Of a DNA stretch of 64,000 nt, positions 1 through 64,000 are shown piece by piece (positions within the stretch are counted from its first letter, which is position 1; the number at the start of each line of letters is the position of its first letter). The notes below the pieces were generated by a model, which worked only from the letters and a program-made list of their open reading frames with translations, was not told the DNA's origin and did no database searches. Location: positions 1-64,000 of the IMG/VR virus record IMGVR_UViG_3300022074_000012. The stretch is one strand, 5' to 3'. The position numbers and the translations under genes are program-made. Source of the DNA: a virus.

Positions 1-410
1 TGACTAAAAAAATTGACTTTGATAAGTATGCTATATTCGTGGATGGTGTCACATCCGATTCCAGTAAGGATTATCAATGCTTTATTGAGAGTATTAGTTC
101 CCTTGACGGAAAGGGTGCCAATATTCACAGGCTCCTTACTGCTGCTGTTGGGATTAGTGCTGAAGGTGGTGAGTTTATGGAGATCGTTAAGAAGATGGTA
201 TTCCAAGGTAAACCTTGGGACGAGCATAATCGAAAGCATCTTATTATTGAGTTGGGTGACGTTATGTGGTATGTAATGCAAGCATGTAAAGCACTCGATG
301 TTTCAATTGAAGAAGTGGTTGCAGGTAATGTAGATAAATTAAAGAAGAGATATCCTGGTGGAGAGTTTAATGTCTACCAGTCAGAAAATCGTAAGGAGGG
401 AGACCTATGA
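1..410 (+). CDS. mazG: MazG-like nucleotide pyrophosphohydrolase (start codon cut by window edge)
   Basis: AEGGEFMEIVKK and ELGDVMWY motifs; frame open back to position 1 ((a)tg act aaa = MTKKIDFDKY). Confidence 0.9.
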   Translation, partial: TKKIDFDKYAIFVDGVTSDSSKDYQCFIESISSLDGKGANIHRLLTAAVGISAEGGEFMEIVKKMVFQGKPWDEHNRKHLIIELGDVMWYVMQACKALDVSIEEVVAGNVDKLKKRYPGGEFNVYQSENRKEGDL

Positions 411-610
411 GGGAACAACTAATTAAAGCATTATTAGCACACGCACAAGGTGATATTGCTAAACACAAAGCAAATATTGAAGTGTATCTTGCAAATCCTG
501 TGGGTATTGGAGAACATTCAAATATTGTAGAAGCAATCGAAGGAGAATTGAATATGATTGCTAAGTATCAAGACCAGATAGACATAATAAATAAATACTT
601 CAAAAAGTAA
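407..610 (+). CDS. conserved cyanophage hypothetical protein
   Basis: 67-aa ORF, ATGA overlap with mazG, GGAG RBS. Confidence 0.75.
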   Translation: MREQLIKALLAHAQGDIAKHKANIEVYLANPVGIGEHSNIVEAIEGELNMIAKYQDQIDIINKYFKK

Positions 611-612
611 AG

Positions 613-1941
613 ATGGCTAACCTAGTCACTGCTCAAGAAATATTACCTTTAATAGAACCAACTCTATCTACTGCGAATATTATCAACATCAAAGATACTC
701 CTAAAATTTTAGAGTATCGAGTTGAAAGTGATGATAGATCTGTAGACAGAGATAAGGTAGAACAAATTTTAGATAAGAATAATATTACCTATGGCGAATT
801 GACCAGAGATGTTGGTGGATTTGGTGGGTCTGAGATTGTTACTTTCGACATGAAGAGAGTCAGAATAATCTACAAACTTAAAGGTAGTAGAGGTTCTGGT
901 GGTGGTGCAGAGGCAACTACATTAACAGAATCAGCACAGTGTTTATATGCTGCAATTGCATTTGGATTGGGAAGAGAAATAACAAGTAATGATATAACAC
1001 AAAATAATGTTAAAAAATATTCAAAACTTTTTGATATAAATGAAACCAACGAAAGAATTTTAAATGAGTTACCTGACGAATGGGTTGAATCATCTTTACT
1101 TGGTGCAAATAAATTATATCAAACATTTAAAGGTAAAGGTAAATATGTTTTTCACAGAGGTTCAAAAGAAGTTGATAAGATAGAAGCAGCTTTTAAACGA
1201 GTATCCAAAAACGAAAACGTAAGAATTAATATAAACAAATGGAATCCTTCTGATATATGGATGATTAGTGATGACTTTTCTTTTAGTTTTTTTGATAAAG
1301 AGAATACAATATTAGGACTTAATCAAGTTATACAAGAAAAGTTAGAAGAGAATATTTTGATTGGTGTATCTCTTAAAAAAATTATTGGAAATGTAAGAAT
1401 TTCTGTCAAAAATATATTCAGAGATATGAAAACTTGTAAGTATTATGATGGATATGAATATAGTAAAAAGTCAATTGATGGTTATGTATTACTTACAGGT
1501 GGAACAAAAATACAGTATAGATCTTTTGGTGCAGGTGATGGATTGACTGGATGGCAAGGTGAGGTAAAAGGTGCAAATGCAAACCAAGGTAAAATATCTT
1601 TAGGTCCTACGAACCTTATACTTAAAAATCATGGTCAAAAAACAATACCTACAGATGCTGCCAAGAGAGTTAGAGATGAACCTGATAAAGTATTCGCAGA
1701 AATATCAAAAGGACTTACAAAATATGCGAGGATGACAAAAGCAGAAATAAACAAATTAGAGAATGATCCAAAAATTTATACACTCAAATTTTTATATTCA
1801 AAATTACAAGTGACACAATTACTTGATATATTAGAGAATAAGTTATTAAAGAAAGACAAAAGAGATCAAATAGTCGAAGATCTATATCTTTATGCATCTA
1901 GTCAATCTAAATATTCATCAGCATATTATAAATTAGAATGA
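613..1941 (+). CDS. putative PD-(D/E)XK restriction-endonuclease-fold protein
   Basis: TESAQ...KWNPSDIW...IGVSLKK pattern resembling E...PD...(S)xK catalytic core. Confidence 0.5.
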   Translation: MANLVTAQEILPLIEPTLSTANIINIKDTPKILEYRVESDDRSVDRDKVEQILDKNNITYGELTRDVGGFGGSEIVTFDMKRVRIIYKLKGSRGSGGGAEATTLTESAQCLYAAIAFGLGREITSNDITQNNVKKYSKLFDINETNERILNELPDEWVESSLLGANKLYQTFKGKGKYVFHRGSKEVDKIEAAFKRVSKNENVRININKWNPSDIWMISDDFSFSFFDKENTILGLNQVIQEKLEENILIGVSLKKIIGNVRISVKNIFRDMKTCKYYDGYEYSKKSIDGYVLLTGGTKIQYRSFGAGDGLTGWQGEVKGANANQGKISLGPTNLILKNHGQKTIPTDAAKRVRDEPDKVFAEISKGLTKYARMTKAEINKLENDPKIYTLKFLYSKLQVTQLLDILENKLLKKDKRDQIVEDLYLYASSQSKYSSAYYKLE

Positions 1942-2174
1942 AACAGAACATCCCAATCAAAGACCTCATGGATTCATTTGAATCTGATGAAAAGAATAAA
2001 GGTAGGAGATATCGTGAGTTCTTATATCATTGTTTTTTAAAATTTGAAAAACAGATTAAAAAAATTAAATCTAAAAAGATAATAAATAAGTATGAAACTA
2101 TGAGAAATAATACTTTTAGTTACCTTATTCAAAACGAAAAAGAGATAACTTTAAAATTATCCCGATCTAGATGA
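1938..2174 (+). CDS. hypothetical protein
   Basis: 78-aa ORF overlapping both neighbours by 4 nt. Confidence 0.6.
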   Translation: MKQNIPIKDLMDSFESDEKNKGRRYREFLYHCFLKFEKQIKKIKSKKIINKYETMRNNTFSYLIQNEKEITLKLSRSR

Positions 2175-3388
2175 AATCTTTTTTCCAATTCCTTGAGTCC
2201 ACAGCCGTTCAACAAGCAACCCGTATGGGATTGACTAGTGATGGTCATGGAGGATGGTACGATAAAAAGGGAGAGTTTGTTGCAAAGACCGAAAAAGGAT
2301 CATTAAAATTCTTCAATAAGAAACAAAGAATAGGTCAAGATCCACCATCTACAGAGAAAGAAAAGAGTTTATCTGGTATGCAACCAGCAGGTGCACAACA
2401 ACCTGCACAAGAACCAGTTGCTAAATTACCAGAAGCACCACCAGAAGTAGAGAAAACAAAAGGAACTTTAACAGTTGCATTTGGTAGATTTAATCCTCCA
2501 ACAACAGGACATGAGAAATTATTAAATCAAGTTGCAAAATCATCTGATGAAGATGATTATATTATTGTACCTTCAAGAAGTCAGGATGCAAAGAAGAATC
2601 CATTAGATGCTGATAGTAAAGTCGGCATTATGAGACAAATGTTTCCAAAGCATAGTGAAAAAATTGTTAATGATCCTGCAAACAGAACTATCTTTGATGT
2701 ACTAAAGAAAGCACATAACGATGGATATGCAGGTGTAAGAGTTGTAGGTGGTGCAGATCGACAGAAAGAATTTGATAAGCTAGTCAACACTTATAATGGA
2801 AAGTTATATAAGTTTGATAAAGTAGAAGTTGTATCAGCAGGTGATCGTGATCCTGATGCTGACGATGTTACAGGAATGTCTGCATCAAAACAAAGAAAAG
2901 CAGCGGCAGAAGGAGATCTTAAATCTTTTATGAAAGGTATACCATCTACAATGGAGAAGAAAGCAGCTGAAGATTTATATAAGAATATTAGAAAAGCAAT
3001 GCAGATTAAAGAAGGTTGGAATCTTTGGGAGATCGCACCTAAGTTTGATTGGGAAGGATTGCGTGAAAACTATATTGATGAAAAGGTATATCAAATTGGC
3101 CAATTAGTCGAAAATTTAAATACAGGATTAGTTGGACGTATTATTCGTCGTGGAGCAAATCATCTTATTTGTGTTACTGAAAATAATTTTATGTTTAAAT
3201 CATGGATAAAAGATGTATCAGAAACAAGAAAAGAATCATATGATTTACCTACTGAGGTGTCTGGTGTACCAGCAGATCAGAGATTAATTGGAACTGATTC
3301 ACTACGTAAATACACCGAAACTATGGTGAAAGGAAGTGCCTACGGAAAACATTTCCTAAATAAATATAGGAAAAAATCAAAACAATAA
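2171..3388 (+). CDS. HIGH-superfamily nucleotidyltransferase (cyanophage cytidylyltransferase-like)
   Basis: AFGRFNPPTTGHEKL (T/HxGH) and GMSASK motifs. Confidence 0.85.
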   Translation: MKSFFQFLESTAVQQATRMGLTSDGHGGWYDKKGEFVAKTEKGSLKFFNKKQRIGQDPPSTEKEKSLSGMQPAGAQQPAQEPVAKLPEAPPEVEKTKGTLTVAFGRFNPPTTGHEKLLNQVAKSSDEDDYIIVPSRSQDAKKNPLDADSKVGIMRQMFPKHSEKIVNDPANRTIFDVLKKAHNDGYAGVRVVGGADRQKEFDKLVNTYNGKLYKFDKVEVVSAGDRDPDADDVTGMSASKQRKAAAEGDLKSFMKGIPSTMEKKAAEDLYKNIRKAMQIKEGWNLWEIAPKFDWEGLRENYIDEKVYQIGQLVENLNTGLVGRIIRRGANHLICVTENNFMFKSWIKDVSETRKESYDLPTEVSGVPADQRLIGTDSLRKYTETMVKGSAYGKHFLNKYRKKSKQ

Positions 3389-3392
3389 ATTG

Positions 3393-5201
3393 ATGGATAA
3401 ACCAGTGGCTGCTGCTCCAACAGGAGCAAAGGAAAAAGTTGAGAAACAAGCAAGACAACTTGCTTATGATGTAAGATATAAAACAAAGCAATCACTTGCT
3501 CAAAAGAGTGGTGGAAAGATGGATCCTGCACAGGTTCAAAAGGCGTATATGACACAACTTGCTAAATCTCCTGCACCACCAGCAATAAAGTCAAGAGCAA
3601 AACAAATGTTAATGGGTGAAGATTATAAGAAAGATCTTGGTAAGTTAGTATCTGATAGTGCTGCATCTGCATTGTACAAAGTATTTGTTGAGCATCATCA
3701 GAAAGATGCTAATGGTAATGTAATTGAACATGATGGAAATCCTAGACCAGAAGAAGAGATAGCAGACGATCTTGCACCTAGTTCTGTAGAAGATATAAAC
3801 GAAGAAGAAAAATCATATAAGGTAAGAGTCACTGATAAAAAGACAAGCAATTCTTATGTTAGAATGGCAACTCGTGCTAAGATTAGTGAACTTCGTAGTA
3901 ATCCAAATATCGCATCTGTTGAAATGACAGAGTATGGATCACCTACTAAATCAGAAAAATATAAGGGTAAGCAAACTGCAAGAGCAAAGCAAGGTCTTGA
4001 TCCAGTTGGTAAAGAAGATGGTGATGTCAATAATGACGGTAAGAAAGATGGCACTGATAAGTATCTTATGAATCGTCGTAAGGCAATTGGTAAAGCAATG
4101 TCAAAAGAAGAGTATTCTTGGAGAGATGGTTTTGCTGATTTAATTGAAAAGAAACATAAAGAAGAAAATAAAATTACTGGTGAAGGTGTTAACAATAAAA
4201 AACTTATCAAGGTCTTTCCTGATGATGTAAAAGAAATGTATGGTAGTGCCGCTGGAACTGGTGCATCAATGGCACAGCCAGCACCAGCACCTGAGAAAAA
4301 ACCAGATCCTCAGATAGCATCTAAGGAAAAGAAACAGGCAATGCTTAAAAAGCAAGTGCTTATGAAGAAGTTACAGGCAGTTCGTGCAGGTGCAGGTTCT
4401 GATATCACATCTTCATATAAAACAGATAAGAAATTAACTGAAGGTGAGGACAAACCTGAAGAAGTTTCATCAGATATGGGTGACATTACTTTTGATGCAG
4501 GTGGTGCAATTCCAACAACTATCAAGGCAATTGGTGATCCAAGAGAACTTGAAACTGCAATGAAGTTAAAGAAAACACAACTTCGTGCGTCTGGTCTTAA
4601 CATGTCTCATGAACCAGAAGGTGATATGGTTGAAGCAAAAGTAGACAAAGGAATGATCTTTGGAAAAGATGCAGCAAGAAATGAGAGAAGGTTTGGTACA
4701 AAAGGTAAATTTGATCCACAAGGATCTGGACCTCGTGGGCAAGACATATCACAAAGAGCAAAACTTGCAGTTCAAAGAAAGAAAGAACATGAAGCAAAAA
4801 GAGGTGTAAAAACAAAAGGTAAGATGGGTGAAGCATATGTTGTCAATCAGGCAGATAAAACTTCAAACACTCCTGCGTATCAAGGAATGAAAGCAGATAA
4901 GAAAAATAAACTTACTGGTGAACCTTTATATAAAAAAGCAGATAATATGAAAGAAAACTTAGTTACTATTTCTAATATCAATGTAAAACCAAGTGCTTAT
5001 AAAGGTGAAAAAGATACTATTAAGAACATTTTAAACAAAGAAGTAGCACAAGAAAACTATCGGGCAATGAGAAATCCTAAAGAGGATAAACCAGAGTCAG
5101 AAATGTCTTACGATGAAAAAAGAAAGAAGAGAATGAATGATCCTAAGAAAGGAATCAACTCTCCTGCATTTAAAAAATTCATGGCAAGTCAGGGAATGTA
5201 A
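3393..5201 (+). CDS. charged low-complexity protein, probable virion-internal protein
   Basis: K/E-rich; DGDVNNDGKKD Ca-loop-like motif; SHEPEGDMVE motif. Confidence 0.55.
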   Translation: MDKPVAAAPTGAKEKVEKQARQLAYDVRYKTKQSLAQKSGGKMDPAQVQKAYMTQLAKSPAPPAIKSRAKQMLMGEDYKKDLGKLVSDSAASALYKVFVEHHQKDANGNVIEHDGNPRPEEEIADDLAPSSVEDINEEEKSYKVRVTDKKTSNSYVRMATRAKISELRSNPNIASVEMTEYGSPTKSEKYKGKQTARAKQGLDPVGKEDGDVNNDGKKDGTDKYLMNRRKAIGKAMSKEEYSWRDGFADLIEKKHKEENKITGEGVNNKKLIKVFPDDVKEMYGSAAGTGASMAQPAPAPEKKPDPQIASKEKKQAMLKKQVLMKKLQAVRAGAGSDITSSYKTDKKLTEGEDKPEEVSSDMGDITFDAGGAIPTTIKAIGDPRELETAMKLKKTQLRASGLNMSHEPEGDMVEAKVDKGMIFGKDAARNERRFGTKGKFDPQGSGPRGQDISQRAKLAVQRKKEHEAKRGVKTKGKMGEAYVVNQADKTSNTPAYQGMKADKKNKLTGEPLYKKADNMKENLVTISNINVKPSAYKGEKDTIKNILNKEVAQENYRAMRNPKEDKPESEMSYDEKRKKRMNDPKKGINSPAFKKFMASQGM

Positions 5202-5407
5202 TGAAAACCTTTAAAGAATTCATAAGTGAAGAAGGTTATGATGTTGCAAGAGATCAAGGAAGAGTAAGACCATCTAAAGATAAGAAAGATGCGACTACAA
5301 TGCCACCAAGTGCAGAAATGAGAAAGACACAGAAGGTAAACAAAGGACCTTCTGCTCTTGAACGTGTTAAAGCAAAGTATGGCAAGTCTGTCATGGATGT
5401 AAAATAA
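5201..5407 (+). CDS. small probable capsid-internal protein
   Basis: N-terminus MKTFKEFISE resembles the T4 internal-protein targeting sequence. Confidence 0.6.
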   Translation: MKTFKEFISEEGYDVARDQGRVRPSKDKKDATTMPPSAEMRKTQKVNKGPSALERVKAKYGKSVMDVK

Positions 5408-6228
5408 TGCCAGCAGTTTCTAAGAAACAGCAAAAGTTTTTTGGAATAGTTCGTGCAATCCAGAAAGGAGAGATGGCACCTACTACTCCTGAGACTGCAA
5501 AAGCAGCTGAAGACATGAAGAAGGGTGATGTCAAGAAGTTTGCATCAACTAAACATAAAGGTTTACCTGAGAAGAAAAAGATAGAAGAAGATAGACAGAT
5601 TAAAAAAATTATTAAACAACTTAGAAAGTCTGTTAAGTCACATGACAAACAGGCAGATACTCTTGAGAAAAAATTAAAAGAGGAATCAAATCCTCGGATA
5701 CCTAGAAAGAAAGGTCAACCTGCTAATTCTAAGAAACACTCTGACTTGTATACAGATGAAAATCCTAAAGGAACTATTCACGGACTCGGTTTTAAGGATG
5801 TGGCTACTGCTAAAGCATCTGTCTCGAAGATACGTAATTCATCAAGATCACATGCTCATAAGATTCAAGCTGCTGTTGCTATGGAGCAACGGGCAAGAGA
5901 AATGGGTAAAACCTCTGAAGCAGCAGTCTATCGAAAGTACATCAACTCGATGAAGAAAAAGACTAAGAAGATGAATGAGGCAGCAAATCCTGCACAACAG
6001 GCTGCGATTGCCATTGACATGAAGAAGAAAGGTATAAAACCAAAAAATTTAAAAGAACAAATTTCATTCCCACAAATGCAACAACGTGTTAGGGATGCGA
6101 AGGAAAGAAGAAGAGAACAACAAAAAAAATCGGAGAAACTCTACATGGACACTAAGAAAAAAGGTGTCAAATTCTACGATAAAAAAGGTGTTGGTCGGTT
6201 AAAGGACGGAAAGAAGGTATACGACTGA
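5407..6228 (+). CDS. basic hypothetical protein, possibly capsid-internal
   Basis: 273 aa, K-rich modules separated by IEE/LKE/MNE sites. Confidence 0.6.
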   Translation: MPAVSKKQQKFFGIVRAIQKGEMAPTTPETAKAAEDMKKGDVKKFASTKHKGLPEKKKIEEDRQIKKIIKQLRKSVKSHDKQADTLEKKLKEESNPRIPRKKGQPANSKKHSDLYTDENPKGTIHGLGFKDVATAKASVSKIRNSSRSHAHKIQAAVAMEQRAREMGKTSEAAVYRKYINSMKKKTKKMNEAANPAQQAAIAIDMKKKGIKPKNLKEQISFPQMQQRVRDAKERRREQQKKSEKLYMDTKKKGVKFYDKKGVGRLKDGKKVYD

Positions 6229-6254
6229 TATATAGTGTAGTAATACACAGAAAA

Positions 6255-6449
6255 ATGTTATCATTTCTACTCCCATTCGCATCAAAAATAGTATCCGATG
6301 CTGTGTCTAAAATTCCAGAAGACGCAGAATTAGGAGAAAAATTAATAGATCTATGTCTAGTGATCTTAAAAAAGGCAGTTAAGTTAACAAAAACTGACAT
6401 GGACGATAAGCTTCTTGAGCAAGTTGAGAAGTCACTTCAAGCACGTTAG
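6255..6449 (+). CDS. hypothetical protein
   Basis: 64-aa ORF. Confidence 0.7.
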   Translation: MLSFLLPFASKIVSDAVSKIPEDAELGEKLIDLCLVILKKAVKLTKTDMDDKLLEQVEKSLQAR

Positions 6450-6460
6450 TACTGAACATT

Positions 6461-6468
6461 TATAAATA
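6461..6468 (+). promoter_or_regulatory. T4-type late promoter
   Basis: TATAAATA about 30 nt upstream of ORF 6500. Confidence 0.7.
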
Positions 6469-6499
6469 TTGTTAGTAAAATCTTAATTGGAAGAAAACG

Positions 6500-7096
6500 A
6501 TGTCTCTTTGGGGAAACAACGATAATGTGACTTCGGCAGGACTCATAACACAATTTGATTATGATAATAAAATAGTGCATGGGCAGAACACTCAGTTCGG
6601 TGCCACTGGTTCTGCACAAATAGGTGATGTTCTCCGAATTGGTGTTAGAGGTCCTGGCATAGCAGCCACATATTACGGTGATGTAGTAATTACATCTATC
6701 GCATCTACAATACAAGCTAGTGTTGCAAGCACTGCTTCATTAATAGGTCCAACAATTGGAAACCTTCATGTTGCTGGATTTGCAGGAACTGAGTTTACAG
6801 TATCACAGATGCCAATCTGGTGTACACAAAACTTACAAGGTGATAAGTATAGAAACGAAGCATCATCATTCGAGTCTGATTCACTTGTGTTTGGTATATC
6901 TAACGCAGTTGCACAAAATTCTGATACAACAGCTGCACAAGCACCATCAGCACAAGGTCAATTTAAAACTGAATCTGGTTGGGTTGGTATCACAACTTAC
7001 ATAGATAGTCATGGTAACTATAGGGTGAAGCAAGAAGTTCTTGTTGCAATGTCTGGAATTACTACAGGTGGTATTGGATACTACACTGAAGGATAA
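6500..7096 (+). CDS. hypothetical late (probably structural) protein
   Basis: 198 aa, MSLWG start, downstream of late promoter. Confidence 0.6.
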   Translation: MSLWGNNDNVTSAGLITQFDYDNKIVHGQNTQFGATGSAQIGDVLRIGVRGPGIAATYYGDVVITSIASTIQASVASTASLIGPTIGNLHVAGFAGTEFTVSQMPIWCTQNLQGDKYRNEASSFESDSLVFGISNAVAQNSDTTAAQAPSAQGQFKTESGWVGITTYIDSHGNYRVKQEVLVAMSGITTGGIGYYTEG

Positions 7097-7119
7097 TTAA
7101 CTAATCACATTTTTATAAT

Positions 7120-7491
7120 ATGAGATTTGATGAATTGAATGAAAATAACTATATGTTGTTCGCTATAAAATTTTATGACAATCCTCATGCTCTTACAAAA
7201 GAAGAGTTTGAGGATGATTTGAAGCGAATTAAATATGTCAAAAGACTTTTAAAAAGGTACAAAAACACTGGGGTATTAAAAACACACTTGATACTAAATC
7301 ATTTAACAGTTTTGTTTAATGTATTTGGAGAAGCATCAGTGCCATTACTCTTTTATAATTTAGAAGAAGATTTATGGCCAGCAATCAAAAGTTTTTTAAT
7401 TTTTTTAAATCGAATCCCAGAATATCCTAAAAGTCATATTCACGGTATACCAGAAGATCAAACCTGTATAGATGAGTTAAATTCAGTCTAA
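7120..7491 (+). CDS. conserved T4-like phage hypothetical protein
   Basis: FAIKFYDNP...EFEDDLKRIKYVKRLL...LILNH. Confidence 0.75.
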   Translation: MRFDELNENNYMLFAIKFYDNPHALTKEEFEDDLKRIKYVKRLLKRYKNTGVLKTHLILNHLTVLFNVFGEASVPLLFYNLEEDLWPAIKSFLIFLNRIPEYPKSHIHGIPEDQTCIDELNSV

Positions 7492-7691
7492 TGGACATAG
7501 ACAAGATTATCAATATAGTAAAATCTCTTCGTGAGCAAGCAGTTATGGGTGCTCCTACGAATGCGGTGGGTACTGGTCAGATTGCAGGTACAAAAGAAGC
7601 AGGTGATGATCCACCTGTAAGAAAGAAAAAGAAATATATCTACGGAGGCAGAGGTTCTCGTAGAATGTGGATGCAGAAAAATGGAAGATAA
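7491..7691 (+). CDS. hypothetical protein
   Basis: 66-aa ORF coupled to neighbours. Confidence 0.65.
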   Translation: MDIDKIINIVKSLREQAVMGAPTNAVGTGQIAGTKEAGDDPPVRKKKKYIYGGRGSRRMWMQKNGR

Positions 7692-8064
7692 TACAAACGT
7701 AAATGCAGCAATACTTGAAAGACTAGAGAAAGTAGTTCAGTCTTTACAGGAAAACTCTGTGAAGATGGGAGAACTTCTTGCAGTTCATAATGAGAAATTA
7801 GATAAGCAAGACCGTATTGATGCAGTTTTGTTTGAGAAGATAGATGGATTGCACAAAGATATGGATCGTGCGACCAATGATATTAAGAAAGGATGTGAGA
7901 GAGATATTCGTTTAGTTGATCAACGTCTTCGTATGATGGAGAAAAAGATGTGGACAATTGCAGGTGCATTAACTGTGATTAGTTTTGTAGTGTCTCCTAT
8001 TGGACAGAGATTTATGGGGTCATTGACAACACCACCACAATCAGGTATAATACAAACAAAATAG
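7681..8064 (+). CDS. coiled-coil protein with C-terminal hydrophobic helix
   Basis: heptad-rich N-terminus, WTIAGALTVISFVV segment. Confidence 0.7.
   Translation: MEDNTNVNAAILERLEKVVQSLQENSVKMGELLAVHNEKLDKQDRIDAVLFEKIDGLHKDMDRATNDIKKGCERDIRLVDQRLRMMEKKMWTIAGALTVISFVVSPIGQRFMGSLTTPPQSGIIQTK
8023..8051 (+). promoter_or_regulatory. sigma70-type early promoter for primase/nrd operon
   Basis: TTGACA-17 nt-TATAAT perfect consensus. Confidence 0.8.
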
Positions 8065-8074
8065 TAATATCCAT

Positions 8075-9046
8075 ATGGATATAATTGATTCCAAGTACAT
8101 AAGCTTGGTGTCTTCACGACTTCAAAAGTTTAAAAAAGTGAAGGCAGATCTATATAATTTTCGTTGCCCGATTTGTGGTGACTCTCAAAAACATAAGAAT
8201 AAAGCACGAGGATACTTGTATCCTGTCAAAGCAGATATGAACTTTAAGTGTCATAACTGTGGTGCTTCATCTACATTAAGTAATTTTATAAAGTCACTTG
8301 ATCCAGTGCTTTATAAGCAATACATATTTGAAAAGTTTAAAACAAGAAATACTGGCAAAGGATCAATCTTTGAAGAACCAAAGTTTGATTTTAAGAAACC
8401 TGTCTTCAAGAAGAGTTTAGATCTTCCAAGAGCATCAGAGATTCCTATCGCCACCAAATATCTTGAAAAGAGAAAAATAGATCCTACTCATTTTTACTTC
8501 ACAAAGGAGTTTCAAAAGTGGACAAATACACACAAACAGACCTTTCACACTATCCATAGGGATGAAAGTCGTGTTATAATACCACTGCATGATACAGAAA
8601 AAAACTTAATCGGATTTCAAGGCAGAAGTCTAGGTCCGAATTCTGTTAAATATATTACTGTGATGCTTAATGAAGATGCTCCTAAAATATACGGATTAGA
8701 TAAAATAGATGAAACAAAACCTATCTACATCACCGAAGGACCGTTCGACTCAACCTTTGTGGAAAACTCGGTTGCTATGTGCGGTTCCGATCTTGATATT
8801 GGGACGTTTGGTTGGAGCAGTTATATTTGGGTTTTTGATAACGAACCTCGTAACAGAGAAATCGTCAAACGAATATCCAACACCATTGATAAAGGAGAGC
8901 AAGTCATTATCTGGCCAAAGCAAGTAGTTGAAAAAGACATCAACGACATGGCACTGGCAGGACATGATATCATGTCAATACTAGAATCGAATACATATTC
9001 GGGATTAAAAGCAAAAGTAAAATTTAACACTTGGAAGAAGGTATGA
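8075..9046 (+). CDS. DNA primase (T4 gp61-like)
   Basis: CPICGDS...CHNCG zinc ribbon; TOPRIM YITEGPFDS, FDNEPRN, KDIND. Confidence 0.95.
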   Translation: MDIIDSKYISLVSSRLQKFKKVKADLYNFRCPICGDSQKHKNKARGYLYPVKADMNFKCHNCGASSTLSNFIKSLDPVLYKQYIFEKFKTRNTGKGSIFEEPKFDFKKPVFKKSLDLPRASEIPIATKYLEKRKIDPTHFYFTKEFQKWTNTHKQTFHTIHRDESRVIIPLHDTEKNLIGFQGRSLGPNSVKYITVMLNEDAPKIYGLDKIDETKPIYITEGPFDSTFVENSVAMCGSDLDIGTFGWSSYIWVFDNEPRNREIVKRISNTIDKGEQVIIWPKQVVEKDINDMALAGHDIMSILESNTYSGLKAKVKFNTWKKV

Positions 9047-11358
9047 GCAACGGAACTAAAGTTGTAAAAAGAAACGGAACAATTCAACCACTCAATCTTG
9101 AGAAGATGCATGTAATGGTTGAAGAAGCATGTAATGGTCTTGCAGGAGTATCTGCAAGTCAAGTTGAGATACAATCAGGAATACAATTCTATGATGGTAT
9201 ATCTACTGGTGAGATACAAGAAATATTAATACGTTCTGCCAGTGATCTTATAGATTTAGATCATCCAAACTATCAGTATGTTGCAGCAAGATTATTATTA
9301 TACTCTGTTCGCAAACAATTATTTGGTAGGTTATTTGAACTACCAAAAGTTAAAGAACATGTTGAAAAGTGTATTGAGAAGGGTGTATATGACCCTGAGT
9401 TGACTGAATTATATTCAGATGATGAATTCATCAAACTTGAATCTTTCATTGACCATGACAGGGATTATTACTTCACATATGCTGGACTTAGACAAGTTAC
9501 TGATAAATATCTTGTACAGGACAGAAGTACAGGTGCTATTCATGAGACACCTCAGTTCATGTATCTGTTGATAGCAGCATCTATATTTTCCAAATATCCA
9601 AAAGAAATCAGGCTCGATTATGTTAAACGATACTACGACGCAATCTCAAAGCACAAAATCAACATCCCGACACCAATCATGGGGGGAGTCCGCACACCCC
9701 TTCGGCAGTATGCGTCTTGCGTTCTGGTTGATATCGACGACACCTTGGATAGTATTTTTAGTTCTGATATGGCCATTGGTAAGTATGTCGCACAAAGGGC
9801 TGGTATTGGCATCAACGCTGGCAGGATCAGGGGGATCAATGCTAAAATCAGGGGTGGAGAAGTTCAACACACAGGTGTCGTCCCGTTTCTCAAAAAGTTT
9901 GAATCAACTGTCAGATGCTGCACTCAAAATGGCATCAGAGGTGGATCAGCAACTGTCCACTTTCCAATCTGGCACCAAGAAATAAAAGATATATTAGTAT
10001 TAAAAAATAATAAAGGAACAGAAGATAATCGAGTAAGAAAGTTAGATTACTCAATTCAATTAAGTGCATTATTTTATCAGAGATTTATTGACAATGAAAA
10101 GATTACTCTTTTTTCTCCTCATGATGTGGCAGGGCTTTACGATAGTTTTGGTACAGAGTCTTTTGATGAGTTATACGTAAAGTATGAGAATGATGATTCT
10201 ATTCCTAAGACACAGGTAGATGCTCAAGAACTTATCCTAGACCTCTTGAAAGAAAGAGCAGAAACTGGTAGACTGTATATAATGAATATAGATCACTGTA
10301 ATTCTCATTCATCATTTACTGATAAAGTTGAGATGAGTAATCTATGTCAGGAGATAACACTCCCAACTAAACCTATACAACATATTGATGATGAAACTGG
10401 AGAAATTGCTCTCTGTATCCTTAGTGCTATTAATATTGGCAAAATTAGGGATGTTCAAGATCTTGAAGCTCTTTGTGATCTTAGTGTTAGGAGTCTTGAT
10501 GAACTCATTGATTTTCAAGGATACCCCGTCAAAGCAGCAGAGATCGCTACACGAGCAAGACGTTCACTTGGTGTTGGATACATTGGACTTGCACACTATC
10601 TTGCCAAGCAAGGTGTAAAATATGATGATCCGAAAGCATGGGAATTGGTACATGATTTAACAGAATCATTTCAATATTATCTAATAAAATCCACAGTAAA
10701 TCTTGCAAAAGAGAAGGGTGCATGTGAATATTCTAAAAATACTAAATATTCTCACGGTATATTGCCAATTGATACTTATAAAAAAGATGTTGATGAGATC
10801 GTTCCTAACAAATTAAAACATGATTGGGAATCTCTTAGAGCACTTGTCTTGGAACACGGAGTCAGGAACTCAACGTTGTCCGCACAGATGCCATCGGAGA
10901 GTAGTTCCGTTGTGTCAAACGCAACAAACGGAATCGAACCTCCTAGAGGATACTTGTCCATTAAAAAATCAAAGAAAGGACCTCTTAAGCAGATTGTTCC
11001 GCAGTATGGGTCTTTAAAGAATTCATACACTCTTCTTTGGGATATGGAGAACAATCGTGGATACATTAATGTAGTTGCTGTAATGCAAAAATTCTTTGAC
11101 CAAGCAATTTCTGGTAACTGGTCTTACAATCCACAACACTTTGAAGGTTCTGAAGTCCCAACAAGTGTAATGGCACAAGATCTTTTAACTACATATAAGT
11201 ACGGTTGGAAAACATCTTACTATCAGAACACCTACGATGTTAAGACAGATGAGGTTGAAAGTGATATCGAAACACCAAATACCCAATTAGACACGTTAAT
11301 CGAGGACATTATGTGCTCGGATCAGGAGGAAGAAGCTTGTGAAAGCTGTGCAATTTAA
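9043..11358 (+). CDS. nrdA: ribonucleotide reductase class Ia alpha subunit
   Basis: ATP-cone VVKRNG, SCVL, SNLCQEI, SNATNGIEP, C-terminal CESC. Confidence 0.97.
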   Translation: MSNGTKVVKRNGTIQPLNLEKMHVMVEEACNGLAGVSASQVEIQSGIQFYDGISTGEIQEILIRSASDLIDLDHPNYQYVAARLLLYSVRKQLFGRLFELPKVKEHVEKCIEKGVYDPELTELYSDDEFIKLESFIDHDRDYYFTYAGLRQVTDKYLVQDRSTGAIHETPQFMYLLIAASIFSKYPKEIRLDYVKRYYDAISKHKINIPTPIMGGVRTPLRQYASCVLVDIDDTLDSIFSSDMAIGKYVAQRAGIGINAGRIRGINAKIRGGEVQHTGVVPFLKKFESTVRCCTQNGIRGGSATVHFPIWHQEIKDILVLKNNKGTEDNRVRKLDYSIQLSALFYQRFIDNEKITLFSPHDVAGLYDSFGTESFDELYVKYENDDSIPKTQVDAQELILDLLKERAETGRLYIMNIDHCNSHSSFTDKVEMSNLCQEITLPTKPIQHIDDETGEIALCILSAINIGKIRDVQDLEALCDLSVRSLDELIDFQGYPVKAAEIATRARRSLGVGYIGLAHYLAKQGVKYDDPKAWELVHDLTESFQYYLIKSTVNLAKEKGACEYSKNTKYSHGILPIDTYKKDVDEIVPNKLKHDWESLRALVLEHGVRNSTLSAQMPSESSSVVSNATNGIEPPRGYLSIKKSKKGPLKQIVPQYGSLKNSYTLLWDMENNRGYINVVAVMQKFFDQAISGNWSYNPQHFEGSEVPTSVMAQDLLTTYKYGWKTSYYQNTYDVKTDEVESDIETPNTQLDTLIEDIMCSDQEEEACESCAI

Positions 11359-12526
11359 AACAAATTCTACAAGGAGATACAAAGTGGTTGATTCCATGAC
11401 TGTATTTAATACAGAGAAAGTTGATACTAAAAAACAACCAATGTTTTTTGGAAAACCTTTAGGTGTTCAGAGATACGATTCATATAAGTATCCTGCATTT
11501 GAGAATTTAACTAAATCACAATTAGGATATTTTTGGAGACCAGAAGAGGTATCTCTACAGAAAGATCGTGGTGATTATCAATCACTTCGTCCAGAGCAGA
11601 AGCATATCTTTACATCAAACTTGAAGTATCAAGTAATGCTTGACTCTGTACAGGGTCGTGCACCTGGTATGGCATTTGCACCATATTGTTCTCTACCTGA
11701 GTTAGAGGCATGTATGAATGTATGGCAGATGATGGAAATGATTCACTCACGTTCATACACATATATCATGAAGAATGTATATTCAGATCCAAGTGAGGTA
11801 TTTGATACGATACTTGAAGATGATAGAATACTTGAACGTGCAGCAAACGTAACTGGTTCATATGATTCTTTTGTAAATTCAGCACATCAGTATGATCAAA
11901 GTAATTGGTGGAGAGAAGATTGGAAAGGTAGTTACAATTCTGATTTTGAAAGAAAAGAATTAAAAAGAAAACTTTATAGGGCAGTTGCCAATGTTAACAT
12001 ACTGGAAGGTATTCGTTTTTATGTTAGTTTCGCTTGTAGTTTTGCCTTTGGTGAACTTAAACTTATGGAAGGGTCAGCTAAGATCATATCCCTTATTGCT
12101 AGAGATGAAAACCAACACCTCGCCATCACCCAAAACATTTTAAATAATTGGAGAAAGGGTGACGATCCAGAGATGATTGACATTGTTAAAGAAGAAGAGC
12201 AATGGTTGATTCAAGCATTTAAAAACACAGTTGACGAAGAGAAGAGATGGGCAGAGTATCTGTTCAAAGATGGTTCAATGATTGGACTAAATGATAAACT
12301 ACTACAGCAATATGTTGAATGGGTAGCAAATCGTAGAATCAGAGCAATTGGATTTAAACCAATCTATGATGTACCTGCAAGAAACAATCCGTTACCTTGG
12401 ACAGAGCATTGGATTAGTTCTAAAGGATTGCAAGTGGCACCACAGGAGACAGAAGTAGAATCTTATATTGTCGGTGGTATCAAACAAGATGTAAAGAAAG
12501 ATACGTTCTCAGGTTTCAAATTATAA
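11348..12526 (+). CDS. nrdB: ribonucleotide reductase class Ia beta subunit
   Basis: FWRPEEVSL, EMIHSRSY, EGIRFYVSF, RDENQH; start uncertain (GTG 11348 or 11384). Confidence 0.96.
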   Translation: MQFKTNSTRRYKVVDSMTVFNTEKVDTKKQPMFFGKPLGVQRYDSYKYPAFENLTKSQLGYFWRPEEVSLQKDRGDYQSLRPEQKHIFTSNLKYQVMLDSVQGRAPGMAFAPYCSLPELEACMNVWQMMEMIHSRSYTYIMKNVYSDPSEVFDTILEDDRILERAANVTGSYDSFVNSAHQYDQSNWWREDWKGSYNSDFERKELKRKLYRAVANVNILEGIRFYVSFACSFAFGELKLMEGSAKIISLIARDENQHLAITQNILNNWRKGDDPEMIDIVKEEEQWLIQAFKNTVDEEKRWAEYLFKDGSMIGLNDKLLQQYVEWVANRRIRAIGFKPIYDVPARNNPLPWTEHWISSKGLQVAPQETEVESYIVGGIKQDVKKDTFSGFKL

Positions 12527-12529
12527 CAC

Positions 12530-12554
12530 AAGAGGGTTTTTAACCCTCTTTTTT
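12530..12554 (+). terminator. intrinsic terminator
   Basis: AAGAGGGTT-TTT-AACCCTCTT then T run. Confidence 0.85.
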
Positions 12555-12587
12555 ATTGACTACATAGAATTGTGATGTTATGATTAA

Positions 12588-13043
12588 ATGACTGAGAAAC
12601 AAGTTGATTATGAAAACCCTTGGATTTACGAAGGCAATCCTTTTACCTCTGATGATATCGGGGACTATTATGGGTTCGTCTATCGCATCACAAATACCAC
12701 CAGCGGCAAGTCGTACATCGGAAGAAAGTACTTCGTGCAGAAAAGAAAACCCAAAGGAGCAAAGAGAAGAGTCACAAGTGAGTCAGACTGGAAGAAGTAC
12801 TACGGAAGCTCTGATGATCTTAAGCAAGATATTAGAAGAGATGGCAAGGATTCTTTCCGAAGAGAAATCCTCAGTCTCCACACAACCCTTGGAAAAGTAA
12901 ACTACGAAGAGACAAAACAACTATTTCTTCATAATGTGTTAATGGAGGCACTTGACGACGGGACTCCAATGTATTATAATAGCAACATACTCGGACGTTA
13001 TATGCGTAAAGATTATGGCAACTTTGAAACAGACAGTAAATGA
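12588..13043 (+). CDS. GIY-YIG endonuclease (endonuclease II/denA-like position after nrdB)
   Basis: GFVYRITN...SYIGRK...YYGS...YYN. Confidence 0.85.
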   Translation: MTEKQVDYENPWIYEGNPFTSDDIGDYYGFVYRITNTTSGKSYIGRKYFVQKRKPKGAKRRVTSESDWKKYYGSSDDLKQDIRRDGKDSFRREILSLHTTLGKVNYEETKQLFLHNVLMEALDDGTPMYYNSNILGRYMRKDYGNFETDSK

Positions 13044-13227
13044 AACATACTATTGGTCAATTGATCGAATGTGTGAACTTTGTTCTCGTGGTAATTTTGA
13101 AGAGGTTGTGAATGGTGATTCAATACGTCAAGAATTTGATGAATGGATCATGGCAAACAATAAAAATTTAGATGAGGATATCATCTCAATGGCATATATC
13201 GGAGAAGGAAGCGAGTATGATATATAA
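13015..13227 (+). CDS. hypothetical protein
   Basis: ATG at 13015 in frame with listed ORF. Confidence 0.6.
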   Translation: MATLKQTVNETYYWSIDRMCELCSRGNFEEVVNGDSIRQEFDEWIMANNKNLDEDIISMAYIGEGSEYDI

Positions 13228-13245
13228 TTTGTATTAATTAGAATC

Positions 13246-13521
13246 ATGTTACAGAAAATAGTAAATGGAATCGCTATTGCAAGTGGTGTTGTATCTCTCA
13301 CCGTTGTTGGTCTTGGTGGTTACGTATTCATTCGCAAGGATGCGATTATCGAAAACGTCAAAGGCAAAATAATGGAATCTGTTATGCCAGGTGGAATGAG
13401 TGGTATTCTTGGTGGTGGAGATGCTGGTGTTGGTGCACTTGAGGGTCTAGTGCCTAGTATGGCACCACCTGAAGGAACAGAACAATCAGCACCTATGTCA
13501 CCTATACCATTAGGTTTTTAA
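13246..13521 (+). CDS. single-pass membrane protein
   Basis: N-terminal hydrophobic helix, G/P-rich tail. Confidence 0.7.
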   Translation: MLQKIVNGIAIASGVVSLTVVGLGGYVFIRKDAIIENVKGKIMESVMPGGMSGILGGGDAGVGALEGLVPSMAPPEGTEQSAPMSPIPLGF

Positions 13522-13556
13522 TTCAAGATAGTTAACATAAAGTTAAATTTGCTATA

Positions 13557-13564
13557 TATAAATA
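13557..13564 (+). promoter_or_regulatory. T4-type late promoter
   Basis: TATAAATA upstream of ORF 13583. Confidence 0.6.
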
Positions 13565-13582
13565 GTCGTCTAATTTTATGTC

Positions 13583-14005
13583 ATGGCTGAAGAAGTAAAA
13601 AAGAAGGAAGAACCTAAAAAAGTAGGTCCGTTTGGTAAATTAAAGGAACTTGCAGAGGACAAAGAGGAGCAGATGGAAATCTTCTCCACTTTTGTACGCT
13701 TGGGTATTTTGATTTGGAGTGGTGGAATCTTAACTTTAAATTATGTTTCAATTCCAAACTTTCCACAAAAAAATATAGATCCAACTTTCATAGCGAGCGT
13801 CTTCACAGGAGTCCTAGCTAGTTTTGGAATCCAAACAGCAAAGAATAAGAATGCTAATGGTGGTGGTGCAAAAGCACCTGCTCCAATATCTAAGGCAGAT
13901 ATGGAAAAATTAATTGAAAAGGCAGCAAATACTGCACCTGCTCAGACAATCAGGATTGAACAAGCACCAATGGTACTTGCTCCTACTCCTAACAAAAAAG
14001 CATAA
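13583..14005 (+). CDS. two-TM membrane protein
   Basis: LGILIWSGGILTL and DPTFIASVFTGVLASFG segments. Confidence 0.75.
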   Translation: MAEEVKKKEEPKKVGPFGKLKELAEDKEEQMEIFSTFVRLGILIWSGGILTLNYVSIPNFPQKNIDPTFIASVFTGVLASFGIQTAKNKNANGGGAKAPAPISKADMEKLIEKAANTAPAQTIRIEQAPMVLAPTPNKKA

Positions 14006-14565
14006 TGGAAAAGAAAGAAGTGAAATGGTCTAGGTTATTTGCACTTGGATTGGGTGGAGTCGTTGGACTTTCACATCTTGGTATGATTGGAACTCTTATG
14101 AATCGTGAGAGTAAATTACCAAGTATCAATGTGCCAGTAGGACCTTATACAGCATACGAAGCAGAAGTCGGAAAAGAAGGATATAAAATTAAATATCGTG
14201 CAAACGATCCTTTAGTGATGCATGTGGAACGGGATAGTAACACTAAAGGTGGGTTTCTGGGATTGGCTAATAACAAAGTTAAAACCATCGAACAATACAC
14301 GATGGACGGTTCAGTTCACACAAAACCCAATAGTTCATCAACAACAATCGCAAACGGAAAATCCGAAGCATGCATCAAGGCAATCGGAGGTGCAGAAGGA
14401 ACAGGAAGACTCGTCGGTTCCAGTATTGGTGCTAGTGCTGCTCCTGCTCTGTCTAATATTCCCTTTGTTGGTTGGGTTGCTGCTGGTTGGGTGACTATGT
14501 TTTCAGGTAATCAAGGTGCAGAGATTGGTGGTCAAATGGCAGAGGATCTTAACAAAGATTGTTAG
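14005..14565 (+). CDS. membrane protein with glycine-zipper-like C-terminus
   Basis: GAEGTGRLVGSSIGA...GWVAAGW...GAEIGG. Confidence 0.7.
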   Translation: MEKKEVKWSRLFALGLGGVVGLSHLGMIGTLMNRESKLPSINVPVGPYTAYEAEVGKEGYKIKYRANDPLVMHVERDSNTKGGFLGLANNKVKTIEQYTMDGSVHTKPNSSSTTIANGKSEACIKAIGGAEGTGRLVGSSIGASAAPALSNIPFVGWVAAGWVTMFSGNQGAEIGGQMAEDLNKDC

Positions 14566-14641
14566 TGTGTAAACCGACATAATATTGCGTAATTTTACTC
14601 AAGTGTTATAATAAATATTATTGTACTGGAGTTGAAAGATC

Positions 14642-14803
14642 ATGTCCCATTACATGTTAGGTTGGCACGACCAACAAAATAAACATTACGAAATCGGTGA
14701 ATATGCAAATGATGCATTTGAAGCTGTAAGACACGCAAGAGAGGATGTTCCGTATCTACATGAGCATCCTTTTTCTTTAGAATATATTAAAAAGGAGGAG
14801 TGA
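14642..14803 (+). CDS. small hypothetical protein (53 aa, not in ORF track)
   Basis: MSHYMLGWHDQQ...; GGAG RBS and upstream promoter-like sequence. Confidence 0.65.
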   Translation: MSHYMLGWHDQQNKHYEIGEYANDAFEAVRHAREDVPYLHEHPFSLEYIKKEE

Positions 14804-14967
14804 TGAACGGAAGATTAGATAAAGTTGCGATGACAGACCGACTTATGAAACTTAAAAGAGAATTACACTATAAGTGTGAGATCGGAGAGAAGGGTGAATG
14901 GGAATGTAATGGAGCAAATGAATATCTAAACAAAACTTTTGCTATACTAGATGAATATTGGCAATGA
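14803..14967 (+). CDS. small hypothetical protein (54 aa)
   Basis: MNGRLDKVAM...; TGATG coupling, GGAGG RBS. Confidence 0.65.
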   Translation: MNGRLDKVAMTDRLMKLKRELHYKCEIGEKGEWECNGANEYLNKTFAILDEYWQ

Positions 14968-15128
14968 CCAATAGATTTAAAGAAATACTTCCACCTCATG
15001 TAAAGGAAGATAATTCTCATCCAGAGTTAATAGCACTGGGTATTATGTTATTAGGTATACTTATCATTGATATAATAGGATATTATCACGGTAACATGAC
15101 ATTACTTGAAACCCTAAAAAATTTGTGA
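14964..15128 (+). CDS. small membrane protein (54 aa)
   Basis: ATGA coupling; LIALGIMLLGILIIDIIG helix. Confidence 0.55.
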   Translation: MTNRFKEILPPHVKEDNSHPELIALGIMLLGILIIDIIGYYHGNMTLLETLKNL

Positions 15129-15155
15129 TTAAATAAAAGTAATTACAAAATTTTT

Positions 15156-15458
15156 ATGCTATCAACACAATATCGTCTACGACTAGTAGGCATATGCAAA
15201 GCAATTGCAGCAGGACAAGAAGTAAGTTTAGATGATATGATATGGGCAGAGAAACTAGCAAAGGCAAATACATCTGCAAGAGGTATGTTAGGTTCAGCAA
15301 GAAGATTAAAAACGGATGATGACTCAACTTTTCTTAAGTACTTGAATATAGGAGACTCCGATTCAAGGAAACATAGAAGGGGTTTCAGTGGAGCAGATGA
15401 TATTGCAGATTGGTTTCGTAATGATAGGAGATCAGATGACTGGAGACAACGTGACTGA
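15156..15458 (+). CDS. conserved cyanophage/cyanobacterial hypothetical protein
   Basis: MLSTQYRLRL...DMIWAEKLAK...DDWRQRD. Confidence 0.75.
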   Translation: MLSTQYRLRLVGICKAIAAGQEVSLDDMIWAEKLAKANTSARGMLGSARRLKTDDDSTFLKYLNIGDSDSRKHRRGFSGADDIADWFRNDRRSDDWRQRD

Positions 15459-15696
15459 ATATGAAAAGAGAGCACTCGATCCATGTTGGCAACACAAACA
15501 AGAATGCATTGCCATGTTCACCCTCGATTCACACAACACTAGCTACTTATATTGTAGAGAAGATGGAACATATTACTGGCAACATTGTCGAAAGGAATCG
15601 GAAGACGACATCTTCGTAGATGCAGATGGTCTACAACTTGATTTGTTAGGTGATCCTGTTCTTTCACATGAATGGATCTTGAAAGCAATTCTCTGA
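15436..15696 (+). CDS. hypothetical protein
   Basis: ORF fills the gap before PTOX; start uncertain. Confidence 0.55.
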   Translation: MTGDNVTEYEKRALDPCWQHKQECIAMFTLDSHNTSYLYCREDGTYYWQHCRKESEDDIFVDADGLQLDLLGDPVLSHEWILKAIL

Positions 15697-15725
15697 GTAT
15701 ATATACTTATAGATACAAAAAAGAT

Positions 15726-16229
15726 ATGAAAAGATTTAATACATGGGTTTTAGATACCACAATCTATATCTTAGATTTTCTCTACAGGGGTAGAGATTTT
15801 CAAAGATTCTGGGTACTAGAAGTAATCGCAAGAGCACCTTACTTCTCCTTTATTAGTGTGTTACATTTTCGTGAATCTTTAGGACTTCGTGGTGAAGATC
15901 ACATATACTTAATGAAAGAACACTTTTACCAGGCACTCAATGAAACGGAACACTTGGAAGAAATGGAGCTTAGAGAAGGTAACAAGTATTGGGTTGACCG
16001 CTTCTTTGCCAAACATCTTGTTTTACTTTATTATTGGATTATGGTTGGGTACTATCTTATCAATCCTGTTAACGCTTACGACATCAACATGAAGATTGAG
16101 AAGCATGCATATGAAACTTATGTAAAGTATAGTGCATGGCATCCAGAAGATAAAAAGATTGCAGAGATTGCACAGGATGAATTAGATCATTCAAGAGAGT
16201 TAAGAAAAGCAATGTTAATGATTGCATAA
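15726..16229 (+). CDS. plastoquinol terminal oxidase (PTOX, alternative oxidase family)
   Basis: RFWVLEVIARAPYF, NETEHL, EKHAYETY, DELDH di-iron motifs. Confidence 0.93.
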   Translation: MKRFNTWVLDTTIYILDFLYRGRDFQRFWVLEVIARAPYFSFISVLHFRESLGLRGEDHIYLMKEHFYQALNETEHLEEMELREGNKYWVDRFFAKHLVLLYYWIMVGYYLINPVNAYDINMKIEKHAYETYVKYSAWHPEDKKIAEIAQDELDHSRELRKAMLMIA

Positions 16230-16336
16230 TGGAAGTCGTATGGTCAATTAATATTATGGTTGCTATACTTGTGTTAGCAACCACATCTGTGATATACTAC
16301 ATAATGAGATATGACCTTTACAACCCAAATGATTAA
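16229..16336 (+). CDS. small membrane peptide (35 aa)
   Basis: TAATG coupling; single hydrophobic helix. Confidence 0.45.
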   Translation: MEVVWSINIMVAILVLATTSVIYYIMRYDLYNPND

Positions 16337-16601
16337 ATATTTGGCAATACCACTTATACTGGTTGGATGTACCGCACCAGTTACAGACCCACCTGCTCAT
16401 GCCTTTGAATTAGAAATAGAAGAAACTCATTGGGATCATGTATACAGAGCAATCGAATATATCAAAGCAGGTGAAAGAGAGAAAAAGATGACCGACCCAT
16501 CTGACGCTATAAATAGTGCACTTGCAGAATTTAACTATGGGAGCAATGGTTCCACCGAGTCGGAAGAGTTGTTACAACTTCCGAGTAACGGAAATCAATA
16601 A
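16329..16601 (+). CDS. putative lipoprotein
   Basis: MIKYLAIPLILVGC lipobox-like signal. Confidence 0.55.
   Translation: MIKYLAIPLILVGCTAPVTDPPAHAFELEIEETHWDHVYRAIEYIKAGEREKKMTDPSDAINSALAEFNYGSNGSTESEELLQLPSNGNQ
16508..16515 (+). promoter_or_regulatory. T4-type late promoter
   Basis: TATAAATA 21 nt before ATG 16537. Confidence 0.65.
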
Positions 16602-17001
16602 GGTAGTCGATGGAGACACTATTGATGTAACAATCGATTTAGGATTCGATCTTTATAAAAAAGAAAGAGTCCGTATAGCGGGAGTCGATACACCTGAGAA
16701 ACGCACCCGTGACTTGGAAGAAAAGGCATTAGGACTTGATGCTACTGAGTGGATGAAAAAAAATTTAGAAGGAGCAATCGATGGAGATGACGAACTTACT
16801 ATACGAACTGAACTTAAAGGCGGGGTTGGTAAGTATGGCCGTTTGCTTGGTTGGTTATATGTTGGTGATGAAGAAATATCACTCAACGAATTGATGATCA
16901 CCGAAGGGTATGCATGGGAGTATGATGGTGGTACAAAACAAAAGAACTTTGAGGAACTACGTGAGATTCGTAGATCACTAGGTACATTAGACGAGAGTTA
17001 A
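16537..17001 (+). CDS. thermonuclease (SNase) family nuclease
   Basis: VVDGDTID, RVRIAGVDTPE, GKYGRLLG, GYAWEY. Confidence 0.9.
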   Translation: MGAMVPPSRKSCYNFRVTEINKVVDGDTIDVTIDLGFDLYKKERVRIAGVDTPEKRTRDLEEKALGLDATEWMKKNLEGAIDGDDELTIRTELKGGVGKYGRLLGWLYVGDEEISLNELMITEGYAWEYDGGTKQKNFEELREIRRSLGTLDES

Positions 17002-17002
17002 A

Positions 17003-17239
17003 ATGAAAGAATTTATCGGAACGCAAATCAGTAGATTTTTCAACTCAGGAAAATGGGCATTGAAACTAATCTTTCTTGTTGTAATAGTTGAACTAGGTAT
17101 TGTTGTAGGTGCGATTGCGACTCAAGAACTTGATGAAAATGATAGTAATAACATCAAACATATATTATCGTTAGTTGCTACAAAGTCATTCGCATTATAT
17201 GCTGCTGAGAAAGGAAACCCACAACCAAAAGCAGAATGA
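17003..17239 (+). CDS. small membrane protein
   Basis: hydrophobic helix LIFLVVIVELGIVVGAIA. Confidence 0.6.
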   Translation: MKEFIGTQISRFFNSGKWALKLIFLVVIVELGIVVGAIATQELDENDSNNIKHILSLVATKSFALYAAEKGNPQPKAE

Positions 17240-17451
17240 AGAACATCTTTAATATTATGTCAGCAGCATCTTTTGCGGGTGTTGTATTTCTTATTGGTAT
17301 GACTGTCTATGCGAATGTAACTAGACAAGCACGTATTGATGAGAACAGAGAGTATATCAAAAGTGTCATAGAAAAACAAGTTTATCAATCAATACAACTA
17401 ACTATGCCACCAGTGACAGGTAAAGTAAATGTCGGAAATAAAACAAATTAA
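17236..17451 (+). CDS. small membrane protein
   Basis: N-terminal TM helix, 4-nt overlap. Confidence 0.6.
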   Translation: MKNIFNIMSAASFAGVVFLIGMTVYANVTRQARIDENREYIKSVIEKQVYQSIQLTMPPVTGKVNVGNKTN

Positions 17452-18199
17452 TGTTCCAAATATTGTAATACCAAAGTTTGGTACAAATGAGGTATGGTTA
17501 AATGGTGTGCCTTTTGTTCCTAATAATGATCCACCTGTGACATTACAACTTGGGTTTCCAATTGTGGAAATACCTGGTTGCGTCAAGATGCACAAGGACA
17601 ATCAGGATAAGGTTACACGATTACCTTTTGATAAAGATCTTGTAAATCAGGATGAAAAAGGTTCTACAACCTTATGTCCACATGGTGAGTATCCAACGTA
17701 TGATGCGATGGATTATACACCAGAGCAATTAATAATTCAAAGAGAAACACCACCACCTCCTGTTTCACCACCACCAGAAATAGAACCACCAGAACTCCCT
17801 GATACAGGTGATATTGGTGGTAAAGAAGAAGTTGCTTGTCCTGGTCCTGGTCAATTAAGAGTTGGTGATATTACACAATCAGGTGATGAAAGAGTAGTCG
17901 GTCACGAACTGAGTGCAGATAGTAAAACCTGTGTAACCTTATATGAACCAACCACCGCAGTCGAAAAATTTCTTCCCTCTACAAATCAGGCAACAACAAC
18001 ACTTGCAGTCGCAGTGATTGCAACAGCAGGTGCAGCTGCAACACCATTAATATTGAGAGTGGTTAAACCGATATTTACAAAGATATGGAAAACGATACAA
18101 AAAAAATTAGGTAAGAAAGTTGATGTGCCTACCCGTGCAGAAATAAAAGCTAATGAGTATCGTGCGAAGAAGGGTCTACCACCTTTGAAGAAAAAGTAA
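17429..18199 (+). CDS. Cys/Pro-rich protein with C-terminal TM helix and basic tail
   Basis: PGCV, LCPHG, CPGP, TCV; LAVAVIATAGAAA helix; K-rich end. Confidence 0.75.
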   Translation: MSEIKQINVPNIVIPKFGTNEVWLNGVPFVPNNDPPVTLQLGFPIVEIPGCVKMHKDNQDKVTRLPFDKDLVNQDEKGSTTLCPHGEYPTYDAMDYTPEQLIIQRETPPPPVSPPPEIEPPELPDTGDIGGKEEVACPGPGQLRVGDITQSGDERVVGHELSADSKTCVTLYEPTTAVEKFLPSTNQATTTLAVAVIATAGAAATPLILRVVKPIFTKIWKTIQKKLGKKVDVPTRAEIKANEYRAKKGLPPLKKK

Positions 18200-19075
18200 T
18201 TAAGGATTACCGATAGATATAGATTTTAGATCACTTGCATCACCAGTTGGTAATGTAGTTGGTAGTGGTTTTTGTTCGATTACATGATTGTGCTCTGCAA
18301 CAACACCTGGTGGATTCACTAATACCACATCAGCACATACCTTATAATATGGTGACTTTGGATGGAACATAATACCAGCTTTCATTAATTCACCACAGTT
18401 CTTTAATCTTGCAATCTCAAAATCTAATCTTTTATTTGCAACTCCTTGCTCCATCAATGCAATGTTTGCTGCTGCTGCCTGTTTACATTGTTCTTGTAAT
18501 GTCTTATCTAATGGTTTCGACCAAGTAGCAGATACACCTAATGATACTGTGCTACTATCTTTCTGACCTGTGCGAACTGGTTTATAATATAATATCTCAC
18601 CTGGATTATCTGGCACATCATCATTATTTGCATCTACGTTATTATATACAGGATCTTGCCAATATTCTTCATAAGGACGTTTGACTGCAATATTACCTGT
18701 TAGAAACGGTGTAACGTTCATGGTAGGACCTTGACACTGTATGCCATTTCCATAAGTATTTGTTATATACGGACCTTGTAAAACCTGTATAGCTTGATTT
18801 GTGACGCTTCCAGAACTGTTTGCCACTGGATTTGCTGTTGCAGAAACACCACCTATGTCACTCGCAAACGTAGGTGTTGCAGTTCCTAATAAACAGATCG
18901 AAATCAGTTTGAGAAGGTGCTTGTTGTATTTGTTACGCTTTGTATAGTTGTTGTGCGATTTATGATTGTATGATTTGAAAGACCTGGTCCAGAATAACTT
19001 TCTGTAAATTGAAAGGCTTCTCCTGGTGTTGTTATTGTAAAGTTTGGTTTGTTGCTTAGATCCAAGTTCGTCCAT
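18200..19075 (-). CDS. exported Cys-containing protein (start uncertain)
   Basis: signal-like KHLLKLISICLLGTATPTFA; only ATG lies deep inside the upstream gene. Confidence 0.7.
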   Translation of the reverse strand: MDELGSKQQTKLYNNNTRRSLSIYRKLFWTRSFKSYNHKSHNNYTKRNKYNKHLLKLISICLLGTATPTFASDIGGVSATANPVANSSGSVTNQAIQVLQGPYITNTYGNGIQCQGPTMNVTPFLTGNIAVKRPYEEYWQDPVYNNVDANNDDVPDNPGEILYYKPVRTGQKDSSTVSLGVSATWSKPLDKTLQEQCKQAAAANIALMEQGVANKRLDFEIARLKNCGELMKAGIMFHPKSPYYKVCADVVLVNPPGVVAEHNHVIEQKPLPTTLPTGDASDLKSISIGNP

Positions 19076-19347
19076 GTTGAAGTCACTCCATTTAATGTAT
19101 TACTATTTCCTGTTGTATTCGGAGCAGAAATAGTAGTCCCATCGTGGGATATATTTGTACCAGTTATCACATATTGATAACCAGTATCATAATTCATTGA
19201 ATTAATAGTTTCAGTTACGGTAGATGTTGTCTCCGTGTTGCTGGTCATCGAGCCCTGAGTAAAATTAGGAACCACAGGAACAGCATTCGCAGTCCTCGCA
19301 CTCGCAAGGGCAGACACACCCACAACAATCGCAAGTAGTCTCCTCAT
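18904..19347 (-). CDS. exported Thr/Ser-rich beta protein
   Basis: signal peptide MRRLLAIVVGVSALASARTANA. Confidence 0.75.
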   Translation of the reverse strand: MRRLLAIVVGVSALASARTANAVPVVPNFTQGSMTSNTETTSTVTETINSMNYDTGYQYVITGTNISHDGTTISAPNTTGNSNTLNGVTSTWTNLDLSNKPNFTITTPGEAFQFTESYSGPGLSNHTIINRTTTIQSVTNTTSTFSN

Positions 19348-19353
19348 TTGTCA

Positions 19354-19842
19354 TTAGTTAATTGTCAATTCGTTTACAAACTGTCCAGTAGCCACAGTAC
19401 CTGCGCCACCTGCTGTTACAGTGATAACACCAGCACTTGTAATAGTACCAGCTAATGTATCTTTTGCACCAGAAGCAGTTGATACCTGACTTGAGAAGTT
19501 ACCGACAGCACCTACAGTTGGTGCAGATGTTGGAACTGCGTCTGCTTGAATATAAGAACTCGAAAAGCTGAAAGCTGAACCTGCTGTATCTTGAGTTGCT
19601 GCAATTGTACCTGGACTATAAACACCCGATGTGATAGTTCCTGCAGATACTGTACCTGCTGTTGTACCATCGGTTGTATCAATGTTTGAACCTGATATGG
19701 TAAATGTTGATCCAATCCTATCAACCTGAGTTGCAGCTGCGTTTACACTCAACTGAACACTACTTGATAATTTATGAGTTAGATCTGCCATCGCAGGTGA
19801 ACTAAAACCCGCTAACAATAATATAGGTAATAGTTTTTTCAT
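19354..19842 (-). CDS. exported Thr/Ser/Gly/Ala-rich beta protein
   Basis: signal peptide MKKLLPILLLAGFSSPAMA. Confidence 0.75.
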   Translation of the reverse strand: MKKLLPILLLAGFSSPAMADLTHKLSSSVQLSVNAAATQVDRIGSTFTISGSNIDTTDGTTAGTVSAGTITSGVYSPGTIAATQDTAGSAFSFSSSYIQADAVPTSAPTVGAVGNFSSQVSTASGAKDTLAGTITSAGVITVTAGGAGTVATGQFVNELTIN

Positions 19843-19915
19843 CTGTAAATGTACCTATTGATATAGCTTTATTTAGCGTCCAAATATTTACATATTATAA
19901 CATTAAATTAAAAGC

Positions 19916-19944
19916 TTGACAACTGTATCAACATACACTATAGT
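19916..19944 (+). promoter_or_regulatory. sigma70-type promoter upstream of structured RNA and talC
   Basis: TTGACA-17 nt-TATAGT. Confidence 0.75.
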
Positions 19945-19964
19945 ATATTTGTTGGACGCAACAT

Positions 19965-20131
19965 AGGGAGTGACTGAATAAACTTACTGGCAACCGCTGG
20001 TTAAGGTGATGAGACACAGGTGGTGCTGCTGCGAAAGCAGAATCGACTTACCAGTCGGGTCTCAGGCAAGAATGTATTTACTCTGTAGTAATGCCCATTC
20101 TTTGTTGGTACACAGGAACCCAACCTCCCCT
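19965..20131 (+). ncRNA. multi-stem structured RNA, probably manA RNA motif
   Basis: GGGAG/CTCCC closing stem; TGAGAC/GTCTCA; CTGC-GAAA-GCAG; CGACT/AGTCG; AGAATG/CATTCT; GTTGG/CCAAC; 5' of a sugar-metabolism gene; family name from recall. Confidence 0.7.
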
Positions 20132-20140
20132 CTTCTTTTT

Positions 20141-20190
20141 AAGACCTAAGATGCAACTCATGAGAGTCGGGCAGATGGTCTTCTTTTTTT
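20141..20190 (+). terminator. bulged hairpin with U tract between the RNA and talC
   Basis: AAGACC...ACTC-ATGA-GAGT...GGTCTT then T run. Confidence 0.5.
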
Positions 20191-20203
20191 ACCTATTAAT
20201 TAA

Positions 20204-20854
20204 ATGAAAATATTTTTAGATACCGCAAACACAACTGAGATACAAGACGGATATAATACAGGACTTATAGATGGGATTACTACCAACCCAACTCTGATTA
20301 TGAAGAGTGGTAGAGATCCAGAAATTGTATATCAAGAACTCATTGACATGGGATTAACTGATGTCAGTATGGAAGTTGTAGGAAATCGAAAAGAGATGTA
20401 TGAAGAGGGTTTAAGACTCTCAGAAAAGTTTGGTAAGTATGCAACAATCAAAGTTCCTTGTACTCCTGATGGTCTTGCAGTTTGTAGAGAACTATCAAGA
20501 CAACTAATCAGAGTCAATGTAACTCTTATCTTCTCAGTTACACAAGCAATACTCTCTGCCAAGGCAGGTGCAACTTATGTGTCACCATTTGTAGGAAGAG
20601 TTGATGACAATTCATTTGGTGGTCTATGTCTGATAAAAGATATTGCAAATACCTATGCAAAACAGAACTGGAAGAGAACAGAAATACTTGCTGCATCCAT
20701 TCGTAATGTGAGAGATGTGGGTCGTGCTTTTGAATATGGTGCGAATATTTGTACGATTCCTCCATCAGTATTCAACAAGATGTATAATCATATTCTTACT
20801 GATAAAGGGTTAGAACTCTTTGAAAATGATTGGAAATCAACACAAAATGTATAG
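20204..20854 (+). CDS. talC: transaldolase (TalC/Fsa type)
   Basis: IFLDTA, GITTNPTL, TIKVP (Schiff-base Lys), NVTLIFS, YVSPFVGR, AASIR. Confidence 0.96.
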   Translation: MKIFLDTANTTEIQDGYNTGLIDGITTNPTLIMKSGRDPEIVYQELIDMGLTDVSMEVVGNRKEMYEEGLRLSEKFGKYATIKVPCTPDGLAVCRELSRQLIRVNVTLIFSVTQAILSAKAGATYVSPFVGRVDDNSFGGLCLIKDIANTYAKQNWKRTEILAASIRNVRDVGRAFEYGANICTIPPSVFNKMYNHILTDKGLELFENDWKSTQNV

Positions 20855-20855
20855 C

Positions 20856-20889
20856 TTGACACAATTTTGATCCTATGGTACACTAAATA
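20856..20889 (+). promoter_or_regulatory. overlapping early and late-like promoter
   Basis: TTGACA-17-TACACT overlapping CTAAATA. Confidence 0.65.
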
Positions 20890-20902
20890 CCATTACATAA
20901 CG

Positions 20903-20976
20903 AAGGACTCGAAAGATCGTAACCCTGCGTAGAATGTAAAAATCTTGTCGAAAGATTTTCCATCCGCAGGTTTTTT
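20903..20976 (+). ncRNA. structured 5' leader
   Basis: AAGGACTCGAAAGATCGTAACCCTG shared with psbA leader; CCTGCG/CGCAGG stem followed by T6. Confidence 0.5.
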
Positions 20977-21003
20977 AATGCCTAGCGAGATACTTTTAAA
21001 AAA

Positions 21004-21363
21004 ATGATTAAATCAACAATCGCTGCAGTAGCAGCATCTCCATTCCTATTCGCAGGTGCAGCATTTGCTGGTCCATACGTTAATTTGGAAGCAACTGGTT
21101 CATACCCTGATGGCACCTACACATCTGGTGGACTAGAAGCAGTAGTTGGATATGAAGGAGCAACAGAAGGAGGAATCGGTTGGTACGTTTCTGGTGGTCC
21201 TACAGTTACTCATACAGAATCTTCTGATGAGTTCGGTGATGTAGAATTCATTGGATACCTTGGTGGTTCTTATGATAAGTTCTACGGAGAAATCTCTGGT
21301 GTAACAACTCCTAGTGACGATATTGACTTCTCTGCTAAAGCAGGTGTTAAGTTCGTTTTCTAA
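21004..21363 (+). CDS. small host-like outer-membrane beta-barrel protein
   Basis: signal peptide ending AFA; amphipathic strands; terminal AKAGVKFVF. Confidence 0.75.
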   Translation: MIKSTIAAVAASPFLFAGAAFAGPYVNLEATGSYPDGTYTSGGLEAVVGYEGATEGGIGWYVSGGPTVTHTESSDEFGDVEFIGYLGGSYDKFYGEISGVTTPSDDIDFSAKAGVKFVF

Positions 21364-21382
21364 GTTAAAGTAACGACTTTAC

Positions 21383-21412
21383 AAAGACCTCTACATAGTA
21401 GGGGTCTTTTTT
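21383..21412 (+). terminator. intrinsic terminator
   Basis: AAAGACCTCTAC-ATA-GTAGGGGTCTTT plus T run. Confidence 0.85.
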
Positions 21413-21417
21413 ATATA

Positions 21418-21561
21418 ATGAATTTACTCAAGCATCCGTTGTTTCAGATCAATATGATATTGGTTTGTGCTCTTGTGTTTATAGAGTTGCTACACGTTAA
21501 CTATCACAGAACAGCACCACCTTGTCCTGTACAGCAAATAGAAATGGAAGATGATTGGTGA
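21418..21561 (+). CDS. small membrane protein (47 aa)
   Basis: MNLLKHPLFQINMILVCALVF. Confidence 0.5.
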   Translation: MNLLKHPLFQINMILVCALVFIELLHVNYHRTAPPCPVQQIEMEDDW

Positions 21562-21589
21562 TATATAGTTGTGATATCATAACAATTAA

Positions 21590-21745
21590 ATGAATCGCAA
21601 AGCAAAATTATTATTAAAGATAGTAGTCCCAGTTGCCATTATGGTTCAACTGACTGCTATCATTGTTTTGTTGAGCAAGGATAAAGCATTTAATTGTAGA
21701 TTGTATGATAAAGGCGCAATAGCTTGTAGACAAATAAAATTGTAA
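21590..21745 (+). CDS. small membrane protein (51 aa)
   Basis: TM helix plus two Cys; TAATG coupling to next gene. Confidence 0.5.
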   Translation: MNRKAKLLLKIVVPVAIMVQLTAIIVLLSKDKAFNCRLYDKGAIACRQIKL

Positions 21746-22002
21746 TGGAACCAATTAGAATAAGATGCCGCTCCTGTGGAAAGGAGGTAATAGGGGTATC
21801 TGGCAAATCAGTATGTTGTGGTTGCTCAAACATGACAACAGTTTATAATGATCGTATATCCGCAAAGAATATGGATAAGGTTATTATGTTGAGTAACTAT
21901 TCAAATCCTAAATCAAAGAGTCTCTTTACTGGAGATGAATTAGAATGGCAAGAGAAAAGAAACCAACGCAGAGTTCGTAAATTGGACTTTGAGGTCAGGT
22001 AG
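21745..22002 (+). CDS. zinc-ribbon hypothetical protein
   Basis: CRSCG...CCGC. Confidence 0.7.
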   Translation: MEPIRIRCRSCGKEVIGVSGKSVCCGCSNMTTVYNDRISAKNMDKVIMLSNYSNPKSKSLFTGDELEWQEKRNQRRVRKLDFEVR

Positions 22003-22010
22003 TATAAATA
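22003..22010 (+). promoter_or_regulatory. T4-type late promoter at start of fibre cluster
   Basis: TATAAATA. Confidence 0.75.
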
Positions 22011-22026
22011 ATAAAAAAGTATATTA

Positions 22027-22965
22027 ATGGCTAGTAATCTTCGAGTAGATAGTATAGTTCCAGCAACTGGTGGTAGTGTTTCAATCGGAACAGCAACTGG
22101 TGATGTTACCATACCTGGTAATCTGGGGATAGCTGGTGTGTTGACATATGAAGACGTAACAAATATAGATTCAGTAGGTGTTATAACAGCAAGGGATGGA
22201 CTTCGTGTTACTGGTGTTACCACCATAACTGGTACAGGAGAATATTTACTCCAATTAAATAAATCTGATTCGAGTGCAGTTTATACTCAATTTACAAACA
22301 GCACATCAGGAACTTCAACATCTGATGGTTTTAGAATTGGTATGGATTCTAATGAAGATGGATTAGTATGGCTTAGAGAAGATGGAAATGTAAAATTTGG
22401 AACCGATAATTCAGAGAGACTTCGCATCGGAGGTAATGGTGAAATAGGAATTGGTGGTGCAAACTATGGAACATCAGGTCAAGTATTAACAAGTCAAGGT
22501 TCTGGTTCAGCAGTTCAGTGGGCATCAGCATCAAATCCGACTCTTGCTCACGCATTTGTGTTTATGGATAGTCAATATTTTACAAGTTCAACTACTTTAT
22601 TGGAATTTAATAATAGCACAACCAATGATAAATCTTCGGGAGTAACAATAACTAGAGGAGGAAGTGAAAGATTTACTCCAACAGTTGCAGGTGTATATTT
22701 AGTTCAAGGTATGTTACATTACACTCATGGTAGTGGTGGTACCTATACACCAACTCTATATCTTTACAGAAATGGTAGTTCGTACGCATATACACAAGGT
22801 ATTGTAAATTATAGTGGTGGGCATTATGATTCTTTAAATATACAAGCAATGATGACATTTAATGGAAGTAGTGATTATGTTGATATGCGAGCAAATCATA
22901 ATGCTGGAGGTAACGCCACTATGCAAACTCAATCAACATTCTCTATGTTTAGAGTAGGAGCATAA
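22027..22965 (+). CDS. tail fibre-like protein with C1q/TNF-like C-terminal domain
   Basis: LTYEDVTNIDSVG repeat, ERLRI and GQVLTSQG fibre motifs, RFTPTVAGVYLV...NGSSDYV. Confidence 0.75.
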   Translation: MASNLRVDSIVPATGGSVSIGTATGDVTIPGNLGIAGVLTYEDVTNIDSVGVITARDGLRVTGVTTITGTGEYLLQLNKSDSSAVYTQFTNSTSGTSTSDGFRIGMDSNEDGLVWLREDGNVKFGTDNSERLRIGGNGEIGIGGANYGTSGQVLTSQGSGSAVQWASASNPTLAHAFVFMDSQYFTSSTTLLEFNNSTTNDKSSGVTITRGGSERFTPTVAGVYLVQGMLHYTHGSGGTYTPTLYLYRNGSSYAYTQGIVNYSGGHYDSLNIQAMMTFNGSSDYVDMRANHNAGGNATMQTQSTFSMFRVGA

Positions 22966-22978
22966 ATAGTCAAAAAGA

Positions 22979-24277
22979 ATGAGTATACTGAACGTCAATA
23001 AAATTAATCCAGTCGGTGGTGGTTCTACAATAACCATTGCTGGAATTGCGAGTGTCACAAGTTCGGTCACTGCTCCGAGTTTTGTGGGTGCTGTCACTGG
23101 TAATGTCACTGGTAATGTCACTGGTAATTCTGACACTGCATCAGGTTTAAGTGGCAACCCTTCAATTAATACTACTGGTATTGTTACTGCGACTTCTTTT
23201 GTACCAACAGTAGGACAACTTTCTCATCGCAACCTTATAATCAACGGAGCGATGAACGTGGCCCAACGTGGTACGTCATCCACAACGGTTGGTTATCAAA
23301 CTGTTGATAGGTGGAGAAATCAATTTGGTGGAACTGAGGAGAATAACACTCAAGCTCAATCATCTTTATCAAGTAGTGATACACCATTTTCTTTCGGTTT
23401 TAGAAAATCATTTAAAGTAACAAATGGAAACCAAACAGGTGGTGCTGATGCGAATAATCTTGTTTACATAAGACATCATATTGAGGATCAGAATATTGCA
23501 AATAGTGGTTGGAATTATACCTCATCATCTAGTTTCATAACATTATCTTTTTGGGTTAGAGCGAGTGTCGCTCAAGACTATCATTTTCATTTGAGAACAA
23601 TGGGAAACCCAGTTCAGTTGTATCCGATGGAAATGACCCTATCAGCAAATACTTGGACAAAAATTACAAAAACAATTCCAGGCAACAGTAATATAGTATT
23701 TGATAATGATGATACTGATGGTATGCACGTTAATTTCAATCTATACTGCGGAACTGATTACACATCTTCTAGTGCCAATAATGATCAATGGCAAGCGTAT
23801 AGTGGTAGTATTTTTGGTGGAAAAGATCAAACCACAACATGGTACACAACAAATGATGCAACATTTGAACTAACAGGAGTTCAATTAGAAGTTGGTCCTG
23901 TATCGACCCCGTTCGAGCACCGCAGCTATGCAGATGAGCTTGCACGTTGCCAGAGATATTTTTATAAATGGGTTTCAAGTCAAGCTTACTCTAATATGTG
24001 TCTTGCTTATGCTGGTTCTTCAACACAAGTAGAAACTGTATTTAATTTACCAGTAGTTATGAGAGCAAGTCCTTCTTTTGCATATTCAGGTCAATTTAGA
24101 TTTGTTGGTTATAACCCACAAAATGTTACAAATTTAAGTAATTTAGTAGTTCATAGATCACACACTTTAACTCCTTATCTAAGAGGCACAGTTTCGGGGT
24201 CAGCAAGTGGACTTGTTGGTGAACTTGGAGATAGTGGTTCTAATAATGCTACTGCATCTTTTAGTGCAGAACTATAA
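22979..24277 (+). CDS. tail fibre/receptor-binding protein
   Basis: RNLIINGAM..AQRG carbohydrate-binding-like domain; GVQLEVG..TPFEHRS..ELARCQRY. Confidence 0.75.
   Translation: MSILNVNKINPVGGGSTITIAGIASVTSSVTAPSFVGAVTGNVTGNVTGNSDTASGLSGNPSINTTGIVTATSFVPTVGQLSHRNLIINGAMNVAQRGTSSTTVGYQTVDRWRNQFGGTEENNTQAQSSLSSSDTPFSFGFRKSFKVTNGNQTGGADANNLVYIRHHIEDQNIANSGWNYTSSSSFITLSFWVRASVAQDYHFHLRTMGNPVQLYPMEMTLSANTWTKITKTIPGNSNIVFDNDDTDGMHVNFNLYCGTDYTSSSANNDQWQAYSGSIFGGKDQTTTWYTTNDATFELTGVQLEVGPVSTPFEHRSYADELARCQRYFYKWVSSQAYSNMCLAYAGSSTQVETVFNLPVVMRASPSFAYSGQFRFVGYNPQNVTNLSNLVVHRSHTLTPYLRGTVSGSASGLVGELGDSGSNNATASFSAEL
23871..23952 (+). repeat. 82-nt direct repeat, copy 1
   Basis: 5 mismatches versus 31215-31296. 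Confidence 0.9.
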
Positions 24278-24285
24278 ATAGAACT

Positions 24286-24525
24286 ATGTCAACACTTAGA
24301 GCCAACATCATTGATTCTCACTCCACTTCAACGGAGTTTAAAGAAACCATTACAGCAAATGGTGATAATCAGTGGTTGGATACATATGGTGTAATCAAAG
24401 CAAATCGTGATACGATTGCTGAAAGTATTACAATACCTTCTGGAACGAATGGTCTTTCATCAGGACCAGTAACGATTGCAGATGGACATACGATTACAGT
24501 TAATGGTGAGTGGGCAATCGTATGA
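24286..24525 (+). CDS. small fibre-associated protein
   Basis: paralog of next ORF; late promoter at 24273. Confidence 0.7.
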   Translation: MSTLRANIIDSHSTSTEFKETITANGDNQWLDTYGVIKANRDTIAESITIPSGTNGLSSGPVTIADGHTITVNGEWAIV

Positions 24526-24767
24526 CAAAAATAGTTGTCAATACAATACGTTCACAGACAGGAGTTACTTCTGTCACTTTCCACGATACAGTCACTGCAA
24601 ATGGTAAGAAGCAATGGTTAGATCGTTTTGGAATTATCAAAGCAAACAGCACAGAAATTAATGAAAATGTTACTATCCCATCAGGAACAAACGGACTCAC
24701 TGTTGGCACTGTCAAAGTGGGTGCAGGATATTCTGTCACAGTTCAGGGTAACTGGAGGGTGGTATGA
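24522..24767 (+). CDS. small fibre-associated protein
   Basis: TANG.QWLD..G.IKAN...TIPSGTNGL shared with previous ORF. Confidence 0.7.
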   Translation: MTKIVVNTIRSQTGVTSVTFHDTVTANGKKQWLDRFGIIKANSTEINENVTIPSGTNGLTVGTVKVGAGYSVTVQGNWRVV

Positions 24768-25564
24768 CAAGTAAGATAGTTGTTAATAATATTGAAGCAG
24801 ATGCTGGTATTAATACAGTTACCATATCTGGTGATGTTACTGCAACCAATGTAACGGGAATACATCATGGTGATGGTGCAAACTTAACCAGTATACCTGC
24901 TGGTAATTTGACTGGTACAGTTGCTGATGCAAGAATATCAGCACTTACTGCATCAAAATTATCAGGTGCATTACCAGCAATTAGTGCTGCAAATTTAACA
25001 AACGTACCTGCTGCAAATATTACTGGAACTTTACCAGCAATTAGTGGTGCAAACTTAACTGGTATAGGAGGGTGGACTCACGTTAATTATCTTTCATTGA
25101 GTGGTGGTAGTTACACATTTTCAAGTATACCCACTGATACTTCTCAACTTATTTTTTATTTTGGAGGTCTGTCTAGTGATACAGGAGCATCTGGAAGTGA
25201 AAGTTATCCTGCCATAAGACTAGGTACAAGTGGAGGTTTGAAAACTGATAATTATGTAACTGTCACTGGATATCTTGAAACAAGTTATCACTATGTTAGT
25301 GCATGGACTAGTAGAGCAATATTAATAAGAGAAAATTATGGTAGAGCAGCTAATGCTTTTACTGGTTTTATGACCTGTTGGAAAGCACCTAACACTAATA
25401 AATGGTATATGAATTGTGTTATGAATAGAGGAACAAGCAACGCAACAGATTTTCGTACTTCATCTTTCATAGATTTGGGTGCAAGTATTACTCAAGCTCA
25501 ACTCTTTTTAAATACAGGTTCATTTGATGCTGGTTCTGTGGCATTAAGTTATTATCAAGATTAA
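24764..25564 (+). CDS. tail fibre-like protein
   Basis: GDGANLT and LPAISxANLT short repeats. Confidence 0.7.
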   Translation: MTSKIVVNNIEADAGINTVTISGDVTATNVTGIHHGDGANLTSIPAGNLTGTVADARISALTASKLSGALPAISAANLTNVPAANITGTLPAISGANLTGIGGWTHVNYLSLSGGSYTFSSIPTDTSQLIFYFGGLSSDTGASGSESYPAIRLGTSGGLKTDNYVTVTGYLETSYHYVSAWTSRAILIRENYGRAANAFTGFMTCWKAPNTNKWYMNCVMNRGTSNATDFRTSSFIDLGASITQAQLFLNTGSFDAGSVALSYYQD

Positions 25565-25565
25565 A

Positions 25566-25820
25566 ATGAAAAACATTACTTACAACGTACAAACAGGAGA
25601 AACAACAGAATCAGAGATACCTGATTCTCCAGCGACTGATGTAGAGGCACTTTCTTCTTTAAGGGCAACAAGGAATGTTCTTTTAGCTGAAACAGATCAT
25701 TATGCACTTGCTGATAATACCTTGACCGATGCGATGAAGACATATCGACAGCAGTTGAGAGATTTACCATCTAACACTGCTGATCCACATAAAGTAACTT
25801 GGCCAACAAAACCATCATAA
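25566..25820 (+). CDS. tail fibre assembly chaperone
   Basis: LRATRNVLLAETD...YRQQLRDLP...WPTKP. Confidence 0.8.
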   Translation: MKNITYNVQTGETTESEIPDSPATDVEALSSLRATRNVLLAETDHYALADNTLTDAMKTYRQQLRDLPSNTADPHKVTWPTKPS

Positions 25821-25828
25821 ATAACTAA

Positions 25829-26170
25829 ATGGCACTAACAAGAGCAACCGATAAGATAATTGCAAATGCTGATGGGAATCTAAACCTATCAGGAATTGTT
25901 ACTGCAACTAAATTTGTTGGTGATGGTTCACAACTAGCAGGTGTATCTGGTTTAGGAACTGCATTAAGTAATGTATCTACAAATCCATTAAATAAATTAT
26001 ACTATGTAAATAGTATTTTGAGTATTGATAGTAATACGATTGTTGATCCACCATCAACTGCTGTTGCTGTTTATACAAACTATTCAGAATTAAGAATCGA
26101 AGAAAGTGTTGATCTAACAATCGAATCAGGTGACTTAGTTCCTGATGTCCTCGACTTGTTTGTCTCATAA
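25829..26170 (+). CDS. fibre-associated protein
   Basis: GIVTATKFVGDGS; paralogous to N-terminus of ORF 29777. Confidence 0.7.
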   Translation: MALTRATDKIIANADGNLNLSGIVTATKFVGDGSQLAGVSGLGTALSNVSTNPLNKLYYVNSILSIDSNTIVDPPSTAVAVYTNYSELRIEESVDLTIESGDLVPDVLDLFVS

Positions 26171-26189
26171 ATAACTAAAAATATAAACC

Positions 26190-26888
26190 ATGTCAAGATT
26201 AAGGGCAAATCAAATAACAAATAAAACCGCAAACGGTGCTCCTACTGCGACTAATGGTTTTATAGTAACAGGAGTTTGTACTGCGACAAGTTTCGTAGGA
26301 AGTGGTACTGCTTTAACTGGTATTGATGCAGCTACATTAAAATTTGGTAATGCAACAAAAGCACAGGCAGTTTCAGGTGGTGTAAATATTACTGGTGATG
26401 TAAGTGTAAGTGGTGCTTTAGGTGTTGCAGGAGTATTAACATACGAAGACGTAACGAACGTTGATTCGATAGGTGTCATAACCGCAAGAGATGGATTACG
26501 TGTTACTGGTATTGCAACTGCAACCGCATTTCATGGTGATGGTTCACAACTTACAGGTATTTCAGTAGGTATTGCAACAGAAGCATCTACGGTTACAGAT
26601 GGAAATACAGTTGTATTAAATTTATCAAAAGATGATCATAAAGTTTTAGCATCAGGTGTAGTTACAATTGATGTAACAGGTGGAACAGAGGCAGATAGTC
26701 ATACAGTCAGAATTGAAAATGTGGGTGTGTCAACAGTTGGATTTAGCACAGCATTCTTATTCCCATCGGGTGGTACACCAGCATTACCAACAGCAAGTGG
26801 AGCAATAAGTATATTATCGTTTACGGTGCATAAAGCAGGAGCAGCAGGAACATCACTCCTTACAGGTGTGTCAGTAAACTTTAGTTGA
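26190..26888 (+). CDS. tail fibre-like protein
   Basis: LTYEDVTNVDSIG repeat; GDGSQLTG. Confidence 0.7.
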   Translation: MSRLRANQITNKTANGAPTATNGFIVTGVCTATSFVGSGTALTGIDAATLKFGNATKAQAVSGGVNITGDVSVSGALGVAGVLTYEDVTNVDSIGVITARDGLRVTGIATATAFHGDGSQLTGISVGIATEASTVTDGNTVVLNLSKDDHKVLASGVVTIDVTGGTEADSHTVRIENVGVSTVGFSTAFLFPSGGTPALPTASGAISILSFTVHKAGAAGTSLLTGVSVNFS

Positions 26889-26897
26889 GGATAAGTA

Positions 26898-29777
26898 ATG
26901 GGAAGACCGTTTGTACCAAGTATCATTACATCTGATAAATCTGTTGGTGGAGCAACAATAGAAAAAAGTGTTTCATTAAATGATGGTGATGCTGTAAGAT
27001 TTCATAGAACAGGAACCGTTGGAGTAGATGGATGTAGAAGAATACATACCGTCAGTATGTGGTTGAAAAAAACTGTTAATGATAGTGAGAGACATTTTTT
27101 TTCAGCAAGAAATGCATCAAGCACTCCATATAATGATTTTAGATTTGAAAATAATAATAAATTAAACTGTTATTATTATAGTGGAAACTGGGGAAGTGGT
27201 TCTTGGAGATATCAGAATTCTGATGGGGAATATAGAGATTCAAATGGTTGGTATCATTTTGTACTTGCTTTTAATTCAACTCTTTCTACTGATACAGAAA
27301 GAGTTAAGATTTATCTAAATGGTCAACGAATCCCACACTCTGATTTTGGTACAGTGATTCATCCATCTCAAAACCATGAAAACTCCATATGTGGTAATGG
27401 TTATACTCACGCAATAGGTGGTTTAGGAAATGTTAGTTCACAAAACTGGGATGGTGGTTTTGCAGAGTGTATACTGGTTGATGGTGCTGAATTAGAACCA
27501 ACTGACTTTGCATTTACTGATGATTTAACAGGACACTGGAAACCTAAAAGGTTTGATCCAGTAAAATCTAATATTCCTAATAAAAAGGGTAGATTTTTTA
27601 GTAGTACTTGGACTGCATCGGGAAATGGATTTGGATCTGCACCTGTGACAAGAGCATATGATGCTCCAACTGGTAATCTTAATAGCGATTATGCAAATAA
27701 TGCTGCTGGAGGACAAATACTAACTTGGAATACTTCAACATATAATTTAAGTGGTTCTCTTAGAATATATGGATATAGTAGTAGTGGTTTGTATGATATT
27801 TACGTAAATGGACAAAAAGCAGCTGACACTCCTTCTTCTCACGGTTGGATTGAATGTGGAACTCATGGAAAAATAAATGAGATTCAATTTGCTGGAACAA
27901 GTTATAATACAAATAATGGATTAGGAGGTGCAGGTATATACTTCAATACTTTTGTAGTTGATGGAGTACGGTTGAGAGATAATACACATCCTTTTGGTCA
28001 AGAGGGTCATCACATTAATTTTTCAGATACCTCTGGATTAACAGCAACAACGATTGGAAGAGATCATTCTGGTAGTGGTAATAATTTTACACCTGCTAAT
28101 CTGCAATCTGGTATGATCAACGTCAAAGATTCTTGTTCAGGTTTTGCATATCCAGCTACTTCACCCATTTCTGCAAATTATGCTACATTTCTGGAAATGC
28201 ATCAAAATTCAGGTAATACTACTTTTGGTCATGGTCTTAGAAATGCAAATATTCCAGCATCAAATGCAACTGGAAAAGCATATGGTAATATACCAATGAA
28301 ATCTGGAAAATGGTATTTTGAAGTTTACTATGATCAAGCTGGTGGTAATGGTGCTTTTCTATATGTAGGTTTAGGTGATATGGCTAGTGGGGATAGTTTC
28401 GTTCGAGCTGTAAGAGGTCAAGATGGTGAAAAACTACCTGGTAATGCAGCAACTGAAGTTCGTTTTACAACTGGTGATTATATTAATGTTGCTGTTGATT
28501 TAGATCATGGTACATGGTTTATTGGTAGAAACGGTACTTATTGGTTTTCTGGTAATCCTGTGACTGGAGCAGGATATGTTCATAATGATTTATTGACAGG
28601 AGTATCGACTTATGGTGGATTAGTACCAAGATTTTCAAATGCAACAAGTAGTGCTGCTCAAAACTTCACAATTAATTTTGGACAAAAACCTTTCAATAAT
28701 ACAGTACCTGCAGGATATAAACTACTATCAACAAATGCAATTGATTCAACATCTATTAAACCAAAGAAACATTTTGAAACCTTACTTTATACAGGTAATG
28801 GTGGAACTCAATCAATAACTGGTTTAGAGTTTGAACCAGATTTTGTTTGGTTAAAAGTGAAAAGTCATGCTGGCGATAATCATCATCTTTATGATTCTAT
28901 AAGAGGAGCAGGAGAAACAATATTTTCTAATACAGATGGTGTTGAACAAACTGATACTGATAGACTTACATCACTTAATAGTAACGGTTTTACTTTAGGT
29001 AATAATTATAGAGTTAACGGAAGTGGTAGAACTTTCGTTGCTTGGTGTTGGAAAGCAGGTGGTGCAGCAGTCTCAAATACTGATGGAGATGTAACTTCTA
29101 CAGTATCTGTAAATGAAGAAGCTGGATTTTCAATTGTAAGTTTTACTGTTCCTGCTGGATCAGGATTTAGTATAGGACACGGATTGAGTAAAGCACCAGA
29201 AACTATTTGGATGAAAAATCGAGATCATGCGAATAATTGGGATATTTATCACCACAAAAATGGTACGAATCCAGAGCAATATCGTTTGATATTTAACAGT
29301 ACTTCTGCTAGACAAGATTACCCATATCTAGATGATACTGTTCCTAGTTCTACTGTGTTTAGAACAAGAGGTGGTGGTAACTGGTATAATACTGGTAATA
29401 AAATCATAGCTTATTGCTTCTACTCTGTACCAGGATTTTCTAAGATGGGATCCTACACAGGTAATGGTAGTAGTGATGGACCTGTTGTTTACACTGGGTT
29501 TAGACCTGCGATGATAATTATTAAACGCATTGATACAACTGAAGATTGGTGGATTCATGATTATAAAAGAAATCCAGATAATCCAATAAACGATAATCTT
29601 TATCCTAATGGATCAGAAGCTTCAGCAATAGAAACTGCCTCAGATTTTTTTTCAAATGGATTTAAATTAAAAACAAGTAATCAAAATTGGAATGATAGTG
29701 GTGATACTTATGTTTACTGGGCGTGGGCAAATACATCACAAACCTCACCATTTGGTGGACAATCGAGAGCTTATTAA
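26898..29777 (+). CDS. large fibre protein with LamG/ConA and SPRY-like domains
   Basis: WYHFVLAF...KIYLNG; SGKWYFEV; YTGNGG...FEPDFVWLK repeats. Confidence 0.75.
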   Translation: MGRPFVPSIITSDKSVGGATIEKSVSLNDGDAVRFHRTGTVGVDGCRRIHTVSMWLKKTVNDSERHFFSARNASSTPYNDFRFENNNKLNCYYYSGNWGSGSWRYQNSDGEYRDSNGWYHFVLAFNSTLSTDTERVKIYLNGQRIPHSDFGTVIHPSQNHENSICGNGYTHAIGGLGNVSSQNWDGGFAECILVDGAELEPTDFAFTDDLTGHWKPKRFDPVKSNIPNKKGRFFSSTWTASGNGFGSAPVTRAYDAPTGNLNSDYANNAAGGQILTWNTSTYNLSGSLRIYGYSSSGLYDIYVNGQKAADTPSSHGWIECGTHGKINEIQFAGTSYNTNNGLGGAGIYFNTFVVDGVRLRDNTHPFGQEGHHINFSDTSGLTATTIGRDHSGSGNNFTPANLQSGMINVKDSCSGFAYPATSPISANYATFLEMHQNSGNTTFGHGLRNANIPASNATGKAYGNIPMKSGKWYFEVYYDQAGGNGAFLYVGLGDMASGDSFVRAVRGQDGEKLPGNAATEVRFTTGDYINVAVDLDHGTWFIGRNGTYWFSGNPVTGAGYVHNDLLTGVSTYGGLVPRFSNATSSAAQNFTINFGQKPFNNTVPAGYKLLSTNAIDSTSIKPKKHFETLLYTGNGGTQSITGLEFEPDFVWLKVKSHAGDNHHLYDSIRGAGETIFSNTDGVEQTDTDRLTSLNSNGFTLGNNYRVNGSGRTFVAWCWKAGGAAVSNTDGDVTSTVSVNEEAGFSIVSFTVPAGSGFSIGHGLSKAPETIWMKNRDHANNWDIYHHKNGTNPEQYRLIFNSTSARQDYPYLDDTVPSSTVFRTRGGGNWYNTGNKIIAYCFYSVPGFSKMGSYTGNGSSDGPVVYTGFRPAMIIIKRIDTTEDWWIHDYKRNPDNPINDNLYPNGSEASAIETASDFFSNGFKLKTSNQNWNDSGDTYVYWAWANTSQTSPFGGQSRAY

Positions 29778-31663
29778 TGTCATTCACTAAAGTCGCACCA
29801 GCAGGAATAGGAACTTCACCAGGTAATTCAATACTGATTGGTGATTCTTTGCTGCATTCAACTGGTATTGATATTGGAAGTAATACTGGTATCGGTGTCA
29901 CAATCAGAAAACATGGTGATGCAACATTCACAGGAATCATAACTGCGTCTGCATTCTTTGGAGATGGTTCAGGTTTAGAAGGAGTATCAAGTTCAGGTAT
30001 TGGAACACCATTAAGTGATGATGATACAAGTGATTTAAATAAAGTTTACTATGTCAACCAAGAATTAAGTATTGGATCAACTGTTACTGTTAATCACCCA
30101 AGTTCGGCAGTTGCATCATATACACACTATCAAGATTTAGTTGTAACAGATGACGCAGATTTTATTGTGTCGGACGGAGATACTTTCATACCTGACGTTT
30201 TAGGTATTCGCACAAGCACTTCAACTGCAAGTGCTGCAACTGGTGGTCGTATTCGTGCAGGTACAATCACAAATGCAGGTGCAAACGGAGCAGTTAATTT
30301 TCCGAATGGGTTGGTTGGAACTTCTGCTACATTTACTGGTGTATTAACATATGAAGATGTAACAAACGTAGATTCAATCGGTGTTGTCACAGCAAGAGCA
30401 GGTGTAAATGTTGTAGGTAATGATTTAAACGTAGGGAGTAATATTAAATTAGGTAATGCGAGTGGTATTATAACAGCAACAAGTTTCCGTGGTGACGCAT
30501 CACAAATGACTGGTGCTGGATTAGGAACTGATGGAAGTGCAAACACATCTGGTATTATAACAGCAACTGCATTTGTACCAACAACAGGACAACTCTCTCA
30601 TCGCAACAAAGTCATCAACGGAGCCATGACTGTTAGCCAAAGGGGAAGCAGTTTTACTTCTGATGGATATACTTTAGATCGGTTTGAAAGACAACAAAGT
30701 AGTGATGGTGCTTTTACAATTACACCATCTACAACTTCCCCTGATGGTTTTGCTAAAAGTTTAAAAGTAGATGTAACAACTGCTGATACAAGTTTAGCTG
30801 CTGCTCAATATGCACAAATTAAGCATAAAATTGAAGCACAAGATTTACAAGATTTAGCATTTGGAACAAGTGCAGCCAAAAATATTGTTTTATCTTTCTA
30901 CGTTAGATCAAATAAAACTGGTAATTATGGTCTTTGGATTCAACAAAGTGATAACAGTTTTAAACAAGTAACTTTGCAATATACAATAAATTCTGCTGAT
31001 ACTTGGGAAAGAAAAACATTTTCGATTGCTGGGGATACTTCTGGAGTTATCAATGATGACAATGGAGATGGTTTTATTATTGCATGGGGTCTTGCTTCTG
31101 GTACAGATAAAACAAGTGGTTCATTAAGAAGTAGTTGGACTGCCCAAGCCGCAGCAGATCAATTTGCTGGACAAGGAGTAAATTTATTAGATTCAACTTC
31201 AAACGAGTGGTATTTAACAGGAGTTCAATTAGAAGTTGGTCCTGTAGCGACCCCGTTCGAGCACCGCAGTTTTGGAGATGAACTTGCACGTTGCCAACGC
31301 TATTATTATATGCATCATAACACTAGTAAGACTGGTACTGAAGGTAATTACAGAGTGTTATGTCTTGGATTTGCATCTGGCACAACCGAGGTTACTGGTC
31401 ATATTTTCTTTCCTGTTACAATGAGAGCTAATCCCTCAATAGATGCTAATTCTGGTGTTGTTGGTGGTATTGGATATTGGAGAATAGGAGGTGGTGTTCA
31501 CGGAGGTGACAAATACATAGATGGTGCTTGGGCTTTAGCTTCACCTACTACTCGGTCAACTCGTATATACGCAACACCTAGAGTCAGTCTCACTAATGGT
31601 GCAACTGGATACATAGATGGTAGAAATGATGCCTCATATATGGCATTTTCTGCAGAACTGTAG
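29777..31663 (+). CDS. modular tail fibre/receptor-binding protein
   Basis: modules shared with ORFs 25829, 26190 and 22979; ends FSAEL. Confidence 0.75.
   Translation: MSFTKVAPAGIGTSPGNSILIGDSLLHSTGIDIGSNTGIGVTIRKHGDATFTGIITASAFFGDGSGLEGVSSSGIGTPLSDDDTSDLNKVYYVNQELSIGSTVTVNHPSSAVASYTHYQDLVVTDDADFIVSDGDTFIPDVLGIRTSTSTASAATGGRIRAGTITNAGANGAVNFPNGLVGTSATFTGVLTYEDVTNVDSIGVVTARAGVNVVGNDLNVGSNIKLGNASGIITATSFRGDASQMTGAGLGTDGSANTSGIITATAFVPTTGQLSHRNKVINGAMTVSQRGSSFTSDGYTLDRFERQQSSDGAFTITPSTTSPDGFAKSLKVDVTTADTSLAAAQYAQIKHKIEAQDLQDLAFGTSAAKNIVLSFYVRSNKTGNYGLWIQQSDNSFKQVTLQYTINSADTWERKTFSIAGDTSGVINDDNGDGFIIAWGLASGTDKTSGSLRSSWTAQAAADQFAGQGVNLLDSTSNEWYLTGVQLEVGPVATPFEHRSFGDELARCQRYYYMHHNTSKTGTEGNYRVLCLGFASGTTEVTGHIFFPVTMRANPSIDANSGVVGGIGYWRIGGGVHGGDKYIDGAWALASPTTRSTRIYATPRVSLTNGATGYIDGRNDASYMAFSAEL
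31215..31296 (+). repeat. 82-nt direct repeat, copy 2
   Basis: first 55 nt differ at one position from 23871-23925. Confidence 0.9.
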
Positions 31664-31693
31664 GAGACACATAAATAATTAAAAATATAAAAA

Positions 31694-32713
31694 ATGTCGA
31701 GAATTAGAGCAAATACAATAACGAACCAGAATGCAAATGGTGCGCCTAATTTTCCTGATGGTTTAACTGTTACTGGTATAGTTACTGCAACAGTATCAAG
31801 TTCCACACTTGGTTCTCTCTCCGTGACTGGTAATGCAACAGTCGGAGGAAATCTTAGTATTGGTGGCACATTAACATATGAAGACGTAACAAATGTAGAT
31901 TCGATTGGTATAATTACAGCAAGAAGCAGTATTAATGTTAATGCTGCTAGTAGTGGTATAGGTGTAACAATAAATTCTGGTGGTATTAATGTTGCAGGTA
32001 TTGTAACTGCAACAAGTTATAGAGGTGATGGTTCACAATTATCAGGAATAAGTGTTGATCCATCAGCAGCTGCGAGTTCTTCTGGATTTTTAAAAGTTTT
32101 AAACGCATCAACTCCACAAATAAGATTAAATAATGATGCAAGTGATGGTGCCACTACAAGAGCATTTTTTGGGATTGCATCAGGTAGTAATAATTTCGTA
32201 AATGGTTCAACAGCAAATGACACAGTTTTAACTGCAAGAGCGGCTGGTGATTTATTAATTGGATGTGGTTCTACAGTAAGAATGAGAATAAGTGAAAATG
32301 GACATGTAACAAAACCAAATACTCCAATGTTTCAGGCTCGTCATTCTACTAATGGTGCTATAACTATTAACCAAGGAGTAATTCCTTTTGGTACTGTTAT
32401 AAACAATGTAGGAAGTCATTATAATAATAGTAACTACCGATTTACTGCACCTGTGGCTGGCATTTATTTATTTTATGTTGGTTGGTTTGTAATAAGTCAT
32501 AGTACTCATAGAGTATCCTTACGAGTTAACGGTGGAGATTTTTCAACCCCATATATTAATGGTTTTAACACTGGTCAAATTAGTGGTGTAGTGAATCCAG
32601 CGGGTTCTCATTTTTTATCTTTATCAGCAAATGATTATGTAGATTGTTATACAGATGGTGCGTTTACACCCTACGGAACTCATTTAGGATGGGGTGGTTG
32701 TTTATTACATTAA
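31694..32713 (+). CDS. tail fibre-like protein with C1q-like domain
   Basis: LTYEDVTNVDSIG; NVGSHYN...RFTAPVAGIYLF...LSANDYV. Confidence 0.75.
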   Translation: MSRIRANTITNQNANGAPNFPDGLTVTGIVTATVSSSTLGSLSVTGNATVGGNLSIGGTLTYEDVTNVDSIGIITARSSINVNAASSGIGVTINSGGINVAGIVTATSYRGDGSQLSGISVDPSAAASSSGFLKVLNASTPQIRLNNDASDGATTRAFFGIASGSNNFVNGSTANDTVLTARAAGDLLIGCGSTVRMRISENGHVTKPNTPMFQARHSTNGAITINQGVIPFGTVINNVGSHYNNSNYRFTAPVAGIYLFYVGWFVISHSTHRVSLRVNGGDFSTPYINGFNTGQISGVVNPAGSHFLSLSANDYVDCYTDGAFTPYGTHLGWGGCLLH

Positions 32714-32802
32714 GATAAAAACTTCCTAAATATAATTACCTACATCAGAACTTGCGTGGTATTTTAGCAAGGAGATAATAGGGGAAGAGTTTTTACACCA
32801 AG

Positions 32803-32955
32803 ATGGACGATATCCAAAAAGAACTTAAAGATGTGCAAAAGAAGATAGATGATATTGAAAAGAAACAAGAAATGTTAAAACGGATACAAGAATTAGACCG
32901 TTTACGTGAGGAAAAGCAAGCAAAACGACCAACTGGACATTCTTATGAAAAATGA
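32803..32955 (+). CDS. small coiled-coil protein (50 aa)
   Basis: MDDIQKELKDVQKK... Confidence 0.55.
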   Translation: MDDIQKELKDVQKKIDDIEKKQEMLKRIQELDRLREEKQAKRPTGHSYEK

Positions 32956-32983
32956 TATACTAGATAATAAAAAGAAATCCACC

Positions 32984-33370
32984 ATGATAAGGCAATTAAT
33001 TACTGAGTTTCCTTTGACTGATGTTCCTGTAGAAAGATCTGTCACTGAGGAAAAAATTCGCAAGTATACTTACTCGAAAGATGAAGTAGATGTGCTAATT
33101 GCTGCTGCAGTTAAAGAAGCAGTTGACGAAGCAGTCAAGATTGATGAAGCATCAATGGCAAAGCATAATCGTGATGCAACTGTCCTAAGTATGATTCTCG
33201 GATTCACTACACTCGCATTATTTGTTGACGGTTTGTTAAGAGTGTTGGGTATTATTCCACCATTTATGGATTTAGATGTTAATATATTAGAAAGGATTGT
33301 TGATCGTGTTGAAGTCGATGTGATTGATAAAATCAAACAAGTTCCTATACAAAAATTATTCCATCGATAA
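32984..33370 (+). CDS. conserved membrane protein
   Basis: KHNRDATVLSMILGF...DGLLRVLGIIPPF. Confidence 0.7.
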   Translation: MIRQLITEFPLTDVPVERSVTEEKIRKYTYSKDEVDVLIAAAVKEAVDEAVKIDEASMAKHNRDATVLSMILGFTTLALFVDGLLRVLGIIPPFMDLDVNILERIVDRVEVDVIDKIKQVPIQKLFHR

Positions 33371-33639
33371 TGAATGACGTTACAGTTTTAATATATTTGG
33401 CATGCTTCGTTGCATTATTCGGAGCAACCTTTGCTTTTATGTGGAGAATGATGGGATCTACATTATCAGAATTTAATAAGACACCAGTTAATTCTTATGG
33501 TGATGCAATGAAGGCATATAAAATTCCAGCACCACACCCAGAAATGGAGGGTATACAGTATGGTGAAGAGTTATTAGTTTTCAATCCAGAAGAAGAAGAT
33601 GATGATGACGATGATGGGGATATTGTAGTAAGAGCTTGA
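33370..33639 (+). CDS. cyanobacterial-type small membrane protein (DUF2973-like)
   Basis: TM helix then HPEM...GEELLV; acidic tail. Confidence 0.6.
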   Translation: MNDVTVLIYLACFVALFGATFAFMWRMMGSTLSEFNKTPVNSYGDAMKAYKIPAPHPEMEGIQYGEELLVFNPEEEDDDDDDGDIVVRA

Positions 33640-33664
33640 CAGAAAAACGATAAAAACTTATAAT
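33636..33664 (+). promoter_or_regulatory. sigma70-type early promoter
   Basis: TTGACA-17-TATAAT perfect. Confidence 0.8.
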
Positions 33665-33688
33665 ACAGAGGTAAACCGATATAGAGTA

Positions 33689-33898
33689 ATGACACTCACC
33701 TCTAAATTTAAAAAAGACATAAGCACTCTCCGTGCAGCAGCAAACAAAGAAATATTCTTGGATGTTAAATATCCAAAGTTATTTAAGAAAGTAAAAAGAT
33801 ATTACGAAGGATTACAATATATTGATTTAAAGGGTGAAGACCCTGACGCAGACTATAATGCTGTGATAGAATGTATTATAGAGGACTTAAACCAATGA
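33689..33898 (+). CDS. hypothetical protein
   Basis: 69-aa ORF after promoter. Confidence 0.7.
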   Translation: MTLTSKFKKDISTLRAAANKEIFLDVKYPKLFKKVKRYYEGLQYIDLKGEDPDADYNAVIECIIEDLNQ

Positions 33899-34122
33899 TT
33901 GAAGTACTAGTACAGAATGAACCATACAGGTATGTAAAAATGCCTAATCCACTAGAGAATGGTCAACCAGACTATCGTATTCAAAAGTGGAATAATCACA
34001 ATGGATATAAAGACATGTATCTCTGTGACAACTATATGCAGTTTCAAACTGCTATAGATGACTTTGAGTATACAAAATGGTTAGATCCTGCAGGAGTGCC
34101 TTGTTATGTGTGTGATAAATAA
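33895..34122 (+). CDS. hypothetical protein
   Basis: ATGA coupling; WLDPAGVPCY. Confidence 0.7.
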   Translation: MIEVLVQNEPYRYVKMPNPLENGQPDYRIQKWNNHNGYKDMYLCDNYMQFQTAIDDFEYTKWLDPAGVPCYVCDK

Positions 34123-34142
34123 ATCAGAGTTTATTAATAAAC

Positions 34143-34349
34143 ATGGCATATAAAAGCACAGGAACAGCAGGTAAGTCTGCAAGTGGAGCATCAATGTCTA
34201 AGTATGATGTTGAAGTAGAAGCAAGACTTCAAGCACTTGAAGCAGTTGTACATGATCATAGTGAAGGTACTTCTGATGCAACACTTGAAGATAAGGTTGC
34301 AAAAATTACAAAGTGGTTGGAAGATAACACATCTTACTACGGACATTAA
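34143..34349 (+). CDS. hypothetical protein
   Basis: 68-aa ORF. Confidence 0.65.
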   Translation: MAYKSTGTAGKSASGASMSKYDVEVEARLQALEAVVHDHSEGTSDATLEDKVAKITKWLEDNTSYYGH

Positions 34350-34364
34350 TTATAATCTTTTATA

Positions 34365-34715
34365 ATGAGAAAGTTTGAATTTAGACCTTGGGGTTGGTAC
34401 ATCACTCTTGATGAAGGGATTAACTACAAGGTTAAGAAGATACATTTAAATCCAAACACAAAATTATCACTTCAATACCATCACCATCGTGATGAACATT
34501 GGACAGTGGTGGAAGGTTCTGGTAAAGCGATCGTAAATAAAAACGTTTTTATTATGAATGATGGTGATGATATGTTTATTGCAAAAAAAGCAGTGCATCG
34601 AATGGAAGCAAGTCCAGATGGTGTAACTTTTGTAGAAGTGCAGAGAGGGAAGTGTGATGAGGAAGATATTGTAAGACTACAAGATGATTATGGTAGAGTT
34701 GACAAACAAGCTTAA
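34365..34715 (+). CDS. mannose-6-phosphate isomerase type II cupin (ManC C-terminal-like)
   Basis: RPWG...LSLQYHHHRDEHWTVV...EVQ.G...EDIVRLQDDYGR. Confidence 0.9.
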   Translation: MRKFEFRPWGWYITLDEGINYKVKKIHLNPNTKLSLQYHHHRDEHWTVVEGSGKAIVNKNVFIMNDGDDMFIAKKAVHRMEASPDGVTFVEVQRGKCDEEDIVRLQDDYGRVDKQA

Positions 34716-34732
34716 TTTTCTTATACTAAATA
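34699..34732 (+). promoter_or_regulatory. overlapping early and late-like promoter for glycan island
   Basis: TTGACA-17-TATACT overlapping CTAAATA. Confidence 0.7.
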
Positions 34733-34757
34733 TATTGATCGACTATTCCTATAGGAT

Positions 34758-35861
34758 ATGAGAGAGTACAAAAAAACCGCACTTGTTCTTGGTGCAGGTG
34801 GATTTATTGGCAGTCATATGGTAAAGAGACTGCGTAAAGAAGGATATTGGGTAAGAGGTGTAGACCTTAAATACCCTGAGTTTTCTAAGACAGAAGCAAA
34901 CGAATTTGTTTGTATGGATCTTAGAGATGTAGAAGTTGTCCGTAGAGTCATTCGTTTCGGAGGATATACTGGTAACTTTTATTCACAGATTGTAGATAAG
35001 TTCTTAGAACCATTTGATGAGATATATCAGTTTGCTGCTGATATGGGTGGTGCAGGATTTATATTTACAGGAGAAAATGATGCAGACATCATGCATAACT
35101 CTGCTTCAATTAATTTGAATCTGTTAGAAGAACAAAAGAAATGGAATAAAGATAAAAAAACAAATCATACAAAAATATTCTATAGTAGTTCTGCGTGTAT
35201 GTACCCAGAACACAACCAACTAGACCCTAACAATCCAGATTGTCGTGAAGAATCCGCTTACCCTGCTAACCCTGACTCCGAATATGGATGGGAAAAACTC
35301 TTCTCGGAAAGATTATATCTCACTTATAATCGTAACTATGATATACCTGTTTGTGTTGCTCGTTACCATAATATCTTCGGTCCAGAAGGAACATGGGATG
35401 GAGGCAGAGAAAAAGCTCCAGCAGCAATCTGTCGCAAAGTGGCTCAACTCTCGCCGCAAGGTGGAACCATCGAGGTGTGGGGAGATGGCTTACAAACTCG
35501 TTCCTTCCTGTTCATTGATGAATGCATCGAAGCAACTTGGAGACTAATGCAATCAGACTTTATGGGACCTGTGAATATAGGTTCTGAAGAGATGGTTACT
35601 ATTAATCAGTTGGTTGAAACAGCAGCAAAAGTTGCAAACAAGAAAGTTGAAAAGCAACACATACTCGATGCACCTCTTGGTGTTCGTGGACGTAACTCTA
35701 ACAATGATCTTGTGAGAGAAAAACTTGGTTGGGATTATTCTCAATCATTAGAAGAAGGAATACGCAAAACATATAATTGGATATGTTTGCAATTATATAG
35801 CACAACAGAAGAAAATGTGCTACAATCAGAAGAAGAACTTGAATTATTAGCCTCTGGATAA
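34758..35861 (+). CDS. GDP-mannose 3,5-epimerase-like SDR
   Basis: GAGGFIG, AADMGGAGFI, SSACMYP, YGWEK, GGREKAPAAICRK, GVRGRNS. Confidence 0.85.
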   Translation: MREYKKTALVLGAGGFIGSHMVKRLRKEGYWVRGVDLKYPEFSKTEANEFVCMDLRDVEVVRRVIRFGGYTGNFYSQIVDKFLEPFDEIYQFAADMGGAGFIFTGENDADIMHNSASINLNLLEEQKKWNKDKKTNHTKIFYSSSACMYPEHNQLDPNNPDCREESAYPANPDSEYGWEKLFSERLYLTYNRNYDIPVCVARYHNIFGPEGTWDGGREKAPAAICRKVAQLSPQGGTIEVWGDGLQTRSFLFIDECIEATWRLMQSDFMGPVNIGSEEMVTINQLVETAAKVANKKVEKQHILDAPLGVRGRNSNNDLVREKLGWDYSQSLEEGIRKTYNWICLQLYSTTEENVLQSEEELELLASG

Positions 35862-35863
35862 AA

Positions 35864-36637
35864 ATGATACGAATTGATAGTTATGAAGATCTAACAGAAA
35901 AGATTGTTAGATGGTTAAAAGATTACTACTATGAACATAGTATTGATGCATTTGTAATAGGAGTATCAGGTGGAATTGATTCTGCTGTAGTATCTTCTTT
36001 ATGTGCAAGAACAGGACTACCCACCTATGTTGTGTGTATGCCTCTTGATTCTAAATTTCAAAACTCAAAACTCTCTGATGTTCATTCAAAAACATTAGCA
36101 GAAAAGTATGATAATGTTAGAAGAATTGAAATAGAACTTTCGAGTGTATATGAAGGTTTCTTAAAGTCAGTTGAATGGTGGTCTGAAGCACAGCAATATC
36201 ATAAAAAAGAATTCACTGCAAGTCCACATGCAAATGCGAATACAAAATCACGTATTCGTATGGTAACACTGTATCAGATCGCAGGTTCAGTTGGTGGAAT
36301 TGTAGTTGGTACAGGTAACAAAGTGGAGGATTATGGAGTCGGTTTTTATACTAAGTATGGTGACGGTGGTGTTGATATCGCCCCTATTGCTGACCTTTAT
36401 AAATCGGAAGTCTGGGAATTAGGTGAATACCTTGAGGTAGATCAACGTATTGTTGATGCACAACCAACTGATGGACTTTGGGACGACTCAAGAACTGATG
36501 AAACACAACTTGGTGCATCATATCCAGAGTTAGAAGAAGCAATGGAAACAGGCACAGGACCTGGTGTTGAGGTTTTAAATAAATTCAATACATTAAACAA
36601 ACACAAAATGGAGCCAATACCTACATTTAAATTATGA
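35864..36637 (+). CDS. nadE: NH3-dependent NAD+ synthetase
   Basis: GVSGGIDS, NTKSRIRM, GTGNKVE, FYTKYGDG, PTDGLW. Confidence 0.9.
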   Translation: MIRIDSYEDLTEKIVRWLKDYYYEHSIDAFVIGVSGGIDSAVVSSLCARTGLPTYVVCMPLDSKFQNSKLSDVHSKTLAEKYDNVRRIEIELSSVYEGFLKSVEWWSEAQQYHKKEFTASPHANANTKSRIRMVTLYQIAGSVGGIVVGTGNKVEDYGVGFYTKYGDGGVDIAPIADLYKSEVWELGEYLEVDQRIVDAQPTDGLWDDSRTDETQLGASYPELEEAMETGTGPGVEVLNKFNTLNKHKMEPIPTFKL

Positions 36638-37752
36638 AAATTGGATTAATTGGAGCAGGTAGATTAGGAATCTGCCTTGCTTTGTTGATTGAAAAAGCAG
36701 GATATAATGTTCTTGCTTCTGATAATCGGGAAGATTACGTAAGAAATTTACAGAAAGGTATTATTGATACTGCTGAACCAGAAGTTCAACAGTATCTTTC
36801 TAATGCAAATAATATAGAGTTTACTACTGATAATATCAGAGTCATCGCAGAGTGTGATATTATATTTACTCTTGTTGCAACACCTTCTTTAGAAGATGGT
36901 AGTTATGATGTTAGTGCTGTATGGAAAGTTATAGATGATTTTAAAAATGTTCCTATATTATTAGATGAAAAATCACTTATAGTTGGTTGCACTACAAATC
37001 CTGGTGATTGTAATGATTTTCAAAATGCACTTAAAAATACAGGTATAGATGTATTCTATAACCCAGAGTTTATTGCACAAGGATCTATAATAACAGATTT
37101 GCAAAATTCTAATATGGTTATAATTGGTGGAAACGGTAATCATAAATCAGAGTTAGAACAGATATATGAAAAGATACAAATGGGTTTCATTAGTCCATCT
37201 GTTTATTTTATGAGCACTAAAGCAGCAGAGATAACAAAAATTGCTGTTAACTGTTATCTTACTACAAAGATAAGTTATGCAAATATGCTAGGGCAAGTTC
37301 TTACACTATCTGGTATGGAAGATGAGATTGATAATGTATTAAAATCTATTGGTTCAGATAATCGAATAGGTAAAAAATATTTAAAATATGGTTTTGGGTT
37401 TGGTGGTCCTTGTTTTCCAAGAGACAATCGTGCATTCGCATCATATGCAAGTAAGGTCGGTATAGATCATAATCTTGGTAGTATAACTGATGCCTTTAAT
37501 GAAGATCATGCAGTGTTTTTAAAAGAACATTTTCTTTTTAAAAATAAAAAGAAAATACCTTTCTTTTTTAATTATCTATCATACAAACCTAATACTGATA
37601 TTCTTACAGAGAGTCAACAATATCGTCTATGTTTAGATCTTTTAAATGAAGGATATACAGTTTACTGTGCAGATTCATCAATTCAAAATCAATGTGACTC
37701 ACGAATTCTTTTTGAAAAACCAGATGAAGAAGTTTTTGAAATTAAATTATGA
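36634..37752 (+). CDS. UDP-glucose/GDP-mannose 6-dehydrogenase family
   Basis: GAGRLG, NPEF, AEITK, GFGGPCFPRD. Confidence 0.9.
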   Translation: MKIGLIGAGRLGICLALLIEKAGYNVLASDNREDYVRNLQKGIIDTAEPEVQQYLSNANNIEFTTDNIRVIAECDIIFTLVATPSLEDGSYDVSAVWKVIDDFKNVPILLDEKSLIVGCTTNPGDCNDFQNALKNTGIDVFYNPEFIAQGSIITDLQNSNMVIIGGNGNHKSELEQIYEKIQMGFISPSVYFMSTKAAEITKIAVNCYLTTKISYANMLGQVLTLSGMEDEIDNVLKSIGSDNRIGKKYLKYGFGFGGPCFPRDNRAFASYASKVGIDHNLGSITDAFNEDHAVFLKEHFLFKNKKKIPFFFNYLSYKPNTDILTESQQYRLCLDLLNEGYTVYCADSSIQNQCDSRILFEKPDEEVFEIKL

Positions 37753-38588
37753 TTGGATCTAATACTTTAGGAACTAACGGAAGATTAGGTAATCAAATGT
37801 TTCAGTACGCCTCTTTGAGAGGTATTGCCGATAAACATGGTTATGATTTTTGTATACCACCAGAGGATCATCCTACCTATGCAGATTATGCTTTATTTTT
37901 AGCATTTAAAATGGAGGGTATTAAGACAGGATTAGTTAATGGTGACACAGTATCAGAATCTGGATATGAGTTTGATGAAAATCTTTTTAATACTTGTCCT
38001 GATAATGTAAACATTAATGGATACTATCAGACAGAAAAATATTTTAAACATGCAGAAAAAAATGTAAGAAAAGATTTTACATTTAAAGATGATATTCTAT
38101 CAGCATGTAAAGAATATATGGATCAGTATGATGATATATCTTTTTTACATATTCGTAGAGGTGATAATGTAGGTCGTGAAGATTATTATCCTATGCCAAC
38201 CCCAGAGTGGATGGGTGATATGGTTGAAAAACATTTTTCAAATAAACCAATATTAATTTGCACCGATGATTTAGATTGGGTTCAATCACAAGATGCTTTT
38301 AAAGATGATAAGTATATAATTTCAGAGACAAGATTATACTACGACACTCCTGTAATGATAGGTGGTGGTTCATATGCAAAATCTCTTATACCCTACTATG
38401 ATTTGTGTATGATGTCATTATGTAATGGTGCAATAATTGCCAACTCATCACTATCATGGTGGGGTGCATGGTTACAGGCATCACCAGATAAAAAAATTGT
38501 GGCTCAAGACCCTTGGTATGGTCCGCAACTTGCATCTAATAATACAAAAGATTTGTATCCCGAATCTTGGATTGTGGAGAAGATATGA
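37749..38588 (+). CDS. GT11 alpha-1,2-fucosyltransferase-like
   Basis: GRLGNQMFQYA, HIRRGD, ANSSLSWWGAW. Confidence 0.9.
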   Translation: MIGSNTLGTNGRLGNQMFQYASLRGIADKHGYDFCIPPEDHPTYADYALFLAFKMEGIKTGLVNGDTVSESGYEFDENLFNTCPDNVNINGYYQTEKYFKHAEKNVRKDFTFKDDILSACKEYMDQYDDISFLHIRRGDNVGREDYYPMPTPEWMGDMVEKHFSNKPILICTDDLDWVQSQDAFKDDKYIISETRLYYDTPVMIGGGSYAKSLIPYYDLCMMSLCNGAIIANSSLSWWGAWLQASPDKKIVAQDPWYGPQLASNNTKDLYPESWIVEKI

Positions 38589-39433
38589 GAGTTACGATAT
38601 TAGGATCAGGTGGACAAATAGGATCATATCTTACACAATATCTTTCAAATAAAGGGCATATCGTAAGAGAGTTTGATGTTCTAAATGGTGAACATCAAGA
38701 CATGACTCACATACCAAACACATATCTTCGTAATGCAATCATGGAAAGTGACTTTGTATTCTTTCTTGCCTTTGATGTTGGTGGATCTCATTACCTTAAA
38801 AAGTATCAACACACTTATAAATTTATTAATAATAATACTCGAATAATGGCAAATGTATTTGGTTACTTAGAGACTTATAAAGTGCCATTTGTATTCGCAT
38901 CATCTCAAATGAGCAGTATGAGTTACTCTCCTTATGGGGTCATGAAGAGAGTTGGAGAACTATATACTAAGTCTTTGGATGGATCTATAGTAAAGTTTTG
39001 GAATGTCTTTGGAATTGAAAAGGACATGGAAAAGGCACATGTTATTACTGATTTTATTATAAAAGGATTTGAAACTGGTGTGATTAATATGATGACAGAC
39101 GGAACAGAAGAAAGGGAGTTCTTATATGCTGAAGATTGTTGCGAAGCTTTGGAAACAATTATGGGTTGTTACGATCAATTCACTTGTGATGACGAGCTTC
39201 ATATCACTACTGGTATCTCTACAAGCATTTTGGAGATTGCACAAATTATACAAGTATTATTCAGAAATATCGGCAAGGAAGTCGAGGTTATTCCAGCATC
39301 GTCGAAAGATGAAGTACAAAAAGATGCTCGTAATATATCAGACCCATACATTGAAAGATGGTGGCAACCAAAAACTGACGTTGTAGATGGAATAAGTAAC
39401 GTATTTAATGAAATCAAATTGAATTATTTGTAA
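38585..39433 (+). CDS. NAD-dependent epimerase/dehydratase
   Basis: GSGGQIG, YGVMK. Confidence 0.85.
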   Translation: MRVTILGSGGQIGSYLTQYLSNKGHIVREFDVLNGEHQDMTHIPNTYLRNAIMESDFVFFLAFDVGGSHYLKKYQHTYKFINNNTRIMANVFGYLETYKVPFVFASSQMSSMSYSPYGVMKRVGELYTKSLDGSIVKFWNVFGIEKDMEKAHVITDFIIKGFETGVINMMTDGTEEREFLYAEDCCEALETIMGCYDQFTCDDELHITTGISTSILEIAQIIQVLFRNIGKEVEVIPASSKDEVQKDARNISDPYIERWWQPKTDVVDGISNVFNEIKLNYL

Positions 39434-40335
39434 TGACTGTTTCTTTTAATGGATTAGGTAATGAGGGTAGACTTGGAAACCAAATGTTCCAGTATGCTTT
39501 TATTCGTGGTATGTCTAAAAAACATGGATATGATTTTATGATTCCACATCAGAGTGCCGATAGATTTGATAACTATGGTTTGTTTGAATGTTTTGAATTA
39601 GAAGGATGTAAATATACAGGTGAGGGTATTTTCAAAACATTAGAATGTAGAGATACTGCATTCAATCAAAAATTTTTAGATGAGTGCACTAATAATACAA
39701 ATTACTCTGGTGTATTTCAAACAGAAAAATATTTTACAAATGCAACAGAAGAATTAAGAAAAGATTATACTTTTCATAAAGATATTTTAAATCCTTGTCA
39801 AGAATTTATTGATTCAATTGGTGGTACTGATAAATGTATTTTTCTACATCTTCGTAGAGGTAATCCAAATGTAATAGGAAAGAGAGGGGAGAAATGGTCA
39901 TATCAACTATTACAGGATTACCATCCATTATGTAAGAAAGAATATTATCTCAAAGCACTAGAAGAGTTTCCAGAAGATAAAAATGTTATAGTTTTATCTG
40001 ATTTATTAGATTGGTGTAAAAAACAAGATTGGTTGCAAGATGATAGATTTTATATGTCAGATGCATCATATGAGGTATTTGATGATGGTGCAAGTGTTCC
40101 TTATATTGATCTATGCTTGATGTCTTTGTGTAGTGGTGGTATAATAGCAAATAGTTCAATGAGCTGGTGGGGTGCTTGGTTGCAAAATGATCGAGGCAAA
40201 GTCGTTGCTCCTTATCCTTGGTATGGTGCAAAGGCATATAACTATGGTAATGCAGAACTTTGTGACGCAGACATTATTCCAGAAAGATGGACTAAAATTT
40301 ACAACGACCCAACACCGATTGATATTGTAGAATGA
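39433..40335 (+). CDS. GT11 alpha-1,2-fucosyltransferase-like
   Basis: GRLGNQMFQYA, HLRRGN, ANSSMSWWGAW. Confidence 0.9.
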   Translation: MTVSFNGLGNEGRLGNQMFQYAFIRGMSKKHGYDFMIPHQSADRFDNYGLFECFELEGCKYTGEGIFKTLECRDTAFNQKFLDECTNNTNYSGVFQTEKYFTNATEELRKDYTFHKDILNPCQEFIDSIGGTDKCIFLHLRRGNPNVIGKRGEKWSYQLLQDYHPLCKKEYYLKALEEFPEDKNVIVLSDLLDWCKKQDWLQDDRFYMSDASYEVFDDGASVPYIDLCLMSLCSGGIIANSSMSWWGAWLQNDRGKVVAPYPWYGAKAYNYGNAELCDADIIPERWTKIYNDPTPIDIVE

Positions 40336-41141
40336 TTGGATTAAATTATCTTGGTAAAATGGGACAACTGGGAAATCAGATGTTTCAATATGCAGCACTT
40401 AGAGGTGTTGCGGATAGAAGAGGATTGGAATATACAGTTCCTAATCATAAAGAAGTTCTTGAAGATGGTTTAGGTAATAAACTTCGTATTGAATTGTATG
40501 ATGCTTTTGATATAAACCCAAAGAATCAAGGTTTATTGCCGACTAATGAATATGTTCAAGAGGCACATTTTCATTTTGATAAAGATTTATATAATGAATG
40601 TCCAGATAATTGTTCAATAGTTGGATTCTTCCAGACAGAAAAATATTTCTTGAATATTCGTGAACAGATCATAAAAGATTTTAAAGTTAAAAAAGAATAT
40701 CGAGATGATTGTAAATCAATACTTAAACAGTTTGATAAACCAATTGCCTTACATATTCGTAGAGGTGACTTTCTAATCAATTCTTTGAATCATTATAACT
40801 TGTCAATGAAATATTATGAAAATGCTTTGGATTGTTTTGATGAAGATAGACAAGTAATTATATTTTCAGATGATCCAAATTGGTGCTATAAGCAAAAACT
40901 ATTTGCAAGTGATAGGTTTATTATAACCAAGTCTGATAGTCCTTATCATGACTTATATCTTATGACTCAGTGTGATGATTTTATAATTGCCAATTCGACT
41001 TTCTCATGGTGGGGTGCATGGCTTTGTCAGAACCCATATAAAGATGTAATATATCCACATAAGTGGTTTGGTCCTAATAATACAAGTAAATCTACTGTAG
41101 ATTTATTTCCTAAAAGTTGGAGAATGATTGATGAAAACTGA
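40332..41141 (+). CDS. GT11 alpha-1,2-fucosyltransferase-like
   Basis: GQLGNQMFQYA, HIRRGD, ANSTFSWWGAW. Confidence 0.9.
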   Translation: MIGLNYLGKMGQLGNQMFQYAALRGVADRRGLEYTVPNHKEVLEDGLGNKLRIELYDAFDINPKNQGLLPTNEYVQEAHFHFDKDLYNECPDNCSIVGFFQTEKYFLNIREQIIKDFKVKKEYRDDCKSILKQFDKPIALHIRRGDFLINSLNHYNLSMKYYENALDCFDEDRQVIIFSDDPNWCYKQKLFASDRFIITKSDSPYHDLYLMTQCDDFIIANSTFSWWGAWLCQNPYKDVIYPHKWFGPNNTSKSTVDLFPKSWRMIDEN

Positions 41142-42009
41142 TTTAAAAAATACAACATTTATAATTCCTCTAAGAATTGATACAGGAGATCGTCTTCGTA
41201 ATGTAATCCTATCAACAGCATATCTTTTATATAATTTTGATACTACGGTTATGATAAAAGAGGTTGATTCAGAACGACGTTTTGAAACATTTGCTTTACC
41301 AATAATTGAAAGGTTGGTAGATACAAATAACCTTGTTCATATCTTTGAAGAAGAGACAAGAACTGATGATGCATTTCATCGCACAAAAGTTCTGAATGAT
41401 ATGGTCATGGAATCTACAACTGATATTGTAGTTAATTATGATACTGATTTAATTCTGCCAGTTAGTAGTTACACTGACGCAGTTAAAATGTTGAATGGTG
41501 AATATGATGTTGTTTATCCATTTCGTTATGGTAATCATGGTGAGAGAAAAGTAAATCTTGGATTCACTATTGAAACACAGGAAGATATGGATGACTTTGA
41601 AAACAGTGATTTTGTATCTAACTTTTTAAACAATGATTTTGATCATGAATGTTTTGATGATCGTTACTTTTATTATCAAAGTGATAGGGGTCAGGGTTGG
41701 GCAGAGTATGGTATGGTTCAATTCTTTAATCGTCAAGTTTATATTGATGGTTACTTAGAGAATGAAGGATTTATTGCATACGCACCAGAAGATGTTGAAA
41801 GACATCATCGTTGGAAAACACTTGGATATAATATTGGAAGAGTTGACAATCATGCATATCATTTAGAACATCAAAGAACACAGAATTCATGGTATCATAA
41901 TCCCCATATGGAAAGAAATAATAAATTGTGGGAAGATTTAAAAGTACTGAGTAAAGAAGATTTAATATCTTATTATAAAAAACAAGAGTATTATACTAAT
42001 AGATTATGA
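41131..42009 (+). CDS. GT-A fold glycosyltransferase (GT2/GT7-like)
   Basis: TFIIP, YDTD (DxD), ENEGF..YAPED, YHLEH. Confidence 0.8.
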   Translation: MKTDLKNTTFIIPLRIDTGDRLRNVILSTAYLLYNFDTTVMIKEVDSERRFETFALPIIERLVDTNNLVHIFEEETRTDDAFHRTKVLNDMVMESTTDIVVNYDTDLILPVSSYTDAVKMLNGEYDVVYPFRYGNHGERKVNLGFTIETQEDMDDFENSDFVSNFLNNDFDHECFDDRYFYYQSDRGQGWAEYGMVQFFNRQVYIDGYLENEGFIAYAPEDVERHHRWKTLGYNIGRVDNHAYHLEHQRTQNSWYHNPHMERNNKLWEDLKVLSKEDLISYYKKQEYYTNRL

Positions 42010-42755
42010 GTGATGTATATTTAAAGGCTTGGCATGGTGGTCTTGGTGATGCATTACAATTTTCTACCTTACCAGAGGAGTTCTCAAAACAACAAGGAAG
42101 AAAGACATATATTGTAGCAGATGCACCTTTTAGAAATGATGGTATCTATGATTTAGTATGGGATAAAAATCCTTATGTTCATGGTAAAAAATTTGGTGAG
42201 TGGAATGCAGGTGACTTACCTTCTATTCCTTACAGAGAAGATGGTTTTCTTGAAGAGAATGGTACTAAAAATATGATTTCTAACTGGGAAAAGTTTCATG
42301 GTCTTCAACCAACTAATAAGTATCCTAAAGTTTATTATGAACCAGAAAAAGATAAGGGTGTAAAGGATCTATTCATTGTAGATTTTACATCTACCACTGT
42401 GAGTGATAGTAAAGAAGATGTGATCAAATGTTTAGACCAACTTAGGAATGATTATTCTGATCGTAAATTTGTATCAGTATCATTTGAAGATATTACGCCA
42501 ACTAAAGATTTGAGTGACGACATTAAATTTGATGGATATATAGAAGTGGAGAATATTTTTAGATACTGTGATTTAATATCATCAGTATATGGTTATGTTT
42601 CACTTCATAGTGGTGGTACTCATCTGAGTTCTGCATTAAAAGAATATTCACCAAACTTAAAAAGCATTTGCATTTTATCAAAAGAGTGGTATAATGAACA
42701 TGAGGTTCTAGATAATCATTTCCTTTTTGATAACATTGAGTATTTGAAATACTAA
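42006..42755 (+). CDS. putative GT-B (GT9-like) glycosyltransferase
   Basis: GGLGDALQ and SGGTHLS motifs. Confidence 0.5.
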   Translation: MSDVYLKAWHGGLGDALQFSTLPEEFSKQQGRKTYIVADAPFRNDGIYDLVWDKNPYVHGKKFGEWNAGDLPSIPYREDGFLEENGTKNMISNWEKFHGLQPTNKYPKVYYEPEKDKGVKDLFIVDFTSTTVSDSKEDVIKCLDQLRNDYSDRKFVSVSFEDITPTKDLSDDIKFDGYIEVENIFRYCDLISSVYGYVSLHSGGTHLSSALKEYSPNLKSICILSKEWYNEHEVLDNHFLFDNIEYLKY

Positions 42756-42756
42756 T

Positions 42757-43143
42757 ATGATTGACCAAATTATTACACCATTACCAGAAGTCGTAGATAG
42801 ATATACAATCTGCCAATTAAAGTTAGAGAGATTAGATCACACACAGATTGATGTTGATTCTATGAAAGAACAACTTGAGTATTATAAGAAAGGTATAGAT
42901 TTTACAAACACACAACTAATAAAATTATCTGAGGATTTATATAATATTAATGGTAGAATCTGGGATACAGAGGGATCTATCCGTGCAGGATTAGATGATG
43001 AATTAGGGTATGATGAGATTGGTAAAAGAGCAGTGCAAGTAAGAGATTTAAACAGAGTAAGAATGAGTATAAAAAATGACATCACCGAGTTAACAGGTGA
43101 AGGATTTAAAGATTGTAAAATGAATTACGCAGGAGAAGGATGA
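42757..43143 (+). CDS. helical hypothetical protein of glycan loci (DUF6165-like)
   Basis: EVVDRYTI..LK...L..IN..IWD.E...N..R..IK. Confidence 0.55.
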   Translation: MIDQIITPLPEVVDRYTICQLKLERLDHTQIDVDSMKEQLEYYKKGIDFTNTQLIKLSEDLYNINGRIWDTEGSIRAGLDDELGYDEIGKRAVQVRDLNRVRMSIKNDITELTGEGFKDCKMNYAGEG

Positions 43144-44114
43144 CAAAAAGTTTAGTCACAGGTGGCGCAGGATTTATAGGATCAAATCTTGTTGACCAAC
43201 TTATAGAAATAGGACATAAAGTAATTGTAATTGATAATGAGTATTCTGATGCTCATGAACAGTTCTATTATAATGATAAAGCAGAATATCATAACTTTGA
43301 TATTCGTGATGCTGCAACAAGATCCTTATATGATGATGTAGATTATGTGTTTCATATTGCAGCAGAAGCACGTATCGGACCTTCAATCGAAAGTCCAATC
43401 GAAGCAGTAAGTATTAACTCTGTTGGTACTTGTACTGTTTTACAATATGCAAGAGAAGCAGGTGTCAAGAGAGTTGTATACTCATCAACATCATCTGCAT
43501 ATGGTTTACAAGAACCACCTCATGTAGAGGCACTACCAGATAATTGTCTGAATCCATATTCAGTATCAAAAGTAAATGGTGAAAAATTATGTAAAATGTA
43601 TACAGATCTTTTTGGATTAGAAACTGTGATTTTTAGATACTTTAATGTATATGGAAATAGACAACCAATTAAAGGGCAGTATGCACCAGTGATTGGAATA
43701 TTTTTAAGACAACTAGAGAATGATCAAGAACTCACTATCGTTGGTGATGGTGAACAAAGAAGAGATTTTGTGAACGTCAAAGATGTAGTTCAAGCAAACA
43801 TATTAGCAGCAACTAAAAAATTAGATAAGGATGCTATTGGTCAGGTATATAATGTGGGTAGTGGTATTAATTATTCTGTAAATGAAATCGCAAGTATGAT
43901 ATCTGATTTTTCAATTAATATTGATGCACGACCAGGTGAGGCAAAAGAAACATTAGCACACATTAGTAGAATAAATGGTACACTAGGATGGGAACCAACT
44001 ATTAAAGTTGAGGATTGGATTGCAGAGCAATTAACTCCTGATGTCCCACCCGTAAATCAAAATCTAATTAGAAGAACTTTTGATAGATTTAAAAATTGGT
44101 TACATGGTGAATAG
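43140..44114 (+). CDS. UDP-sugar 4-epimerase-like SDR
   Basis: TGGAGFIGS, YSVSK, FRYFNVYG, GDGEQRRDF. Confidence 0.9.
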   Translation: MTKSLVTGGAGFIGSNLVDQLIEIGHKVIVIDNEYSDAHEQFYYNDKAEYHNFDIRDAATRSLYDDVDYVFHIAAEARIGPSIESPIEAVSINSVGTCTVLQYAREAGVKRVVYSSTSSAYGLQEPPHVEALPDNCLNPYSVSKVNGEKLCKMYTDLFGLETVIFRYFNVYGNRQPIKGQYAPVIGIFLRQLENDQELTIVGDGEQRRDFVNVKDVVQANILAATKKLDKDAIGQVYNVGSGINYSVNEIASMISDFSINIDARPGEAKETLAHISRINGTLGWEPTIKVEDWIAEQLTPDVPPVNQNLIRRTFDRFKNWLHGE

Positions 44115-44879
44115 ATGACTTGGAATTTAATTACAGTTGCTTTTGGTGATCAAAAATATAAACAAGGGCAACAATTTTTGACAAAACAAGCAAAGGAATA
44201 TGGTGTAAATCATATAGAATATTCTGATGAAGATTTGTTTAACTCAGAACTTTATAAAGAATATCCTGAGTGGATGTCTGCTGAGAATAATTATGGTTGG
44301 TTTACATGGAAACCATACTTTATACTACAGGCTATGGAGAATTTAAAAGAAGGTGATAAAGTTCTTCTTTTAGATACTCTTGATATATTTCATCCAGACA
44401 TTTTTGACTTTGTTGATGAGGTTATGGGTGATGATGTATGTTTACTACCATTAGGAAACTTTAGAAATGGAGATCATACTAAGAAAGATTGTTTTGTTTA
44501 TATGGAATGTGATGATGAAGATTATCATGAATCAAAACAATTAGAAGCAGGTTTTACTTTCTGGAAAGTTTGTGAAGAATCAAAGAAAATTCTAAGAGAA
44601 TGGTTAGGTTGGTGTTTAGATGAGAAAGTTAATGGAGAATTAACTGCATTTTCAAATCTAAAAGAAGATGATGGATTTGAAGGTTGTCGTCATGATCAAA
44701 GTATTCTTACTAATCTAGCAGTAAGAGATGGTCTGTCTGTTGTGGGTCAAGATATAAGAAGTTTGATTGAATGTAATGCTGATTATTGGTATGAAAGATA
44801 TTTCAAAGGACAAGCACAATTGTATAGACCAATAGACACTCATATGGTAAAAATTAAAGATGAGGTAGATTACTTATGA
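44115..44879 (+). CDS. putative glycosyltransferase
   Basis: WKPYFIL...LLD...RHDQSIL. Confidence 0.55.
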   Translation: MTWNLITVAFGDQKYKQGQQFLTKQAKEYGVNHIEYSDEDLFNSELYKEYPEWMSAENNYGWFTWKPYFILQAMENLKEGDKVLLLDTLDIFHPDIFDFVDEVMGDDVCLLPLGNFRNGDHTKKDCFVYMECDDEDYHESKQLEAGFTFWKVCEESKKILREWLGWCLDEKVNGELTAFSNLKEDDGFEGCRHDQSILTNLAVRDGLSVVGQDIRSLIECNADYWYERYFKGQAQLYRPIDTHMVKIKDEVDYL

Positions 44880-45190
44880 GCATTTATGTTGTTGATTTAG
44901 ATGGAACTCTTTGTTATACAGAACCTAATCCTGATGGTCATGGTATGAAATACTATGAAGCAACACCTTATCCAGAAAGAATTGAAAAAATTAATAAATT
45001 GTGGGAAGAGGGACATACAATTATCATAGAGACAGCAAGAGGTTGTGGAAGTAAGATAAATCATTATGAAGATACCTTTAATCAACTACGTTCTTGGGGA
45101 TTAAAATTTAACTCTTTAAGAACTGGTGTTAAATTTGGTGGAGATTTCTTTATTGATGATAAAGGTATTAATAGTGAGGATTTTTTTTAA
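44876..45190 (+). CDS. HAD-family phosphatase (capsule-biosynthesis type)
   Basis: DLDGT, TARG, K...FIDDK. Confidence 0.85.
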   Translation: MSIYVVDLDGTLCYTEPNPDGHGMKYYEATPYPERIEKINKLWEEGHTIIIETARGCGSKINHYEDTFNQLRSWGLKFNSLRTGVKFGGDFFIDDKGINSEDFF

Positions 45191-46521
45191 TGGGTTCAGT
45201 AAATAAAATTATTAAGAAGTCACCTAATTTTGTTAAGAGTGCTTTCTATAAGTATATTCCATTCAAATATAGGTATGGAAAAGTTTATGGTGAAACTCTT
45301 GATTTTTTATTAGAATCACAACATTGGAATGAAGAAAAATTAAAAGAATATCAACTACAAGAACTTCAAAGATTATTAAAACATTGTTATACAAATGTTC
45401 CTTACTATCGAAACATTTTTATAAAGAATGGTTGGAGTCCTATGGATTTTAAATCAGTTGATGATTTAAAAGAATTTCCTGTTCTAACAAAAAGAAAAAT
45501 TATAGATCATAATCAAATGCTTATTGCAGATGATATGAGAGATAAGAAATCGTTTCCAATCACAACGAGTGGTTCTACTGGTGATAAATTAAAATTCTAT
45601 GTTGATGATGATTGTCTCAAAAAAGAAGCAGCTTTTAATATGAGAGCATACATTCAACAGGGAGCAAAGATGTATGATACTCCGAGTGTATGGTTAAGAA
45701 GATATGTACCTAAAGATAGTGAATCACCTTTATGGTATTATGATAAAGAGTTGAAGAGATTATACATGTCTGCATATCATCTTAATGATAGGACTATAGG
45801 TGATTACGTTGCCAAAATAAATGAAGGTAACTATCAAACAATGTGTACATATCCCTCTGCTGCATATATCTTTGCTTGTCTGTGTGAAGAGAATAATTTA
45901 TCTCTTACAAATATTAAAAAGATTCATACAACATCTGAAGTATTGTTAGAGAAGTGGTATAATAAAGTTCAAGAGGTTTTTGGCATTACACCTTGTGGAC
46001 ATTATGGACAAATGGAGAAAGTTTCTTTCATGAATCAGACAGAAGATTCACGGGACTTAAAACAAAATTTAGAATATGGAGTTGATCATTTCTATGATAA
46101 TGAAGATGGCACATATGGATTGATTTCAACTGGTTTTATTAATTACTACATGCCATTTATTCGATACAAGACAGAAGATACTTTTGTAATTAAAGATGGT
46201 AAAATTAAAGATGTGAATGGTAGAAGTAGTGACATACTTGTATCTAAAGATGGTTCAAGATTGCCTGGTGTAAACTTTTACAGTTGGATTGATAAGAAAA
46301 TGCCATCAATAAAACTATTTCAAATTATTCAAAAGACACATGATGATATTATCTTTAACTATGTTCAAAATCCTGATCATAATAATGATATCACAGAGGA
46401 TATATTAGGTGGTTTATCATCACGTTTAGGTAACATGAATTATTCTGTGAATAAAGTTGACGATATAAAAAGAAATCTTAAAACACAAAAGTTTAAAAAC
46501 ATAATCAACGAGGTTGTATGA
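45190..46521 (+). CDS. CapK/phenylacetate-CoA-ligase-like adenylate-forming enzyme
   Basis: VPYY, PVLTK, TTSGSTG, YGQME, MPFIRYKTED, GRSSD. Confidence 0.85.
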   Translation: MGSVNKIIKKSPNFVKSAFYKYIPFKYRYGKVYGETLDFLLESQHWNEEKLKEYQLQELQRLLKHCYTNVPYYRNIFIKNGWSPMDFKSVDDLKEFPVLTKRKIIDHNQMLIADDMRDKKSFPITTSGSTGDKLKFYVDDDCLKKEAAFNMRAYIQQGAKMYDTPSVWLRRYVPKDSESPLWYYDKELKRLYMSAYHLNDRTIGDYVAKINEGNYQTMCTYPSAAYIFACLCEENNLSLTNIKKIHTTSEVLLEKWYNKVQEVFGITPCGHYGQMEKVSFMNQTEDSRDLKQNLEYGVDHFYDNEDGTYGLISTGFINYYMPFIRYKTEDTFVIKDGKIKDVNGRSSDILVSKDGSRLPGVNFYSWIDKKMPSIKLFQIIQKTHDDIIFNYVQNPDHNNDITEDILGGLSSRLGNMNYSVNKVDDIKRNLKTQKFKNIINEVV

Positions 46522-47750
46522 AGATAAGTTTTATTGGACTTGGAAAATTAGGACTACCTCTTGTGTGTTGTTTAGCAAGGTCAGGCAATCAAATTTTAGG
46601 TGTAGATAAGAATGAATATATTCTTGAGAAACTAAACAATAATGAATTACCTTTCTATGAGCCAGGTCTTACTGATATATTCCCACATAATAATTTGATA
46701 GGTTTTACTGACTCATATAGTAGAGCAGTCGAAGAAGCAGAAACATCTATCATATTAGTTAATACTCAACTTGGTGATAGTGGTTACTCATCAGAGTTTG
46801 TAGAGAGTGCGTTGATTGATTTATCAGTTAATCTAAAGAAAAGTAAGAAAGATTATCATCTTATTATAATATCATCAACTGTCTTGCCAGGATCAATTAG
46901 TAATCTTATACACTTAGTAGAAAAAATATCAGGACGTAAGTATGGTAAAGGTTTTGGTTTTGCATATGTTCCAGATTTTGTTAGGCTTGGAAATGTAATT
47001 TATGATTTTAAAAATCCAGAATTCTTTTTAATTGGTGCAAATAATCAAAGAGATATTAGTATGGTGCAAGAAATATGGAAAGACTTTCATGATAACGAAC
47101 CACCACTCAAGATACTCACATTAGAAGAAGCAGAAGTAGCTAAAGTATCTTTGAATGCTTTTGTTGTAAACAAGATTGCATTCGTAAACTTTTTAGGACA
47201 ACTATGTGATGGTATGGATAATGTGAACGTACATAATATTACTGATGCCATAGGATTAGATAAAAGAATATCACCATACTTTTTTAAGTTTGGAACACCT
47301 TATGGTGGCACATGTTTTCCAAGAGATTCTGCTGCATTTATTAGGTTTGCATCGAACCGAAAAAGAGATGCAAAGAATTTAAAATTTGCTGATGAAGTAA
47401 ATGCAGATTTGTATCAAAGCATACTCGATAAATGTGTTGTATATGATAAGGTTGGTATCATAGGAATATCATTCAAACCAAACTCACCTGTTGTTATAGG
47501 TTCTCCATCTTCAAAGTTGATACAGGATTTAATTGAAAAGAATATTACTGTATTTGCATATGATGAGTTTGATGAATCATTCAGTAATCTTAACGGACTT
47601 GAAGACAAAATAATTAAATGTAAAACACCTCAAGAATGTGTAGACAAATCTGATGCAATTGCTATAATGCATCCAGATAATAAATTTTCTTCACTGAATA
47701 CAAGTGATAAATTTGTAATTGATAATTGGGGAGTATTAGATGGGAATTAA
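46518..47750 (+). CDS. nucleotide-sugar 6-dehydrogenase
   Basis: GLGKLGLP, STVLPG, AEVAK, YGGTCFPRD, SFKP. Confidence 0.9.
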   Translation: MKISFIGLGKLGLPLVCCLARSGNQILGVDKNEYILEKLNNNELPFYEPGLTDIFPHNNLIGFTDSYSRAVEEAETSIILVNTQLGDSGYSSEFVESALIDLSVNLKKSKKDYHLIIISSTVLPGSISNLIHLVEKISGRKYGKGFGFAYVPDFVRLGNVIYDFKNPEFFLIGANNQRDISMVQEIWKDFHDNEPPLKILTLEEAEVAKVSLNAFVVNKIAFVNFLGQLCDGMDNVNVHNITDAIGLDKRISPYFFKFGTPYGGTCFPRDSAAFIRFASNRKRDAKNLKFADEVNADLYQSILDKCVVYDKVGIIGISFKPNSPVVIGSPSSKLIQDLIEKNITVFAYDEFDESFSNLNGLEDKIIKCKTPQECVDKSDAIAIMHPDNKFSSLNTSDKFVIDNWGVLDGN

Positions 47751-48777
47751 ATTTAGACAAAGTATAAACAATCTACAGACCTATAATGTTGGTGGACGTT
47801 CTGATCTATCATCTGATTGGGAATGTTTTGATTGGAATGAATCAGAGTTTCCTCCTACAAATAAAGTATTTGAAGTAATGAAATCTTTCTATCGTTATGA
47901 AAGATATCCTGACATCACTGCAAAATTATTAAAGAGTAAATTATCTGAATATGTTTCTCTACCAGTTGATTTTATTGAGATATATAATGGTTCTGATGAT
48001 GCACTGAAAGATATCATAACTGTGTTTGTAGATAAAGAAACTCATGTTCTATCTTATCAACCATCATATACACAAGTGAATACTTTCATCACAACAAATA
48101 CAGAGAATTACATGAAAGTAAATATCAAAAATCCACTAGGTGAGCATGAATATGATTTTGATTATTGTAAAGTTGCGAATGTAGTTTATCTTGTTAATCC
48201 AAACAATCCAACAGGAAAATTATTAGAAGTAGATGAGATAGAAAAATTATTAAAAACTTATCCAGATACTTTGTTTATTGTTGACGAAGCATACTATGAA
48301 TTTGCAAAACAATCTTGTAGTCATCTAGTTATATCACATAAAAATTTAATCGTTACCAGAACATTTTCTAAAGCATTTGGATTAGCATCTGTGCGATTGG
48401 GTTATTGTATGGGACATCCTGATACACTATCACACTTGAGAAAGATAAGAAATGGTAAGGCAGTAAACTCACTTGCACAACTATGTGGAGTAGCAGCTTT
48501 AGATGACTTAGATTATCTTGATTCACGTATTGATGAAATGAATGATGCTAAGAAGTTTTTTGTTGACAATCTTCCTCACGGATACTATGCAGTTGATAGT
48601 CAAACTAACTTTGTTCTTTTAAAAACACCTGACTCTAAAGAACTTTTAAATAAAATGAAAAATAATAAAATCCTCATAAGAGATAGAAGTTCCTTTGACA
48701 ATCTTGAAAATTGTGTTAGAATAACCATAGGGTCGAAGAAACAAATCATAAGAGTTTTGGATGTAATTAATGCATAG
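47740..48777 (+). CDS. HisC/CobD-like PLP-dependent aminotransferase
   Basis: NGSD, NPNNPTG, VDEAY, RTFSKAFGLASVRLGY, VRITIG. Confidence 0.9.
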   Translation: MGIKFRQSINNLQTYNVGGRSDLSSDWECFDWNESEFPPTNKVFEVMKSFYRYERYPDITAKLLKSKLSEYVSLPVDFIEIYNGSDDALKDIITVFVDKETHVLSYQPSYTQVNTFITTNTENYMKVNIKNPLGEHEYDFDYCKVANVVYLVNPNNPTGKLLEVDEIEKLLKTYPDTLFIVDEAYYEFAKQSCSHLVISHKNLIVTRTFSKAFGLASVRLGYCMGHPDTLSHLRKIRNGKAVNSLAQLCGVAALDDLDYLDSRIDEMNDAKKFFVDNLPHGYYAVDSQTNFVLLKTPDSKELLNKMKNNKILIRDRSSFDNLENCVRITIGSKKQIIRVLDVINA

Positions 48778-49588
48778 TATTATTGTTACCATTCATAATG
48801 GTGCAAGAAGATTGCCAAATGGTGAGATACTTTTAGAGAAGGTATTGGATGGTATTGTCAATAATACAGTAGGAGATTATGAACTCCTTTGTATGCTTGA
48901 TGGTTGCACTGATGATTCAGATAAAGTTGTAAGTAAGTATGAAAAAGCAAGAGCAATCGTCTTGCCTGATGTATTTGAATTACTTACGAATAATGCAGCA
49001 TTTAAAGAAGCAAAAGGTGAATATGTTATTGTAGTTCAAGATGATCAAGTCATATCTGAATATGGTTGGAATCAAAGAATGCAAAAACCATTTGATGAGT
49101 TTGATGATGTCTTTGCAGTCACTGCAATGTGTGCACATAATTGGATTATAAATCCAAATACATATCATCTTTATAATCCTACAGCACCAGTTACTGGTTG
49201 GTGTGATATTCTAGAACATGTAGATCATGCATCAGCAGTTCATGGATTACCTCGAAATGTATTTGCTGTGAGAAGTAGTGCTAATCGAGGTCCTTTAATG
49301 ATTAATCTTGATGATCTTAAAAAGATAAATTATTTGGATGAAAAATTTGCTCCTTGTGATATGGATGATCATGACTTAATGTATAGAGCACATTTACAAC
49401 TAGGTAAAGTATGTGGTGCTTATGTTATTGATATGGAGTCAGATACATCTTGGAGTGGTGCTAGAGTTACTGGAGACCTACCCATATGGGCATATAAATC
49501 ACAACATAAAAACAGTAGAATCTTCTATGATAGATATAGTAGTATGTTTACTGATCGTCGTATTATTGACAATAGAGAGTTACCATGA
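48770..49588 (+). CDS. GT2 family glycosyltransferase
   Basis: SIIVTIHN, DGCTDDS, QDD, DDHDL. Confidence 0.8.
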   Translation: MHSIIVTIHNGARRLPNGEILLEKVLDGIVNNTVGDYELLCMLDGCTDDSDKVVSKYEKARAIVLPDVFELLTNNAAFKEAKGEYVIVVQDDQVISEYGWNQRMQKPFDEFDDVFAVTAMCAHNWIINPNTYHLYNPTAPVTGWCDILEHVDHASAVHGLPRNVFAVRSSANRGPLMINLDDLKKINYLDEKFAPCDMDDHDLMYRAHLQLGKVCGAYVIDMESDTSWSGARVTGDLPIWAYKSQHKNSRIFYDRYSSMFTDRRIIDNRELP

Positions 49589-50181
49589 GAATTGAATTAG
49601 AACGTTGGCAAGCTGCTCAAACAGAAGAGTTTAGTCATCATCAGGATCTTAGAATAGAAGCATACATTACTGCGACTAATGTTATTGCAAAATATTTTGG
49701 TATAGATTATAAAAAAGATTTCAAAGATAAAGTAATTGTTCAAGTTGGTGCAGGACCAAGAGGATCTATTCTCAGTACAGAGGGTAATTTTAAAAGAGGT
49801 TTGATAGTCGAACCACTTATAGATCGTTGGCCATCTAATATTAGAGAAGATTATGAGAAGGTAGGTATTGAAATTATCGCAGCACCTTATGAAGACTTAG
49901 ATATAGATGAGAAGGTAGATGAAACATGGTTCTTTAATGTAGTTCAACATGTATTTGATCCAAAGGAACAATTAGAACTTGCAAAGAAAACATCTAAAGT
50001 TGTTCGTGTATTTGAACCTATTGGAACTGGAACTGATACTGCACATCCACATTACATTACTGAAGAAACATTCACTGATGTATTAGGTAACTTCGGACAA
50101 ATCTTTAAGGGTGGAACTGAAGATGGTTTCTTTAGTTGTGATTGTTATTATGGGACTTGGTATGAATCTGATAACGTTTAG
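49585..50181 (+). CDS. class I SAM-dependent methyltransferase-like
   Basis: QVGAGPRG, VEP, NVVQHVFDP. Confidence 0.6.
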   Translation: MRIELERWQAAQTEEFSHHQDLRIEAYITATNVIAKYFGIDYKKDFKDKVIVQVGAGPRGSILSTEGNFKRGLIVEPLIDRWPSNIREDYEKVGIEIIAAPYEDLDIDEKVDETWFFNVVQHVFDPKEQLELAKKTSKVVRVFEPIGTGTDTAHPHYITEETFTDVLGNFGQIFKGGTEDGFFSCDCYYGTWYESDNV

Positions 50182-50977
50182 TTTATTTGGAGATAATCCA
50201 CTTTATTGTCAAGGTGCAGTAGAGAATGCAAACACTGCAAGAGTCATCTACCCTGAGTGGACTGCAAGATTTTATGTCGCTCAAGATGTACCAGAACATT
50301 ATATTGAAGAGATAGAAGATTATGGTGCAGAAGTTGTAAGATGTGAAAAGAAAAATTCTTATGATGGACTGAACTGGAGATTCAGACCTCTTCATGACCC
50401 TGACGTAGAATATTGGATAAGTCGTGATGCAGATAGTCGATTAAGTTGGAGAGAAAGAAATGCAGTAGATGAGTGGATGGAGTCAGATAAAGCAGCACAT
50501 CTACTTCGTGATTGTCATAATCATGGTTATACAATCATGGCAGGTATGTTTGGTATTAATAATAAATTATTTCATAAAAGATATGGAATGATTAACTTAG
50601 ACAATATTAATGCAAATTACAGAGAGGCAGATCAAACTGTCTTAGAACAACATCTTTGGCCACTAATTAAAGATGATCATGTTTGTCATGATCATTGGAG
50701 GAACTCTGAGATTGTCGGTGAACCAACTTACCAATTAGGAGATCATGTTCATTACAACAAAGCATATGGTGTTGGATTAAAATATTATTTAAAAGAACAT
50801 GTATATAAAGTTTTGAGTAACATATATCCAGAGGGTCAAGATAGTCGTCCGTTCCCTGATCATTTACCTATGGAACATGGTATATTTGTTGGACAGGTTA
50901 TAGAAGTTGATGGTAAACCTAGAATGAATATGGATGTTCGTTGGGAATATGAACTAAGAGGTTTATCTTATGAGTAG
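50162..50977 (+). CDS. putative GT-A-like protein of glycan loci
   Basis: FSLFG...WRF...RDADSR...AGMFG...DQ..L. Confidence 0.55.
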   Translation: MNLITFSLFGDNPLYCQGAVENANTARVIYPEWTARFYVAQDVPEHYIEEIEDYGAEVVRCEKKNSYDGLNWRFRPLHDPDVEYWISRDADSRLSWRERNAVDEWMESDKAAHLLRDCHNHGYTIMAGMFGINNKLFHKRYGMINLDNINANYREADQTVLEQHLWPLIKDDHVCHDHWRNSEIVGEPTYQLGDHVHYNKAYGVGLKYYLKEHVYKVLSNIYPEGQDSRPFPDHLPMEHGIFVGQVIEVDGKPRMNMDVRWEYELRGLSYE

Positions 50978-52343
50978 TTTCCATATTATTGGAACAGGTG
51001 CTTGTGGTTTTCTGAGAGCATATCAAACTCTTAAGAATCATATACCATTAAAGTATAAAGGAGGTAGAGGTAAATATCAAAACAGTTTTCAAAACTGGAA
51101 TGATAATGGATTGATATGGAATATTGAATCATTATCAAAAGAAGAAAGAGTAAGAAGAGTTAGTCAACATAATACTACAACTAATATCACTCATTCATAT
51201 TTAAAATATGTTCCAGAGTTTGTAGGATTAGATCCTAACTTAAAATTTTTATGTTTGAAGGGAGATAAACATCATTCTATTTTTAACTTAGCAGTTTCTT
51301 GGGGTTATCGTAATCCTTGTTTTGTGAAAGAAAGGAGAATAGGTGCAGGTTTTAATCGTTATACTGTAGATGAGTTTCCAAATCATAGTGATTGTGATAA
51401 TGAGTTTGATGCAACAGAAAAATATTGGGAAGAGTATTATCAGATTGCAGATATCATGCAAGACAATTATCCGTTTAACTTTTTTATAGTTGATGCAATA
51501 AAATTTTTTAGTGATATAGAATATAGAACTGATGTACTATCAAAGGTAGATGTTAATATTGGAGATGAACCACTTCTTCCTGTTAATATCAATAACTTGA
51601 GTATAAGCACTACATTACATGGTGGCATAGGTAATAACTTACTTCAGATGGGAGAGGTAATATCATTTTGTAAAAAACATAATCTTACTGAACCATTCTT
51701 TGGAACTTGGGATCTATGGGATGGTGGTGGTAAGTATCCTCCACCATATAATGCAGATAGATTTCTTGGAGGACATGAGGGTGATCATAATACAATTAGA
51801 AAAACATTTCCAAATTTAAATTGGAAGGGAGATCTGTCCGCTGACTACGACACTACATTTATTATAAATGATATGTTTAGATTCAGTGATTGTGATGAAC
51901 TTGATTATGTAAGAAAGAAATTATCTATTACAGATAAGACAATGCCAAACACTGTTTCCTTGCATTTGAGATATTGTACTCAACCTGTTGATGATCATGT
52001 CAATGGATATGTTGATGATACATTTTACATTGAATGCTTTAAACACATACCAGAAGAAGTACATGTCTATATCTTTTCTGATGATATTTCAAAATCAAGA
52101 GGTAAATTACATTGGTTCCAAAAAAATTTCCCCCAAAAATTTTCATGTGTAGAGTCGGACTCTTTTCAATCTCTTCAAATGATGGTAGAATGTGAGTATC
52201 ACATACTTCATGTATCTACGTTTAGTTTTTGGTCTGCATTTCTAGACATAAATCAACCGAATAGTAAAGTATTTTATCCTAAGTCCTTTACAGATACACA
52301 TAGTTCGTTTATGATACCTTATAAAGAATGGCAAATGATTTAA
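50970..52343 (+). CDS. two-domain protein: sulfotransferase-like N-terminus fused to GT11-like domain
   Basis: IIGTGACG at N-terminus; GGIGNNLLQ, SLHLR, IFSDD, STFSFWSAFL in C-half. Confidence 0.6.
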   Translation: MSSFHIIGTGACGFLRAYQTLKNHIPLKYKGGRGKYQNSFQNWNDNGLIWNIESLSKEERVRRVSQHNTTTNITHSYLKYVPEFVGLDPNLKFLCLKGDKHHSIFNLAVSWGYRNPCFVKERRIGAGFNRYTVDEFPNHSDCDNEFDATEKYWEEYYQIADIMQDNYPFNFFIVDAIKFFSDIEYRTDVLSKVDVNIGDEPLLPVNINNLSISTTLHGGIGNNLLQMGEVISFCKKHNLTEPFFGTWDLWDGGGKYPPPYNADRFLGGHEGDHNTIRKTFPNLNWKGDLSADYDTTFIINDMFRFSDCDELDYVRKKLSITDKTMPNTVSLHLRYCTQPVDDHVNGYVDDTFYIECFKHIPEEVHVYIFSDDISKSRGKLHWFQKNFPQKFSCVESDSFQSLQMMVECEYHILHVSTFSFWSAFLDINQPNSKVFYPKSFTDTHSSFMIPYKEWQMI

Positions 52344-53134
52344 TGGATAAGAATAAATCTGCATTTAAATTAAAAAATATAGGACCGATATATTATATTA
52401 ATCTGGATGGTCAACCAGAGAGAAAGGAATATATGGAGGGTCTCTTTAAGTATTGGGAGATCGAAAACTATGAGAGAGTGTCAGGATATGATGGTCGTGA
52501 TGATGATCTAAGTGATATATTAAAAGGTAGATACCCAGAACAGATGACATCAGGTGAAGTTGGTTGTACTACATCTCATCTGAAAGCAATCAAGCATTGG
52601 TATGAAACATCTGATACACCTTACGCTGTAATTATGGAAGATGACATCGACTTAGATGTTGTCAGGTGTTGGAATTTTACTTGGAGTAATTTTATAGCAA
52701 AGATGCCATACGATTGGGATGTGATTCAACTTGCTATCATATGCACTGGTGGACTTCATGTGACATTACATAAAAGATTTGTGAATGATTTTTCAACTGC
52801 TTGTTATATTATTAATCGTCATCATGCAGAGAAACTAATAAAATTACATTGTAGAGGAGATAAGTATAAACTTGATAATGGTGTGAAACCAAGAGCAGTG
52901 GCAGATGATTTAATATACAACTCAGGAAATACCTATGCAGTTCCGATATTTTTATACCGAGTTCAATTAGGATCATCCATACACCCAGAGCATGTAGATG
53001 CAATACACAAGGCAAGTTATAATGCATTAACCAACTGGTGGACACAATCAGGTATAGATGTAGACATTGATAAGTTAATGAATTACGACCCATACCTTGG
53101 TCGTGTGACAGAACCTGTACAGAATCAGCAATAA
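52343..53134 (+). CDS. GT25 family glycosyltransferase
   Basis: YYINLD...ER, GEVGCTTSH, IMEDD, STACYII. Confidence 0.88.
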   Translation: MDKNKSAFKLKNIGPIYYINLDGQPERKEYMEGLFKYWEIENYERVSGYDGRDDDLSDILKGRYPEQMTSGEVGCTTSHLKAIKHWYETSDTPYAVIMEDDIDLDVVRCWNFTWSNFIAKMPYDWDVIQLAIICTGGLHVTLHKRFVNDFSTACYIINRHHAEKLIKLHCRGDKYKLDNGVKPRAVADDLIYNSGNTYAVPIFLYRVQLGSSIHPEHVDAIHKASYNALTNWWTQSGIDVDIDKLMNYDPYLGRVTEPVQNQQ

Positions 53135-53188
53135 TTACCCATATTTTACAAAATATCTGTGAGTCCAGACATAGTTTTGTAAAGAAAT

Positions 53189-53217
53189 TTGACAAAATTT
53201 AATAATTACTATATAAT
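53189..53217 (+). promoter_or_regulatory. sigma70-type promoter of hli cluster
   Basis: TTGACA-17-TATAAT perfect. Confidence 0.8.
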
Positions 53218-53244
53218 TATGTTACGTTTCTTAATAAAACTTAA

Positions 53245-53442
53245 ATGACTGTTACAACTGAATCAGGTGGAAGACAAAATGCTTTTCCAAATGAAACAAG
53301 ACCTTATATTGACGAAAGTGCGTCTTATGAGGGATACCCTCAGAACGCTGAGAAAGTTAATGGTCGTTGGGCTATGATCGGTTTCGTTGCACTTATTGGT
53401 GCTTATGCAACTACAGGACAAATTATTCCTGGTATATTCTAA
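53245..53442 (+). CDS. hli: high-light-inducible protein
   Basis: AEKVNGRWAMIG...TGQIIPGIF. Confidence 0.95.
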   Translation: MTVTTESGGRQNAFPNETRPYIDESASYEGYPQNAEKVNGRWAMIGFVALIGAYATTGQIIPGIF

Positions 53443-53579
53443 TGACATCATCAAAGAAATCAGTTCCAAATTATTGGAAAGAAGCAGAGCAAATCAATGG
53501 TCGTCTTGCCATGATGGGATTCTTTGCACTCGTAGTTAACTACGGATTTACTGGATGGATCATTCCAGGCATTTTTTAA
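53442..53579 (+). CDS. hli: high-light-inducible protein
   Basis: AEQINGRLAMMG...TGWIIPGIF. Confidence 0.93.
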   Translation: MTSSKKSVPNYWKEAEQINGRLAMMGFFALVVNYGFTGWIIPGIF

Positions 53580-53626
53580 AAATGAAACTTAGGACACAAT
53601 TCACAATTCAAAAAAGGTACAAACTC

Positions 53627-53734
53627 ATGACACCAGAAGCAGAAAGATTTAACGGTTGGGCAGCTATGCTTGGCTTCGTTGCAGCAGTAGGAGCATATGC
53701 AACAACAGGAAATATCATTCCAGGTATTTTCTAA
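53627..53734 (+). CDS. hli: high-light-inducible protein (35 aa)
   Basis: MTPEAERFNGWAAMLG...TGNIIPGIF. Confidence 0.93.
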   Translation: MTPEAERFNGWAAMLGFVAAVGAYATTGNIIPGIF

Positions 53735-53863
53735 ATGAAAAAAGAAATTGAAAAAGAAAAGTTAGTTGCTGAGAAACTTAACGGAAGATTAGCAATGCTT
53801 GGTATCATCGCAGGTTTAGGTGCTTACCTAACCACAGGTCAAATTATACCAGGTTTCGTATAA
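53735..53863 (+). CDS. hli: high-light-inducible protein (42 aa)
   Basis: AEKLNGRLAMLG...TGQIIPGFV. Confidence 0.93.
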   Translation: MKKEIEKEKLVAEKLNGRLAMLGIIAGLGAYLTTGQIIPGFV

Positions 53864-53952
53864 TGAAAAGACATCCTGTACCATTTAAAGTAGTGCCATA
53901 CATTTTTATGTTGGCACTAGGTACAAGCACTTTTACTAGTGTTTTTGCCTAA
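53863..53952 (+). CDS. small membrane peptide (29 aa)
   Basis: TAATG coupling; MKRHPVPFKVVPYIFMLAL. Confidence 0.45.
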   Translation: MKRHPVPFKVVPYIFMLALGTSTFTSVFA

Positions 53953-53998
53953 AACTTTACAAAACTAAATAATATTACCAATTGTAACAATTAACTTA

Positions 53999-54172
53999 AT
54001 GATCGATTATCAACTAGCAACAGATTCTTTTCCAATATGGAAAGCAATACTATGGTGTTTCTATCCAATGGGTGCTCTCGTTGCTATCGAAATGTTTTTT
54101 CGTGTAGCTGATGACGATGATGACGATGATGAAGGTGGTGGTGTTATGACTCCTGTATACCAAGGAGCATAA
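53999..54172 (+). CDS. small membrane protein with poly-Asp tail (57 aa)
   Basis: ILWCFYPMG...DDDDDDDEGGG. Confidence 0.65.
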   Translation: MIDYQLATDSFPIWKAILWCFYPMGALVAIEMFFRVADDDDDDDEGGGVMTPVYQGA

Positions 54173-54270
54173 TGGATTGGTCACATTCGTATTGGAAATA
54201 CGCAGAACTTATTAACGGACGCTTAGCAATGATAGGTGTCACCATACTTTTAATCAAATGCCTCAACTAA
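54172..54270 (+). CDS. hli: short high-light-inducible protein (32 aa)
   Basis: AELINGRLAMIG; lacks TGQIIPG tail. Confidence 0.8.
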   Translation: MDWSHSYWKYAELINGRLAMIGVTILLIKCLN

Positions 54271-54332
54271 CTTTTATCCTCACTATAGTTGCCTACGTTG
54301 CATTTAACGCAGGTCAATTTGTATACTCATGA
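54258..54332 (+). CDS. small membrane peptide (24 aa)
   Basis: hydrophobic ORF coupled to next gene. Confidence 0.35.
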   Translation: MPQLTFILTIVAYVAFNAGQFVYS

Positions 54333-54445
54333 ATGTTTTACAAACTATACTAACTAATATACCACCAGGAACCAGAGATCTAATAGAATTTGGGTTCTTT
54401 TTGTCTGTGGGTGTAACCGCAGGATCACTAGGACTATTATCATGA
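54329..54445 (+). CDS. small membrane peptide (38 aa)
   Basis: PPGTRDLIEFGFFLSVGVTAGSLG; ATGA coupling on both sides. Confidence 0.55.
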   Translation: MNVLQTILTNIPPGTRDLIEFGFFLSVGVTAGSLGLLS

Positions 54446-54747
54446 CACAAAGAATTTTAGCGTGGGTGATAACCTTCGCATTCCTATTTGGAATCAGTAC
54501 AACAGCATATGCTATGGATAAGGAACCTGTCATCTGGGTTCAAGTACCACAATGGACAGATGATTGGGCGGTATGTGCAGTAGATATTCCAGATGCAGCA
54601 TGTCATTGGTATGTTGCAGAGGCAGATAATACATTCGGAGAAGGATTTGACTGGGAGACAGCACCTTGGTTCGATGCAAATGGTTTAAATGACGTAGCAC
54701 CAATACAAAAACTAACAGTCGCACAGAAATTACAAGAGGTAGGATGA
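54442..54747 (+). CDS. exported Trp/Cys-rich host-like protein
   Basis: signal peptide; CAVDIPDAACHWY. Confidence 0.7.
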   Translation: MTQRILAWVITFAFLFGISTTAYAMDKEPVIWVQVPQWTDDWAVCAVDIPDAACHWYVAEADNTFGEGFDWETAPWFDANGLNDVAPIQKLTVAQKLQEVG

Positions 54748-54848
54748 ATCTACCTCAAATGTTTCAAACGTTCCTTCTCTTCTTTTCGGGAACGATAATA
54801 ATGACAGGTGTTGTCTTTGTCATGATGTCTGCTATAATGGAAACATAA
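54744..54848 (+). CDS. small membrane peptide (34 aa)
   Basis: ATGA coupling; hydrophobic. Confidence 0.4.
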   Translation: MNLPQMFQTFLLFFSGTIIMTGVVFVMMSAIMET

Positions 54849-54869
54849 ATACTTAAAAGTATTTTTGCA

Positions 54870-57800
54870 ATGGGAAAGTTTTCCAAAATATTTCATCATA
54901 TAGAATCAAAAGACCTTAGAAATAAGCACGAGCAGAAGAAGGTCGCTAAGATACAGGAAGAAAAAAAGAAGAAAGAATTTAAGAAATACCTTGTTTCCAC
55001 AATGGAAACTAAAAAGTATAATTGGCGGGAGGGGATGACCACCTCTGATGTATCAACTATTAGTGTAGAAAAATTACCTGGTGATGGTGATGTAATATCT
55101 GTTGATACAATTGATAGTGCAAGTTATGAAGGTACAACTGGTATTATTAGTGATGGTGATAATTTAGGTGCAAATGTAGGTACGGAAATAAGAGATAGTG
55201 GAACTGGTAATGGAAGTGATGGTGGTTTCAATGTTGGTGGTCAATATCTTGCATTTCAAGGAACAGGAACTGGAGATAATAATTCAAGATTTGCATCTTT
55301 AAGTCCAATTGATACCTCTCAAGTAGATACTCTCACAATCACTGCGATAGTTGGTAATGACGTTAATGGTGGAGAAGATCCTGACTTAGCATCAGAATGT
55401 TTGTTTGTAATGTATAAAACACCTGCGATGGCAAACGCACAATTTTTACTGTTAAAACCTGATGGTAGTGCTGGAGAAGGTAGTGGTATCATAATTACTA
55501 CACCTTTAAGTCACAATGGTGGTTTAAATAATTACTCTATATCAGTTCCAGAGTATGCAAGAGCAGAAGGAACTCAATTTGTCTTGCTGCAAAATTTTAA
55601 TAGTGGTGTAGGATTTGATCATTTTGGTGTAACTAAAATTAATTTTCAAAGAAAAGCACCAATGAATGTGGTTGTTCCTCTTGATAATCCAGAGGCATCA
55701 TCATTTATTCGTTCAGCACCACCAAAGTCAACATCAACTCCAAAGAAAAGAAAGAAAGCTGTTGATGATAAACTACAAGCATCTGATGATTACACTGGTT
55801 CAAGATTTGGAGATGAGTTTCCAGGTAGAGAAGTTAGAGTTGGTGGAGAAGATCCATTTGCATCTGCAAAGATTGGAGATGACGTTGAACCATCACCACA
55901 AAGTAAAGATGATGTTAAAAAAACATTTGCTGCTTCAAGATTGAAGTCTGCACTTGGTAAACCTGAATCAAAACCAACAACAAGTCCAGAAGAGAAACTA
56001 GCGGATATACTTAAAACAACAATACTTAAACCAAATCAACCTAAGTCAGGAAAAGATTTATCTACATTTAAGTCTGACGGTGAGAATAAGAAAACAGAAG
56101 TGGCAGTTTCAACAGAAGCAAGAAATTCAGTTAAAAATTCTCCAGAAATCAGTGAGATGATAAAAGGAATGACTGCTGAACAAAAAAAAGCAGCCATTGA
56201 AAAAATGTATCCAGAGAAAGCACAGGAAATTCTTGATACTGCTGATAATAATGTGATTAAATCAGCACTCGAACAGGGAATATCTGCTACTGTCGTTGAT
56301 GGTATTGCTGAAATTACACAACCTCTTATAGGTGCAAAAACATCTGCGAATGCTTTTAATGAATATAATGATTTTCTTGGAAAAGTTGCTAAAGATCCAA
56401 ACACACCTGGTGCAACTTATGAAAATCCTGTAAATATGTCAAATCAAATTGAAAAGGCTGATATGAATGATCTTACCACCACAATTAATTCTGGTAATTA
56501 TCAAAGTATCGTTAATTCAATAAGAGCTACTAACGATGAAAATGCTCAGAAAGAATTAAAAAAACAACTTGAATCAATGATCAGTGATACTATAGGTAAT
56601 AACTTTGGATTAGATAATTTTATGCATAATAATGTAAAAGTAAATCTACCTCATCTTCTTGAAACTGGAAAAACAAAACTTACTAAAGGATATAAGTTTA
56701 CAACAGGTGGAAGTATTGAGGGGATTGAAACTGCAACATCATGGGATGATGGATGGTTTTATGGAGCTAAGTTAATCTCTGATGCTCTTGGATTAGAATA
56801 TGATACTTTAGGAACAGGTAAAGTTCCTTTCCCACAAACTTTTAATGTGGGTGGTATTGATTTTGCACCTGGAAATATAATTAATATTCCTGTTTGGACA
56901 GCAACAACTTTTGGTCCTGCAATAATCGCAAAACTTGGTCTAACAAATACGAAAAATTTTGATAATTCATCTTATAAATCTCCTATGATGTTTTATGAAG
57001 TTGATGTGCCAGGTAAATATTCTGTTGATTCAAAAGGAAACACAATACAAAGTGCAAAACCATCAGCAGCTGAACAGATTAAAAAAACTGTAAGTAATGT
57101 TCTCAATCAAGGAAAAGAAGTTGTATCTAACTTATTTTCGTTTGGTGCTGAAGATGAGAATGCACCACAAAGAGAAGATTTTCCAATGGGAAGATCTGGT
57201 GCTAAAAAATACAGTGATGCCATGAAATTATATAATGCAGCCAAATCTGTTAGTGATTCATCCGAAGCATCTGGTATTGATAGTACAGAATATGGTATGG
57301 ACCCTGCTAGATATTGGGAGACATTACCATTTCCACCTCTTTCAGATGAAAACGCAGCACTCATAGCTGCTGCAAAGTCAGGTGGTGATGCAGAAATGGA
57401 TGCATTGGCAAAAGCACATGCAGAAATGATGAAACAGGAAATCATAGCAATGCAAAAAGCTGAGGCAGGAGGAGCATCCCCTGAATCTTTGATGGCTTTG
57501 TCTGTAAAGCAGTATGAAAAAAGAAAACCTTTAGAAGATGCATTGGAGATAGATTCACCAGTTCCTCCTATGCCTAGTGAACCAATAGAACCTGACAGAG
57601 ATGATTTTCCAAATACAATCTCTGGTGATAAACAATATCAAGATGCAAAGAAAGCATTTGATGCAAAACAAGCAAGTAAAGAGATATCTGAATTAAGTAA
57701 TGAGGATGCACAAAATAGAGTGTTTGAAATTTATGATGAAGATTCTGATTTATTCAATCAATTATATGATCCATTATATGAAAATGATCCTATTTACAAA

Positions 57801-60800
57801 GAATACATGGGCATATATGATCAGATGGAAAAAAATGCAACACCAGAGGGTCAAGAACTTTTGAAACAACAATATGAAGCACTTGAGTTTACTCTTCAAG
57901 GTTATGCTTCTAAATTTGTTGATACTGTTCTAGTACAACCAGGTGGAATAAATCCCTTTGGTTATGAAAATACATCAAATCAAGCAGTAACTTATGCAGG
58001 TAAAAAAGATGCACCTGCAGGAGTTTACTTTTGGGGTATGACAGATAGAGAACAATTTGAAATGGCTGGTGTTGATTTAGCAAAGTATGATGAAGCAGAA
58101 GCATTCGTAGAACCATATGAAATTGGAAATCTGTTTGGGTTTGTTGAGTCACAACCTGATTACATAGAGGCACAAGCAGAAGATGATAGAACAATGGCAA
58201 TTTATCAAGCTTCTAGTAATATATCAAATTCCGCTTGGGCATCATATGAAGCTCACGCAGACAAATATGCTGGAAGAGAATTTATTTTACCTCTTGAACA
58301 GGCAGAATATGATCGTGTGACAAAACGTGCAGAGGAACTTTATAAAACATATGAAGAGGCAGAGAATAAATCATATGATGATATGATGACAATGTTAGAT
58401 GCAAGTAGAAAGAGATCTGATATCTTTACCAAATATACAAATAAGATAGATGATTCATTCGACATCTTGAATGGTGCAAAAGAAAAAAGAAATGAATATT
58501 GGGATAATTACGAACAAGAATTAAAATCAAAAATGGATGTGATTTTATCAAAAATTAATGGTGATTATGATTATAATGAAGATTTAAGAGCTCTCGATCC
58601 ACAAATTGAGGAACTGTTTAATCGTATTAATAAGCAATTCTTAAATCTTTATAATAATCTTGATGATATCTTAGCAGAACCAGAAGAAGGTCCTGAATTT
58701 GATCCATTTAAAGATGAACTCAAACCTGGTTTGGGTGCAGAGGATGGTGACGAACTTGCTTTGTTTGGTAAAAAACCACCTAATCCAGGTGAGAAACAAG
58801 GTCGTGCTACACATATTAATATCATCAATTGGTGGCAGAGTGGTGGAATGATGGGTAAGAAACCTGAAGGTTGGTCAGATCAGGATATTCAGAATTACAT
58901 AAACAAATTTTATTTAAATAAATCATCATCAAAACCACAAGCATCATCAGATCCAAGAGCTGCATTTGCAGGAACTGGTGATGACGCAGCTACTTTTGCC
59001 TTTGATGGTACAGAACTTGCAAGTACATTTGATTTAATGAAGAGTGGTCAAGTTCCATATATGACAAAAGATCAAATTGATAAAATATTAGTAAATCCAA
59101 AATTTCAAAAACTTCTTCAAGATGATCCAGATTTATTACCCATATTACAAAGAATGAGAGCAGGTAGATCAAGTAATGTTCAAGTTGCTCACTTTGTTCC
59201 AAGAGGTGATAACTTATCTGAAGTAATGTTGGTAAAGAAAACTAAGTTACAAAGACCAAAACAATTTTTCAAAGAACCAAATCAATTCTTTAATGTAAAT
59301 GACATTAAACCTGAGTTCCCAGAGAACCCACCACCTAAGTTAGATCCGAATACAGGTATGCATCCTGAGTATGGTAAGAAGGCAAAACGTTATGGTAAAT
59401 TAGATCCAATCAGTGCTAACTCCATGCCTCCTACTGGTGATCCAGAGATAGATGCAGTGGTCAAAAAGCAGAAGACAAATGAATCTAAATTGTTTGAAAA
59501 ACTTAAAAATAAATCTTTCTTTAATCAAGATGATATTAAACCAGAGTTTCCAGAGAACCCACCACCAAAATTAGATTCTAAAACTGGTATGCATCCTCAG
59601 TATGGTAAGAAAGCAAATCGTTTTACAAAACTTGATCCAATTAGTGCTGATTCAATGCCACTAACTGGTGATCCAGAGACAGACGCAATTGTAAAGAAAC
59701 AAAAAAATAAAAAGAATTTTAAAGAGTGGTCACAACAACTTGATAGTATGTGGAAATCTGATTGGAAAAATGAACTTAAAGAACAAATGACCACTTCTGA
59801 TACTTTTATAACGATAATACCAGGTCAAGGTGATGTTGATTTAAACACTACTGGATTAGGTTACACTGAAGACGGTATTCATCAACTTCAAAATATTGAG
59901 CCGATGACTAACGTTGATGATCCAACTAATGCTGGTAAAAAATTTGGAAGAACTCATGGTTATGGTGGTAACACATATGGTGCTATAAACCAGTATGATA
60001 CTCAAGCTAAAGCAGATGCAGGAATAGAGGGAACATATTGGGATCAAGCTGTTATTGGAGATTTACTCGATGATAATAGTAATGTTCGATTATCTGACTA
60101 TGTTTGGCCTTTTGATCGTGGTGCAACTCAGGCAGAATCTGATGCTGCTAGAGCTGCTTCAAAAGTTAGAGGACAGAATGATTGTTTCAGAGCAGTCTAT
60201 CCAACAAATACTTTTGGAAATAGGCATAAAGCAACTCCAGTAATAACAAATACAACTGTCGGCACTGATGATGATTATAATACGGCAGGTTTAAGTATTC
60301 AATTTGGCGCTGGAGCAGATACTAGAGCTCCCAAATTTTTTGTTCCAAACCCTGTGAATACATCAGAGATTGATACGGTACAGATTTTGGCATCCTTACC
60401 AGATTCAGACAGTATTACTTCAGCAGGAAGTCAATTGCAATTGTTTTACTGGTCAGGTGATAAACCAGGTTTCCAATCATTATATCCAGAAACCAGTGGT
60501 GGTTATCCATTTACAAAAAATCAAAACGATGGTTGGAGACCAATCGCCATGAAACCAAATGGTGAGACAGATAGTTCTGTAAGTAGTAATCTTATTGATA
60601 TAATAAAACCTGCAGACTACTTGGGTCATGGAGTGATAAATAAATTTTCTATCAAAATTCCTGAGTGGTGTAGAACAACAAGCACACGATTTATGTATGT
60701 TCAGTTAAACGGGAGTGGGAGTCGTGATAGATTACGAATATATTCAATAGGATATCAAAGAAGAAATGGAATTACAATTAATACAACTTTAGAGGATGAT

Positions 60801-61193
60801 ATATCATCAGCATATGTAAGGGCGGGTATTAACAGTAATCTTACCTCAGCGGAAAGGAAGAAAAAATTGGAGGAAAGATTGAGAGCCTCTAGAGAATATA
60901 TGCTTAAATCATTAGGTTTCGCAGATCTATTTAATGATGAAATAAAGATCTCTGATGTTGTAAGTAATACTTTTGACTACGAAGCAGTGATGCAGGGTTC
61001 AGGAAAATTTGGTAACTCAAGATTTAATGATCTTGTAAGTTTAGAAAAAAGACAGAAAGCAGCTGGAATAAGAAAACCACAACAAACTAAAAGGAGAGGT
61101 AAATTTAGAGGATACCAAAGAACAGGTAGAGATTCAAAGGGAATGACCACACGAGCAAGAGTAAATCCAAATGATATTATTGGTTCAATCTAG
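54870..61193 (+). CDS. 2107-aa multidomain repeat protein, probable virion protein
   Basis: late-promoter-like CATAAATA at 54844; duplicated beta domain; 77-aa tandem repeat. Confidence 0.75.
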   Translation: MGKFSKIFHHIESKDLRNKHEQKKVAKIQEEKKKKEFKKYLVSTMETKKYNWREGMTTSDVSTISVEKLPGDGDVISVDTIDSASYEGTTGIISDGDNLGANVGTEIRDSGTGNGSDGGFNVGGQYLAFQGTGTGDNNSRFASLSPIDTSQVDTLTITAIVGNDVNGGEDPDLASECLFVMYKTPAMANAQFLLLKPDGSAGEGSGIIITTPLSHNGGLNNYSISVPEYARAEGTQFVLLQNFNSGVGFDHFGVTKINFQRKAPMNVVVPLDNPEASSFIRSAPPKSTSTPKKRKKAVDDKLQASDDYTGSRFGDEFPGREVRVGGEDPFASAKIGDDVEPSPQSKDDVKKTFAASRLKSALGKPESKPTTSPEEKLADILKTTILKPNQPKSGKDLSTFKSDGENKKTEVAVSTEARNSVKNSPEISEMIKGMTAEQKKAAIEKMYPEKAQEILDTADNNVIKSALEQGISATVVDGIAEITQPLIGAKTSANAFNEYNDFLGKVAKDPNTPGATYENPVNMSNQIEKADMNDLTTTINSGNYQSIVNSIRATNDENAQKELKKQLESMISDTIGNNFGLDNFMHNNVKVNLPHLLETGKTKLTKGYKFTTGGSIEGIETATSWDDGWFYGAKLISDALGLEYDTLGTGKVPFPQTFNVGGIDFAPGNIINIPVWTATTFGPAIIAKLGLTNTKNFDNSSYKSPMMFYEVDVPGKYSVDSKGNTIQSAKPSAAEQIKKTVSNVLNQGKEVVSNLFSFGAEDENAPQREDFPMGRSGAKKYSDAMKLYNAAKSVSDSSEASGIDSTEYGMDPARYWETLPFPPLSDENAALIAAAKSGGDAEMDALAKAHAEMMKQEIIAMQKAEAGGASPESLMALSVKQYEKRKPLEDALEIDSPVPPMPSEPIEPDRDDFPNTISGDKQYQDAKKAFDAKQASKEISELSNEDAQNRVFEIYDEDSDLFNQLYDPLYENDPIYKEYMGIYDQMEKNATPEGQELLKQQYEALEFTLQGYASKFVDTVLVQPGGINPFGYENTSNQAVTYAGKKDAPAGVYFWGMTDREQFEMAGVDLAKYDEAEAFVEPYEIGNLFGFVESQPDYIEAQAEDDRTMAIYQASSNISNSAWASYEAHADKYAGREFILPLEQAEYDRVTKRAEELYKTYEEAENKSYDDMMTMLDASRKRSDIFTKYTNKIDDSFDILNGAKEKRNEYWDNYEQELKSKMDVILSKINGDYDYNEDLRALDPQIEELFNRINKQFLNLYNNLDDILAEPEEGPEFDPFKDELKPGLGAEDGDELALFGKKPPNPGEKQGRATHINIINWWQSGGMMGKKPEGWSDQDIQNYINKFYLNKSSSKPQASSDPRAAFAGTGDDAATFAFDGTELASTFDLMKSGQVPYMTKDQIDKILVNPKFQKLLQDDPDLLPILQRMRAGRSSNVQVAHFVPRGDNLSEVMLVKKTKLQRPKQFFKEPNQFFNVNDIKPEFPENPPPKLDPNTGMHPEYGKKAKRYGKLDPISANSMPPTGDPEIDAVVKKQKTNESKLFEKLKNKSFFNQDDIKPEFPENPPPKLDSKTGMHPQYGKKANRFTKLDPISADSMPLTGDPETDAIVKKQKNKKNFKEWSQQLDSMWKSDWKNELKEQMTTSDTFITIIPGQGDVDLNTTGLGYTEDGIHQLQNIEPMTNVDDPTNAGKKFGRTHGYGGNTYGAINQYDTQAKADAGIEGTYWDQAVIGDLLDDNSNVRLSDYVWPFDRGATQAESDAARAASKVRGQNDCFRAVYPTNTFGNRHKATPVITNTTVGTDDDYNTAGLSIQFGAGADTRAPKFFVPNPVNTSEIDTVQILASLPDSDSITSAGSQLQLFYWSGDKPGFQSLYPETSGGYPFTKNQNDGWRPIAMKPNGETDSSVSSNLIDIIKPADYLGHGVINKFSIKIPEWCRTTSTRFMYVQLNGSGSRDRLRIYSIGYQRRNGITINTTLEDDISSAYVRAGINSNLTSAERKKKLEERLRASREYMLKSLGFADLFNDEIKISDVVSNTFDYEAVMQGSGKFGNSRFNDLVSLEKRQKAAGIRKPQQTKRRGKFRGYQRTGRDSKGMTTRARVNPNDIIGSI
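59286..59705 (+). repeat. two-copy tandem repeat, 231-nt period
   Basis: FFN..DIKPEFPENPPPKLD..TGMHP.YGKKA.R..KLDPISA.SMP.TGDPE.DA.VKKQK twice. Confidence 0.9.
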
Positions 61194-61210
61194 ATAAGTA
61201 GTTATACTTA

Positions 61211-61244
61211 TTGACATCTGTGTAAAGTTTTGTTAATATAAATA
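61211..61244 (+). promoter_or_regulatory. overlapping early and late promoter of psbA
   Basis: TTGACA-17-TAATAT overlapping TATAAATA. Confidence 0.8.
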
Positions 61245-61304
61245 CAACAGTGAGGGTTTCCTCACCATTAGAAAGGACTCGAAATTATCGTAACCCTGAC
61301 TACA

Positions 61305-61410
61305 CAACTGCTCCCAACCAAGACCTCTGTAGGCAGTATAATACCTCGTCTTTCATATCCAGTAGTGAGGGATTACTGGAAATAAATATCGCATCTTCCC
61401 TGATGCCCTA
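61305..61410 (+). ncRNA. psbA 5' leader RNA, probably PhotoRC-II motif
   Basis: ACTGC/GCAGT and TCCAGTAGT/ATTACTGGA stems directly 5' of psbA; family name from recall. Confidence 0.65.
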
Positions 61411-61426
61411 TTTAAACGTCTTACTA

Positions 61427-62515
61427 ATGACAACTCTTTCAAAACAAGGCAGACAACAAGGTCTGTTAGCAGGCTGGCCACAGTTCTGCGAATGGGTAAC
61501 ATCAACAAACAACAGAATTTACGTTGGTTGGTTTGGTGTCCTAATGATTCCATGCTTACTCGCAGCAGCAGCATGTTTCATCGTTGCTTTCATAGCAGCA
61601 CCTCCAGTCGATATCGACGGAATCAGAGAACCAGTAGCGGGTTCTTTCTTGTATGGTAACAACATCATCTCTGGTGCAGTTGTTCCTTCATCAAACGCTA
61701 TAGGTCTACACTTCTACCCAATCTGGGAAGCAGCAACAGTAGACGAATGGTTATATAACGGTGGTCCTTACCAGTTAGTTATTTTCCACTTCCTAATCGG
61801 AATCTCTGCTTACATGGGCAGACAGTGGGAACTATCATACAGATTAGGTATGAGACCTTGGATATGTGTAGCATATTCAGCACCTGTATCTGCAGCATTT
61901 GCAGTATTCTTAGTATACCCATTCGGTCAGGGATCTTTCTCAGACGGAATGCCACTAGGTATCTCAGGAACCTTTAACTTCATGTTCGTATTCCAAGCAG
62001 AGCACAACATCCTAATGCACCCTTTCCATATGGCAGGAGTAGCAGGAATGTTCGGAGGATCTTTATTCTCAGCAATGCACGGTTCTTTAGTTACATCTTC
62101 TCTAATCAGAGAGACAACTGAGCAAGAGTCTCAGAACTATGGTTACAAGTTCGGACAAGAAGAAGAAACATACAACATCGTAGCAGCACACGGTTACTTT
62201 GGTCGTCTTATCTTCCAGTATGCTTCATTCAACAACTCAAGAAGTTTACACTTCTTCCTAGCAGTATTCCCTGTAGTCTGTGTATGGTTAACCTCTATGG
62301 GTATCTGTACAATGGCATTCAACCTTAACGGTTTCAACTTCAACCAGTCTGTAGTAGACGCAAATGGTAAGATTGTACCAACATGGGGAGATGTTCTTAA
62401 CAGAGCAAACTTAGGAATGGAAGTAATGCATGAGAGAAATGCACACAACTTCCCACTTGACCTTGCTTCAGCAGAGTCAACAACAGTTGCTTTAACAGCA
62501 CCTGCAATCGGTTAA
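61427..62515 (+). CDS. psbA: photosystem II D1 protein
   Basis: [30 protein letters not shown]; no intron. Confidence 0.99.
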
Positions 62516-62537
62516 TTTCTTAACTGATATTCAATCT

Positions 62538-62559
62538 AGGCACCTTCGGGTGCCTTTTT
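62538..62559 (+). terminator. intrinsic terminator with UUCG loop
   Basis: AGGCACC-TTCG-GGTGCCT plus T run. Confidence 0.9.
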
Positions 62560-62573
62560 CATAGGAAAAATTA

Positions 62574-63650
62574 ATGGTAGCATCTACTTTACAAGCACCT
62601 ACAAGGGGTTGGTTTGATGTTCTTGATGACTGGTTAAAGAGAGATCGTTTCGTATTCATCGGATGGTCTGGTCTTATACTTTTACCTTGTGCTTACCTTT
62701 CTATCGGAGGTTGGTTCGTTGGAACTACTTTCGTAACAAGTTGGTATACACATGGTATTGCATCTTCATATCTTGAAGGAGCAAACTTCTTAACAGCAGC
62801 AGTGTCAACACCTGGCGATGCAATGGGTCATAGTCTTATGTTCCTCTGGGGACCTGAAGCACAAGGTTCATTCGTTCGTTGGTTACAACTCGGTGGACTC
62901 TGGAACTTCGTAGCACTTCACGGTGTGTTCGGACTCATAGGTTTTATGTTAAGGCAGTTTGAAATTGCAGGTCTTGTTGGGATTCGTCCTTACAATGCAC
63001 TTGCATTCTCAGCAGTTATCGCAGTCTTCACTAGCATCTTTTTAATCTACCCACTAGGGCAGCATAGTTGGTTCTTCGCACCTTCATTTGGTGTCGCAGC
63101 AATCTTTAGATATATCTTATTCATTCAAGGTTTCCACAATATAACTCTTAACCCATTTCATATGATGGGTGTAGCAGGTATATTAGGAGGAGCACTACTC
63201 TGTGCAATACATGGAGCAACTGTTCAGAATACTTTGTATGAAGACACATCAATCTATACTGATGGTAAGGTTCAGAGTTCTACATTCAGAGCATTTGATC
63301 CTACACAGGAAGAGGAAACTTATAGTATGATTACAGCAAACAGATTCTGGTCACAGATATTTGGTGTTGCTTTTTCAAACAAAAGATTCTTACACTTCCT
63401 TATGTTGTTCGTACCTGTGATGGGTATGTGGACATCATCAATCGGTATCGTAGGTCTAGCACTTAACTTAAGAGCATACGATTTCGTATCTCAAGAGATA
63501 AGAGCAGCAGAAGACCCAGAGTTCGAGACTTTCTATACAAAGAACATTCTTTTAAACGAAGGTATGAGAGCATGGATGTCTTCAGTTGACCAACCTCACG
63601 AGAACTTTGTGTTCCCAGAGGAAGTATTACCTCGTGGTAATGCACTCTAA
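62574..63650 (+). CDS. psbD: photosystem II D2 protein
   Basis: [16 protein letters not shown]...[10 protein letters not shown]. Confidence 0.99.
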
Positions 63651-63676
63651 ACCAAAAACCACTTTTAATTTACATT

Positions 63677-63707
63677 TACCTCGGAAAAAATTTCGGGGTA
63701 TTTTTTT
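63677..63707 (+). terminator. intrinsic terminator
   Basis: TACCTCGGAA...TTTCGGGGTA plus T7. Confidence 0.8.
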
Positions 63708-63735
63708 GTCTATTAGACTTTTTTATAGATAAAAT

Positions 63736-63993
63736 ATGATCTTAGAAGAAGCCTGTCATTCTCTTAAACTTGAATGTGCCCTTAGAGATTTGGGGTTTGT
63801 GGATATTGGGTGGAAATGTGTAGCACATGCAGGAATATTTTTCGTTCAACCAATCGGAATACCCGATGATCCAGAGGGAGACTTACTAGGATTCTCTTTA
63901 ACATTACCTAATACACATGATATGCGGAGAGTTCGTTTGATGCGAACTGCAAAGCAAGCATTAGATTATGCAGAAGGAAAAAATGGATATTGA
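63736..63993 (+). CDS. hypothetical protein
   Basis: 85-aa ORF. Confidence 0.65.
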   Translation: MILEEACHSLKLECALRDLGFVDIGWKCVAHAGIFFVQPIGIPDDPEGDLLGFSLTLPNTHDMRRVRLMRTAKQALDYAEGKNGY

Positions 63994-64000
63994 CTTTGAA

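Follow-up and report, generated by a model that had tools for sequence, protein, structure and literature searches.

The glucuronamide of the Campylobacter jejuni HS:2 capsule is made with the involvement of a UDP-glucose dehydrogenase (Cj1441), a transaminase turning dihydroxyacetone phosphate into (S)-serinol phosphate (Cj1437), a serine phosphate decarboxylase (Cj1436), an ATP-dependent amidoligase residing in the C-terminal part of Cj1438 and a HAD phosphatase, Cj1435 (PMC11800397). In Vibrio cholerae, the CapK/PaaK-like protein VpsH is needed for the glycine amidation of L-GulNAcA (HexNAcA) in the lipid-linked VPS disaccharide, a role known from genetics only (PMC13463779). T4-like cyanophages, e.g., S-SCSM1, carry glycan/LPS islands that encode GME, Gmd/Fcl and fucosyltransferases (PMC9602691).

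The window analyzed here, 64,000 nucleotides of the IMG/VR record IMGVR_UViG_3300022074_000012, is a fragment of a T4-like cyanomyovirus with psbA, hli, nrdAB and tail fibres, the source of the cassette being a marine cyanobacterial virus, and it carries a glycan island of 19 kb. Within this island, five open reading frames follow one another on the plus strand between positions 44,876 and 49,588 and are joined via 1- to 11-base overlaps, exactly as the original prediction had described them, and the family calls that it had made for all five are upheld by profile, motif and structure evidence. The features discussed below are as follows:

34365..34715, plus strand: g01, cupin domain of the mannose-6-phosphate isomerase/GMP type (TIGR01479 C-terminal region, E 6.6e-27)
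34758..35861, plus strand: g02, GDP-mannose 3,5-epimerase homologue (PDB 2c59, Arabidopsis GME, E 7.7e-84)
37749..38588, plus strand: g05, GT11 (GDP-fucose-type) transferase (PF01531, E 5e-14)
44115..44879, plus strand: g13, 254-aa protein, mainly viral, overlapping the start of the HAD gene (ESM Atlas)
44876..45190, plus strand: g14, minimal cap-less HAD-superfamily phosphatase of 104 aa (HAD motifs I-IV)
45190..46521, plus strand: g15, CapK/PaaK-type ANL adenylate-forming ligase, proposed uronate:amine amide ligase (PF27533, motifs, fold)
46518..47750, plus strand: g16, NDP-sugar 6-dehydrogenase, uronic-acid forming (three UDPG_MGDP_dh domains, TIGR03026)
47740..48777, plus strand: g17, HisC-family PLP enzyme (aminotransferase subfamily I-beta), a paralogue and proposed phospho-amine maker (Aminotran_1_2, hisC)
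48770..49588, plus strand: g18, GT2-family glycosyltransferase (PF00535, E 1.4e-9, 38.5 bits vs. a cut-off of 23.3)

The reading that we favor, with a probability of roughly 0.6, is that four of these enzymes (g14-g17), encoded within the glycan island, form a module that, as predicted from sequence, links a small amino-alcohol, or an amine like it, to a hexuronic acid via an amide bond. Such a route would begin with g16, a dehydrogenase by family, supplying an NDP-hexuronic acid; g17, whose phosphate-binding site is conserved and whose imidazole pocket is altered, would convert a central metabolite into a small phosphorylated amine, the leading candidate reaction being dihydroxyacetone phosphate to serinol phosphate and the alternative one phosphoserine to ethanolamine phosphate; g15, on the basis of its adenylation motifs and fold, would turn the C6 carboxylate into an acyl-adenylate and pass this on to the amine, the sugar being at that stage either still nucleotide-linked or already part of the glycan; and the minimal HAD g14, with its catalytic motifs in place, would strip the phosphate from the amide-linked phospho-amine.

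The roles predicted for the phage enzymes are the same as in C. jejuni (a uronate-forming dehydrogenase, a PLP enzyme whose substrate is a phosphorylated three-carbon compound, an ATP-dependent C6-amide ligase and a HAD phosphatase), the cassette being likened to Cj1435-1438 on the basis of described roles. The ligases, however, differ, that of the phage being an ANL/CapK adenylating enzyme as opposed to the C-terminal amidoligase of Cj1438 (termed “ATP-grasp” in the original prediction), and so do the phosphatases, the 104-aa minimal form of the phage standing against a Cj1435 of about 25.7 kDa. Furthermore, the sugar nucleotide of the phage may be GDP-linked, given its GME and GT11 partners, and the cassette is found in a phage, where a capsule export system is absent. 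Of the capsule-uronamide pathway envisaged at the outset, the logic (dehydrogenase, phospho-amine PLP enzyme, ANL ligase and HAD phosphatase) stands, whereas the UDP-glucose specificity, the membership of the GT2 and the orthology to Cj1435 do not. If the favored reading is true, a known Campylobacter capsule chemistry would here be accomplished via a different ligase family, and in a virus.

The conserved core was delineated on 31 non-redundant loci comprising viral contigs and Acidobacteriota chromosomes (ligase identity 38-79%), and consists of the HAD phosphatase, CapK ligase, NDP-sugar 6-dehydrogenase and HisC-like PLP enzyme genes, found jointly in 27-29 of the 31 loci, a recurrence that exceeds chance. 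The HAD gene lies beside the ligase in 29 loci, the PLP enzyme gene is likewise present in 29, and the dehydrogenase is on the same strand in 27, with three Acidobacteriota loci having it on the opposite one. As the PLP enzyme is missing from two loci (L014 and L018), the amine may have another source there, or may differ. Two gene orders are seen (LIG-DH-PLP and LIG-PLP-DH), and the arrangement ligase-DH-PLP-GT11a-g09 is shared by L001-L008, L011 and L028; in a Pyrinomonadaceae chromosome, the cassette is situated within a Wza/Wzc/Wzx/GT exopolysaccharide locus. The co-occurrence proposed for all five genes holds, across divergent loci of varied order, for these four core genes, but not for the GT2. 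Islands of the S-SCSM1 type have in common with this one their setting, a GDP-mannose 3,5-epimerase, GT11/fucosyltransferase-type transferases and a mannose-6-phosphate isomerase-type cupin, but differ in that the ligase-PLP-HAD-dehydrogenase module is not mentioned in PMC9602691. Among 50,697 deposited phage records, no counterpart of this module exceeded 25% identity, and no cultured phage with the cassette ligase was found there or in PHROG, where no family for the g15 ligase exists.

The assignment of g15 comes from matches to NCBIfam PaaK-like models and to PF27533 CapK_C (precomputed annotation), and from the ANL motifs A3 (TSGSTG), A7 (YKTED), A8 (GRSSD) and A10 (Lys434), all four of which are invariant. 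Its AF2 model (pLDDT 89.2) adopts the PaaK fold, with BT_0428 and PaaK1/2 as the best Foldseek matches and NatL2, AjiA1 and ClxA, which we take to be CoA-independent ligases, among the further structural neighbours. As the best sequence and structure matches (PaaK, BT_0428, 2-hydroxyisobutyryl-CoA ligase, NatL2) are acyl-CoA and aryl-acid ligases, and as CapK occurs in other lineages joined to radical SAM domains, which speaks for a functionally diverse family, the substrate of the ligase might instead be a non-sugar carboxylic acid (aryl, hydroxy or amino, and perhaps what the PLP enzyme makes) that is activated as an adenylate or CoA thioester and then acylates a sugar hydroxyl or amino group, while the uronic acid made by the dehydrogenase would be a separate constituent of this glycan. 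We regard this as improbable, though it fares best among the alternatives: a dehydrogenase gene goes with that of the ligase in 30 of the 31 loci, reordered ones included; the core is devoid of an amino-sugar aminotransferase, an acyl carrier and an acyltransferase; and the phosphate-binding site of the PLP enzyme, together with a phosphatase in 29 of the 31 loci, fits a phospho-amine nucleophile and not an acyl donor. Moreover, the sole CapK-like enzyme for which genetic data are available, VpsH, acts on a uronic acid and is genetically tied to its amidation, which agrees with the proposal that an ANL-family enzyme, here of the CapK type, has taken the ATP-grasp role (PMC13463779).

In a syntenic Vibrio vps locus, the protein occupying the place of VpsH can be aligned with residues 83-442 of g15 (E 5e-22 at 23% identity; hhalign probability 99.8%), and g15 is, by this alignment, a distant homologue of it. 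Shared with the VpsH system are the ligase family, the uronic-acid carboxylate as the modified site (predicted for the phage) and an NDP-sugar dehydrogenase gene alongside. The systems differ, the low identity aside, in the amine, which is free glycine, an amino acid, for VpsH and a proposed phospho-amine for the phage, in VpsH having neither a PLP-enzyme nor a phosphatase partner, and in the intermediate that is modified, which is bactoprenyl-linked in the case of VpsH, lipid-carrier machinery being absent from the phage island.

The partnership of the phage ligase with the PLP enzyme is visible in gene fusions: both are a single protein of ~829 aa in three loci (L012, L013 and L027), and CapK is combined with PF00155 in 31 of the 35 longer database homologues of the ligase, down to 29% identity (a CapK and GT4 fusion is seen in one of the 35). 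Because they are repeatedly fused, the two enzymes are, judging by their sequences, partners that act jointly.

What g17 makes is the point at which another alternative enters, namely that it is a working histidinol-phosphate aminotransferase, either as an auxiliary metabolic gene for host histidine or, in a second version, with histidinol phosphate being the amine that is joined to the uronate, after which the HAD removes its phosphate, cf. HAD-type histidinol phosphatase. Beyond the match to Aminotran_1_2 (E 5e-42), the best NCBIfam model for g17 is indeed hisC (TIGR01141), most HisC active-site residues are kept (conserved are Lys211, Arg219, Asn156, Asp182, Tyr185, Arg314 and Arg327), and g14 has a weak match to HAD-IIIA, the subfamily to which the phosphatase domain of HisB belongs; g17 also retains Tyr15, Asp86 and Tyr110, which contact histidinol phosphate in true HisC, so by sequence it may still act on this substrate. 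The hisC score of 253.8 bits, however, is below the curated cut-off of 276.55, and Pyrinomonadaceae have a separate housekeeping HisC scoring 364-371 bits vs. 235-253 bits for the cassette copy. Although the two phosphate-binding arginines are kept in all 28 cassette copies compared, the imidazole-pocket positions (as defined in PMC4703992) equivalent to E. coli Gly111, Met112 and Tyr243 are invariably Thr/Ser, Gln and Lys in these 28, as opposed to Gly, Met and Tyr in the three true HisC proteins compared. In keeping with what had been claimed, hisD, hisB and other his genes are absent from the whole 94.9-kb virus record, and the fusion to the ligase is left unexplained by a histidine auxiliary gene. 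The histidinol phosphate alternative thus appears less probable still, and g17 is, by its score and residues, a HisC-family paralogue with an altered side-chain pocket rather than a true HisC, as had been anticipated.

That the genes are merely loose LPS-type auxiliary genes acquired from bacteria, with no common pathway and brought together by island shuffling, is hardly credible and largely refuted by synteny and fusions, since, even though cyanomyovirus glycan islands are mosaic (PMC9602691) and the GT2, GT11 and g13/g10 genes do shuffle among loci, the four core genes remain linked amid changing neighbours in both phages and Acidobacteriota, and fusions between two of them recur.

Returning to the uronamide module, its sugar may be other than glucuronic acid. 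All three UDPG_MGDP_dh domains are found in g16 (TIGR03026, 259 bits), its catalytic motif GGTCFPRD is kept in 31 homologues, and no NCBIfam equivalog cut-off is passed; as g16 is at a near-equal distance from UGDH (PDB 3vtf, 161 bits) and the GDP-mannose dehydrogenase AlgD (1mfz, 149 bits), UDP-glucose specificity is unsupported. In 19 of the 31 loci, a GDP-mannose 3,5-epimerase homologue is encoded on the same strand no more than 6 kb away from the ligase, being directly contiguous with the dehydrogenase in divergent loci and adjoining the cassette in Acidobacteriota (in the window, g02 is displaced to ~9 kb upstream of it). A GT11 gene is also within 6 kb in 19 of the 31 loci, orthologues of g05 lying directly 3' of the cassette in most cyanophage loci. 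With these two as the usual partners, a GDP-linked L-hexose derivative is a possible sugar in place of UDP-glucuronate, and the g01 cupin points to a supply of GDP-mannose. Genes for a flippase, a polymerase or an initiating transferase are absent from the island, so the acceptor would be either a phage protein or a glycan of the host, lipid-linked or at its surface.

In the phosphatase g14, all four HAD motifs (DLDGTL, ETARG, Lys and DDK) are kept in 35 homologues, although its database matches are weak, namely those to phrog_1238 (E 9e-22), a PDB “capsule biosynthesis protein” (9iqw, E 1.5e-5), Pfam HAD_PNKP (E 0.005) and the capsule biosynthesis phosphatase model TIGR01689 (E 3e-4); being a minimal HAD of ~104 aa, it was rejected as an orthologue of Cj1435. 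The GT2 was likewise rejected as a constant cassette member, as only four of the 31 loci have a g18-like gene at a distance of up to 6 kb from the ligase, and there it is accompanied by g13-like and g10-like genes; g18 is one among many island transferases and not module-specific. Most of the five-gene block is covered by RNA-library contigs from two studies, which is weak evidence, as DNA carry-over is possible. Lastly, g13 gave no match in Pfam, NCBIfam or PHROG, while the ESM Atlas clusters closest to it are viral and Glyco_transf_34 (0.96) is the closest one bearing a name, a weak lead towards a GT-A-like transferase.

The original prediction, that five contiguous genes mirror the uronamide pathway of the Campylobacter jejuni capsule, stands in its core logic, amidation by a cassette of HAD phosphatase, ligase, dehydrogenase and PLP enzyme being the mechanism to which we would give a probability of roughly 0.6, but the membership of the GT2 transferase and the UDP-glucose assumption could not be retained. 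The parent IMG/VR record comprises 94,871 bases (completeness estimate 49%), and the class Ia ribonucleotide reductase, T4-type tail-fibre and virion proteins and photosystem II D1 protein encoded in the window mark the virus as a T4-like cyanomyovirus. Its glycan island encodes a PMI-type cupin and a homologue of GDP-mannose 3,5-epimerase (GME; PDB 2c59, E 7.7e-84), together with a NadE-like enzyme, two NDP-sugar dehydrogenases, three SDR epimerases or reductases, four GT11 transferases, one GT2, one GT25 and several unknowns:

~34.4-53.1 kb, + strand: glycan island of ~22 genes with overlapping stops and starts
44876-49588, + strand: five-gene block of HAD phosphatase (g14), CapK-type ligase (g15), NDP-sugar 6-dehydrogenase (g16), HisC-like PLP enzyme (g17) and GT2 transferase (g18, 48770-49588)
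within 49585-50977, downstream of the GT2: g19, 198 aa, sole match phrog_3603 (function unknown), without a Pfam or NCBIfam match
within 49585-50977, downstream of the GT2: g20, 288 aa, GTG start, 70-base overlap with g19, one hydrophobic segment (N-terminal), without a Pfam or NCBIfam match

All five ORFs of the block are there, joined by overlaps of 1-11 bases, and each of the family assignments was upheld, that of the HAD phosphatase being the weakest; the protein is 104 aa long, with database E-values of 1e-3 to 1e-5 except for phrog_1238 (9e-22), and its HAD motifs I-IV are all present (DLDGTL for DxDxT, ETARG for T/S, Lys, and DDK for DD) and kept in at least 90% of 35 homologues, whereas Cj1435 of C. 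jejuni is a 25.7-kDa protein. At another locus (L008:11675-12457, + strand), a small-HAD paralogue carries an additional C-terminal domain in which a motif of the cytidylyltransferase-like HxGH type is present, a hint at a CDP- or NDP-activated phospho-substituent as a further product of some islands.

An alignment of ligase homologues was used to gather 34 viral and 5 bacterial loci, every ORF of which was compared with the island genes, and the counts below refer to 31 non-redundant loci (ligase identity 38-79%).

Island genes found near ligase homologues in the 31 non-redundant loci
HAD phosphatase, beside the ligase: 29/31
PLP enzyme, near the ligase: 29/31
Dehydrogenase, same strand, within 6 kb: 27/31, plus 3 Acidobacteriota loci in which it is adjacent on the opposite strand
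GME homologue, near the ligase: 19/31
GT11 transferase (any), near the ligase: 19/31
g18-like GT2, near the ligase: 4/31

Co-occurrence of the five genes elsewhere was thus borne out for the four core genes (27-29 of 31 loci), but not for the GT2 (4 of 31), and the conserved unit is HAD-ligase-dehydrogenase-PLP enzyme, usually with GME. As the gene order varies by lineage (ligase-dehydrogenase-PLP enzyme vs. ligase-PLP enzyme-dehydrogenase), the association is not merely inherited synteny; divergent lineages have a single contiguous block that runs HAD-ligase-PLP enzyme-dehydrogenase-GME. In the window, GME lies 9 kb upstream of the cassette, the GT11 that normally follows the cassette (GT11a) and g09, likewise normally found after it, are also upstream, and the cassette borders a g13/GT2 sub-module instead. 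The 254-aa protein g13 (44115-44879), g10 (42006-42755) and the GT2 co-travel in a minority of loci (L009, L010, L015, L018, L020 and L026); g13 and g10 are mainly viral and have no family assigned, the closest named ESM Atlas cluster of g13 being GT-A-like (Glyco_transf_34), a weak lead towards a transferase of that type.

The cassette is widespread in uncultured marine myoviruses, the ligase being matched at ≥65% identity by more than 80 protein clusters, and hli, psbA or nrdAB flank several of the loci closest to the window, which confirms the cyanophage origin of these. It also occurs in exopolysaccharide loci of soil Acidobacteriota, the surroundings in a Pyrinomonadaceae chromosome (genes for Wza, Wzc, Wzx, GT1, GT2 and FkbM-methyltransferase) being what identifies that locus as one.

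The prediction of an ANL-family ligase in place of the ATP-grasp amidoligase that makes up the C-terminal part of Cj1438 is corroborated by the ANL/CapK fold and motifs of g15. This protein belongs to the CapK branch of PaaK-type ANL enzymes (PF27533, CapK_C, is listed for its cluster), its adenylation motifs (A3 TSGSTG at 126, A7 YKTED at 326, A8 GRSSD at 344 and the A10 lysine, Lys434) are invariant in 19 sequences, and its predicted model (pLDDT 89.2) has the two-domain PaaK fold, best matched in Foldseek by BT_0428 and PaaK1/2 (E ~1e-21 for PaaK1 and BT_0428) and next by NatL2, AjiA1 and ClxA, which are CoA-independent PaaK-family ligases. A Pfam scan of island ORFs revealed no other ATP-dependent ligase family. 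Against deposited phages, megablast and blastn returned no informative relatives, and tblastn with the ligase as query just two fragments (≤25% identity) from faecal phage records; no PHROG family was found for the ligase, and a single-sequence scan of viral contigs gave no match, the loci having come from the alignment-based scan.

Ligase and PLP enzyme are joined as one 829-aa protein at three loci (L012, L013 and L027), and CapK is combined with Aminotran_1_2 in 31 of 35 longer ligase homologues, which share between 56% and 29% identity with the phage ligase; one of the 35 (P0153) combines CapK with GT4 domains. Fusions recurring in this way speak strongly for a PLP enzyme whose product feeds the ligase and for a ligase family that acts on glycans. 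CapK_C is also fused to radical SAM in three proteins (P0152, P0154 and P0155, one of them from a Hodarchaeota MAG), and the radical SAM and GT4 fusions show that the CapK_C family has other, unexplored partners.

That the PLP enzyme is a housekeeping histidinol-phosphate aminotransferase can be dismissed. On TIGR01141, the hisC equivalog, g17 scores 253.8 bits, under the cut-off of 276.55; the cassette copies in two Pyrinomonadaceae genomes score 235 and 248 bits vs. 364-371 bits for the separate HisC gene there, and the copy in one further genome of the group scores 253 bits. The absence of other his genes likewise held, neither hisD nor hisB being found in the whole 94.9-kb record, where the neighbours are glycan genes. 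In an alignment of 28 distinct cassette proteins with E. coli HisC and the pair of housekeeping HisCs, the residues that proved invariant are the Schiff-base Lys, the Arg that binds the PLP phosphate, the Asn/Asp/Tyr residues and the two arginines for the substrate phosphate (E. coli Arg322 and Arg335). Three pocket positions set the cassette proteins apart: E. coli Gly111-Met112 is replaced by Thr/Ser-Gln and Tyr243 by Lys in 28 of 28, Gly-Met and Tyr being kept in all three true HisCs. In Mycobacterium tuberculosis HisC, Met129 and Tyr261*, mapped here to E. coli Met112 and Tyr243 through constant numbering offsets, lie within the four-residue cleft that grips the imidazole ring (PMC4703992).

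With the phosphate arginines kept and the imidazole-pocket residues changed, the substrate of g17 is very probably, judging by these residues, a phosphate ester in which the imidazolylmethyl gives way to a small polar group. Serinol phosphate is histidinol phosphate with a hydroxyl replacing the imidazole, which makes transamination of DHAP to serinol phosphate the leading candidate for the reaction; as an alternative, phosphoserine, with a carboxylate as possible partner of the new pocket Lys, might be decarboxylated to ethanolamine phosphate or itself serve as the amine.

In C. jejuni HS:2, Cj1441 makes UDP-GlcA, Cj1437 or Cj1436 makes serinol phosphate or ethanolamine phosphate, the C-terminal domain of Cj1438 makes the amide with ATP once GlcA is in the chain, and the HAD phosphatase Cj1435 then strips the phosphate (PMC11800397). 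Compared by described roles, this pathway matches the order of events proposed for the phage, and g17, a HisC-type PLP enzyme with a retained phosphate site, may correspond to the C. jejuni enzymes making serinol phosphate or ethanolamine phosphate, but the ligase type is not shared. In the phage, the amide might be formed on the nucleotide sugar or once the glycan has been put together. To our knowledge, the Campylobacter pathway is the sole one characterised enzyme by enzyme, and the cassette, if it acts as proposed, would be a second, independent enzymatic route, via an ANL ligase and a minimal HAD.

In Vibrio cholerae, a 2026 study found, the lipid-linked VPS disaccharide receives glycine on its HexNAcA only if VpsH, a PaaK/CapK-like protein, is present (PMC13463779). 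In a Vibrio sp. locus whose domains run in the order vpsA-B-D-E-F-G-H-I-J-K, the protein in the VpsH position aligns with residues 83-442 of the phage ligase (23% identity, E 5e-22, hhalign probability 99.8%), and the phage ligase is thus homologous to that protein. Published cyanophage work describes GME and fucosyltransferase genes (PMC9602691), and the module was not found described in the cyanophage literature searched. The chemistry and a genetic precedent for the ligase family are known already, whereas the different ligase and phosphatase solution, possibly a different sugar, and the viral host would be new. The ligase-PLP enzyme fusion and the invariant Gln/Lys pocket could, moreover, serve as markers to annotate genes misnamed "histidinol-phosphate aminotransferase" or "phenylacetate-CoA ligase".

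The dehydrogenase has the three canonical domains, with the catalytic Cys in a GGTCFPRD motif, but does not bear out the UDP-glucose assumption: in the PDB comparison g16 scores 161 bits with UGDH (3vtf) vs. 149 bits with the GDP-mannose dehydrogenase AlgD (1mfz), and no equivalog model was passed (UGDH equivalog, 206 bits vs. 670 required). It appears about equally far from both, and its nucleotide could, after the PDB and plasmid comparisons, be either UDP or GDP. Since the GME homologue and GDP-fucose-type GT11 are constant partners, a putative GDP-linked L-hexuronic acid is a plausible sugar nucleotide. In a Pyrinomonadaceae chromosome (L038:12494-14737, - strand), an intein that includes a LAGLIDADG homing endonuclease domain (Hint, Intein_splicing, LAGLIDADG_3) splits the GME-like epimerase beside the cassette. 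In the window, the GME homologue is immediately followed, at 35864-37752, by a homologue of NadE-type NAD synthase (TIGR00552, E 3.8e-51), which overlaps the second NDP-sugar dehydrogenase, g04 (372 aa). The synthase homologue may provide NAD or convert an NDP-uronate into a primary uronamide, and the pair was not found beside the cassette in the other loci, except for weak g04 matches in L029 and L032.

As for the acceptor, which had been proposed to be virion, host surface or DNA, a self-contained Wzx/Wzy or ABC export pathway is ruled out by a hydrophobicity scan of the 22 island ORFs, which found no polytopic membrane protein and at most one hydrophobic segment per protein, so that the island lacks a flippase, polymerase or initiating transferase. 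Hypermodified DNA is an unlikely target, the GDP-sugar enzymes and GT11/GT25/GT2 transferases being of polysaccharide type, and no base-modification genes were seen among the scanned ORFs. About eight soluble transferases but no lipid-carrier machinery leave the phage two routes, host intermediates or the glycosylation of proteins. A specific version of the latter strikes us as improbable: the module, the GME homologue and GT11 would yield a hitherto undescribed nucleotide sugar, a GDP-L-hexuronic acid (L-galacturonic or L-guluronic type) with a serinol or ethanolamine amide, which the phage would attach in the cytoplasm to proteins of its own virion (the fibres or the 2107-aa protein encoded nearby); were it true, abundant marine cyanophages would be glycosylated viruses with a virus-specific sugar.

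An amide on uronic acids alters the charge and antigenicity of surface glycans, and if the amidating cassette acts so in cyanophages, the infecting virus would steer the production of a charge-modified glycan, with a bearing on superinfection exclusion, grazing or the virion surface in the ocean's dominant phototroph-virus system. Near-identical block DNA is present in seawater and viral metagenomes of several separate studies from 2018-2025 (possible source-sample rows being excluded). In the region 43000-51000 of the window, most of the block is also covered by RNA-library contigs, which come from two studies and are no proof of transcription, strand or transcript ends, and as some of them show no difference at all and many are 90-95% alike, several strains of the island seem to co-circulate in seawater.
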